Assembly (NCBI RefSeq): GCF_009914755.1
Contig: NC_060937.1
From: the human T2T-CHM13v2.0 reference genome, Homo sapiens
Strand: one strand, 5' to 3'
Length of the DNA stretch: 64,000 nucleotides
Shown here: positions 1 to 64,000 of the stretch, in pieces
Numbering within the stretch: the stretch's first letter is position 1
Layout: every line of letters begins with the position of its first letter
Notes under the pieces: model-generated
The model's input: the letters and a program-made list of their open reading frames with translations, nothing else
Databases searched by the model: none
Told to the model about the DNA's origin: nothing
Position numbers and translations under genes: made by a program

Positions 1-107
1 AGAAATACTTTCCATTCTCTCAATTGTTCCCCATGTAAAATAATTTTATATTTTATTACCAGCCCTGTTGCTCTTGCCTAAATAGTAGTTAATTTCGAGT
101 AGTCTCA

Positions 108-246
108 GGCTGAGAATTGAGCACAATAGTCCAGATGTGGTCTGAGCAGTATTATCTTCTCCTAGATTCTATACTCCATACATCTGCTAATTGAACCCAG
201 ACACTCTTTAGCTCTTAGCAGCAGTTGCATCACACTACTTTGAGTC
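108..246 (-). mobile_element. L3/CR1 LINE fragment (ancient)
   Basis: agaattgagcacaatagtccagatgtggtctgagcag...gcagcagttgcatcacact resembles the reverse complement of the L3 ORF2 consensus (recalled). Confidence 0.65.
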
Positions 247-2789
247 TTAATCAAAGAAAATAGCCTCATTCTTTCTATCTTCTTTCTTTTCCTTATTTTT
301 CTTTCGGTTACTTTGATGTGCTTGCATACCCAAGGAAGATCCCCTTGAGCTACTTTTTCCCATCTTGAGCAATTATTGAACTAATAAGTGGGAAAATGTG
401 CAAAACAGTCTCTCAAAAACCAAAAACAAAACCCAGCAGTTATTTGCCTTCTCCCATGCCAACAATAGAGACTGAATAAACACATGTTCTTTCATTTTTC
501 ACTTATGATAGGCAACACTAAGATTCACTTCCTCATAGGCCGGTTTTGAATGTTCAAGTTTATCGGGCTTTAGGTTCAGAACACTCACTAATGCTTTGAT
601 GCACTAAGACACAGTTCTCACTGGAAGGGTTTTTATTAAGTGGACAGCTATGGTGTCACAGGCAAGACATTTGCACAGTGCATTAATTTAGAGAGAAAAA
701 GGTTTCTGTGTAACTTAACCAGACTGAACAGCTATTTCCACTTTACCTGAATAAAGTATTTTCATGTTTTATCACAATAGTTTGCAACTGCAAAAGCTTC
801 GCCCAGTTTTTAAGAGTAGCTATGAACTGTCAGGATACATTATTTGAAATGAAGCCTGACAGCTCCAGGCTTGAAAGTAAAATACATTTTATTGTTTAAA
901 AGCATTTCTCTGCCACCTCACTTTCATCCCCCCTCCCAAACTCCGCCCATCCCACCATCCCTTATAAGCACCCCTCTCCTGGCCTGAAATGAGATTCACT
1001 GCAATCATTCTAAAATTGTTTAATCCTCATTAAATAACACTGCATGAAGGAAAATCTTAAAGGTGGGGTTTCCTTTTCTTAGTCTGAAAATGAATCATGA
1101 GAACTAATACAGAGTATTTTGTGTATGTGAGAGGAACAGATAGCACACAAGAAGTTGTACACACTGTTGTGTTGGAAGAAACAAAATCCTGTTCAGTTAG
1201 TATCCGGAGAAGGATGATTAAATGCCAAATGGCTTGCACTCTGCGCTACATATATTACCACCTTGGTGACTGGAAGTTTCTTAAACCTCTAGTCTGATGG
1301 TCCATCCGAAAAGAGACAACACAGTGAATCTTTCTCTTGACAACACTTTCTCAAGGGACCCTTGAGTCTTTAAAGCAATCTTTGTCTGTTTCCAGATTCT
1401 GTTTTTTCTGGCCTTGGACAGAATGTTGTTTGCCAGAGAAGACTTTTTCTAGAATCTCTGAAATTACCATGGATTTATACACACCCATCAGTTATGCCTT
1501 ATATATTCTGAAGACTGATATTCTAGGGAACATAGTAGAGGTGGAGTGATGTTGTCCAGTGAGCATTCTTCTCCAGAAATTCACTGCTACCTTTTTCTTA
1601 CCACAGCATCATAATGATTGAAGAGAGGCAGGATTCCATTCAAAGCATACAGTACAGAAAAGAAAGGGCTGGGAAAAAAATTAACTTACAAATGAAAATC
1701 TTTTGTTGTTAATGATATTCAATAATAGAAGCCTAATCTCCTACGTATATTATCATCTGGCAAACTAGTTACACATTTAATAAGGTTTTGCTGTATAAAT
1801 TATAAATGAAATAAACAATTCTGTCACCATGGTGTGCAATGAATACACCACATGTTATATGTAAATATATTAGTCATTTGCCTTTTGTTTATGTGTCACT
1901 GAAATCCATTTTCTTTATGGTGTATTTTCTATTCCCTATGGGTTCCAACCAAAGTCGTTTCAACCATACACATATCGGCCTTTAAAGTGGAATTATGCTG
2001 TTATTGTCCTTTTTCTGCCCAGTTTTAATAACACCTGCTTTTGTGCCAGTTTCATTTACTGCTGCAAATTGTAATTCAACAGAGAACAACAACAAAAACA
2101 ACAAAAAAACCCAACCACCCTAACAGCAAATGTGACTCCAGAAAGGAGCTGTGTGATATATTGACACAATACAGAAAACATATTGAAACAATTTTTATTC
2201 TCATTATTTTTCCCCCAAAATTAAATATGCCCAATAAAGCAAGTTAACATATTCTGCGTGTCTCTCTCCACTCCCAACTAAACCCAAATCCTTGGCTTTT
2301 AATGAGATAATTTTTTAAAAAACAGAATCAATGTTTCAGCCTTTCAAGTGGTGGCATTTTTATTTTAAGCAGAGAGGCATAAATGCATGAAGGATGCAAA
2401 TCTGGGCTCTTTCAATGGCTCACCACAGTGTGACAGCTGTGGACGGGATCAAGACAAAAGCGGTGACTGCTCCAAGAAAATGATGGCTTAGGCATCTCCA
2501 GCCCAATCAATAATCTGGCATGTTGAGGTCAATCACTGCATGACCATATTCAGTTCGAGCCAGCCAAAGATTATTAGTTTGACACCCAGAGGCTATTTCT
2601 TTCTGCTGTGGATGGCGGAAAGAGAGCTTGTGTGCATCTCTTCAGAACCAAATGGAGAAAGCCTAACTATTTATAACAATAGAAGCACTGAAACAGAATT
2701 TTCAGAGAGGCTTCATATTTGTTAGGAGGAATCCCCTACAATATCCTCCAGGCTGAGTAATTCTTCTGAAATTGTCACTAAGCTAATTT

Positions 2790-2910
2790 TGTGTTTCATC
2801 CATTCAAAAAATTAGAATGTTTTTAAGCCTCTATCATTTCCCAGGCTGTGTCCTAGCACCTGGCAGATACAAACACAAATAAGATAAACTTGTTATCCTC
2901 AGAGAGGAAT
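2790..2910 (-). mobile_element. L2 3' end fragment
   Basis: catccattcaaaaaa...ccaggctgtgtcctagcacctggcagataca is the typical antisense L2 terminus. Confidence 0.6.
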
Positions 2911-3489
2911 AAATGTAGAAGCTTCTACAAAGATGTTGATGCTCTAAATTTCCTCTAATATTCGGCATTCCTATTTTTCTTCTTCCCCCTCTTCTCCACC
3001 CTGGCCAAATTTCCCACATGCAAGCAGGACAGATTTTACTGGGATAAAGATAAGAGGGGAAGCAAGATAATCATTATTTCAGATTATTTGGGCTAATAGT
3101 ATTCAGATCTAGCCTAAGAGATAGCTAAAGTGGGTTCCAGAAAACATCTGAAAGCTTTATACATTACTAAAAGGGCAATAGAACTAGCCACAGGAAGCTA
3201 TTTCTAAGTGACATTCCAGTCCTTTTCTGCAGTCCACTGCCTGTCTAAGGCATTCGGTTGCTGACCATGGTGTTCACATATGCTCACTAACGGGAAACAG
3301 TTTGTGGCTAGGAGAGATCCACAGGAGTGTATGGAATAGGGCTCTTGCTGTCTGATATTTCACCAGTCATGTTTTACTGTTTCTCCTGGATGGCATGCCA
3401 TAGAGTGTAATAAATCTCAGTTTGTTTATATTCTGTGTCTGTATTTGCACTTTGGTGATTATATTTGAATTCATGCAAGATCCTTTTTT

Positions 3490-4155
3490 TTTAAGAACTT
3501 GAGCATAATCTTCTCATTAATCCTGTCCTGTTTGTCTGTTATTAACAGGCCACTGTACAATGTATTCTGCTGCAAAACTCCACCAGGCATGACTAATTCA
3601 GATAATTAATTTGCTAGAACATTAACACCATCAAATGAGCCTGCTAAACCGGTAAATTTAAAGTAAATTAAACTTAATTTGCAGGTTATTGCAATTAAGT
3701 CTGCCTTGTCTTTCTGAGGGATTTCAACATCCTCAGTATTTAAGAGGCAATCATAATGCATGCAAGTGGGCGGGCTTTTTGGCTAATTAACACAAGAGTC
3801 TAATCTGCTTTTCAATTAGGGTGGATGTTTATAATGTGCTGGTGACAGTGTTGCGATTCAGTGCAGCATAACAGGAGTGCGTGGCATAATTATAGCTGAA
3901 AAGAAAAGCTCATGCCGGGCCTTTTTAGGGGTTAATGAGACATTGGCAGCTTCCAGCTGAGGAGATCGAGCCAGTTTAGTGTAGCTTCAAGAGGAAACCA
4001 CCCATAGGGGTTTCCTTTGAAGTGTCAAAAGGTCCCCTTGTTCTGGGTGGCTTATGTTTCATTTGTCTGAGTGGCATATCAAAAATTGATGAGCTGCCAG
4101 CAGCAGTCCCTATGACATTAATTCACCAATTGTGTTTCTAATAGTTTCATCCTTA
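3490..4155. promoter_or_regulatory. Candidate conserved non-coding element / developmental enhancer
   Basis: Repeat-free, complex sequence dense in TAAT/ATTA homeodomain cores (ctaattc, ataattaatt, cttaattt, caattaag, ctaattaac, caattagg, cattaatt), TGACAG (MEIS-type) and CAGCTG. Conservation is inferred, not measured. Confidence 0.5.
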
Positions 4156-4684
4156 AATAAATTTGGATGATGAGAATGGTAAGGAGAGTCAAGGTTCTGA
4201 AAACAATGAGCAGAGCCAGGCTGTTGCATGGTTTTTATACAACACAGACAAATGTAGCAGCAGTAAATGTTAAAGGCATGGCTGGCCTACTACACCCTGG
4301 GTTATTAGCTAAGGGAAGACAAAGATGTATTGTGCCTGTGCCCTCTGCCAAACAACAGTCACTCAAAACAGTGATAAAAATGTGGCATTCACTGGCACTT
4401 AGCTTAAACTCTTAACTATACAGGGGAGGGATCTTAAGCTGGGGCTTCAGAAGAGGAAGTTTCTATGAATCTGAGACATAAACCTCCTTGGAAACACTCT
4501 TACTAAAGCCGCCTATACATCAGAGCTGAGGCTAAGGGGAAATAGCCAAATAGTAACACAATAAGATTGCACTTACATTTAGAGTATGGAAATTCACATT
4601 ATCTCCTCATGTCTACAGTAAACACTAAACCAAGGTGCTTTGAGGCTCAGCTTGAAACTGAGTTGTTGAGGTATACTTGCATAG

Positions 4685-5066
<382 letters not shown>

Positions 5067-5589
5067 AATTTCTGGTTTTATATGTTCTTTGGTTATATAA
5101 TGAGGAAAAGAGAATTTACAAATAGACAGTTGTTTCCAGGATGAATATCATACATGTCATGCCTAAAATTTATCTGAGAACATACATCTGGTACATACAT
5201 TGGAATGACTAGCATCATATTTTCAAAATATTTAGGTGAGCAAGTGGAAAGTAAAGACATCAAAACCTTGTGCAAAATAAAAGTTCTTACCACCACAGTG
5301 CTACATGTTTTCTTTTAAGAATGCCAAATTATGCATGATGATTATAAAGAGCGTTGCAAAGATGGCCCTTCTTTTGGCCTTCATGTAACATGCATGAAGT
5401 AAATTACAGCTGGGTAAAACCCCCAGCCTTTCACAGAGACATGAATGGAGCAGTCAAATAAATTATTCCAGGTACTTGCAGAAAGATTAATCTACCCAAA
5501 TTAATTGTAAAATCTCCTAAGCTAGTATTGTCACATAGACATAGCCAAAGAAAGTCATGATGTATTGCAATGGATGTTGGGGAATAAAT

Positions 5590-6790
5590 CCATTCATTCA
5601 TTTGTTTCTTTATCTTTGAACACATATTATGTGACATACATTGTGCATTGAGGCTAAGGCAATGACCAAAACAATGTCCCTATATTCATGGAGCTTACAA
5701 ATAAATGGGAGACCATCAGTTATTGATAAATGCAATGATGATAATAAAGTAGGGTAATGTGACAGAGTGACTGAAAGGCTACTTTAATCTGGGTGTTAGG
5801 GAATGACCATCTTTGCAAGGAGGTCACATTGAAGATGAGACCAAAATGATACTGAAAAGTTTTCAATAACAGATGACCTAATTTGTAGTTTCAAAAAGAT
5901 CACTTTGGCTCCTGCCTGGAAAACAGAAGTGGAAAGGCGTAGTACTATAAGAATTAAAGCAATGAGACCATTTAGAAGTCTACTTGTGTGTTCTAGAAGC
6001 TACCACCCAGGCTAAGCCCCTGGGTTCAAAATATGATTTAGAGATAAGTTTGATGTTTTGTTATACAGGACATTGAAATTGTGAGTAAATTATTAGGCAT
6101 TCACATGGCAATGTCAAGTTGGAAGTTGGACATATGAGTCTGGACATTAAAGGAGACTCCAGAGCTAAATATATAAAATAGGAAAGCAGCCGTTGATATT
6201 CAGACATGAGCTGGCAGATTACCCATGGTAGGCAGTGTACTTAGAGCAAAAACAGAGTTCCAGGATTCTTACACAGAGCCACAGAGAGGGAGAAGCTAGC
6301 AAAGGAAACAGAAGCTGAGTGGCCAGTGAGGTAAGGGGAACAAAACATGAATATGAAGGAGGGCGACACTGGAAACAAAAGAAAATGTTTTGAGAAAAAA
6401 GGGAGCAGCCAGCAGCGTTGAATGCTAATGAGAGGTTGAATAAAATGAAAAGAGACAAATGTCCATTGGATTTAGCATCATGGAGGTCAGTCGTGACCTT
6501 GACAAGAGCCATTTCAATGATGTGTGGGGCCAGAAGAAAGCCTGGGTGGGACGAGAATGGGAGATGAGCAAGTGAAGAAAGTGTTTACCGACAATTACTA
6601 GGAATATGAGATCCACGAAGAGATTTTTAAATATAGAAGAGAGCTGTGTGCATGTTGATAGCAACAATCCAGGAAAGAGAAAAACTTAAATCACAGGAGA
6701 GAAGTAAAAAGGACATGGACTCCACAGCACACGGGGAAGACTTGGCCTTTGGTGGGAGCCAGGCTGAAGTCCTGGAAAACTGAAGGAGAA
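5590..6790 (-). mobile_element. L2 (L2a-like) long fragment including RT remnant
   Basis: Antisense L2 3' end at 5590 (cattcattca). ORF 6219-6512 (ALVKVTTDLHDAKSNGHLSLFILFNLSLAF) matches the L2 RT motif TALxKVTNDL...LDLSAAFD. Confidence 0.85.
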
Positions 6791-7421
6791 TTTGAATGTG
6801 GGGATTCAGGCAGGGGGCTGGGGGATAGGGACCTGTGTGAAATAGTCATTTGAAGGCCAAAAGCCACCAATAATAGATTAGGTTCAATTTGTTGTTTGAT
6901 TGCAAATGTGTTTATTGTGAGGTAATGCACACTCATTAAAGAAAAAGGAAGAGGAAAATACAGAAAAGTGTAAGAAAACAATTACATTTAACCTCCAAAA
7001 TAATAGAGTGGTCTAACAATGAGGGGAACAAGTGAGTTTATTTCTCTATAGAAATCCCAGAATGAGACTGAAAAGAAGTCTCTGTCCAGTAGAGACCTAT
7101 ATCTAGGATGCATTCAGAAAAAGTTCCTTTGTGTTGGGTCTTTGGTCCAAGTTACTGTAGACGTGTGCTTTGCGCTAATCTCCATCATCAGCAGCATTTT
7201 TTTAAGTGGGTTCTGCCTTAGTGGTCTATTATAAAATTTGTCATACTCACTCTTACTTTCCTTAAATTCCAAATCCTCTTACAATTGTACTAAATATTGT
7301 GTAAATTATATAGTGGCTTTAATCAGTTTTCAAGAAAGAAATTGTTACATATATAATGGGATGTTTTAGGGAATTTATTTTTTTCTGCTAAATTTCTGGC
7401 ATGGTTACAATAGGGGGAACA

Positions 7422-7568
7422 TAGCCAGGAATAAGAAGTGGCAAGGCTGGAGCCTAGGGCACAATATTAAGAAGACATTCACTCTCAGACTATGCAACTG
7501 AGAATGAGTGCTCCCTAAAACGTTGTGCCCCAGGGCATCAATATTGCTTTACCCTAGTCCTGACCCTT
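7422..7568. mobile_element. MER91A-like hAT-Tip100 MITE
   Basis: Palindromic body cctagggcacaa...cattcactctcag / ctgagaatgagtg...ttgtgccccagg with terminus accctagtcctgaccct. Confidence 0.75.
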
Positions 7569-8074
7569 GCTAACAGCCTTTCTCTTCCATAAGTTATCTC
7601 TTGGAGCTACTCTTAAGATATGATGGATTGGGTATAGCAGGAGTGAGTCCTGGCATGTTCCTTTTTGGTATCATTTTAAAGATTTAGTAACCATGGATAT
7701 GTAGATTTATGGGAAAAGTAAACAACACAAAACATGCACAACCAGAATCAGCTCTTCTGTACCTTCCTAAATTAAAGATGTGTTTTGTTTTTATATAAAA
7801 GTAAGTGACAGAGAGTAAATAGCAATCATTATTATACTGAAATTGAAGGATGCAAGGCAAGTAGCACAGGCCTGGCTCATAGCAGATGCTCAACAAGCGA
7901 GAGCTATTATTTTCAAAAGTGGTTATCACTAGCTGATGTGTGCTCAGTAATGTGTTTTTCTGATTTTAATATTTTTTAAAAAACACATCTTGATTTTTTA
8001 AATATATAACTGCTTTTAAGTAGATATTTACATGCAGCTACTCTTACTTTTGTCCTTTGCGCTGGTCTTATACT

Positions 8075-8290
8075 AATAATTGCATCTATAAAGCATCTTA
8101 AAATTTACAAACTACTTTCACTCATAATAGCTTGTTGGCTCTTTGCAACCACATAAGTTACCCAGTATTACCCAGTTGATAGAGTAGTAATAAGCTGAGA
8201 TTTGCCTAGGACACAGCTTTGGAAAACAGACCAAAGGATGTCACTTAGGACTTCTGACTTCAGATCCCAGATCTTTCTACTCTGTGCCAT
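8075..8290 (-). mobile_element. MIR
   Basis: gatttgcctaggacacagc...ttctgacttcagatcccagatctttctactctgtgcc matches the antisense MIR 5' half. Confidence 0.6.
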
Positions 8291-8499
8291 TAACAATTAG
8301 ATAATAAGTCTTTTCAGCTCCTAAGCTTGGATGAGAAAGAAGCCAGCAAGATTTCGGGTTGCTGTTTTTATAAATCAAACAGGGCCCTCACCCACAACAA
8401 TGGGGAGGAGAGAGAACGAAATTAATCAAAGGGTAAAATCAAGAACCTGAATTGCTTTCTAGCTCAACCAACTGCCTATAGAGTTCTCCTCAGATATCT

Positions 8500-8705
8500 A
8501 TGAGTCAGGGTGGCCTAGAATTGAGATTATACTGTAGAAACTAAGAGCCCCAAAGTCACAGTGGCTTAAAACAACTGTATTTAATTCTCACTCATGTGAC
8601 AGGACCTATGAACAATGGAATCATTCAGGGTTCAGTTCTATCTCAATACAGGTATCCACAACCACAGAAGCAGGAAAAAGAGGGCCTGGTGAGCCACAGC
8701 CCTGA
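8500..8705 (-). mobile_element. MLT1 (ERVL-MaLR) LTR fragment
   Basis: ccccaaagtcacagtggcttaaaacaactgtatttaattctcactcat is the antisense MLT1 3' end signature. Confidence 0.65.
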
Positions 8706-9004
8706 TGCGTGTCCAAGTTTTCATCTACCCTATCAATTCCCCCAACACACCTCCAGGCACCAAAGTGCCAATTTGTGGCTCTGTTTTAATTCTCTCTCCC
8801 TCATTCTCTCTAACACCTTACTACCCAAATCCTGTAGACTTTTTCTTTCTCCTATCTCTGACTTTCTCATTTGAGGAAAAATGCCTTAAGGTCAATGAAT
8901 ATTGTATATGAGGGTTTCTACCACAAATGTCATTTGAGAAAACACCTCTTGATTTCATGCAAGACATGTTTTGCTTCAGAAAGACACCAGAAGGGGCACA
9001 AACC

Positions 9005-9205
9005 TGTAGTCAGAAGCCCTAGGTTTCTGTTCCATATTTTGCAGTTCACTTAATTTCTATAAGCATAAATTTCTATATCTGTAAAACGGGGATAATAGAA
9101 TCCTTATCCCACTGGATTGTAATGAGGATTAACTGTTGTCATAGGTGTTGAAGTTCCTCGTAAGTTATAAAATCTTGTACACTTGGTAGGAATTATCATT
9201 ATTAA
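9005..9205 (+). mobile_element. MIR
   Basis: Core tttctatatctgtaaaacggggataata...tgtaatgaggattaa. Confidence 0.7.
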
Positions 9206-9789
9206 TATTAATGTGAGCTAGGCAGTAATAACCTTGAAGCAATTAGCAGCTGTTAATATACTAAACTGGATTTACTTGTCCTAATGAATTATAGAATGGT
9301 TTTACTTAAAGGGCAAAGGCAATCATTAATTTACTCAAGTATCTATTATGCACAAATTATATGGTGGTTACTATGCTAGGGTACAATAGATTCTGCAAGC
9401 CAAAAAAGATGGTTTCTATTCTCACGGACACTAACAATAATAATCTAAGACAAAACAGTGTTTTATGGCAAAGCCAGAAAGAATCAAAATACTGTCATAT
9501 ATTTAAATAGGAAAAAAGATTACTTGAACAGGAGGCATGGAGACTTCCTTGAGGTAGTGGAATTTGAGCTGGACAATTAAGAAAGGGTAAAGTTTCAACA
9601 AGCGAAAGGATATAATTATATAGTAGAAACATGACTATCATCTGAAAACAGAGAACTGCTCCATCCCTTAATGGCTTTGTTACCCTGTGCAGCGACTGAA
9701 CCTCTCTGAACTTGTAGGGCTGTGGTGTGGAATTAGAAAGAAAGTGTGAAAGCAGATCTGTAATATGCAATGCAGATCTGTAATGTGCA

Positions 9790-9924
9790 AGACAACATAG
9801 AGAGCTTGTCACAATGCAGATTCTGATGCTGCAAGGTCTGGGATGGGGACAGAGATCCTACCGCTCTAACACGCTTCCAGGTGATGATGATGTAGTTGAT
9901 CTGTGGATCACATTTAAGAAGTAA
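9790..9924. mobile_element. MER5A-like hAT-Charlie fragment
   Basis: aatgcagattctgatg...ggtctgggatgggg...ctctaacacgcttccaggtgatg...ggatcacattt. Confidence 0.7.
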
Positions 9925-12900
9925 TTCTCAAGTTTCACTTTCCAAACATACACAGCACCTTTCCTGCTGAAGGTCCTAAATTATTTTTTTATTCTGATAG
10001 TTACTTAGAGAAAACTCACTGAATGCGAACAATTCTTTGTATGGTACCTAAAACATGCTCAATATATGTTCCTATTTGTACAATTATTTCCAAATCATTG
10101 AATGATATAAGGCAAAATCCAAAAATGTAAAAGTGTAGGAACTGTTTACCAGATTTTGCCTCGAATTCCTACAGATTTATTGTGCCTGAATATATTTCCT
10201 AAATATAAACAAATCATAATTCTTAATAACTGACAAAGATAAAGGAAAGCCAGTCTTTAATGTAGGGTGTAGCTATTTTTCATAAAGCAATTAACATTAT
10301 CTGTATTTAAACAAATGGTTGGCTCTTTAATAGCCATAATACTCATTTGAAGCTCTGGTTCATCATCAAAGTTTTTAAACAATTTAAGAACAAAAGTGTC
10401 TCATGTAACATTTCTTATTATAACAATTATCATGCAACACTTAAATGTACTTCAAACATTAAGACTGTCTTTTCTCTGTGCTATTTCTGAACTTGGTACA
10501 CATGCCCATTGTTGCAGTTGTTATATGATATTACATTGATATACTTTCCCACTATACTCTCAGCACCTTAGGTAGCTGGCACATAGAAAAAGCCACCTAA
10601 CTGCTAAGAGATTTTTACTTCCGTAGCTAGGTGGCATCCCACATAGACCTGAACAATTTGACTGGCCTTATTTGCATACCTCAAGCTGAGTTTAATCACT
10701 TGTTTAAAAGCACTAAGGCACTCACTTAGATTTATGTTTTTAAAAAAGGATGCAATCTAGAAAATGTAAGATGTGTAAAAGATAAAATTCTATGTCCATG
10801 GATTGTGAAGCCGAATAACTTCAGGAATCCTGGATACAATAGTGTTTAGGCAGATCAGTCAGCGTGATGATTGTATATATGTAGCAGCACCATCCAGCAC
10901 AATCCAGAAATAACAGCATGGCCATCACAGTGTCTGCACACAGACTTTGCTTCTCAGTTTAGTCCAATGTGACAACTGAAAAAGATCTCAGAGCCATCCT
11001 GATCTTTCCTGTGCAGACACAAGCCAAGATCACACACAATTCACTAGAACAACTAGTTACCCTTCTCAAGTTTCATTTTCCAAACACACACAGCACATTT
11101 CCTGCTGAAGTTCCTAAATTATTATTTTTTAATTCTGACCATTACTTAGAGAAAACTTACTAAATGAGAAAAATGATGATGATGTTGATGCTGATGATAA
11201 TATAAATAATGACATGCTCTGTACCTGAAAGATAGAAAGGTATAAAATGTATGTTTTCCCCTCTAGATGTTATAAAATAGATGACCAAGAAAGTTAATAC
11301 ATAGATATACATAGATGGGAGGGATGAATGATTATGGCATTTATGATGACAATAATAAACAATCAGTTCAGGGGTTGACAATATTTATATACAGTGATTA
11401 TATCTTACTTTGTTTTTACAAAATAAGCCTCTTTAAACTGAAGGAGAAATGAGAGCAATTAAGAAACAGAAATCTGCAATCTTTGGTGCATGCTTTAGTC
11501 GTTTTCTTAATTTTTTTCCTGAAGTGCAAAGCACAAGGATTCTTCTAGAATACAAATTACCATAAATCCTGGCCTACAAGTGCATGACTAATCTAATTGC
11601 AGGCAGAGGAGGATCATTTGCTAATGCTCTCACTAGAGCTCTGTACTAAACGATTTGCTCAGAGAGCAATTGATGCCCCTAGAAAACTTTGAAAAATGTT
11701 CTAGTTAGAAACAACTTTGTCCATGTCATATATTTTCTGTTTTTATCTCCATCATTTTTATTCTTTAGGACATTTGGATGAAAATTTCATCTCTTTTGCT
11801 TGAGGGTTCATGTGCTCCTGCTTATTCCTCACCTGAAATCATGAGCTCATTGTGACAGTCTAAGATGCCAAATTGGGTGTCACGAAAATCACTGTGCAGA
11901 ACCCCAACTCCCAGCCAGTATTTATAGAAAAAAGAAGAAGAAAGAAAGTCCAGTCATTTGTCTACAGAACATGAAACTCATTACTTATAAATTATTGTTA
12001 ATTATATATTGAGATAAATATAGAACCATTCTTTCTACATGCCTTGGAAGTAGGCAAGTTCTTAAAAATTTATTGATGTTCTTAAGATTCAGATGATAAA
12101 AAACAATAAATTCCTCTGCATGTGTGCAGCCTTTGAGGTCCTAGAAAAAACTGCAATTACTGTAGAATTGCAAATCCTGAACTTCTGGCCACGAGCATAG
12201 CAGCAGCTCCAACCAAGTCTCCCTTATCTACTCCAGTGGTGGGAAAACATTACTGTAACTAATATAGAAAAGCTGCTGACCTGATACAGTGAGCTCCCTC
12301 ACTGCTGCTTTCCACTTTGCCACACCCACCACTCTCAGGCACCTCAGCTGCTCAGAAACCCCAAAAGTCAGCCCTCAATACTGTTAGTCTCAGAACATCC
12401 ATACCCAACATCAATCCAGCAGAGCCAAAAATAACAAGTGGAATTGAGGTGGTACATAAATTTGCATACAGGGCTAAAGGAGAGGAAAGACAATAAAATT
12501 TGAGCTGATTTCATGAATACATTTGGAATACATTAACATGAATGCCAGAAGGCTATCATTGACCAATATATAAGCATCATAAAATACTTTAAAAAGACTA
12601 CACAATAATAATTTAATACATTTTCCCCTTCACTATAGTTTTATTTCATAAGGGATAGATTTTCTTGGAATCTCAGTTTGCCAGAAGATTTAGAGCTATT
12701 TCAATTGTCAGGTAACATGACTTTCTAGAGATTTTTTAAAAAATAGAGAATAGTGAAATTTAAGTCACCTGGGTGAACATAATTGAGGCTATCAGGAGTT
12801 TTGATGGCCAAAGAGAATCTTTGTTAAATTCAGTTTTATTCTTTTACTCATGTGTAAATATTTTAAAATTTGTTTTAATTGATTTTTTTACTTATAATTG

Positions 12901-13110
12901 ATGTTTTTAAAAAGACTTTCATTGGTCAAGCATCCTGCAAATATATAGCAAAGGCTCTCTACTTGCAGAGAAATGCATACACATGAAGACACAAAGCATG
13001 GGACATTGTACTGCCCACAAAGGTGGCAGCCTACTTGAATAAATAATAGCATGCACTTTAAACAGTTAAGAAACAATACCAATGTGAAATACTATAAAAA
13101 TTGTGCTTAG

Positions 13111-13425
13111 GGCCAGGTGCGGTGGCTCACGCCTGTAATCCCAGCACTTTGGGAGGCCGAGGCAGGTGGACCACGAGGTCAGGAGATCGACACCATCCTG
13201 GCTAACACGGTGAAACCCTGTCTCTACTAAAAATACAAAAAATTAGCCAGGTGTGGTGGCGGATGCCTGTAGTCCCAGCTACTTGGGAGGCTGAGGCAGG
13301 AGAATGGTGAGAACCAGGAGGTGGAGCTTGCAGTGAGCCGAGATCGCGCCACTGCACTCCAGCCTAGGCGGCAGTGAGACTCTGTCTCAAAAAAAAAAAA
13401 AGAAAGAAAGAAAGAAAAAAAAATA
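13111..13425 (+). mobile_element. AluY
   Basis: AluY diagnostics gagatcgacaccatcctggctaacacgg and ggagcttgcagtg; A/GAAA tail. Flanked by a MIR 3' end (gtgcctggcacag). Confidence 0.93.
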
Positions 13426-13839
13426 AAGAATATGGCATAGTGCCTGGCACAGAGCCGGAATTCAGTAAATATTAGTTTCCTTTTCCCTTTACTATGGGAG
13501 ATTAGGGGATATCACAGATGACGGCCCTAAAGTCCACAAACTTACAATCTAATTAGAAAGATGAGACAATGCCTCTAGAGATGAAAAATACATATGACCG
13601 TATGAAAAATACATGTGGTGTATTGAATTATCATGTGTATCCCAAAATATGTACATCTATTGTGTATCAATAGAAAAATAAAATTTAAAAAGATGAAAAA
13701 TGCATGAGGCAATAGTGAAAAGTGTCAACTAAGCATGCAATAGGTTCTACAGGGCTAAGAAGGAGAGAGGATTTTAAACAGATATGATGAGGGGAGATTT
13801 TCCAGGATGTGATGGAATTTGGGTGGTATATACATGTAG

Positions 13840-14535
13840 GTAAATAGTGTTTTCCCTCTCTCTTATATGGTTATACTCACCACACTTCTGACACCAGATG
13901 TGTGGAGGTTGTGCCCCCAATACCAAGCAATTCTCCAGGAGCACAGTCTCTGGTGAACCAGCTGGGGATACTCTAATCAATTCAATTCTGACACTATCTA
14001 CCTGGCTAGATAATTGAGCCCACAGGTTGAAGATCCAGTCCCAGAAGACTATCCCCCCACATCAGATGCCAGTGGCAAGCACAGGTAGTGAGTGACCTGA
14101 GCTTTTGACTTGATACATAAATCAGGGCTCCCATGACCTCCTTGTTGTGTTCAATTAGTTTGCTAGAGCAGTTCACAGAACTCAGGGTAACATTTAAGTT
14201 CAACAATTTATTGTAAAGCATATTACAAAAGATACAGATGAACAGCCAGATGGAAGAGGTCTATAGTATGAGGTAGGGGGAAGGGTTGTAGAATGTCCAT
14301 ACCCTCTTGGGTGTTGCCATCCTCTAGGGACCTTCATGAGTTCAGCTATCTGGAAGCTCTCTAAACCTCACCCTTTTGGGTTTTATGGAGGCTTCATTAG
14401 ATGGGCATGATTGATTATATCATTGGCCATTGGTGATCAGCTCAACCTTCAGCCACTCTGGCCTCCCTGGAGGTTGAAGGGTGAGACTGAAAGTTTCAAC
14501 CCTCTGATCACATGGTTGGTTTCTCTAACATGCCA
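13840..14535 (-). mobile_element. MER21-like (ERVL) LTR
   Basis: cacttctgacaccag...aattcaattctgacactatctacctgg...gctagagcagttcacagaactcaggg...gcatgattgattatatcattggccattggtgatc; AATAAA on the minus strand. Confidence 0.8.
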
Positions 14536-14739
14536 CAGCAATACACTTTACTTTTCTGAATACTCTTAAAATGCATAATGATTTGCTCAAAGATTTACTC
14601 CCTACCTGTTTCCAAAGATGTCAGAAGAACTTCAGAAATGCCTAGGGAAAGAAAAGTTTTCTCAAAATAATTTTGAATAGAAATTTCCAAGTTCCCTATT
14701 ATGCTATGTATATTTATAAGAAGTAAAGTTTTAGTAGTC

Positions 14740-14866
14740 TGTGGGGCTTAATATCTAGATGATGAGTTGATAGGTGCAGCAATCCACCATGGCACACATT
14801 TACCTCTGTCACATACCTGCATGTCCTGCACATGTATCCCAGAACTTAAAATGAAATAAAATTTAA
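14740..14866 (+). mobile_element. 5'-truncated L1PA 3' end with TSD
   Basis: ataggtgcagcaatccaccatggcaca...cacatgtatcccagaacttaaaa. TSD aaag(t/c)tttagtagtc at 14725-14739 and 14867-14881. Confidence 0.85.
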
Positions 14867-15029
14867 AAAGCTTTAGTAGTCAAGAAAGACCTTAGAATAT
14901 TTTCAAATGGTTTGTCAACCACTGGGGGCAAAATCAATTGTACCTTACTCAGTAGCTCCTGTAGGAGAGGATACCTTTCACTTAGCTATTATTTGTTTAT
15001 AACTGCATACAAACTTAATACATTAATTT

Positions 15030-15165
15030 AAAATGGAAATATTTAATAATAATGGAATTGACTTCATAGAGTCATTCAACGGATCAAACAAAATGAAGCA
15101 TGTAAAGAGTTTAGCAGAGTGTCAAGCACATAACATTCATTAAATGTTAGTAATCATTATTATTA
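15030..15165 (+). mobile_element. MIR 3' half
   Basis: catgtaaagagtttagcagagtg...taaatgttagtaatcattatt. Confidence 0.6.
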
Positions 15166-15829
15166 TCAAAATAGGTTAGTCTTTATTATCATAGCTATTG
15201 CAAGGTGGGATTTACACATTCCTGCTAAGATAGTCCCATAATGGAAAATAAGGCCACATTTTGCTTTGATAGTGAATTACATGATAGTTAAAAATTTATC
15301 CAACAAACCTTCTTTGAGTGCCTTCTTTGTTGCCAAAGTAGGCACAGAGTATCCAAGGATAAATAAGACCTGTTTCTTGCCCTCCAGAATCTCCCAGTCA
15401 ATTGGGAGACACATACAGAGATATAATTGAAATTCAAAAGAATAAACATTGTAGGAGAATGCAGAGGAGAGAGCAATTAAATCGGTTTGGGAGGTTTGAA
15501 GAAAGAGAAAATGTGATTATTTAATTGAGCCTTATTACAAGAATGAAATTGTGTCACAAAATGGAGAGGCATTTTCAGGCTGGGTAAATATTATGTAAGA
15601 ATTGGTAAAAGTTGTGTCAGAAAAGAAAGGGCATTTTAGGCTGGGTAAATATCATATGCAGAGAAGTTAAAGTGTAAAAAATGTGTTCTATTAGGGGACA
15701 AGTATACCTCTGATTTTTGTTTTTGTCATTTTGGTTTTGAGAGCCTGAGTTATATCATTGAAAATACACGTGACAGATGTTAGGGAATGCATGGATTATG
15801 AGGCAGTTCAAATGAATGGTACGTTTAAA

Positions 15830-16460
15830 AAATTGGTGTTTTTGAAATTGTGGTAAGAACACTTAACATGAGATATACTTTCTTAACACATTTTTATGTG
15901 TACAATGTGCTATTGTTAACTACAGGCACAATGTTTTCCAGCAGATATCTAGAACTTATTCATCCTATATAACCAAAAATTTATACCCATTGATTGGCAA
16001 ATCCAAATTTTCAACTTTCCCCGGCCTCTGATACCACCATTCTATTCACTATTTCTATGAGTTTGACTATTTTAGCTACCTCATATAGGTGGAACCATGC
16101 AGTACTTATTCGTCCTTCTGTGACTGGCTAATTTCACTTAGTGTAATGTCCTCCAGGTTTATTCATGTTGTCACATATGGCAGGATTTCCTTCTTTTAAG
16201 GCTAAATAATATTCCATTGTGTGTGTGAATATGAGTGTATATATATATGTATATGTCTATATTATATATGTACATTATACATATATATATACACACACAC
16301 ACACATGCTATATTTTCTTTATCCATTCATCTATCAATGGACTTTAGGTTGTTTTCCTATCTTGGCTATTATGAGTAACACTTCAGTGAATAAGGGGTTG
16401 CAGACATCTGTTTAAAATCCTGTTTTCTATTCTTTCAAATATATATCAAGAGTGGGATCT
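15830..16460 (-). mobile_element. L1MA/L1MB 3' region with internal (TG/TA) microsatellite
   Basis: tgtggtaagaacacttaacatgagat...tctagaacttattcatc...ctatgagtttgactattttag...ccattcatctatcaatggac. Confidence 0.85.
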
Positions 16461-16844
16461 TGGTGTAATTCTAGAAATTTTAGTTCATCTTGAAGTGAAG
16501 GAAAAAACATAAGTTTTTAAAATGAAAGAGTTATTAGATCAGATCTGTGTTTTCAAAAGAAACATGGTGGGCAGTATAGAGGATAGGTTGGAGGTAGGCA
16601 AGATAGAAAGCAGAAAGACCATTCTGGGTGTGGTTTTAGTAGATCAATCAGGAAAGGATCATAACCTAAACTAAATCAGTAAGAGTAGTAACAAAGAGCA
16701 AGGGATGTTGACTAGTGAGGAGTAAGAGACAAGGGAAAATACTTCAGGGGAACTCACAGCATTCTAACTGAGCAATAGTGAAATGGTGCTAACATAGATC
16801 AGAGATGCTAGAAGAAAATATGATTTAAGAGAAAATATGTTATT

Positions 16845-17263
16845 AGACAGGTGTGGCCAACTGCTGTAACACACAATGTGAAAAGTTCAATGGCTTAACA
16901 AAGTAGGATAATGTCTTACTTGTTTAAGCCCAATTAGTAAGGATGGAATGTTTCGGCTCCCCACAGTGATTGAGAGATCCAGGCATCTTCCACCTACAGT
17001 CCAGCCATATCTTAGAGCCACACACTTCTGTTGGATTCTTAACATCCAGCAGACAATATGGAAGTAGAGAATGGAAGGTAAATGTAAGTTTTGTGGGCCA
17101 GGCATAGAAATGATGTACATAACTTTTATCAACACTTTGTTACCCAAACCACCACCTGGCTACACCTAATTGCAAGGAAGGCTGAGAAATGTGGTCTGGA
17201 GACACAACCAGGAAAAAGAAGAAAAAAATAATAATTTGGTAAAAAAAAATTCAGTTTCTGACA
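16845..17263 (-). mobile_element. MLT1 LTR (MLT1J/K/L-like)
   Basis: ctgctgtaaca...aatggcttaacaaa...cacctaattgcaaggaaggctgagaaatgtggtc. Confidence 0.75.
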
Positions 17264-20200
17264 TAGGACATTTAAGGGATGATATCCAGAAAGCAAGTGA
17301 ACCTCTGGAATTCGAGAGAAGTCCTGATTGGAGATAAAGATTCAGAAATCATAACTGTGCAGATGGAATAGATAGCATAGTCAGGGGACAGTTTGTACCA
17401 TATGAAAATAAGGCACTATTACAAAGGTGTCCATTTCACAGGGACTGGATATGAAAATTACCTAAGTTTATGATATAGCAATTATTCATCCTTGTTTTCT
17501 GGGTCATGGTCTTTTGGAGACCAGAGAAGTGTGACCAGATGAGGACATAAATGAGTGTTTGTGTCCCTGATACACCTATCAGTCGATTGATCAATTAATC
17601 ATTCAACAAATCCATCTCTACACTTACATATTGAATGCCTGGTAAGGGAACGATGCTCTACTGGTGAGTTGGTATCTGGCTAACAAGCCTTTGTGGAACT
17701 TACGTTCTTGCAGGGGAGACAGCATAAAAACAAATTACTCAATCATTTATATAATTTTAATTGTAATAAAAGGAACAAATCAGAATTACAGGGTGAGATG
17801 AAAGTATAGAGGAACAGCTGGTCTTCAGGGACAAAGGAGGCTTATGAAAGCGTTTTATAAGAGCCAAAAAATAATTACGTTACGAACACTTTCCCTTACA
17901 GAAACAGCTGATAAGGGGAAAGTGTAAGACCCTCATGCAAACAATTATATCAGAAAATGAAATGCTAAAAGTCCCTCTAAGAAAAATACACATAAAGTGC
18001 TTTTTAAGTATCTGGAATGGAGAAGAAAGATGTCTAAATAAAAAGCTTTGGTCTTTACACTGTGCCTCCAAGGGTGACCACGAGTTGGAAGTGTGGTGAG
18101 GCTAATCTTCCAGGGACAGAAAGGCTAAGGCTGAGGACAGCTGTGGGAGGTGGGACAGAATGGAAAATGCTTAGGGAATAAGTCCACTCAAACCTATGGA
18201 GTGTGGAAGAGGAAGGCAGCCAATTGGAAAGATAATTTGGGAACAGATAATAGAGGGTAGAATTTGAGTAAAGAGACTAGCTAAAGAAAACCAACCTGAA
18301 GGCTATTTTAATCACCCACAAAAGAGGTGATGTATGAGTTGGTTATTGGCAGTGGCCATGAAGGAATGGAGGGGGACAGATTTGAGTCAGAGGAATCAGA
18401 AGCAATAGAACTTGTCACTTTTTCAATAAATATTAATTTAGCACCTAATATGAATCAAATACTGCTAGATGCTGGGGCCTAAGCTCTCTTCTTTCTCTCA
18501 TTAATGCTTCAGGAAAGAAAAGGATGTCCAATACAGATTTCATACAGTACATTTTTCCCTGCATAGCCTTTTGGAGATTCGTTACTGTTGCTCTTCAAAT
18601 CTTTTTAATCCATGTATCTTACAGTTACTTTCCTTTTACCAATCTGTCTGAAAATAGCATGTTGTTTTACTGAGAGGTGAAATAATTCCAAGGACTAAAT
18701 ATGCTGCGGTTCACAGGTACATAGCTAGGTACAGCCATGTCACACTATATACATGTTATCTTGGCCTAACAGACTTTATATCTGCACAAACTGTGAACTG
18801 GCAGTTGGTATTTATATACAGCCTGTCCCCCAGGGATGACCCATGGGCATGCAAGTCTTCCAGAGCTGGCAGCCCTCTTTGAATGCTGATAGTGTAATGT
18901 GTTTTTATAGAAACATATCCTAATGTGTGTTTCAAACTTGGAGCTATCTGTCTATGTACTCCTTCATTTAAAATAAAACACAAAGATGTTTAGCTGTGCA
19001 AACAGGAAAGGTGCTTCCAAATAGGTTTCAATTTGGGCCATTCTCCATAAATCTCCTCTGGTTTCTTTGCTTTCTGTTTTCAAAAGGAAAAAAAAAGCTA
19101 TTGGAGTGCTAGCATATTACAGTTTTTGTTGGTTATTCACAGTGTGAAATGAGCATCACTAAATAAAGCAACTGCCAAATAAATGCATTCTGGTTACAAA
19201 GAGAACCCACTGTAAAACTAAAATCTTAAATCTAATTAAGGAATTTCCAAAAGCCATATCTTTGAAACCTTCCAACAACAACAAAAAAAAATACATTTCA
19301 GCTGGGACTTGTGAATTGCGAGCTTTGTACATAAAAGAAACAACTTGTTCTAAAGCTGAACTTCAGTAAATTACAGAGGCGGTGTGTCTTTCATAACCCC
19401 ATTACGAGGGAACGTTCCTCTGCTAAACCCTTTGGGTAGCAAGCTCTGCAAGCAGTGCTCCTGGCCAGTGGGTTCTCCTGTAAGGGATTAGATAAATATC
19501 ATGCACAGGCTGAAGTCACTGTTTTGCTTTCAATCATCAAAACTGGAAATTAAAATGGTTACTCAAAGTGGCTTGTACATGAATAACTGGAAAATGTAGG
19601 TCCAAAAGGTGTATTTTAGCCATAGATTATCTTCCATGTGAGTGTACCTAGCTGCTTGCAGTGTGTACATATTTTCTAAATTTAAGGGGGAAATCAAGCT
19701 GAAACTAGAATGACAAAGAAAGCTTCTCTGTGCTGTTCTGGAAAAAAAGAATCTTAGTATGTTTCTGCATGAACAAAGAACTTTTTTTCTCATTCTTTCT
19801 TGTATCTATTTTAAAAGGTATGAAGACAAAGGAAAATTTCAGAACATTTTCTAATAGTACAAAATGGTCATCGCTTGGAAAAAAATAAAGAAAATAAATC
19901 TATTTCTTGTCACACTCCCTAGGCTATGTATCTCTATACATGTGGACAACTGTTAATCACCAAATATCCAAATGGGAAAAAACATGCATCCAACTAGATA
20001 ATCTTTATTTGATCTGCAAAATGATACTAATATTTGACATTCATAAAGCAAAATATACAAGTGTCATTTTCTCTTTTCAATTGTGTATTTTACTATGTAA
20101 CTGTAACTAAAGAAAGTATAATAATCTAGGACACATTGCCATAAATTTCACTTTTGCAATAATACTTTACATTGTGTGAGGGCAGGTAGCTGGAAATGGG

Positions 20201-23200
20201 TTTGGGTCCCTGTAATATAGATAATAACTCAGTTCTGCATTTTACTTGCATAGATGTGCATAAAATAAAGCCTTAGTGCTATACAAGGTCATGAGGTATT
20301 GGCTCCAAAGACTTAAAATATTTTTCAATAATCTTTTTTTCATATATACAACTTTATTTAAAGAAATATTACTGGAAATTATTTTACTTTTTATTTTATC
20401 ATATTTTGCATTTTTAAATGCTATACATATTATTCTTGACAACTGAAGAGTCAGAAAGTCTTTGTTAATTGCATCTAATGTATGTTTGCCATGGACATAT
20501 GCTTGTGTGCATATATTTATACATGTGTTCATATGTATATGTACAGCTATATATACATATGTATATAATTTATATGCACATGTATACACCTGCATACACA
20601 CATTATTTACTAATAAACACAGACTCATATGAGTGCTTTGTTGAGTTCATGTGATCAGCAGCCAATATGCTTAGCTTGGCCTTTTTTCTCTTTTTAAACA
20701 AAGAGCCACATTTGCCTCTGGCCACACTATGCACTCTGTGGAACATACGCCCAACTTCAAAAGGACCATGTAAGCGATGAGCTTTTAAACCTAGGCAGAA
20801 GGCATATGCCTACATGCCTTAAGGCACAGGGAGGTCAACCAATGCCCTTATGGTCACACAGAAGGTGTATCGCTGTGATCAAACTATCAGTGAAGCGTTT
20901 CAAACTACCTAGTCTCTGTTACTTCTGTTCATATGGATGAATGTAAATCGCTATAAAAAGCTCATGGGTTAAGCAGGTGGCTCCTGGAGCTAATGTTCAA
21001 TGATAGTTAATACTCGTTACCCTTAATTGAGTACTAGACGCCAGCCCCTCTCACATTATATACCTATTTAATCCTTACAGTCCCATTAAACAATATGTGT
21101 TAGTGTTATTTCCATTTATTGATGATTTTTATCTCTATTTAATCCTTGTCATACCTCTATGAGATATGTACTCACATTATTCCCATGTTATAAATTTAAA
21201 AACCAATGCTTACAGAAGTAACTTACACACAGTGAACAGCAAAACAAGGATTGGAGGCAAGGTTTTGGTGTCTCCAAAACTTATTTCTGCCTTTAAAAAT
21301 TTTAAGTGGTTACTATTTATTGAACACTTAAGATGTCCCAGGCATTGTGCTAAACACTTGCACGTACTACCTCAATGATACTAATCACACTATGAGGTCG
21401 AGATTTTCAATGTTCTCATTTTACAAATGACAAAATTGACCCATGGAGCCCTCTTAAACCCTACAGACTCTGCCTCTCTCACAGAATTTGTATATACCTG
21501 CTTCATCAGAGCTGCAGACAAAAGCAGAAGGCACATTACAGAGCACAGTTAGAACTCAATCTATAAATTTCTGTTGAATTACTAGTACTCCAAGTCACTT
21601 TACTTTCTATGAGGGCCACTGATAATCTACATTTAAATAATCTTAAGCAAGAGGCAAATCCCTCAACCAAAATTGATGGTGAAATCTAAGCTGCAGATCA
21701 TCTTTCACAATCAACACATGGGTGCATTTTACAATATAAATCTGTGTAGATCACAACATTGCTCACGTCAAGCTAATATTTCATGCTTTATATGAAAATT
21801 GTGCATAGCTGCATCTGTGGAGGCAACTGAAACCATGGAGATGGGTATGCTTTCCCTCCCAACCTTGCCCATTAAGATCCTTCTGCTTTAAGGTATACAA
21901 ATACCTAGCCAGGCACTGTACTAGGTACATGTATACCTTAAGTGCTTTTCATGGCACTTAAAAGCCATGAAAAACCTTTGTGTCTTTCATTGTCTTCAAA
22001 CCAGAGCTTCCTCCCTGAGTATAACTAAGTGCCCACTTAGGAAAATATGTTGAGTTCTGTGCTGCTGCTGATGATGAAGGAAGCAGCTTCCATGTTTGTC
22101 TGATTACGCTGTTATCCCTCCAAACCCCATTTACTAGAGGCCCCAAGCCAGGGTTGCTCAGCCCATCCTCCATACAGCTTCTGAGTTCTCAGCAATGCCT
22201 GTACAATGGCATTGCAGTCTTCTACTGGTTTTTCACCAGGAAGTGGAGCTGCATAGTCAAGTTTTTGGCTGAGTTCACACTCTGGCCGCGGCCAAGGCCT
22301 GGGGCTTTCCCAGAGCTGAGTCTTATAGTCAAGCACTACAAGCACGTCTCCCCAGGGCTCTGTAGTTACAGTTGGAGTCCAGCACTGCATGCTGCCCTAC
22401 TTCCATCAAGAGAGGCATCTACACTAGCAAAGTGTGGCTTGGTTTTACCCATCCATCCATGAAATAGGAATATGCCAATTGGCCACATGACATATGAAAG
22501 CTGAACTCCAGAAAAAAATCCCATGTTCAGTGACTTTACCTTCCCAGGAGAAAGATGCCGGCTGTGATTCCTAAATTCACCATTGTCTTGTTGACTAGCT
22601 TCCCAGACTTAAGCAGTTACTAAGGACCTGATTATAAAAGTTCATGACTCTTCTTTTCTTGCTTTCACACACCCAATGCTCCCATTCCACAAAATAAAAC
22701 TAATTATGCTTGACTTTACTTTGGATACAATAATAATATGTTGACTACTCCTGAGGCCATTTGTCCACTGTAAGGTAATAGATTCCTTAATCAAGAAAGT
22801 GAGAAAGAACTGATGTTGCGAGTGTACACAGATGGCACATGTGTATCACTTTTCCTATATAACTACATATATCCAGCTTCAGTGTCCAGTGAGATACTAG
22901 AGCAGACTCCTGCATCCCCCCGCCCAGTCTCACCCATCTGAGATTGCCAGATTATACAAAAAGCTGGAATTACCTCCCATTATGTCTACTTCCAAAACCT
23001 AGAAGATGAAGTCTCCAGCAGCCCATTTTTTAAAATAAGTATTTATATTTTGAAACCAAACAAGACTAACCTTAAAGCCCCATTCTGTGACATAAAATGT
23101 ATCATCATTTTAAGATCTATAGTACCTGTGAAAACTAGTTTATATGCCTTTTTCGGTGACCCAAAAGAGAGCAAAAACAGTTCAAAAAAACATGTTATAA

Positions 23201-23218
23201 GCATCAGTTGCTCATTCT

Positions 23219-23255
<37 letters not shown>

Positions 23256-23504
23256 AACAAACAAGCAAAACAAAAAGCTACCATAGAATAAGCCTCAAAA
23301 GTGTGGCATCTTATGTGCCCTTAAGTGAAGGTTGGTTTGACTACCACTCTTCAGGATGATTAACTCCATTCATTCAATGAATATTTATTAGGTACCTATT
23401 CTGCTCCTGACTTGCTAGACTCATGGTGGAGGGAAAAAAAGAAGGCACATAAGTGATTCCTGCATTTAGGGACCAAAGTCTAAGAAGGATATTGGCATGA
23501 AACA

Positions 23505-23750
23505 AATAATAGCTCCTATTATTTTTTTAGCTCTTACAGCATAACAGATATTGAACCTAGCATAGATTATCAAATTTAATTCTCACAAACACCTGCAAAA
23601 CAGATAGTCCTAGCCTCATGCAGGGATAAGAAAACTGAGGCTCAGAAAGTTTATGTGACTCTTGTCCAAGGTCACTCAGCTAGAAAGTAGCAGCACCTAG
23701 GTTTATCCTCCAGTCTGTCCAGCTCCAGGCTCACATTTGTCCTCCTATAC
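23505..23750 (-). mobile_element. MIR
   Basis: gataagaaaactgaggctcagaaagtt...ttgtccaaggtcactcagctagaaagt. Confidence 0.75.
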
Positions 23751-24048
23751 CAGAAGGGCAGTGACGGAGGTGAATGTATATTTCTATGGAAATACAGCTT
23801 GACGATTAGCATGATTTCTTCTTCTAAGTGCTATATCCACTTTCCTTCCCAAGACTCCAAGGACATTGAGTTGACTAAGCCTTCCCTCCAGCACATCCTA
23901 GGGAAAAATTCAAGCCAAAGTCCTTTGATGAATAAAGTCAAAGGAATAATCAATAGTCCTTCTAGCTTCTGTCACTAACAGTGAGAAGCATAGGTGAAGC
24001 CATGGTCACAAAATAGTTAAAGAAGCCTCCTCCCACCATTCCTCACAA

Positions 24049-24498
24049 TCTTTCTTTCCCACTTCGGCTTGGCAGAATGGCTCCCACAAAGAAAGGTGGT
24101 GAAAAGAAGGGTCGTTTTGCTATCAGTGAGATGGTGACCTGGGAATATACCATCAACATTCACAAGCACATCTCTAGAGTGGGCTTTAAGAAGCTTGTCT
24201 TTCAGGCACTCAAAGAAATCTGGAAATTTGCCATGAAAGAGATGGGGACTCCAGGTGTGTGCATTGATACCAGTCTCAACAAAGTTTTCTGAGCCAAAGA
24301 AATAAGGGATGTCACATACCATATCCATGTGAAGTTGTCCAGAAAACATAAGAAGATGAAGATTCACTAAACATAGGTAAATATTGGTTACCTATGTGCT
24401 TGTCACCACTTAAAAAAATCCATACGCAATCAGTGTGAATGAAAACTGTTGATTGTTAAAGTTATAAAACGGCAAAAACAAAACAAAACAAAAAAAAA
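24049..24498 (+). pseudogene. RPL31P: Processed pseudogene of ribosomal protein L31 (RPL31)
   Basis: ORF 24077 [30 protein letters not shown]...[20 protein letters not shown] corresponds to RPL31 ([31 protein letters not shown]...). Intronless; TGA replaces the Trp codon at 24290-24292; downstream frameshifts; pyrimidine 5'TOP-like start; A-rich tail 24474-24498. Confidence 0.95.
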
Positions 24499-24633
24499 CG
24501 CAGTTAAGGGAACATCCATTTAACATTGACCACCTAGTATGTAGGAGCTAAACAATAAACAGTTGTTGGTACCAAAAAAACCAATGTCGCCAGTGGGCTT
24601 GGGCATGGTGAGGGCATGTAAAAAACTAGAACA

Positions 24634-25100
<467 letters not shown>

Positions 25101-25307
25101 CTAGCTCATGCTACACATATGGCCAGCCTGGCTATTCTTTCTCTCATCTTGGCCCTGACAACAGTTGGGAAATTATGGTCCCCTTTTCTGTTTTGCATAT
25201 TCATAGAAAATATCTGTATTCTAACCTGCCCAGCTACAGTTACTTCCTCTGTAACTCCTTCCTATCCCTATCATTGTAAATTAAGTTAATTCAGCAAAGA
25301 AGTTAAC

Positions 25308-25649
25308 AGGAAGGAAGAGAGAGAGAGAAATGAGAGAGACTGAGAGAGGGAGACATGGATGAAGGAGACGGAGGAAGAAAGAGAAAGAAAGAAGGAAAGA
25401 GGAAAAAGGAAACAGGAAGGAAGGAAGGAAGGAATTGGAAGGGGAAGGGGAAGGGGAGAGAAGGGAAGGGAGGGGAGGGGAGGGGAGGGAAGGAAGGGAG
25501 GAAGGGAAGGAGGGAGGGAGAGAGAGAAAGAGAAAGAAAGGAAAAGAAAGAAAGGAAGGAAGAAGGAAAGAAAGAGAAAGAAAGAAAAAGAAAGAAAGAG
25601 AAAGGAAGGAAAGAAAAAGAAGAAAGAAGGAAGGAAAGAAAGAAAGAAA

Positions 25650-25685
<36 letters not shown>

Positions 25686-25751
25686 GAAAAGAAAAGAAAG
25701 AAAGAAAAGAAAGAAAGAAAGAAAGAAAAAGAAAGAAGGAAAAGAAAAAGA

Positions 25752-25755
<4 letters not shown>
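25308..25755 (+). repeat. Compound purine microsatellite (GA/GGAA/GGGA/GAAA)n
   Basis: No pyrimidine from 25437 to 25755. This is the source of the K/E/R-rich ORFs. Confidence 0.95.
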
Positions 25756-26140
<385 letters not shown>

Positions 26141-26561
26141 CTATAAACTAGCAACTAGGGATTAAAATTTTAGCTACCTCCTTTTTTAACACCTGAATCA
26201 CTAGGGGTACAGGATTTCATTTAACTTGGTCTGTTTTGTGAAATGCAGAAAGATGATTTTGGAAAAAACTAATATAAGCATTTTTTTAAAGTGTCTAGAC
26301 TGCTACTTAAAAAGTAAAGGGTAACAGTTAAATGGGGCATGAGCTCCTGAAACTGTCTTTGATTTAAATAAAGTGAAGAGCAACAAGAAATGGGTTTTAG
26401 GTTCAATCTGTGGCCTGGGGAAAAAAAAAGTTGGGGGGGGGGGGGGGGGAGTGAATTATGGCCAAACTATCAATGGGCACCAATCTGTCTCACTTTTTCA
26501 GACCATTTGAAATGGTCATAGGTCATAAAATAAATTATTGTTATTTTTAAAAGGGAATTAA

Positions 26562-26746
26562 CGCCAGGCACAGTGGCTCGTGCCTGTAATTCCAGCAATT
26601 TGAGAGGCCAAGGCACGCAGATCACCTGAGATCAGGAGTTTGAGACCAGTCTGGCCAACATGGTGAAACCCTGTCTCTACTAAAAATACAAAAATTTATC
26701 ATGGTGGCACAATCCCAGCTACTCGGGAGGCTGAGGCAGGAGAATC
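26562..26746 (+). mobile_element. 3'-truncated AluS fused to the ERV LTR
   Basis: Left arm plus partial right arm ending at ggagaatc; no tail. Confidence 0.9.
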
Positions 26747-26749
26747 TGC

Positions 26750-27247
26750 TGAGGCTGATTGGATGTTTGATAGGCAGGCACACACAGCACAGTTTTAACA
26801 AGCAATTTATCCCCTACTGTGCAGGTCCCTCCCCAGGTTCCTTATAGGCTGAGTACTATGAGGTTACAATTTTCCCGGACTTCGCCTATTGATTGTTGGG
26901 TAGGGTCTTTAGATGTTTTTTTCAGGGTTGTTTTGCTGTATTTTGCTGCAGCCCACAATACATTGCAATCCTAGTTAACTAGGGGGCTCTTCAAGTATTT
27001 GACTTATGACCTAAGTAGCTGGGCAGGCTGATAAGATCAGACAAAGCAAGCTATTTTGCAAACTAGTAAACTTTCATTTTAAACTAAACTTTTTTGGTTT
27101 GGGTGAGGGCAACTAAGGCTGACAAGCAGGCTTTGGCTATCCAAGCAGGAGCCTAGTATATTCTGTTTTTTCTGGTAGTTTGCTGACCAAAGCTGACTGA
27201 AGGCACTTTGTCTTGGAAATGGACCATTGTATATATTATTTCCTTCA
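26750..27247 (-). mobile_element. 3' LTR (R/U5 end deleted; LTR71/LTR10-class)
   Basis: Begins TGAAGGAAATAAT on the minus strand directly after the PPT aaaaagacaagggaat; about 88% identical by eye to 31850-32331. Confidence 0.88.
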
Positions 27248-27314
27248 ATTCCCTTGTCTTTTTATTTTGACCCCTATTGGTCCCATTTCCACATTTATTT
27301 TTGTGCCCTTTGGT

Positions 27315-28640
27315 TCTTACATTTATTAGGCACTCCTTTAGGGACATCTATTGATGTTAACATAAATGTTGGGGTTAAAAGAATTTGTTAGATTTCTCCA
27401 GCTTTGGTAGCCATGTGGATTTTTGGGGATCTTATGGAATGCCAAGGTGAATGGAATGGCCAATTGAACTAAGGCACAAGTCCCTGTCCAGTTGGACAGT
27501 AACAGGTCACAGAGGCTCCTCTTCCCACAATACCACCAGACATTAGCCCGGGGTATATGAAGAACCAAGTAGTTGCCTTTGTTTGACTCACCAGCAACGT
27601 TTAAAATGTGGATACAAGTTGAGAGTTTTCCCACGGGCCTATTGAACTTTGCTCCCTGCCTAAAGAGGCAAGAGGAGTGGTTCATATTCTCTGTGGAGAA
27701 CAAGGGGATTGCTTTAGGATCTGACCTTCGCAAGGTGGGAAAGAGCAATAATAGACTTTTGCAGGTTTTATTTCCCCATGCATCCCTGTCCTGTTATAGA
27801 GCCTACATGCAACATATTCCTTTGGGATGGGTATCACATTCTAGGGGAAATAGAACTACCTGTGTCTGAGTCTGCCCAGCAGAGCATGCATAACAGTCAC
27901 TCTTATCAAGAGCTAGTATAGAAAATTTGACCCATTTAATCCAGGCATTTATATCCCCATATCCAGTCTTAATTTCTAAAGTTTCCCTCAAGTTAGTTAC
28001 CTTAATTATTTTCACTTTCTTAGGGTCATTGTATGGTGGGTTAAAGAAGTAGTGGGACTGGGAGTTACAGTAATCCTGGTGTGCTTAGGGTGGAGTTGGT
28101 AACCAGTCTAAAAGCTAACTGTCCCACTGGAGGAATTCCTTCCTGAGATATCTATTCCTAATACATACCTCCAAGGTTCCTGGTCTAGAGTAGCTGGGTT
28201 GTTTACAGTAATTAATATAGGATTGCATTCTAAATTTCTATAGTTAAGTGCCATGGGGCCCTCATATTTGATTCTTTAAGGGTTTGTTTTTGGAAGAATG
28301 ACTCACCCAGCCTCAATATTGTGTGGTCCACCAGACCTGATTCCAGCTAGCACAGGGCTTTTCTGAGAGGGTCAAATAACGGTCTGTTTTAGGATGTAGA
28401 TATTTGTTTGCTTGTGACAACTGCCTTTAGTTCTCTAAATTTCCACAAGGTAAGACTTGGCAGGCATTAAATTTTATAGTTTGGAGCAGGTGGAGGTCTT
28501 AGCTGTGTTGACTATTGGTTTGATTCGATATTCCCTACTTTTCACCCCTAATACTGGGCCCTATCCAGTACTTAGGTCTCCTTTCACACCTTGTGTTAGG
28601 ATTCATCCTAAGCATATTTACCCCCAGTGACATAGCCTGC
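27315..28640 (-). pseudogene. HERV env remnant (SU part; TM deleted)
   Basis: ORF 27338-27748 VWWYCG...NWTGTCALVQLAIPFTLAF and ORF 27803-28015 LEIKTGYGDINAWIKWVK...CYAC are HERV-I env motifs. The 5' boundary is approximate. Confidence 0.8.
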
Positions 28641-28689
28641 TCATAGCATCCTCTTAGGTTTTCCTTAGAGTTAGCATTAAGGGTTCCTT

Positions 28690-29973
28690 ACCTGATATAT
28701 ACACTCTCCATTTACCCTTCTCCCTTCCTTCTGGGGGTTCTTTTACCAGTCTCTTGACCCGAGTGTCATGTGTCCACCCCCGGTTCAGCTGTTCGTACGG
28801 CCATTTCAGTGATTAGGAGCACTTGATGGGGACCTTCCCAGCTTGGGTGGAGCTTATCACCAGGCTGGAAATGGTAAACTTGAACTTAAGAGGCGGGGTT
28901 TGAGTTAGAAGTTCTTTTAACCTAAGGGATGACAGGGTGGAGGATATGGCCAGTATATTATCTCTTCAAAATTGCTTTTTGGTTTTCATAGTAGGAAGGT
29001 CAATAGTCCTGCCTAAATACGGGAATGCTTTGAAATGGCCTTAACCCAGGAGGTCTTCCTTCGGTAGTCTGTTTTCTAACTACCTTTTTGTTTATTCTCT
29101 GGCAGGTTACTCAATCCCCGCACACTTGTTTAGCAAGGGTATAAATCTCTATACACTCATAGTTCTTGACTATTGCATCACACATGGCTTGGGGACCCCA
29201 ATGACTTCCCTTATGCAGTATGGACATTAGTTCTCTTATTATGGGTTTGCTTATTATTTTTCTTCCATTAGGGAGCACCCATCTCCTGTCCTTAGTTTGA
29301 GTGGCCCCTACCTTGCCCAGCTTTTCCTCCTCCTCTTTAGAAAATTGGGGTTTTAATACCACCTTAGGGATGTTTGGGATTAGGTTAAACAATTTAACTT
29401 TTTCCTCCAGGGAGGCTTGCTTAGCAGCTTTATCCACAAGCCTGTTTCCTACAGCTTCTACAGTGTTTCCTTTTTGATGGCCATTTACATGGAACTATGG
29501 CTATCTCTGCTGGAAGCAAGAGGCTTTTTAAAAACTTGTTTGACCAGTTTCCCATGTACCAATTCTTTCCACCTGCTATTTATTAGGCCCTGCTTTGTCC
29601 AGATTTTTCCAAAGGTGTGTATTATTCCATAGGCATATTTGGAATTAGTATATGTAGTGACTTCTTGGCCTTCTAGGAGCTTTAGGGCCTGGTTAAGAGC
29701 ATATAATTTACAGGTTTGGGCTGACCAGTTATTGGGTAATTTATCTTTTTTACATAAGGATTGTTTGTTTTTATTAACAACAGCATAATCATTGTGTTTT
29801 TTTTACCATCTATCACTTGGGATGACCCATCCACAAACTGCCTGATTCCATTATGTAGTGGAGTTTCTTTAAGGTTTGATCTAACTTTAGTTTGATATTC
29901 TATGATATTTTAAGTTATGGTTTGGTGCCTTTTTATTCTCTCCTTTCCATAAGAAACTGGCTGGATTTAGGTT
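28690..29973 (-). pseudogene. HERV pol remnant: tether, RNase H, integrase Zn-finger and C-terminal GPY/F region
   Basis: NLNPASFL; FVDGSS; DKAAKQA; HKGSHWG...AKQVC (HHCC); WEGPHQVLLITE...WTH. Confidence 0.85.
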
Positions 29974-30459
29974 AGGAACCTTCCCAGGGCCCACTGACCC
30001 CAGGAGGAATTTGGGGAGGCAAGGGACTGACCAGCTGGACTCCCAGGATGCCTTTAGCCCAGCTCTGCTGGGTCTGACTCTGGGCCAAGAACTGCTGTTT
30101 TGAAGAGCTGCCAGCCTGTGGCACCTTCCCTGATGGGCACTCTTATCAGCAAAGGCATCCCTGGCTCCGCCCTCCCTTCCTCTTTCTTTGCTTCGAAGGC
30201 ACCATCCATCTCTCTGGAAGGCCAAGAGCTGCACTGTTTCTATTCCATGCCACCCCTGCTGGTGACCTGGCAACTGCAAAGGGTCTCTGGTTTGTCCAGC
30301 TCTGGGAGGGGACTAAGTGGCTTTTCCTCCTCTTCAGCTGCAAGGATCCTACCCCGGCCCAGCCCGGCTCTGGGATACAGAGCTTCCATATATCCCACCT
30401 CAAAGCATCTTGGCAGACTTCTCCCCAGCAGATCTCTCTCTACTTCAGGGATTGCAAAC

Positions 30460-31365
30460 TGGGAATTTCTGCTCAGCTGGCAAGATTCCTTGCCCGGGAG
30501 GATGCTATCTCTCCCAATTGGTCATGGCTGCCCTTCTAATCATTCCCCTCTCTTCCCCAGTAAACAAAATGTTCATGATTGACATTATCTTAGCCGAAGT
30601 ATAAAAACTGAGTCCTAAAAATTGATCTAGCTGCTTTGCTAATCTGAGAGAATTTCAAGAGTGGCCTCATTTCTTTTTTAAAATTCCTAACCTCAGTACT
30701 TGTTAGAGGTGCACTCACAAATCCAACCCCTCATGGGGACTTCTCTAAGAGGGTACCTGTTAGATATCTGCTGTTTAGAAGCAATAGGGAAATTCTTAAT
30801 GTTCTTCTTACATTGCTCTAATTATTTCCTCAATTTTGGATAAGGATTTAGGGAAGCATTGGGTTTAGCTCCTTCACAAGCCCCGTATTTCTCTTCCTTT
30901 GGCCTTCTTGTTGCCCCTTGATCTTCCTGTCCCCTACTTTCTGAGATGTATGGGGGCAAGCGTGTTAGGGGATTCCAGGGCTTTTCACTGGGCGAAGGCG
31001 CTTTACTATGCTCTTTTCTTCCTTTTTAAGGGGGAACATGGGAGTTAATCCACCAATCCAACAAAGCATAACTCATCTCCTCTTATGAGAATGGGGTTTT
31101 ATTATTCACATAGAGAATTAAAGCTTGGCATACCTCATCTGAGCCAAACTTAGGCTGAAAGACTGAAGGCTGACAAATGGGCTCTTTGGGCCAGATAAAA
31201 CGCAATACTTTAATATCTTTTGCTTTTCCTTGTCCCTGGTTTGAGGATTATCCCTTCAAACCTGCAACATTTCTCCCCAGTGGACTATCTGGGAGAATGT
31301 CACAAGGGGTCTTTTTAGTTCCCTCTTTCTTTTGTTCCCTAGACCTAGAATTTCTGGTTCCCATT
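30460..31365 (-). pseudogene. HERV gag remnant (N-terminal to mid-capsid)
   Basis: Minus-strand translation includes QLDQFLG...NILFTGEERGMIRRAAMTNWER*HPPGQGILPAEQKFP. Confidence 0.8.
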
Positions 31366-31735
31366 TTCAGTTAGTCTCTGTATCTGAGCTTTACCCTCTG
31401 TACTTAACTCCCTTACTGGAGATTTCTTGCACACCTCTTTGTATTCAACCTCCCTGACTGGCGGTTTCTTGCACATCCTGAGTCCTCCAAAAATGTCCAA
31501 CCACCAAGGCAGTACATACAGTCCAATTTTCCTACCTTGGCTAGTGCATGAGGTTGCCTGGTTACTGCAGTGCCTGCTTTTCTCCCTGTGTCACTTCCGT
31601 TGTCTCCTGAATAACAGTTTCGGGTTTCTCTATGGCTTTTGTGGGGAGCCGGGACTTCCAGAGAGAGCAGGCCACATAAACCAAGTGGGATGCATCTCCC
31701 CTCTCAGTCGGAGCTTCACTCCACGCAGGCACAGA

Positions 31736-31755
31736 GATCCCCGTGTGGGCCATCG
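31736..31755 (-). other. Primer-binding site complementary to tRNA-Ile
   Basis: Minus strand cgatggcccacacggggatc versus the tRNA-Ile(AAU) PBS TGGTGGCCCGTACGGGGATC, 3 nt downstream of the 5' LTR end (...tttcaca). Confidence 0.8.
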
Positions 31756-31758
31756 GGT

Positions 31759-32331
31759 TGTGAAAAACAAACTCACCCGTCCAAACTCAAAAATGGACTC
31801 AGACCAGAGAACAGCGAAAGTGAGACTTTAATGATGGTCTTGCAAGGTTGGGTGTTTAGTAGCACACGCAGCACAGTTTTAACAAGCAATTTATCCCCTA
31901 CTGCTCAGGTCCCTCCCCCAGTTCCTTATAGGCTGACTACTATCGGGTTACAATTTTCCCGGACATGCCTATTGTTGGTTGGGTAGGGGCTTCAGATGGT
32001 TTTCTGGGGGAATGTCTTGCTGCATTTTGTTGCAGCCCACAATGCATTACAATCCTAGTTAGCTCAGGGGCTCTTCAAGTATTTGACTTATGACCTAAGT
32101 AGCTGGGCAAGCTGATAAGAACAGACAAAGGGAGCTATTTTGCAGGCTGATAAACTTTCATTTTAGACTAAACTTCTTTGGTTCAGGTGAGGGCAACTAA
32201 GGCTGACAAGCAGGCATTGGCTATCCAAGCAGGGCCTAGTATATCCTGTTTTCTCTGACTAGTTTGCTGACCTAAGCCAATTTAAGGCATTTTGTCTTGG
32301 AAACGGAGCACTGTATGTATTATTTCCTTCA
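31759..32331 (-). mobile_element. 5' LTR (complete, TG...CA)
   Basis: Minus strand TGAAGG...TTTCACA; TATA-like tataag near 31925-31930; ATTAAA at 31828-31833. Confidence 0.9.
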
Positions 32332-32611
32332 CTTAGTCACAGATAATATTTAATGTAAACCAGTGAAAGACTATGACTTTGTGTGCAGATGATCTAAAAG
32401 CTTTGACAGTTTTGAATTGAGATTCCCTTGGCAGAGAATTTTATTGAAGGGTTATGCCTGCTGAGGTGAACATAAAGGTCTGGAAGCCAGAAGTCATAAC
32501 ATCTGAAGGGACAACTTTCTATTTTTACCAATAAGTCATATCTATATTATTTTGGTACCTACCACTTAAGAGGCAACTAAAAGCTACCAATATATAGATA
32601 AAAAGACAGAA

Positions 32612-32665
32612 GAGATAGCTAGATAGATAGCTAGATAGATAGATAGATTGATTGATTGATTGATT
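32612..32665 (+). repeat. (GATA)n(GATT)n microsatellite
   Basis: gatagctagatagatagctagatagatagatagattgattgattgattgatt. Confidence 0.9.
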
Positions 32666-33292
32666 TTGGGAGGAAGGGTGTCTTTTTTTGGTTTGTGTTT
32701 TGGCAAGCTAGTGCTAAAATCAAATGTGAAAGCAATTCAGTTAAGACTGTTGAGCATTACTCTGGTGAGTACTAAATACAATACACGTGGTTCTTGCCAT
32801 GAAAACAAGTGATTTATATTGATTTTTTTTCAACAGCTCCAAAGAATAATGAACTCTTTCTAGTGTCATGTGGACTTCTCTGTTTCTATTTATTTTACAG
32901 AGGTCTTCACATGTTCTGCTGTGTCTGGCAATATGTGTTGATGGGTTGATTTATTCATCTTGTTTTCCAGTTTGTAATGACAGCTTTTAAATTAAGATAC
33001 AGTTTTAAAAGGTGGTAAATAAATGGATAAGGAAGCCCCAGTAGACAGAAATAATGCTATTCAAGATCCCAGCATGAAAACCCCTCCCTGAGCTATTCTG
33101 CAAAACCAATATGAATAATCTTTAAAAGTTCCTCACATCCTGTTTCACCTAGCCTAAAACGTAATTTAATGGAATGATTCTACAAATGGAATGGACTTAC
33201 TATTCCCAGCTGGCATCCATGAAAAGTAAAAATCTCCATAGAGTTTCAACTAAAATGTCATCAGATGATTAGAGTGAATACTCACAGGCTAA

Positions 33293-33638
<346 letters not shown>

Positions 33639-33641
33639 TGA

Positions 33642-33967
<326 letters not shown>

Positions 33968-35142
33968 GTTTTTAATAATTTTTTTTCCCATTTGACATAG
34001 TTTTGTTTTCCTGCGTGTGTCTTTTCAGAGTGGCTTTAACAATAGCTCAGGCTCCTGGAAATGAGGTTTAAAAAGTAAGATGGCTTGGAAATGCAAGACG
34101 TCAAATATACAGAGGGAAAAGTCTCTAAGAGTACTCTGGTGAAGAGTGTATATTTTATTTCCTAAGAAGTCATTTCTGAGAGAGTGCAAAAATAATAATT
34201 AATATTAATTAATTAAATGATAAAACAAAAAGTATTTCTACAAACCCAAGAGGAAACCTCTCGTTACCTTTTTATGTCATTTTGGTGATGACCTAGTTTA
34301 AAATTCAAAGGAGATAAAAGTACAGTGATGCTTGTTTTTTCCTTGTCTCTTGCTTTTTTGCACCTCCTATTCCCCTCGTGCTTTCTAAAGCCTCTTTCAT
34401 GGCTGACTCCTGCAATTTTACCATTTTGTCTCAGCAGCCCTGTCCCTTTCCTTATTTTCCATATATTCCTTCTTTGTAATACAAACATGTTTTGTTGCTC
34501 ATATTTGCATTAGGGGTTCTACCATTTTAACAATATCCACAGGATTCTCCTGCTTTTTTTTTTTTTTTGTCATTTATAGTTCTTGAAGAGCTTTTTTACT
34601 TACCCCAGAGGATAATCTACCACTTGTATTACTTCTGACAGATGAGGATTTTAAATCTTTGCTTATTGTTTGTCTTAGTTTTACTTGTAGTTGGCCCCCA
34701 CAGCCCTAGATGCAATCTCTTGTGTTTTCACTTATGCAGATGTCTGTAATGAAAGGAAACACTTGGGAACACCACAGAGAAAACACAGCTATTCTACTAT
34801 AACCAGAGCCACAGTGCTAAATGATCTCCAGCAAAAAATAAAAATAAAATAAAACAGAAGGCGAATTGAAAGAAGTGAAAGGCTTGCACTGTAATTCAAA
34901 AGAACTAAACAGATGAGGCATTTATAAGGTCATGCACACACCAGCATAAATACTGAAGTAGTCCCCATAACACTCATACTCTGGAACGACTTGTACATTT
35001 TCTTTTTGTGAATATGCTTCAGCCTATAATCTCATAATAGGGATAAGAGTTCTAACAACCTTTTTATCTTCACATGTTGGTGAGTGTTACATTAAACAAG
35101 AAGAATTTCACTTTTTTGATTAAATGGACAAAAATGATACTA

Positions 35143-35523
<381 letters not shown>

Positions 35524-37702
35524 TCATGCAATTGTCATCACAAATGCTGTAGAAATTCATTGACTTTTCTTGTTTTGTAGGTTAGACAGAACTGACAGTG
35601 ATCTACTGAATCACTTTCAAAGCCAAAATCTAATGCTTTTACTTTGAAATATCACCAGAATAAACCGGCCACCATCATCCTGTATATAAAATTTTCTCAT
35701 CTAACATATAATTCCCTTTTTTCAAATATTGAAACATGTATATAGTTTCATTATACATGTAAACATGTAAAAATAATGGAACATGTAAATAGTTCAATTA
35801 TTTCAGAGGCCAAACATTTGGACAATTTAGGTAAAATTACTCTTCTATATGTATCCTTCTAAAATTAATCCTTAAAGTGGCCTATAGATTTAGTTTTCTT
35901 GAAATTTCTGAGTTACAAACACATTCAATGTTTCTTTTGGGCCCTTTGTTTATTGTCATATAGCAATGTAAATTACTTGAGAATGAAATAGTGGTTAGGT
36001 AGAATCATGAATACATGTAAATAAAACCAGCTACTGCTACTCATTAGATGTACTGTTCTGTCAAGAAACAACCACGACGTCACATTTATTAAAAGTAATG
36101 ATAATACTTAGACAATTAATAAGGTCTGGACTGTTTTCAGATTCTTTGAAACCCACAAATAACCATTAAAAAGGAAATCTGGGAAAAACTAGAATTTAAA
36201 AGACATGCTTAAAAATCGAATATGAAAAATGAAAAAACAGCATTTTAAAATATACGTTCTATCATGACAATTGAAATTATTTTAACTCGTTAATATTCAT
36301 CATTTTGTGCTCAGAAATATTTGAAGGGTAATATTCTAAATGGTGCTTTTTGCTATTAATACATTAACATTATTGCTACATCTTAAACATGTTTATCAAA
36401 AAATTTCTAATCCAAAAATTCAACACCAATGTTGCCCTTGAGGGACATTACTTCTAATCATACTTATATAATGTGGCCTTAGGAATTACTTTTCTAGTGA
36501 ACTAAAAACCAGTTCAAGCCCTAAACCATGAGGCAAGTGTATAAATCCTGCCTACAAAAAGAAAAGTGTTTGCAGCTAACTGGTAGACAAATCAATGAGT
36601 TCCTTGATCCATGTAGATATGAACCATTAACAAATGATGCAGTGAGAAAAAGGACTTTCTCAGTTAGTTGTCGGTGTATTTTGTGACAAGGCAAAAATAA
36701 CGTTTAGATAAAAGAAGACCTAAGGTGAAATGTGTGGAATTGATCTCATCCCCACAGGCCTGGCTTGACTTGTGTAAGAGACTTTGTGTGTGAATGCATA
36801 TGTTTTCATTTGTCAGTGGTGATTCTTAAAAGGTTTGTGCATAAGTGATTTTCTCTCACCAGTAGACTTGAATTAAGTGAAGCATTAAGGAAATAAATTT
36901 GTCTCCACTGAAAAGACAAGTTTCTAACTATTTTGTAAAATCTCATCTAAATGAATAGAGTTTCACTTTGGTGAAGAGGTTTATTCTTAGAAAGAACTCC
37001 CAATTCTTTATACTCCAGTTCTGTAAAAAAAAAAAAAAAAAAAAAAAAATCAGGTGCTTTCCATGTGCTTGACAAATAGTAAATGTTTAATGAATACTGT
37101 TGAATTTCATAAAGAAATTCAAAATTCAATGTTGACATAGAATAGAGTTTGGTTAGTGTTAACAATAAATGAAAGAAAACAATGGAAAATGAAGCAAACT
37201 TTCTAGATTAAGGAAATGTATAATTGCATTTAATCTGGAATAATGTACAGAAAGTCAGAAAATATATAAAAAATTGCAGTGGTTGCATCTTAAAGGGATT
37301 ACAAAAAGTGAATATTTAGACTTACAAAATCAATTACTAATATTATGAAACACATCTGTATTTTAAACATAATATATTAAATATATCTCATAAAAATTCT
37401 TCCAATATTTCATTAACATGTTTTTTCATGAAGTGTTAATTACACTGAAGAGGAGCAAAAATGGAGGGAGCAATAATAAAGCAATTCTACCATATTAGAA
37501 TTGATTAAAAATCAATAATGCAATAGATTAAACACCTCTTAAATGGTAATATGGGAATAGAAAAATGCAACGTGGTTTGCTAAACTTCCGGTTATACATA
37601 TTTTTCCAGAGAGGTGGCAGGATATATTGGAAAGGGCACTCTCCCACTACCTGGGTTTGGTGATGTTTCTTGTACCCACAAGAATGGCATGATTGTGGCA
37701 GT

Positions 37703-37776
37703 AGCTTTGCCAACCTCTCAGGGTAATATCTGAAGTCCAAGCTTTGCCGACCTCTCAGGCTAATATCTGAAGTCCA
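37703..37776. repeat. 37-bp tandem duplication
   Basis: agctttgcc(a/g)acctctcagg(g/c)taatatctgaagtcca x2, two mismatches. Confidence 0.9.
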
Positions 37777-37904
37777 GTCAACTTGTAAAACAAATATTTA
37801 TGTTTGTCAGTGTCAGGTTGTTGAACCCCAGACAAGTCAATTAATAAGCTCTCTGCACTTTGTAGGTGTAGCAGTAGAGCCATGACCTACAATAGCTCTT
37901 TTTC

Positions 37905-38480
37905 ATAACTGAAAATAATTATTATCACCATTTCACAGATTAAAAATCTGAGCTTTACAGAGGTGCAGTAACTTGCCCAAGGCCACCATCACTAGAGCTG
38001 TGATTCTGAACTCAGGCCTGATTCCCAGCAACATATATTAATACTTTCCCTTTCTGACTTTCGATTTTCTTGATGTCTCAAAGTTTTCTGCCTTGTTTGT
38101 AAAATGAACAACATATCATCTAATTCAAAACCTTGTCAGGATGAAATTAGGAACAATAGATGATACATAAAGGGCATAACTCAATCCCTGGCATATATAA
38201 AATTCTTTTAAAAAACAAATATTTGTTACTCTAAGATCAAATGGCTAGCAAGGAAACACTACAGAATCATGGTCAAGGGGGCCTGCTTTAGGCTGAGACT
38301 CACTGGGCTGGGGCCATGTCCCACCTTTGCCCCTTATTACATATAACCTTGAGCAATACATCAGCTCCCCTGTGGCTCTCTTTTGTAAATGGGAGTTATA
38401 ACTTGATCTCTCTCATTAACCTGTTTGAGGATTAAATGAAATAACACATGAAAAGTATGTTACCTGCGACATAAGGAGCA
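37905..38480. mobile_element. Cluster of three MIR fragments
   Basis: ccatttcacagattaaaaatctgag...cttgcccaaggcc (minus); tttgtaaaatg...aggatgaaatt and tgtaaatggg...gaggattaaatgaaataa (plus). Confidence 0.6.
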
Positions 38481-39644
38481 CCTGTGGTAATGCAGAAATA
38501 TTTTGTAAAGCATTTAAATATTCTACATTATTTGTCTTCATTTAAATTTATAATCATAGACAGAAAGCTAAAATAAGATTTCAGAAAACAATCATTTTTC
38601 CATGACATGTAATTCAATACAATAACATCCCTTTATGAAAACTAATAGTACCACAGCTAAAAATAAGGAAGCTATGCAAATGATATGACACATTTTATAG
38701 TGAATACATACAGGGTTCATATTTTAATTTAAAAAATGTCTTTGTGTTTTTTTTAGATGAAAAAAAGTTCCAAAGACCATGTTTGAAAAGTCAATCTTTA
38801 AATGTGTTCCAGTAATTACCCAGGCAATCTAAAATTGATATGATTGATTGAAATAATTGATTGCAGCCTGCCAACTTTACCTTTCTTAATTATAAAATAC
38901 AATTTCAGTTTCGTGCCTTCCAAACCAAGGTTTACAAAAGCTAAGAGAACTATTCCGCTCAGCCTCTGATTATATCAGCAGTGCCATTTTTCAGGTCCTA
39001 TCAGATTGGGTTTGGATGATAATTACTTGGAGAGTGTTTGATCTCAATGATGAATACATGATTAGTTTTTCATGAAATCAGTCAACCACACCGCACAGCA
39101 CTACTCATGTGAGACCTTGTTGATTTAGCTGTTAGAAAGCACACATTTCCCTCGGTTCATATATGGGACATCAGTCTTTGGGGAAAAGAGGGTAGAAAAA
39201 GGCCAAGTTTATGGGTAATGATATTGCAGAGTCAGGTATTTAAGATTTGCTAATTTTCTTCTCAGTTATACTCATGACTTACCTCGTTGTCATACCTACT
39301 ACATGACCACAGTTTCTATCTCAGTTGTGGCATATATTGTTTTGTTTTTTCAAAAGAAAGAAAAAGATTTTATGACACTATTGTTATCTCTCAACCCCTT
39401 AGAGGGTTTTGCCTCGATGAATAATATTTTATATGTGAAATGTTTATGTGATTTTTCATGGAGTGATAACCCCACTACTGCTTAACTTTGATGCATTGCA
39501 ATCACTGGTTTTCTTCACTAAAGTGCTTTTACACACCCCTCCCATAAATTGACTTAAGAGTTAGAAATGGAACATACGACACAACTTGGATGCTCAATGG
39601 AAAATTGCCTAAGAAAGTATTTTATGTTAGGTTTACAAAGTAAT

Positions 39645-39648
<4 letters not shown>

Positions 39649-39690
<42 letters not shown>
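39649..39690 (+). repeat. (AC)21 microsatellite
   Basis: Perfect AC run. Confidence 0.95.
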
Positions 39691-39692
<2 letters not shown>

Positions 39693-40286
39693 TTTCTAGA
39701 AGGCCTGGTTTGAGGATGTTGTGTTTCTTTGTTGATTTGTGTCTGTGTATATGTGTGTTTTTCTACGATATAAGCTGTTTCTCTGAGTCAATATAACTTG
39801 CATTTTCTTAAATTTCAAGTGATCATATTCAAAGATCAGATAAAAGGATCCAGTTGTCAGTCTTTAAACAGCATGCATTTGTTTAAAAAGATAGAAGCAT
39901 TGAACTTTGAAAGAAAAAGAAAATAAATTCTGTTTATTTTCTGTATTTGTCTGATGTTATTGACTTAAGAAAAGTCCTACAATAAAAATTCTTTAGATTA
40001 TTTTTAATGAAAAGATACTTTATAAATGTAAAGTTTTAAATTTTTAGCTAATTTTCATAATTAAAAAGTCACTTTGAAGAAAGATTATATATACCATGTA
40101 TTTCTATTTAATTTGGATTATTCTGTCTCAAAAAAAAATCTTTATCACAGTGTCAAATAATACTTTTGCCAAGACATGTCCAGTTTTTTAGGGTAAAGGA
40201 AGTAACTATTTTGGAAACCTATCTGAATGTTTTGAAATCTAAACTCTAGTTTTAATTCCATAACTGAGACATTGGGACATTTTATA

Positions 40287-40487
40287 CCAGGGTTTCTCAA
40301 CCTGAAAGCTACTGACATTTTAGACCAGATCATGACACTTCTTTGTTGTGAAGGACTGTCCTGTGCATTTTTACCAGGTTCCCCTCTACCCACTAGATGC
40401 CAGTGGCACCTCCATGCCAATCTTATCACGTCTCTAGATATCGACAAATGTCCTTTGGGGTCAGTGTTGCCCCAACTGAGAACTATT
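40287..40487. mobile_element. MER20 (hAT-Charlie)
   Basis: cagggtttctcaacc...ctgacattttagaccagat...ctctacccactagatgccagt...aaatgtcctttgggg...tgagaact. Confidence 0.85.
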
Positions 40488-41604
40488 TTAGACAAAAAGC
40501 ACTGGAGAGATGGGCTTAAATTATTCAAATAATGAGAACCTAATTTTTCTTATTGGAAGGGGTGGGGGTGGTAAAGAATGATACAGACTTATATTATTTC
40601 TTTCACAGAAATCAGTCACTAGTGCATGTTAATAAACGATGTTTGTCCAATAGATTAAGAATAGGCCCTGAATAATATGCAAATGCCAATGGCTACTTAG
40701 TACCATAGCCTCTCTTCCATTATATAAGGCAGTTCTACATCTGAAACTTAGCATTTTGAATAAAAAAAGATTAGAAAAATAAGTTCAAAAAACATAAGAA
40801 TTAAAAGAGCAGACAGTTTATTTGGATGATAGTCTTTAATAAAACTGATAATTACTATGAGGTCATTTATTAATGTAAATTATTTAAGCATATTCTTATT
40901 GCACTAGGAAAAGATACAATGCCTTTACAATATTGTGAATATAGCCAAATTTATAAAATGAGCAGAAACCCTGATGTAGTTGAGGAAAGATTATCTCAAT
41001 GCTATAAAATCTTCATTGACTCTGACTTAGCTATTATCTCATTATTCCTTTCCAAAGGAAGAACACTGTCAGGATGACAATACAAACAAACCTATAGTGG
41101 AGTCCAGTTTTTGTCATTTGGAACTAGGAAATGCATGTCTGTATTGAATAGCAACTACCATAGCAAAGACATAAATGCCACTGATTTGGAATAATAAATT
41201 TTAGGACATGGCAGACTCAGATCAGTGTAATAAACTCAAACATTGATTTTACATTTAGAAAACATATATCTAACACTAGACCATAAGAGATACCTGGGAT
41301 TGGTTTCTCTTCCAGCAGAGTCATAGGACTTTGAAAGAGAATCTATAGTACTTATCTTATTTTAGTCTAAAATGAAACTGAAATGCAATTATGACAAATA
41401 GATTCTTATTACTATTGCCAAAGATATGGGTTGACTATCAATGCAATTACTTGTTGTATTAAAAATGATGTTGATAACATTGGTTTGAAAACGTTTTTCC
41501 AAAACTAAAAATATAAAATAAAATAAAGGTTTTTCCAATGTTCTACTCTAATATTTCTTCAAGATCTTTAAACCAGCCTGTTAGCTAGTTTAAATAATGG
41601 TTTA

Positions 41605-42060
41605 ATAATAGCTAAAATAGGTAACACAAAATAAGCTTTTGCAATGTACCAAGCAGTGCCATAAACTCTTGACATATATCATCTCATTTAATCTTTAAAA
41701 CAACCCTATGTGGTAGGTCCCTCATTACTACCCTTATTTGCAAATGAGGAACCCGCAGGGAAGAGATATTAAGCAATGCTTCCCTTGGTCAACTAGTTAG
41801 AAATGCAGATGGGATTTGAACAAGACAGACTATCCCCAGAATTTGCTCTCTTAACTAATAACCTATAGCTATATCATCTATATTGATATGTCTGTAAAAT
41901 AAATGGTGTAAAACTATTACTTAAGCCATGACTTTGGTGAACTGAGGCCCAGAAAGATTAAGTAATATGCTTAGATCAAATAACTGAAACAAAGGCCATC
42001 AATTTTGAACAGAATTTTTAATCCTTAATTCATAACTAGAATACCACTAATCTACCATGG
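41605..42060 (-). mobile_element. Two MIR fragments
   Basis: atctcatttaatctttaaaacaaccctatg...aaatgaggaa; actgaggcccagaaagattaagtaa. Confidence 0.65.
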
Positions 42061-42074
42061 ACACGCATATGCAT

Positions 42075-42292
42075 CTATATCATTCTTCCAAATAGCGGTA
42101 ATGGTTTTGCTTTGATCCACATCCAGACACACTTTCTTGGAGGAGTACTATTTGTGACCAAGAGCACACATTTGTGAGCTAGCTCTCGTTGAGGAGTTAG
42201 CCTATGGCCTGGAAACACAGCAATGCTGAACAGCAGACACAGAACGAACTGCCGCCTTGACCTCGTTAGCCATACCAGCTAAACTAACTGGC
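42075..42292 (-). mobile_element. MamSINE1-like tRNA-derived SINE
   Basis: Minus strand has a tRNA-like head agccagttagtttagctgg...gctaacgaggtcaagg...gttcg, then ctcacaaatgtgtgctcttggtcacaa...ggatcaaagcaaaaccattaccgcta. Confidence 0.65.
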
Positions 42293-45234
42293 TGCAGAGA
42301 AGTGAAAGCATGCTAAAACAGGGAACTAAAAAAAAAAAGTGGAGAAACACAGTACATTGTCTTCTTTTGCTGGGTGATGTTTCTTTCTTGGTTATTAATC
42401 ACAAATTATAATGGAATTCTAATTTCTAACTAGATCCCTAGAGATCAACTCTGGGTCTTAATGAATTGTCACCATTCCACTGATATCAAGAAAAATGGAT
42501 AAAAGTGCACAAAGTCTTATAATATCAGTACTGTCCCAGGAATGAATACTAGCAAAGCTAGCAGCATGATAGCCCACTCCCATGTCACAAGGAGTTACTG
42601 CTAAGCTAAATGCTCCTTCACCTCACACATATTGAAAAACTTTGTGGACAAAACTATACTTCTTTAGTCTGGCTCACATTTAAATCAAGTGCTTTGGAAT
42701 GATGAATAGATTCATTGCTTAGGGTAAGGAGGCAGCTGCTTGGCGCACCATGACTGGAGGGCTGGGGCTTCAACTACTTTTGCCACGAGATGCTTCCCCT
42801 CAGGCATTGTGGATCATTTCTGCACAAGGAGTTGCCTTGGGTGGTAGGCTAATAGGAGCAACACCAGGGTTCCCGTGACAGTGTTCATATAAGTAAGTGA
42901 CTGGAGATAGATTTATTAATAGAAACAATAAGGAGGGAAACAATAAGGAGGTTAGGAAACAGGAGAAAAATTATTCTGGTAATAATGTGGGGTCTCCAAT
43001 CAAGCCCAGGTTAAGGGAGACTTGTCTTTAAATAACAGTGAAAAATCAGGCTTTCTCTATGAGACCAGAGTAAAGCCACCTTTCTATATAGGAATTTAAA
43101 ATGTTTATAGCCCTAGGGAATAAACACAGACCTCTGAATCAAGGACAGGTGTGCAATATAAGACTTGCCTACGTATCACAAAAAAAAAATATAAGAAATT
43201 TACATTAAGCATCCTTCTGAGCAAGAGATGATCCAGCTAAGATGCTGCTTCTGACTGCCGAGAAAATAGAGGCTAAAATTACAGACCAATAAATAATCTT
43301 CACATAATGAAAGGATGGAGAGGACTCTGCTCCAGCTGAATGAGGATGGCCCTTCATGAATTATTAGGAGGGACTAGAGTGTGTGGAAAGGTGGGAGTCC
43401 CATTATGTGTCTTACAGATTCTAGGCATCTTCCTTGGGTCATTTCATTGACTCCTGAAAATAACTCTTAAAAGTGAAAAAAATGAAGGCTCAGAATGACG
43501 AAGCAATTTGTCTGGGATCTCAGGGTTTAGCTAGTAAGTAGTAGAGAGAAGAGTAAACTCAAGTCTGGCTTCTTTTCCTATATCAAACTTTCTTTGGTCC
43601 TTCTTTTGATCTAGGCCAACATTTTAGTATCTTTCCTAGATCGTGTGTCACTGGCTGCTCTGTTTTCATCATCTACTCTCTAGCCCATGGCCCAGACTGA
43701 TTGGGTTATTCTCTTCAGTCAGTTACATCCCAGGGAAGGAAAGACACCATCATAGCTTTCCTGGAGGTGAGCAAGATACAGGAATCAGACCTCTCTTGCC
43801 TATAGTTGTGGTATTTAGCGGTGGAAGACAATAATGAATCTGTTGTCTTGATGGAACACAAAGGTCAGAGACAAGATAAACAGGAATTTTATCTGAGGAA
43901 TTCCGAAGGCAGCAAGCAGAAACTGGGGATGGCCTTACATGAGGTTTTCCCAGGCTGACTTGAATGGACCTTTCAGGTACATCTAAAAGGTCCAAAATGA
44001 AATGGACCCTGGTTTCAATACTGATCCATGCTATTTACAATGGACCGATCAGTTTCTGTGGCAGAAGTAAAACACCAGTAAGAAAGAATTTTCCATCTGT
44101 GTATGGAAACTATACGGTTCCCCTTTGATTATTCAGTCTTTGTTATTTCATATGGTTCCTTAACTCTGCCTATTTCAGTCCCCATTAGCACTTCACAGAT
44201 TTCAAAAACTGCTGGAAGTCAATCATGCCCTCATTGCTGTCTAATACTAGTGACAATGCTCCACAGCTGCTCTTTCCAGATTCAGTGGGAGTGTGAAAAA
44301 TGCCGCTCCACCCACAGCCCCTAAGCCTTTGGCAACTTAATATTTTGAAGTTTAAGCTCTGCTCCCTGAAAGGCTCAATCCCATTATCAGCGGATTCCTT
44401 ACTATATGGCATAACATATATTCCTTACAATACTCCTTACTATATAGCATAACATACTATACTAACATATAGTGTGTTTTGTTATTCTGGCTGAAGTCAT
44501 TTCAATCTACATGAGCTATGGTTGGAACAATCCAATGCTCTCAATTGCACTATTTGCATATTGCCCCCTTATACATAGGCTTCAGGATTATATTTAAGGC
44601 TCTGAGCTAGACTGGGAGGAAAACAAGGAAATCTAATAAATGGTTTCTGCCCTGAAGGCCTCTGATCATCTAGTTGAATAAACAGGCAAACTTTAAACCA
44701 AAAGAGCGGGAGTTCTGAGAATGTTGTTCAAATGCCAATCCTAGGTACACAACATTGATTGTTTTCTCTTTGTCCCCCATTAAATGTTAGAAGGTGGCAC
44801 TGGATAAATGACTGTAAAAATTTTATATAATAATGGAATTATTTTGTTGGTGAATTCTTACTGGAATCTCAGTATTTAATTTTACAAGATGGGTTTTGAT
44901 AATAACAGTAATGATGAAGAAATAGTTGAAAGATTGCTGTTTTAATAAGTATTGGGGATGAGACTCAGAGCCTTATTTACTTGACATCCTCCAAAAACCA
45001 CTGCACTTCACCTTATCCTACCATGATGTCTCCCAAGGAAGCTCCAAAGGACACAGTGTAGGATCCACTTAGTCTGATCATGCGTTTATTTCCTTCTAGC
45101 TCCTATCCACAGCTTCTTAAGCAGCTAACCAAGATAAATTATGAGAGAAGACCATCAGAGATAATATAAGACGATACATTTTTACAAGAATAATACAGAA
45201 AATAAGAACTGTGAGTTCAGAGAGCAAGCAATCA

Positions 45235-45683
<449 letters not shown>

Positions 45684-45689
45684 GACACA

Positions 45690-45935
45690 CTTAAGGAATG
45701 ATAATAGTGCCTTAAATTATTGGAAACTCCCGACTGCCAGGGATGATGTGGAGTTTTGACATAACCACAATCCTCACAGCCATCCAGTGAGATAGGTACG
45801 ATTAACCCAAGATAGGAGAACTGAGGCTCAGGAAGCTGAATAGAAACCTCTCCAAAGTCACACAACTCTAGGAATTAGTGGTTTCTCAATTGGCTCTGCC
45901 TGACTTGAGTTCACACTGTAAATCACTCTGCTGTC
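45690..45935 (-). mobile_element. MIR
   Basis: aatcctcacagcc...gagaactgaggctcagg...ccaaagtcacacaac. Confidence 0.65.
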
Positions 45936-46344
45936 ACACCGGGTGTGCATATGGGATTAGACAAAAATAAAGCTATGAAGACCGGTTGGGGTCAGAGTGC
46001 AGAAGAACATGATTTCCTGGGTATGGAGTTGTTTGCTGTTTATCCTCTAGATAAGGAAGAGACATCAAAGTTTTGTGGACAGTGAAATAGCATGCTCAAA
46101 TTGTATTTTAAGATGATTTTGTTCTAGTTTTATTGGACTTGTTTTGATAGGATGCATGCACTAAAATCAGGAGTGTTGTTAATTGTACTGTGTTGTTTTA
46201 CTAAAATCTAGTTTACAATGACATTATCTGTCATAGATTACCAAGCACACAGTGATTGCATTGGAAGGACAAGATCAAAATTTTCTACATTGTTAGCTTT
46301 TATTTCTCTTTTAGAGAAAGTTCTTTTCTGTATATAACACATTA

Positions 46345-47000
46345 ATTTAATTTTATTTATTTTTTATAACTTCAACTTTCATTTTAGATTCAAGAGGTAC
46401 ACATATAGGTTTGTGTAATAGTTACTTTACACTGCTAATAAAGACATACCTGAGACTGGGTAATTTATCAAGAAAAAGAGATTTAATGGACTCACAGTTC
46501 CTCATGGCTGGGGAGGCCTCACAATCATGGTGGGAGGCAAAGGAGAAGCAAAGGCATGTCTTATACAGCGACAGGCAAGACAGAATGAGAACCAAGGGAA
46601 AGGGGAAATATAGAACCATCAGATCTCGTGAGACTTATTCACTACCATGAGGACAGTATGGGGGAAACCACCCCATGATTCAATTATCTCCCACCAGGTC
46701 CCTCCCACAACACGTGGGAATTATGGGAGCTATAATTCACGATGAAATTTGGGTGCATATTGTGTGCTGTTGAGGTTTGGGGTACAATTTATCCTGTCAT
46801 CCAGATACTGAGCATAGTACCCAATAATTATTCAACCTTTCTCCCTGCACCCGCCTAATACTCCCCAGCATCTACTGTTGCCATCCTTATGTCCATGAGT
46901 ACCCAGTGTTTAGCTTCCACTTATAAATGAGAACATGTGGTATTTGGTTTTCTGTTCCTGCATTAATTTGCTTAGGATAATGAACTTCAGCTCTATCCAA
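46345..47000 (-). mobile_element. Old L1PA 3' end interrupted by THE1 LTR
   Basis: ttttagattcaagaggtacacat...gtttg | catattgtgtgctgttgaggtttgggg...agtacccaata...gagaacatgtggtatttggttttctgttcctg. Confidence 0.85.
46414..46755 (-). mobile_element. THE1 (MaLR) solo LTR, 5' end clipped
   Basis: ctgctaataaagacatacctgagactgggtaattta...ggggaggcctcacaatcatgg...cagatctcgtgagacttattcactaccatgag...cccacaacacgtgggaattatgggagcta. Confidence 0.92.
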
Positions 47001-47554
47001 TGCTTGAAAGCTTTAAAGTTAAGTTACCATTGGAATATATTGAGCTAGAATTGTTCATGTGTCCTATATTTTCCGTCAATCAATGGCCGCATTTGCTATT
47101 TGTTTCCTAAGTCAAAATGATCATTGAAATGAGCCAATTCTGCTCTTTAAAACTTTAACATATTCTAGCTAGATGAAAAACTTTATAAAAGTTTGTGCTT
47201 ATTGTTTTTATATCCTATAATTATAGAGAAATAGCTAGAAATTATAGTTTATTTAAACATTACCATATTTAAACAATAATAGGGAGGTAAGTAAAACAGA
47301 AAGTCCTAAGAATCTATGGCAGACTTTTTGCTGTCGAATTTTAAAGAAATGCCAAACACATAAAACCAGATAACCACTGAAATGTGTACATACCAGTTTC
47401 CCAGACTTCAATGATACATATAATGTTTTTAGACAGCCTTTGTGTACAGTTGTTTGGAATCATTTTGTCACTTTTAACAAATATCATGTTCAAAAATTGT
47501 CAGTTTCATAATAGCTGATTCTGACTAAGCTTATGCTATGATCCAGATATCATT

Positions 47555-47700
47555 AATTCATTCATTCATTTGACAAATATTTGTTGAAAATTTAATAGAT
47601 GCTAAGACACTGTTAGCAGTATTCTAAATGCTGGGTAAATAGTACTGAATAAGACACATAAATACCTTGGCATCATGGGGCTTTCATCTAGTAAGGGACC
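47555..47700 (-). mobile_element. L2 3' end
   Basis: ttcattcattcatttgacaaatatttgttga...gaataagacac...tcatggggctttcatctagt. Confidence 0.7.
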
Positions 47701-50129
47701 CTGGCAGGTATGTGTCTCATCCAGAGCATTTTCAAGATATGAAGTCAGTATTACATGTTTTATGCTGATGGGAATGATAGAAGAAACTATGATGAGGGGC
47801 AGCAATTGTAGGTATTGATGTCTTGATTAGATAAGAAAGGAGGAAATTAGAGCATACATGCATTTATCTGGCTCTAAAATTTTCATTCTTTACATGCCAT
47901 TATAGCAATATTTTTTTAAAAAGATTTAAGCGTTTGGGACTTTAGGAAATATACATATATATTTTATATTTTTAAATATATATATTTTTCTATATATATA
48001 TATATGTAAACTTCCAAGGAAAATGAATACAGAATGGTTTAGCATCTAGCTCAAGAGGGATGCCATTCAGCATGCATGAAAAAGAGAACAAGCATATGTT
48101 AAAATTTGAGATACATCATGACGAGGGTCCAAGTGGGACTATGTGAATGGAAAGATGGAGTTGAAAGAAAGCAGAGAGACACAGACATGAAAGGAGAGAG
48201 AAGCAGATGGCTAAATATCCCTAAGGTGGAGAAGTTATTTACCAAAGTGAGTCATTTAACAAAGGTCCATTCATTTACAAAGGACCACAATGATGTGTTT
48301 TAATTTTTTAAGTTGTCCTTTCAAAGCATTTTGAGCTTTCACCACCTCAAAAGGCACGTTAGTAAATTAAGCATAAATGTTATAGATGCAAGTATAGTCA
48401 TTTTAAACACAAAGTTGTAGAATGGATGATTCTATGATTTACGCATTTGACATTTCTATATAACATTCATTGATAGAACATACTCATTTGAGTTGATACA
48501 TAATCACATGATATTTGCTTGTTAGAAATAATCAAAATTCTATTATTATGTTTACACTAACTAGAGGTGAAGATTTAAGAAAATTCTTCATTTTCCAGGA
48601 AATAAAGGCAGTACCGATCTGGATCCCTTGATACCAGAAAAGCTTTTTGCAAGATTAAATGGGATTACCATCAATAGGCCCTCAGGGTGTTTGGATTTGA
48701 ATTAAAATATGGAAACCTTATTAACAAAATTTACATTCCTCCCTTAACCTTAATCTAATTTTACTGGTATCTTGGCCTCTAATATACAGCAATTCTGCAG
48801 AAAGGTGCATGGCTTATAACCCATTTTTGTCATCCTAATCAGAAGTCACTGATCATTCCAGAGGAAAATAGATGCATGAATTTTAAACTGGTCATCACGT
48901 TCACGTTTTTTAAAAAATGTATTACAAACCAATATTTTATTCATGAAAACATTAAATATTATATTACTAGCAAAACATTTTCTGGTGCCTTGAAATTTAT
49001 TCTAGAAGGAAGAGTTTTCTTTTACTTCTCACCTAAGTGCTGTTCTTCAGCTGACTATGCTCCATATTCCCCAAGACCACTGACAGTGGCTTCATTCTCT
49101 AACAGGAACAATTTACCTGGACCCTCTGCAGACAAGGCCTTCACCCCCAAGGAATTGCATTAATAGTGATAATTTCATGCACTGACACTGGCAACGGGCT
49201 TTATGGAGAAGACAAAGGGGCCTTGGAATTTCACCTTCTCTTACGGGGAATTACTTCTACTGTCATTTGTAGGAGCCAGGACAGAAAGGGTGGGGCCCCA
49301 AGGTGAAATATGGAAATAAATTGCTTTGAGACATTCTCAATGATCCATGTTTCAACAGTCACGGAAATAGCCACTTATAAATAGTCACTCATATTTAAAT
49401 GGCCAAGCAAATGAAATAATTGAAGCTGGAGAGGGAGGCCACATTATTGAGTCCAATATGCTTATCCTCATAATTTAAGTACTGCAGAACAATATACTGA
49501 CAGTTATGTCTCAAAATCAATGAAAATATATTCATTTTACAACAAAATTGCCATAGATTCTAATTCAGAATTCCAATTCAGAAAACATTCATACAGAATA
49601 TCTTCTAAGTTTCAAAAATGTATCCATCCAGAATTTTCTACATGACTATCCTAGCCAAGCTTTTATAAAGCTAAGAAAAATTAGATAGAAGACAATATCC
49701 TCAGCTTGTTTGTTCTCTAGAAAAGAGGATAGTTTTGTGTATTCTACTCTTAATTTATGGTAGAGACAGACAATTCACCAAGTTTTTTTTTAAGTATATG
49801 AAACTGGAGGTGTATATGTGCACTAAGATATCTTAGATATATTCTCCCAAAGCATGAGTGCCATGTGACCATATCCTTTGGAGGTGACATCTTATAATGC
49901 CTGGTTCTCAACAGAGAATTTGGAAGAGCAGTTTTTGTGATTATATTAAGAGTTACAATTATCAAAATGAAAAAGTCTAAGAATTGGGAGGGTGGGGATG
50001 GGGGATCCTGCCAACTTCGGTTTTGCTACAGATAAGCTTTGTCTACAGCTAACTCAGAGAGAGAATATGAGGTCAAAGGAAAATTCGTTCTGAAAAATTG
50101 AAAAAGCAACTCCAGCTTATTGTGATGTT

Positions 50130-50444
50130 ACAGAATAGTGCTAAGAGACATATAATACAAGTCATAAATTGAGTCACACATCGTTTTACATATTCTAAGT
50201 CACTTTTTAAAAAGTAAAAAACAGATAAAACTAACTTTCATAAAATCTATAACCCAATGTATTCAGAATATCATTTTAACATATAATTCATATAAAAATG
50301 AATGAGATATTTACATTATTTTCCCATACTAAGTCTTCAAAATACATTGTATTTACACATACACCACAGCTCCATTTGGGCTAACCATCTTTCAAGTGTT
50401 CAATACCCCACGTGTGGCCAGTGGCTACCAACATAGATAGCACA
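50130..50444. mobile_element. MER33-like hAT-Charlie
   Basis: ttttaaaaagtaaaaa...aatgagatatttacatt...tttcaagtgttcaataccccacgtgtggccagtggctacc...gatagcacag. Confidence 0.8.
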
Positions 50445-51467
50445 GTTTTATAGTATAAACACACAAATAATTTCTCTTTCTTTTGTTCTGAGTTCCTGCC
50501 TTCTTTCCTCCCTCCCTCTTCTCCTATCTCCCTTCCTTTCTCTATTTTATCCCTTTCTTCTTTCCTTCCTGTCTTCTTCTCTTCATCTTCCTTCCTCCTA
50601 GTCATTCTTTCTCTCTCTCTCTCTCTGTCTCCTTCTGTCTATGAGTGCTCTATATGCTAAGGATACAATAGTAATAACTACAGGCCTGGACTCGAAATCA
50701 TGAAAATGATTTTTTTTATAAAAAACGCTACAGATACCATTTAAAGACACATGAAATCATACTCACTAGTTAAAAATCCAGCCACAAATATGGCTACAAG
50801 AGAAAGTGTGCAGCATGAACAATTACACAATTCACAGTATACATGGTCCAGCATTGCTAAGATAACTCAAACCAATTGCTCTAGAGAACTATCCTCTTCT
50901 GTCTTTATAAATCTGAACTATTATACCAAGGTAAAATATGAATACAAAATGGTGGCCTACTCTATAAAGGGTGTCTGTGGTGCTTTTTTCAGATTTACTG
51001 GAAGAATTAAGACTCTGCTCTACAACACACTAGAAACCAGAGTCTATCAGTACTATCTGAAACCCTTATGCAATATCTGTGATAAAAACTGATCTTTATG
51101 AAAAGACTTGGATCCTGAAAAATTTAAGAAAAATTGAACTGGTAGTATTGTTTTACTATTCCATGCTTTTTCTGCAATTCAAATTATCTAACAGGTGGTC
51201 AACCTTCTTATTATATGTCCAAAACAATAAGCCTCTTACTGTCTAACCCCGAAAGACTACAGTGGTATCATGGAGCCAGAACTAAACTTTGTGAACATAA
51301 AATGATGAAAATCCATTAAAAATGTAATGCAAAAAATAAACTATAAAACAAAAGTGTTATAACTCCATTCAAAAAATAAATGCACTATATTTTTGAAAAT
51401 CAGTAAGTAAATATATTAGAGCAAATTTTATTTACCACACAAAATATGAAGAACTCAACAATAAAAT

Positions 51468-51620
51468 AAGAAATGATAAATTCTTGGGGTGACAGATGCC
51501 CCATTTACCCTAAAGTGTCTATTAAACATTGTATGCCTGTATCAAAATATCTCATATATCCCATAAATGTATGCATCTATTATGTACCCATACAAAATAA
51601 AAATTTTAAAAAATTTAAAA
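51468..51620 (+). mobile_element. L1MA 3' end
   Basis: gacagatgccccatttaccct...cattgtatgcctgtatcaaaatatctcat...tatgtacccat + A-rich tail. Confidence 0.8.
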
Positions 51621-51717
51621 CAGAACATTTATCAAGATTTTCAAAAATAATGATAGCAATTTTAAGCGCATTGGATGTCTTCAAACCAATATTCAGGTTC
51701 TTTAAAAACTGAAGCTT

Positions 51718-52012
51718 GGCTGGGTGCAGTTGTTCACACTTGTAATTCCAGCACTTTGGGAGGCTGAGGTGCTTAAGGCCAGGAGTTCAAGGCAAGCATG
51801 GGTAACATGGCAATATCTCTACATTTTTTTCTTTTAGTTAGTTAGTAGGGAGCGGTGGCACATGCCTGTGGTCATAGCTATGCCAGAGACTGAGGCAGGA
51901 GGATATTTGAGCCCAGGAGTTCCAGGCTACAGTGAGCTATGATCATGCCACTTTACTCCAGCCTAGGTGACAAAGCAAGACCCTGCCTCTTAAAAAAAAA
52001 AAAAAGAAAGAA
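51718..52012 (+). mobile_element. AluJo-like
   Basis: gaggatatttgagcccaggagttccaggctacagtgagctatgatc; T-rich linker. Confidence 0.9.
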
Positions 52013-53443
52013 ACTCATCTCTTATGTGACATAAAGGGAAAGATTCATATACATTTAACTATAAAAAGTATTAGAAATATTTACTTATGCTACAGAATAT
52101 CATTTTTAAATAGAATGTTAACATTTCTAAACAAACTACATTAACATGTACTTCTCTAATCAGGTAACCAAGGCTGAATATGCAAGTCCTCAAAATGGGG
52201 AGCTACCTTAGGATCAGGACTAGACTCTCCTTTAATAAGAAAAGGTCTCAGATAGATCGTCTCAATCACTCCTAAAAATAAAAATTTAGGATTTTAATAG
52301 ATCCTAAGGCTCACAAAGTGTGGCCGTCCTCCCCGATCCCAAGCACACACAATAGACCATGAATTACTCTACCTTGACTTTAGTCTCATCCAAAGGCGAA
52401 AGGGACAAAAGAAAAGAATTGCAGGCATTATATTTAAAATATATATATATATTGATATTATGTACCATTATGTTCACTAGAAGACAACAACTAAAATATC
52501 AATACTTCCCAAAGGCAAAATGAAATGGCTAAAGATGTATTTATTGATTTCTAAAGAAATATTACTAAGACACTGGAATAATAACTCACCACCATTGTCA
52601 TTGAAAAGGTCTTGGCTCTTTCCAAAGCTGGGGACAGATATCCAGAATATATGATGGTGTTCAAATGTTGTGTTGTGGAACATACTTGAATTGAGGACAG
52701 AGAGATTTAACCTGAACCCAATCTATTCTTTATATTTTATCTTATTGTTGTTCTCTATTTCTTTTAAAACATTGAAAATTGTAATTAATTACTTTGAAAT
52801 CCAGTGTGAAGCCGCAATCACTATCCATCAACTTGTGTTGACATAATGCATTTATACATTGAAACCTTTCTAAAAATACATGCAGGATGGGTATAGAGAA
52901 ACTTGTATACGCAGGAAAATTGCCACGCACTCTATGGGGAACTGGAATTTTTTTTCTCAAATAAAAGGAATACATGTAATGACATATTTTTTTCTTTTTG
53001 GTTGACAATTGTCTCCCTTTTCTGTAGATCCTAATGGTCAAATAATGGATCTTGCCAACCATTATGAACTTCGCCCCAGCTGGGGACCCATAACTTTTAT
53101 TGTGGTCCATTATCTGGCCATTAGAGGCCACAAGTGTCTTCAACACAATTGTGTAACATTTTGCTGAGGAAAAGGTGTGGAAACTGTGGAGGCAGCAGGT
53201 TTTCTAGTATCTAAACCCATGGAAACTCCAAAACCTCCTATATTGAGACCATTCATTTTCCTTATGCTGAAATTTTTACAGTGTATGCCTCTTAAATAAA
53301 GTTTGCTTATCCAGCCTTATTGGGAAACCAAATATTCAACTCAGAACTGGCATGAAACCATTCCCCTTTTCCTTTTTTGGAGCAATTCTGATGCTAAGTG
53401 GATTTGTTATATCTATTTAGCTTTTAAGCTCTAATTAGCTTAG

Positions 53444-53780
<337 letters not shown>

Positions 53781-53794
53781 TTGTTTGTTTCCTG

Positions 53795-54778
53795 TTTTTT
53801 AAGCTTTATTGAGGTACAACTGACATACAAAAAAATTGCACACATTTAATTTATTCATCTTGATGAGTTTGGACATATGCATACGCACCCATGAAATCAT
53901 CACTACAAAGATGGTACTAAGCATATCCGTCACCTCCAAAAATTTTGTGTTCTTTTGTGAGTTTGTCTGATTTTTAGTTGTTTTTGCAAAATCACTTAAC
54001 ATGACATCTATCCTCTTAGCATATTTTAAAGTGCACAATGCCATATTATTAACTGTAGGTATTATGTGTACAGCATATCTCTAGGACTTATTAGAGAAGA
54101 GAAACTTTACTACCATTGAGGAACAATTCCCCATATCCCTTGCCCTCATCCCCTGGTGATTATCATTCTATTCTCTGTATCTATAAGTTTGACTATTTTA
54201 GGTACCTCATGTAAGTAGAATGTTTCTGTTTTTGTCCTTCTGTGACTGTCTTTTTTCACTTACCATTAATGTCCTCTAGTCATAACCATATTATTGCAAA
54301 TAGCAAGACTTTTTTTCTTTTCAAAGACTAAATAATATTCCATTGTATGTACATACCACATTTTTATTCATCTGTTGATGGACAGTTGTGTTGTTCCCAT
54401 ATCTTGGCTACTGTGAACAATGCTGCAATTAACAAGGGATAGAAACACCTTTTTGAGATCCTGATTTCAATTATTTTGTATCTATACCCACAAGTGGGAT
54501 TGCTGAATCATATGGTATTTTTTAATTTGGAGAGAAACATCAAACTTTTCTGTGGAGGCTACACCATTCTACATTCCCACCAACAGTGTTTAAGGGTGCC
54601 AGTTTCTCTACATCCTTGCTAACATTTATCTTTGGTTTGATTTGTTTCTTTGCTAGTTTGTTTTTTATAGTAGCCATCCTAGCCAATGTAGTTTTAATTC
54701 ACATTTCTCTGAAGTGATGTTGAGCACCTTTTCATATACCTCTTGGCCATTTGTATATCTTCTTTGGAGAAATGCCTG
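53795..54778 (-). mobile_element. L1MA9/L1MB-like 3' region
   Basis: gctttattgaggtacaactgacatacaaaaaattgcac...cattcccaccaacagtg...tctttggagaaatg. Confidence 0.88.
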
Positions 54779-55654
54779 AATAGACAATATGTTCTGACCT
54801 TAGAGAAGATCACAGTTAGGTCAGTGGAGTAAATCTGCTGACCTGACTGTGAGTGAAACAATTAGAATGAGGATGACTTGCAGCTCTCAAGACCAGCACT
54901 AACTACACATGGCCTGCCCTAAGATTTTATGACTGCTGCAAAAATAGGAGAAACTCAAATAACATTAAGTAAAGCCTCTTGTCTGTATGTGTTTCCTTGT
55001 TTAAGAAAACAAGCACACCATTTTAGCTACTGTTCCCTTTGTTAGCTATTGGCAAACTCTTTGTTACACCTTCCAATCACCAACGTCATGATTACTTTCT
55101 ATTTGTATTATCCCTTTGATCATTTCCACACACTTTGATTAACTTAAAAAGAAGCATAGTTCAAGATGCTGCATGTTTTGATGCCAATTTTGGCCCACCT
55201 TTCATCTAAAGGGTGGGAAGAGCAGATTGCTGTATTTTTTGAGCATAATGGAGAGTATATGGAGCTTAGTAATAGCTCAAGTGCTTCATAAGTAATAAAA
55301 TAAATACTTCTCACTTCTCTTGTCATCCATCTCCCAATTCTCTAATATTTTTGAAAAGCCTTATGGCTGGCAAAAATTGGTGATTATGCCCAGCTTAATT
55401 CTTACATCAAACATTACATCTTCCATTAGCAGGAGCGTAGGTGGGAAGTCTTTAGGTTAAGCCCATTCTCTGTAACATCCTGACCCAAGGGCAAAGAGAC
55501 CATTACTGACACTGCTCTAATGGTTTTCTCCTGCTTTCTGTGACGCTAAAAGTCTGGAAGCTTAATTAGGAAAGGGCCAACAGATCACTTCATGGGTATT
55601 CCCCAAAGAGGGTCATTTGTGTTTTCACTGTGAAATACCATCTATATCCAATGG

Positions 55655-56540
55655 CCATTCAAAAATATGTAATCAACTACATTTAGTAAGCAACTACTGT
55701 GTGCCAGACCGTGTTTTGGATGTCAGGCTATTGTGTTAAACAAGATGGATAAAAATTCTTCCTCTACTAGTGTTTTCTCCCAGTGAAGAAAAGCAGAAAA
55801 AATAGAAATAATTAGATAAGAAATATCAGACAATTGCTATAAGGAGAATGGAAATATTTTATTGAGGGATGTCCATTTTATACTAGGTAGATAGGAAAGA
55901 CCTGTGTTTGAGATGGTGACATTTATTATAAGAAGCAAGCTGCCATAAAATATCTGATAATAAACATTTCATGCAGAAGGAAGTTGGGGCAAAGGCTCCA
56001 GAACTTCATGAGTTTAACATCCTCTGGGAATAGATAGTGTGGCAGGAGCAGAGAGACCAGACGTGAAGACAGAGGAGGAACAATCATAAAGTGGGAAGAA
56101 AGCTAGATGGGATGGTGCCAGGCAAGGTTAGCCAGGAGAGCAGGAGCCAAAAAATGGTTTCAATGTTATTGCAACTAAGTGTAACTGAAAGTCTTAGAAG
56201 TGTTCAAGCAGGGTTGTAGTTTTGTACAACTTTTTTCTTTTCTAAAAAACGCCATTCTTTTCACGTTGTGGAGGATTAATTTTCTGAAAGGGGATGTGGT
56301 TAAGACTGGGTATGAAAGATTGGTTAGGAGACCACTGCAATAATCCAGGAACTACTAAACTCATCCTGGTTTAAACTGGGGTAGAAGTGATGATGGTGGA
56401 AAAAAGGGTAAGGGTTCAGGATATAGTCTAGCTATAAAGTTGAAAGAGTTGCTAGAGTTTTAGAAGTGAATAAGATAAAAGAAACAAGAAAATTATAATT
56501 TGTCTTTAACAACTTGGTAGTTTATTGAGATGAGGGGAAG
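55655..56540 (-). mobile_element. L2 fragment
   Basis: atttagtaagcaactactgtgtgccagac...gttaggagaccactgcaataatccagg. Confidence 0.7.
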
Positions 56541-57214
56541 AGTAGCATGGAGGTGTGAATTCTGTGCTTACACATTCCATTTAATGTGGAAACACACCCA
56601 CAGCCACCTAGTCACATGTGCACAAGTGTGGACACACACACAATCTCTATTATGTTATATATACCATATACAATATGGTATGTACATGTTTATGTATATA
56701 TTTGAGAGACAGATATAGGTCTGCGCTTTCACAGAGCCCAAGGTTTCAAGGCATTTCTTTCCTTTAAAATGCATTCACCAAGTTTAGTGGTTATATTGGT
56801 GTTGACAGTTTATTAATCCATATATATACACATATATATAATTCTATATTGTGGCAGTTATATTATTATCCAGAGAATGAGAAGTTATTCAAAGAGAATT
56901 TTCCAATGATTGCATTCAGAGCCTGTGGCATAACACTTAATATATGCTTCCTAATCACTTTTCCTTAATATGAGAATGCCTGATTAAATTATACACACAC
57001 AAACCTGCATATGTATAAAAATACATTCCCATATGTATATACATATATATGTATTATGTATACTTATATGTAGAAATGCATGAAGTATTTTTTATTAAAA
57101 TACATTTATACACTTTACTATTGGACAAAAAAAAATTACTTACACAGTTTTTAGCCCTTTCTATGGTTCTATGCAATTCTTGTTTATTTTCTTTATGCAT
57201 AATTACTAATATTT

Positions 57215-58581
<1,367 letters not shown>

Positions 58582-59022
58582 GATGTTTTCTGGAGAATGT
58601 TCTTGCTTTTTTTGAAAAGGTACATCTAGAACATCTGGCTCTCTCATATTTTATTGTCATAACTAGTAAACCGGAGTATTCATACCTACCAGAGTAACTT
58701 TTCTAAAACACATACCCAATCACATTTTCACCATCAAAGCTCTTCCCTGTCTTCTTACTGCCGTGAGACCAAGTTCTAACAATACTATAGGTTATATAAA
58801 GCCTTTTTTCACTCAGACTCTGGCTGCTTTTACAGCCTCTTCTATCATCAGACAAGCTAACATCCTGTGTTTTAGTTGTGAGAATCCTATGTGCCATTTG
58901 TGCCTAAAGATGCAGATGCCTGATTCTGTTTTATACCATTAACCCTTTGCTCAGCACCACTCTTTCTTCTTGCAAAGCATTTCCCTGTCCCTCAGCATTC
59001 CCTGCCCTTAGACCATTCCCAG

Positions 59023-59335
59023 TTTTATTTTATGTTATTAATTTTTTTTTAGAGACAGGGTATTGCTTTGTGGCCCAGGCTGGACTATAGTGATGCAATT
59101 GTAGCTCACTGGAGCCTCAAACTCCTGAGCTCATGAGATCCTCCTGCCTCAGCCTCCCATGTAGCTAGGACAACAGGCATGCAACACCATGCTCAGCTAA
59201 TTTTATTTTTTATTTTCATACAGACATAGTCTTGCTATGTTGCCCAGCTGGTCTAGAACCACTGGTCTCAAGTGACCCTCCCTCCTTCACCTCCCAATGT
59301 GCTAGGATTACAGGCATGAGGCACCACTCCTGGCT
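59023..59335 (-). mobile_element. AluJ
   Basis: gcctcaaactcctgagctc, tcttgctatgttgcccag. Confidence 0.9.
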
Positions 59336-59452
59336 TTATCTACAATTTTATACTTTTTACTCTGTACTCTGCTACTCATAGCTTGTTTATCCATCTCTGT
59401 CTTCTCAGAGCTTTGGACAGTCCTTGACCCATAATATGCATTTCAGTATATG

Positions 59453-60226
59453 TACAGATGAGCTCTCCATATCCCTGGGTTCTGCATCTAGAGATCCAAC
59501 CTTCTACATCTAGAAAATGCTCAGGAAAAAATAATTTCACATGAGAAATAGAACTACCATTCCATCCAGCAATCCCATTACTGGCTGTATACTCAAAGCA
59601 AAATAAATTGTTCCACCAAAAAGACACATAAACCCGTATCTTCATCATAGCACTATTCACAATAGCAAAGATATGGCAACAACCTAGGTGCCCATAAATG
59701 GTGTATTGGAGAAAGAAAATGTGGTACATATACACCATAGAATACCAGACAGCCATAAAAAAGAATGAAATCATGTTCTTTGCAGCAACATGGATGCAGC
59801 TGGAGGCCATTATCCCAAGCAAATTAATGAAGAAACAGAAAACCAAATATTGCATGCTCTTACTTATAAGTGGGAGCTAAACCATGGGTACACATGCACA
59901 TAAAGTTGGAAACAATAGACACTAGGGATCACCAAATGAGAGAGTGAGGGAGCGGGGGAAAGGGTGAAAAACTTCCTATTGGGTACCATGTTCACTAGCT
60001 GGGTGACAGAATCAATAGAAACTCACAAGTCAGCATCACACAATATATTGTTGTAATAAACCTGCACATGTAACACTTGAATATAAAATAAAAATTTAAA
60101 TGAAAAAAGAAGTTTCACAAAGCTTCATAAAGCAAAGCAAACTTGTCATGCATGAAGTATCACACTGAATCCATATGAATGAAGTGATATGTGGCATTAT
60201 GTCAGGTACTATAAGTAATCTAGAGG
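59453..60226 (-). mobile_element. MER2B-like Tigger MITE split by an L1
   Basis: tccatatccctgggttctgcatct...aaaatgctcaggaaaaaa | aaagcaaacttg...ctgaatccatatgaatgaagtgat...tataagtaatctagag. Confidence 0.7.
59542..60108 (+). mobile_element. L1PA16/L1PB-age 3' fragment
   Basis: agaactaccatt...aagaatgaaatcatgttctttgcagcaacatggatg...aacctgcacatgta; approximate TSD a(a/g)tttcaca. Confidence 0.88.
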
Positions 60227-61044
60227 CAGGACCGTATATAACATTGAAATGAACTGAAACACAGTGTCACATCTTCCATAAAGATTTCTTAAACCTCTTT
60301 CCCGTGTACTCTCCATCTTGTGTCTCCACTATATCTCATGCATAAGCTGACAAAGCACCTCAGTCACACTACTGTCTTCTCTGTTAGTCTATGCGTTCCT
60401 TAAAGAATCCTGTTTTATGCTTTCATCTTCTGTGCCTAGAACAGTACCTAGCATAAAGTATCATGGAAGACACAAAATAAGAAAATAATTACATAGTGAT
60501 ATAATTTGACAAGGTCATCAGAATCAGAAATGAGGTAATGTGAAGTTTTCAACTGTCTTTAACAAAATAAAAGACTTAAAAATATCTCATCAATGACCAC
60601 TTTTATGATACTAACTTTTCTATTTGGCACAACAGTAAAGAAAATAAACAAAAAAGGGCTGTACCAATACTAAATTCATTCAACCAAATTTTATTGATCA
60701 CTTTTTCTGTACGAGATGTGATTTCTGAATTCAAAGTGATTACGGCCCAAAGAGTGGGATGTATACATAAATTACCACCACACAGGGGTCATATGATAAT
60801 TATCATTGAAAGGCTAGAAAAGCTCACAAGAAATAAACCAGAAGAGTTTCAATCTGAACAGACCATGAAAGGCTCACAACAAAGATGGCCTCTGAGCTTG
60901 ACCTGGAAAAGACAACAGGAGTTTTAAAGATAACAGCAAAATGTGGAAAGCATTTCAGTAGGAGGATAAAACAGCATTTGTAATCACATAGGAGAAGGAA
61001 ATAGGAACTTGAAAAAAAAAATTGTCACCAAGCAGTTCTAAACC

Positions 61045-61331
61045 AGAGATGTCCCTCTCTTGCCCAGGCTGAAGGGCAGTGGTAAGATCTTAGCTCAGTG
61101 AATCCTCAACCTTCCCGGCTCAAGTAATCCTCCCACCTCAGCCTCCCAAGTAGTTAGGACTACAGTTGTGGGTCACCATGCCCGGCTATTTTTTTTTTTT
61201 TTTGTATTTTTTATAGAGATAGGGTCTCGTTACGTTGCCCAGGCTGGTCTCAAACTCCTGGGCTCAAGTGATCCTCCTTCCTCGTCCTCCCAAGATGCTG
61301 GGATTATAGGCATGAGCCACTGCTCCTGGCC
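61045..61331 (-). mobile_element. AluJ lacking a visible tail
   Basis: Antisense dimer ending gagccactgctcctggcc; no poly(T) upstream. Confidence 0.88.
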
Positions 61332-61499
61332 CACACATGGATATTTTAGATCAGTAGGACTAGATAGAGCCAACGGTGTATTTTTTGAAAAGGTTCCACT
61401 GGTGATCTGAGGCCAGTCATTGGCAGAGGATGTGAAAGGCAAATAAAGGCGACCATGTTAGAGATGCAATTAATAATCTGTAGAGGTAGGAGTCAACTC

Positions 61500-62025
61500 T
61501 TCTTTTTTTTACTGAAAAATAAAAATGAATACATTTATGGTGTACAACATGTTTTGAAATATGTATACATTGTGAAATTGCTAAATCAAGCTAATTAACA
61601 TATGCATTACCTCACATACTAGTTATTTTTTGTGGTGAGAAAACATCAAATCTACTCTCTTAGTAATGTTCAAGTATATATACTACATTGTTATAAACTA
61701 GAGTCACCATGTTACACAATAGATCGCCTGAACTTATTTGTTCTATCTAACTGAAACTTTTTATCCTTTGACCAACATTTCCCCAATCCCCCCCACTCAG
61801 CTCCTGGCAAACACTATTTTACTCTCTGCCTCTGTGACTTCCACTTTTCTACATTCCACATGTAAGTGACATCATGCAGTATTTGTCTTTCTGTGCCTAG
61901 CTTATTTCACTTAATATAGTGTCCTCCAGTTTCAATCATGTTGTTACAAATGAATTTCCTTCTTTTTTAGGGCTGAATAGTAACCCATTGTATATGTATG
62001 CTACATTTTATTTATCCATTCATGA
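61500..62025 (-). mobile_element. L1MA 3' region
   Basis: atttatggtgtacaacatgttttgaaatatgtatacattgtg...caagctaattaacatatgcattacctcacatac. Confidence 0.88.
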
Positions 62026-62969
62026 CAGGCATCGATTCTTAAGCTAAGTGTTTGGAATTTTAAATTGGGAGCCATCATTCCTCCAGAAACTTAAAATCTA
62101 GTTAGAGAAATCGGACACTACTTCAAGACAAGCATTATCACACTTTGGATTAAGTGCTAAATGAGAGATATAGACTATGTTTGCTATGGAAACTCAGAGA
62201 GGAGCTAATTTAGTTAGGGAAGACTTGATGAAATTGTACTAACTGAGCCTGGAAACATTAAGTCTGGGATGGCAGATGCTTGGCCACGATTGAGCCCACA
62301 ACTCCTTCCCAGACCATACAAGACATAGGTAAGCATGGCAGAGTCTTTCCAATTTAACCCAGACAGAGCATCAGAATCCTTCTCAACATAGTCCACTCCA
62401 ATTGGGTAGAGTTGGCCTTCAAGGTAAAATTCTTTGGCATCCCTGATATAAAAAAGCAGAGAGGAAAGTTAAATGCATTTCAAGCAGGAGTAAGAAATGT
62501 AAGCCAAAGCGGAGCCAGCCAAGTTCATAGCATGTTTTCAGCTTGGAAAGCAGAAATCACATAGGATAGAAATAAGAGAAAACTTTAGATTGCTAAGGGC
62601 TGTAACAATTGCCTCATTTTTATACTGCTTTCAGGTTACTAGGGTCTATTATCCAATTGCCTACTTATGTAATGTTCTCGTATGTGTACTTGTTTCATTC
62701 CTTATTTCCTAGGCTATAATTGAAGCTGTATGTAAAGAAAAAAAAATGCACTGCCCTCTTTAGCCTTCAGCCTATGATTTCTGCATTCTATCTTTTCCTA
62801 CATGGTGCCATTTCTCAATGCGGTGTCTCCAGAAATCTCCTCCCTCTCTTGAAGCCCCACCCCCACCCCATCAAAAACTCTGGCCAAAAGTAAGGGTAAA
62901 TTCACACTAAAATGTAAATGACTGATATGACTCAAACCATTAGTATTCCCTGTTTCAAGGGTACTGAGC

Positions 62970-63815
62970 TTTTTTAATTTTATTTGTGCAAATTTATGGA
63001 GTACATGTACAATTTTGTTACATGTATAGATTATATCATAGTCAAGGCAGGAATTTTAGGGTATCCACCACCAAAGTAACATACATAGTACCCATTAACC
63101 AATTTCTTATCATCCTCACCACCACTGTCCCCCCACAACTTCCTCACCCTTCCCAGTCCCCATTATCTATTGTTCTACTCTTATGTTCATGTAAGCACAT
63201 TTTTTAGCAGCCACTTATAAGTGAGAATATATGATATTTGTCTTTCTGTGCCTGGCTTGTTTCACTTAAGATAATGACCTCAAGTTCCATCTATGTTGCT
63301 GCAGAAGATATTATTTTATTCTTTTTTATGGCTGAGTAGTATTCCATTGTGTATCTATACATGCCATATTTTTTAATCCATTTTATCCATTGATGGACAT
63401 TTAGGTTAATTCCATACCTAGGCTATTGTGAATAGTGCTGAGATAAACATATTAGTGGAGGTATCTTTTGATATATTGATTTATTTTCCTTTGAGTAGAT
63501 ACTCAGCAGTGGGATTGCTGGATCAAATGGTAGTTCTATTTTTAGATCTTTGAGAAATCTCCCTACTGTTCTCCATGGAGGCTGTACTAATTTACATTCC
63601 CACCAACAATGTGTAAGCGTTCCCTTTTTTCCACATCCTCATGAACATGTTACATCTTGCCTTTTTAATAATAACCATCCTAACTAGGGTAAGATGATAC
63701 CTCATTGTGGATTTGATTTGCATTTATCTGATGATTAGTGATGTTGGGCACTGTTTCTTATACCTGTTGGCCATTTGCATGTCTTCTTTTGAAAAATGTC
63801 TATTCATATCCTTTG
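62970..63815 (-). mobile_element. L1 (L1PB/L1MA) 3' region with TSD
   Basis: Antisense L1 3'UTR/ORF2 end; TSD aaggg(t/c)actg..ctttt at 62957 and 63816. Confidence 0.88.
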
Positions 63816-63860
63816 AAGGGCACTGGCCTTTTAATAGAAAGACAGAGGCCTTAAACTAAG

Positions 63861-64000
63861 CAGACTATCACAACCATGGCACTATTACATTTTGAACCAG
63901 ATAAGTCTTGATTGTGTGGGCTGTCCTATACATTGTAGGATGTTTAGCAGCATCTCTGACCCTCTTACCCATTAGATGCCAGTAGCATCCCCCAGTCCTG
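63861..64000. mobile_element. MER20 (cut by window end)
   Basis: ggcactattacattttgaaccagata...ctgtcctatacattgtaggatgtttagcagcatc...tagatgccagtagc. Confidence 0.85.

What the first reader, a model, noticed from the sequence alone, without database searches (positions are those of the whole stretch)
29974..30459. Foreign ~490-bp GC-rich segment inside the HERV-I provirus: candidate retroviral capture (transduction) of host sequence
Seen: on the viral strand, gag homology runs to ...HPPGQGILPAEQKFP (30460) and pol homology resumes abruptly at the tether motif NLNPASFL (29973). The sequence between is 57-60% GC in two sampled lines (a flanking pol line is about 30%). It has no recognisable RT or NC motifs, no poly(A) and no TSD. 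Established: this interval should hold kilobases of 3'gag, pro and RT, and replacing viral genes with cellular RNA by template switching is how acutely transforming retroviruses arise. Inference: a host transcript fragment was captured. Its 3' part is open and in frame with the pol tether (ORF 29887-30279). Caveat: the first ~45 nt translate as IPEVERDLLGR, reminiscent of the protease C-terminal motif, so that edge may be viral.
Basis: partly seen in the sequence, partly recalled or inferred. Interest (0 to 1): 0.8.

Follow-up and report, generated by a model that had tools for sequence, protein, structure and literature searches.

The report
Provirus carrying captured VASH1 3'UTR piece

Summary
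Window 29957-30462 (minus strand, 55-58% GC) is not viral. It is the 3' 505 nt of a 1.1-kb block found at the same place in 9 HERV-I/HERVIP-like proviruses. These lack protease and RT (family "A").

The only non-ERV copy in the genome lies on chr14, 1.14-2.27 kb downstream of the VASH1 stop codon. It is on the VASH1 coding strand and in viral sense. It has unique flanks and no LTR, gag or pol within 4.4 kb.

A sister family "B" (5 loci) has the same backbone. It carries about 250 nt of RT connection domain where A has the VASH1 block. Both crossover points can therefore be read:
- 5' junction: a 3-nt overlap inside a 9/11 purine match.
- 3' junction: a perfect 9-nt TCCAGCCAG shared by virus and VASH1.

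The 5' junction is identical in 8 of 8 copies that keep it. The 3' junction is identical in 7 of 7.

It is a private 1.4-kb deletion of this copy. "IPEVERDLLGR" is VASH1-derived, not protease. The block is most likely a non-coding passenger.

I found no paper linking VASH1 and this ERV. Dfam/Repbase could not be consulted.

The parts
31757..32334 (-). 5' LTR of the provirus (about 575 nt; boundaries approximate)
   Evidence: Direct repeat with 26757-27250. It ends just upstream of the PBS-like motif.
31737..31752 (-). Primer-binding-site-like motif immediately after the 5' LTR
   Evidence: Pattern match on the viral strand. tRNA specificity was not tested.
30463..31736 (-). Leader and gag remnant (MA to mid capsid), broken by stops
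   Evidence: Collinear with gag of sister copies at 79-82% identity. L015 gag matches Pfam Gag_p30 with E=9.8e-12.
30460..30462 (-). Scar of a private deletion of about 1.4 kb. It removed the 3' part of gag, the purine-rich block B0 and the first ~630 nt of the VASH1-derived block.
   Evidence: Five other copies carry 1.34-1.43 kb (more where Alus are inserted) between the bases that are adjacent here. There is imperfect microhomology at the breakpoints.
29957..30462 (-). VASH1 3'UTR-derived block: the 3' 505 nt of the 1.1-kb captured sequence. This is the finding.
   Evidence: 87% identical to chr14:70990099-70990601, positions 630-1132 of the 1132-nt block. 55-58% GC.
29957..29965 (-). 3' crossover zone: 9-nt TCCAGCCAG shared by the VASH1 3'UTR and the viral pol tether
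   Evidence: Three-way alignment of A copies, B copies and chr14.
30106..30112 (-). 7-nt match to the miR-22-3p seed, inherited from the VASH1 3'UTR
   Evidence: It is the only such 7-mer between the VASH1 stop and the first poly(A) signal, and it lies in the block. The seed was recalled; the mature miRNA string occurs in 79 papers, two of the five listed having miR-22 in the title (listing only).
29024..29956 (-). pol remnant: RT/RNase H tether (LNPASFL), RNase H, N-terminal part of integrase
   Evidence: Pfam RNase_H E=9.3e-06 at about 29533-29790. A homologous B-family copy aligns to MoMLV RT residues 394-587 with E=8.8e-29.
27251..29023 (-). Integrase C-terminal part and env remnant. A second private deletion of about 0.44 kb at 29023/29024 removed the integrase core.
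   Evidence: Collinearity with the chrX and chr12b copies, which carry about 440 nt more at this point. The rve domain of L015 lies in that missing piece.
26757..27250 (-). 3' LTR, truncated by about 85 nt at its 3' end where it abuts an Alu
   Evidence: K2P distance to the 5' LTR is 0.123.

Best explanation
A defective gammaretrovirus-like ERV of the HERV-I/HERVIP kind had already lost protease and most of RT. During reverse transcription it acquired 1.1 kb of the 3'UTR of the host VASH1 mRNA. Reverse transcriptase, copying the viral RNA from 3' to 5', switched at the 9-nt TCCAGCCAG in the pol tether onto a co-packaged or read-through VASH1 transcript. It copied 1.1 kb of 3'UTR. It then switched back into a purine-rich stretch at the end of gag, through a 3-nt overlap inside a 9/11 match.

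The chimeric genome was packaged and integrated with proteins supplied by helper viruses. It reached at least nine germ-line loci about 30-40 million years ago. The window holds one of these copies. This copy later lost 1.4 kb (3' gag plus the 5' half of the VASH1 block) and the integrase core. Today the block is most likely an inert non-coding passenger.

Shown: the source locus, its orientation, the shared junctions, the microhomology and the multiple independent copies.

Inferred: the RNA-level template-switch mechanism, the dependence on a helper virus, and that the backbone was already defective when the capture happened.
For: 1. The 486-nt segment has full-length 82-87% matches at 7 other places. 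Six of these are proviruses with the same LTR, gag and pol as the window. The seventh (chr14) has only the block.

2. With the 1132-nt chr14 block as query, all 12 candidates were scored. They are the query itself, 9 ERV loci (4 full length, 2 split by insertions, 3 partial including the window), and one 74-nt 76% match that I treat as noise. With 1 kb of flank added on each side, the flanks match nothing else in the genome.

3. The chr14 locus is VASH1. Pfam Vasohibin E=3.9e-55. The PDB match to Tubulinyl-Tyr carboxypeptidase 1 has E=1.1e-85, against 2.7e-51 for paralogue 2. The stop codon is at L011 3227-3229 and the block at 4369-5500, on the same strand. The first AATAAA/ATTAAA after the stop is at 7179.

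4. Sister family B (5 loci) is collinear with A up to the 5' junction and again from the 3' junction. In between it has about 250 nt that read as RT connection domain running into RNase H (MoMLV RT 394-587, E=8.8e-29).

5. The junctions can be read in three-way alignments. The 5' junction is identical in 8 of 8 A copies that retain it. The 3' junction is identical in 7 of 7.

6. Alignments between copies stop at the LTR ends, and the copies lie on different chromosomes. They are therefore separate integrations, not duplications.

7. GC content around the block on chr14 is 48-61%, like the block and unlike the ERV.

8. LTR-LTR K2P distances are 0.123, 0.149 and 0.170 in the 3 proviruses measured. 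This falls in the 10-19% range given for HERVIP (Vargiu 2016, PMC4724089, passages read).

9. Patching of host RNA into retroviral recombination junctions through fortuitous microhomology is established (Telesnitsky and Wolin 2016, PMC4997597, passages read).
Against: The tree of the block is a star. chr14 joins at the centre with a branch (0.066-0.085) equal to the median of the ERV copies, and no supported stem separates it from them. Phylogeny alone therefore does not give the direction of transfer.

The block lies in one exon, so the absence of introns cannot show that an RNA was the intermediate.

That the block is inside the annotated VASH1 3'UTR rests on three things: the lack of an earlier canonical poly(A) signal, an indirect miR-22-3p argument, and my recollection of a roughly 4-kb UTR. 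No annotation of that locus was available.

No TSD could be read for the window, chr2 or chr12b copies.

No non-primate VASH1 3'UTR could be examined. The presence of the block before the ERV existed is therefore not shown directly.
Confidence: 0.85

Rival explanations
1. Reverse direction: the block arose in the virus from an unknown source, and a fragment of an A-type provirus or its cDNA was later inserted into the VASH1 3'UTR.
For: The star tree places chr14 like any other copy. 3'UTRs often hold TE fragments (general knowledge).
Against: The chr14 homology ends at both sides within 3-10 nt of the points where A stops resembling viral sister B. At both points chr14 shares microhomology with the B-type viral sequence. 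A random fragment of a 6-kb provirus would not begin and end exactly at the edges of the non-viral part. There is no LTR, gag or pol within 4.4 kb. Flank composition matches the block. No other source exists in the genome.
Confidence: 0.05
2. The segment is ordinary viral sequence: a strongly diverged RT or protease region, or part of the normal HERV-I/HERVIP internal sequence.
For: It is present in every A copy at the same place, so a family consensus would include it.
Against: There is no Pfam RT, protease or NC match in any viral-strand frame. Parent-type copies carry a zinc knuckle and a protease motif after gag instead. Sister family B carries true RT connection sequence at this position. 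The block is 82-87% identical to unique host DNA beside VASH1. The 'protease-like' peptide is encoded in the chr14 locus too.
Confidence: 0.02
3. The acquisition happened at DNA level after integration (for example templated repair or gene conversion in one provirus), and the copies spread by segmental duplication rather than by retrotransposition.
For: Microhomology junctions are also typical of DNA break repair (general knowledge). No TSD could be read.
Against: There are nine loci on seven chromosomes. Inter-copy alignments stop at the LTR ends. Each of the copies measured has its own diverged LTR pair. The star-like tree fits a burst of copying. A DNA-level origin in one expressed provirus followed by retrotransposition cannot be excluded, but it would still be a capture of host sequence.
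Confidence: 0.05
4. Variant of the main reading: classical read-through transduction from a provirus once integrated in or just upstream of the VASH1 3'UTR, with only the 3' junction made by template switching.
For: This is the textbook route for oncogene capture (PMC4997597, passages read). The block is in sense orientation.
Against: No proviral or solo-LTR remnant lies within 4.4 kb upstream of the block in today's genome. The 5' junction lies inside gag rather than after a 3' LTR or splice donor, and it shows microhomology like the 3' one. This fits a double switch ('patch') equally well or better.
Confidence: 0.25

Closest known systems
Retroviral transduction of host sequences (acutely transforming retroviruses; 'patch repair' insertions of host RNA in MLV and HIV-1 vectors and isolates)
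   Same: Viral genes are replaced by host sequence in sense orientation. Both junctions show microhomology. The genome is defective and spread by helper functions (mechanism as reviewed in PMC4997597).
   Different: The captured piece is non-coding 3'UTR with no conserved ORF. The product became fixed in the germ line and reached at least 9 copies. Both the source and a pre-capture sister lineage are still readable.
Non-autonomous ERVs with a non-viral core (mouse ETn relative to MusD, VL30, chicken ART-CH; recalled, not checked here)
   Same: LTRs and parts of the helper's genome are kept, with coding capacity replaced by unrelated sequence. Amplification is in trans.
   Different: Here the origin of the non-viral core is identified to the base (VASH1 3'UTR). 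Gag, RNase H-IN and env remnants are retained.
Host gene capture in ERV relics of crocodilians (cited in Frith 2025, PMC11905727, introduction passage read)
   Same: A captured host sequence preserved in endogenous proviral relics.
   Different: A different host clade and virus. I did not read the primary paper, so details cannot be compared.
HERVIP10F / HERVIP10FH (Repbase; LTR10F, LTR10A) and HERV-I
   Same: A class I, gamma-like ERV. LTR divergence of 12-17% falls within the 10-19% given for HERVIP. A Repbase table implies HERVIP10FH is about 5.15 kb (2,782 nt = 54%). This is close to my estimate of about 5.1 kb for the B-type internal region.
   Different: No Repbase or Dfam sequence was available, so the family name is unverified. 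If HERVIP10FH is the B type, the VASH1 block would be an unannotated insert in A copies. If it is the A type, part of the VASH1 3'UTR would be masked as ERV.
L1 and SVA 3' transduction
   Same: Mobile-element copies carry a traceable piece of unique host DNA.
   Different: There the flanking DNA is carried by read-through and sits at the 3' end. Here the piece is internal, taken from an unlinked (or no longer linked) gene, and bounded by microhomology crossovers.

Membership tests
Retroviral transduction / host-sequence capture | Non-viral sequence replaces viral genes inside an LTR-bounded provirus | tested here: met
   LTRs found. No RT, PR or NC domain. The block sits between gag and the pol tether.
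Retroviral transduction / host-sequence capture | An identifiable host source locus without viral flanks | tested here: met
   chr14:70989470-70990601 in VASH1 has unique flanks and no ERV homology within 4.4 kb.
Retroviral transduction / host-sequence capture | Insert in the sense orientation of the host transcript | tested here: met
   The block matches the viral sense strand on the + strand of the locus, and the VASH1 exons read on the same strand.
Retroviral transduction / host-sequence capture | Processed (intron-less) host sequence, showing an RNA intermediate | tested here: inconclusive
   The block is contiguous in the genome and lies downstream of the stop codon in the last exon, so no intron could have been removed.
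Retroviral transduction / host-sequence capture | Short homology at the virus-host crossovers | tested here: met
   5': a 3-nt overlap within a 9/11 match. 3': a 9-nt perfect match.
Retroviral transduction / host-sequence capture | The same junctions in several independently integrated copies (the chimera replicated) | tested here: met
   5' junction in 8 of 8 copies and 3' junction in 7 of 7 copies that retain it. Flanks are not homologous.
Acutely transforming retrovirus (oncogene capture) | The captured sequence encodes a protein expressed from the virus | tested here: not met
   The block is 3'UTR. It has no Pfam match and no frame shared between copies.
HERV-I / HERVIP10 group (class I, gammaretrovirus-like) | Gamma-type gag and pol domains | tested here: met
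   Gag_p30, RNase_H, rve and MLVIN_C in sister copies. RNase_H in the window. A B copy aligns to MoMLV RT.
HERV-I / HERVIP10 group (class I, gammaretrovirus-like) | LTR10-type LTRs and similarity to the Repbase/Dfam internal consensus | not testable with these tools
No Dfam or Repbase library is on hand.

The most novel reading that the evidence does not exclude
This would be the first human ERV lineage in which a germ-line-fixed transduction of a named host mRNA can be read end to end: the source gene, both crossover points, and the pre-capture sister family. The captured VASH1 3'UTR piece may not have been a neutral passenger. It could have helped the defective genome, for example by restoring a packageable length or by adding RNA stability or regulatory elements such as the miR-22-3p site. 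That could explain why the chimera (at least 9 loci) did at least as well as its sister (at least 5). Transcripts of surviving copies could also still cross-talk with VASH1 regulation.
Probability: 0.15. Interest if true: 0.8.

Novelty: new member of a known kind. Interest (0 to 1): 0.6.

Why it matters
Capture of host sequence is the classical way retroviruses acquire oncogenes, but it is almost always seen in short-lived exogenous isolates. Here the event is preserved in the germ line with every participant still readable: the donor gene (VASH1 3'UTR), the recipient backbone (sister family B), both microhomology crossovers, and nine descendants.

This gives a natural, dated (about 30-40 My) example of template-switch 'patching' by a helper-dependent ERV.

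It also has a practical side. Either part of the VASH1 3'UTR is at risk of being masked as ERV, or a 1.1-kb piece of these proviruses is unannotated. Reads from these nine loci can also cross-map to the VASH1 3'UTR at 80-87% identity.

Tried and rejected
- Rfam scan of the chr14 block and flanks gave only a sub-threshold match: SOX2OT_exon3, 21.5 bits against a gathering score of 70. I treat it as noise.
- ORF listing of the chr14 region shows many open frames on both strands, as expected for GC-rich DNA, and none with a family match.
- A phylogeny to polarise the transfer gave a star tree that is uninformative on direction.
- A TSD search at the window, chr2 and chr12b copies failed. The LTR ends are degraded or truncated and my boundaries come from BLAST edges.
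- I looked for a host source of the purine-rich block B0 (about 450 nt between the capsid end and the VASH1 block, shared by A and B). Positions 390-861 of the query matched only A and B proviruses, so no source was found at that sensitivity. Low-complexity words are skipped by the tool.
- The miR-22-3p seed match is kept at the homologous place in only 3 of 7 ERV copies examined. This gives no sign of selection.
- Literature:
  - 'VASH1' with 'endogenous retrovirus' returned 7 papers, of which 6 were listed. None is relevant by title or abstract, and I opened one.
  - 'VASH1' with 'HERVIP10' returned 0 papers.
  - Two wider searches on ERV capture and transduction found nothing on a human case.
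  - Flockerzi 2005 (HERV-K14, 'mobilization of other cellular sequences') is not held and was not read.
- No paper I read gives the length of the VASH1 3'UTR.
- Earlier findings of this scan were not open to the session.

Full report
**The observation**

On the minus (viral) strand, window 30000-30499 has 55-58% GC in 200-nt windows. The proviral sequence on either side has 31-43%. The translation reads gag-like sequence up to ...HPPGQGILPAEQKFP at 30460 and ...NLNPASFL from 29973.

The provirus is bounded by LTRs at about 31757-32334 and 26757-27250. Across its three viral-strand frames Pfam finds only RNase_H, at about 29533-29790, E=9.3e-06.

**The segment is shared by a provirus family**

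The window's assembly (human T2T, 24 contigs) can be searched. The 486-nt segment has full-length matches of 82-87% identity at seven other places (all 8 candidates scored). I fetched 10 kb around each and compared them with the window provirus.

- Six are proviruses of the same family with the same LTR, gag, pol and env: chr2:190.71M, chrX:75.52M, chr12:0.10M, chr6:29.83M, chr12:3.53M and chr6:43.22M.
- In these the segment runs on without a break into the RNase H region. The 3' junction is therefore a property of the family.
- Upstream, five of the six carry a further 1.34-1.43 kb between the bases that are adjacent in the window at 30460/30462. The amount is larger in chr6:43.22M, which holds Alus.
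- In the chrX copy the upstream part lies 10.8 kb away, behind an insertion.

The breakpoints share an imperfect short homology. A second private deletion of about 0.44 kb at 29023/29024 removed the integrase core. That core is present in the chrX and chr12b copies and holds the rve domain of L015.

**The odd locus is VASH1**

The seventh place, chr14:70.99M, shares nothing with the provirus except the segment. Compared with a full copy, its homology is 1,132 nt long (L011 4369-5500 against L010 4410-5502, 82%), with no LTR, gag or pol in the 4.4 kb on either side.

- Searching the genome with this 1,132-nt block scored all 12 candidates. They were:
  - the query itself;
  - nine proviral loci: four full length, two split by insertions, and three partial (the window, chr11:31.07M and chr13:89.49M);
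  - one 74-nt match at 76%, which I regard as noise.
- With about 1 kb of flank added on each side, the flanks match nothing else in the genome.
- The same 10-kb locus encodes the C-terminal part of a vasohibin on the + strand: Pfam PF14822, E=3.9e-55, profile positions 118-245 of 245.
- That exon matches PDB chains named Tubulinyl-Tyr carboxypeptidase 1 at E=1.1e-85, against 2.7e-51 for paralogue 2. The gene is therefore VASH1.
- The last coding exon ends with a stop at L011 3227-3229. The block lies 1.14-2.27 kb downstream on the same strand. The first AATAAA or ATTAAA after the stop is at 7179.

The block therefore lies where the VASH1 3'UTR should be, in the sense orientation of both the gene and the virus. 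I recall a 3'UTR of about 4 kb for VASH1 but could not confirm it.

There is one indirect support. A paper reports a miR-22-3p site on the human VASH1 3'UTR (PMC5013028, passages read). The only 7-nt seed match between the stop and that poly(A) signal is at L011 5347, inside the block. The seed was recalled. The mature miRNA string occurs in 79 papers, two of the five listed having miR-22 in the title (listing only).

**What stood there before**

A search with the 3' gag region (40 of 297 candidates scored) and one with the RNase H region (40 of 55 scored) showed a larger ERV family with several deletion forms.

- **Sister family B.** Five loci form it: chr10:104.95M, chr9:147.51M, chr1:74.24M, chr8:127.12M and chr2:125.70M. 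They are collinear with the block-bearing copies (family A) up to L013 position 4376 and again from 5469. In between they have 239-260 nt unrelated to the block.
- **What B carries.** These nucleotides read as the RT connection domain running in frame through LNPASFL into RNase H. The chr8 copy aligns to MoMLV RT residues 394-587 with E=8.8e-29.
- **Parent-type copies.** These continue after the capsid into a zinc knuckle and a protease motif.
- **Block B0.** A and B also share a purine-rich block of about 450 nt after the capsid end. The parent-type copies lack it. Its origin is unknown.

**The junctions**

Three-way alignments of A copies, B copies and chr14 show both crossovers.

- At the 5' side, A follows B through ...GAGGAAG and follows chr14 from AAGTGAGAGG.... 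The overlap is 3 nt, inside an 11-nt purine stretch where B and chr14 agree at 9 positions.
- At the 3' side, A follows chr14 through TCCAGCCAG and follows B from the same nine bases on. This is window 29965-29957.
- The 5' junction is the same in 8 of 8 A copies that retain it. The 3' junction is the same in 7 of 7.

The ends of the chr14 homology thus coincide, within the microhomology, with the points where A stops being viral. This is what a recombination between a B-like genome and a VASH1-like sequence predicts. It would be an unreasonable coincidence if chr14 were merely a stray fragment of an A provirus. The GC content around the block on chr14 (48-61%) also matches the block and not the ERV.

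**Direction, mechanism and age**

The tree of the block is a star. chr14 attaches at the centre with a branch of 0.066-0.085, the median of the ERV copies, and without a supported stem. This fits a capture followed quickly by a burst of integrations, but by itself it does not give direction. The direction rests on the junction argument.

The mechanism I favour is a double template switch by reverse transcriptase onto a co-packaged VASH1 mRNA. This kind of microhomology-guided 'patch' is described for MLV and HIV-1 (PMC4997597, passages read). Read-through transduction from a provirus once lying in VASH1 is a variant I cannot exclude, although no LTR remains near the block.

The chimera has no protease or RT, yet it sits at nine loci on seven chromosomes with non-homologous flanks. 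It must therefore have been mobilised by helper functions. This step is inferred.

LTR-LTR K2P distances are 0.123 (window), 0.149 (chr2) and 0.170 (chr12b) in the three proviruses measured. Vargiu et al. use a rough factor of 2.5 My per percent (PMC4724089, passages read). That gives about 31-42 My, inside the 30-40 My they give for HERVIP.

**What it does now**

Most likely nothing. There is no conserved frame: the chr2 copy has a stop in the window's ORF register, and chr14 reads differently. The miR-22-3p seed match survives at the homologous place in only 3 of 7 ERV copies.

**Comparison with what is known**

Host capture by retroviruses and non-autonomous ERVs with non-viral cores are both known kinds. 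A recent survey of human ERV relics mentions host gene capture in ERV relics only for crocodilians (PMC11905727, introduction passage read). My searches found no paper connecting VASH1 with this or any ERV and no human case in two wider searches. One possibly relevant paper (Flockerzi 2005) is not held.

Dfam and Repbase could not be consulted, so the family name (HERV-I, HERVIP10F or HERVIP10FH) is unverified. A Repbase-derived table implies about 5.15 kb for HERVIP10FH. This is close to my estimate for the B-type internal region, a weak hint that the named consensus is the pre-capture form.

**Verdict**

The donor is now named and both crossovers are read. It is a new, unusually complete example of a known process rather than a new kind of system.

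Noticed in passing
window 29023-29024: A second private deletion of about 0.44 kb. The chrX and chr12b copies carry about 440 nt more here, and the integrase core (rve) domain of the chr12b copy lies in that piece.
   Followed up: partly
L013 (reverse complement) 3930-4376; L010 3955-4410; absent from the window because of the 1.4-kb deletion: A purine-rich block 'B0' of about 450 nt follows the capsid end in families A and B. It is not in parent-type copies, which continue into a zinc knuckle and protease. No non-ERV source was found at the sensitivity used. It may be an expanded charged region of gag or a second foreign piece.
   Followed up: partly
chr10:104.95M, chr9:147.51M, chr1:74.24M, chr8:127.12M, chr2:125.70M (L022, L024, L025, L032, L026): Sister family B has the same backbone with a gag-to-RT-connection deletion and no VASH1 block. 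Its estimated internal length of about 5.1 kb is close to the length implied for Repbase HERVIP10FH.
   Followed up: partly
window 30106-30112; L011 5347-5353: The only 7-nt miR-22-3p seed match between the VASH1 stop codon and the first poly(A) signal lies inside the captured block. It is kept in the window copy, and at the homologous place in 3 of 7 ERV copies examined.
   Followed up: partly
window 26521-26757: An Alu abuts the truncated end of the 3' LTR, and about 85 nt of the LTR are missing. This is why no target-site duplication can be read for this provirus.
   Followed up: partly
chrX:75504522-75505097 and chrX:75515879-75516451: The chrX copy of the VASH1 block is split by about 10.8 kb of inserted sequence, which I did not examine.
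   Followed up: no
window 25300-25770: A long purine-rich (GA/GAAA-type) low-complexity tract lies just outside the provirus, between Alus. It gives long spurious ORFs on both strands.
   Followed up: no
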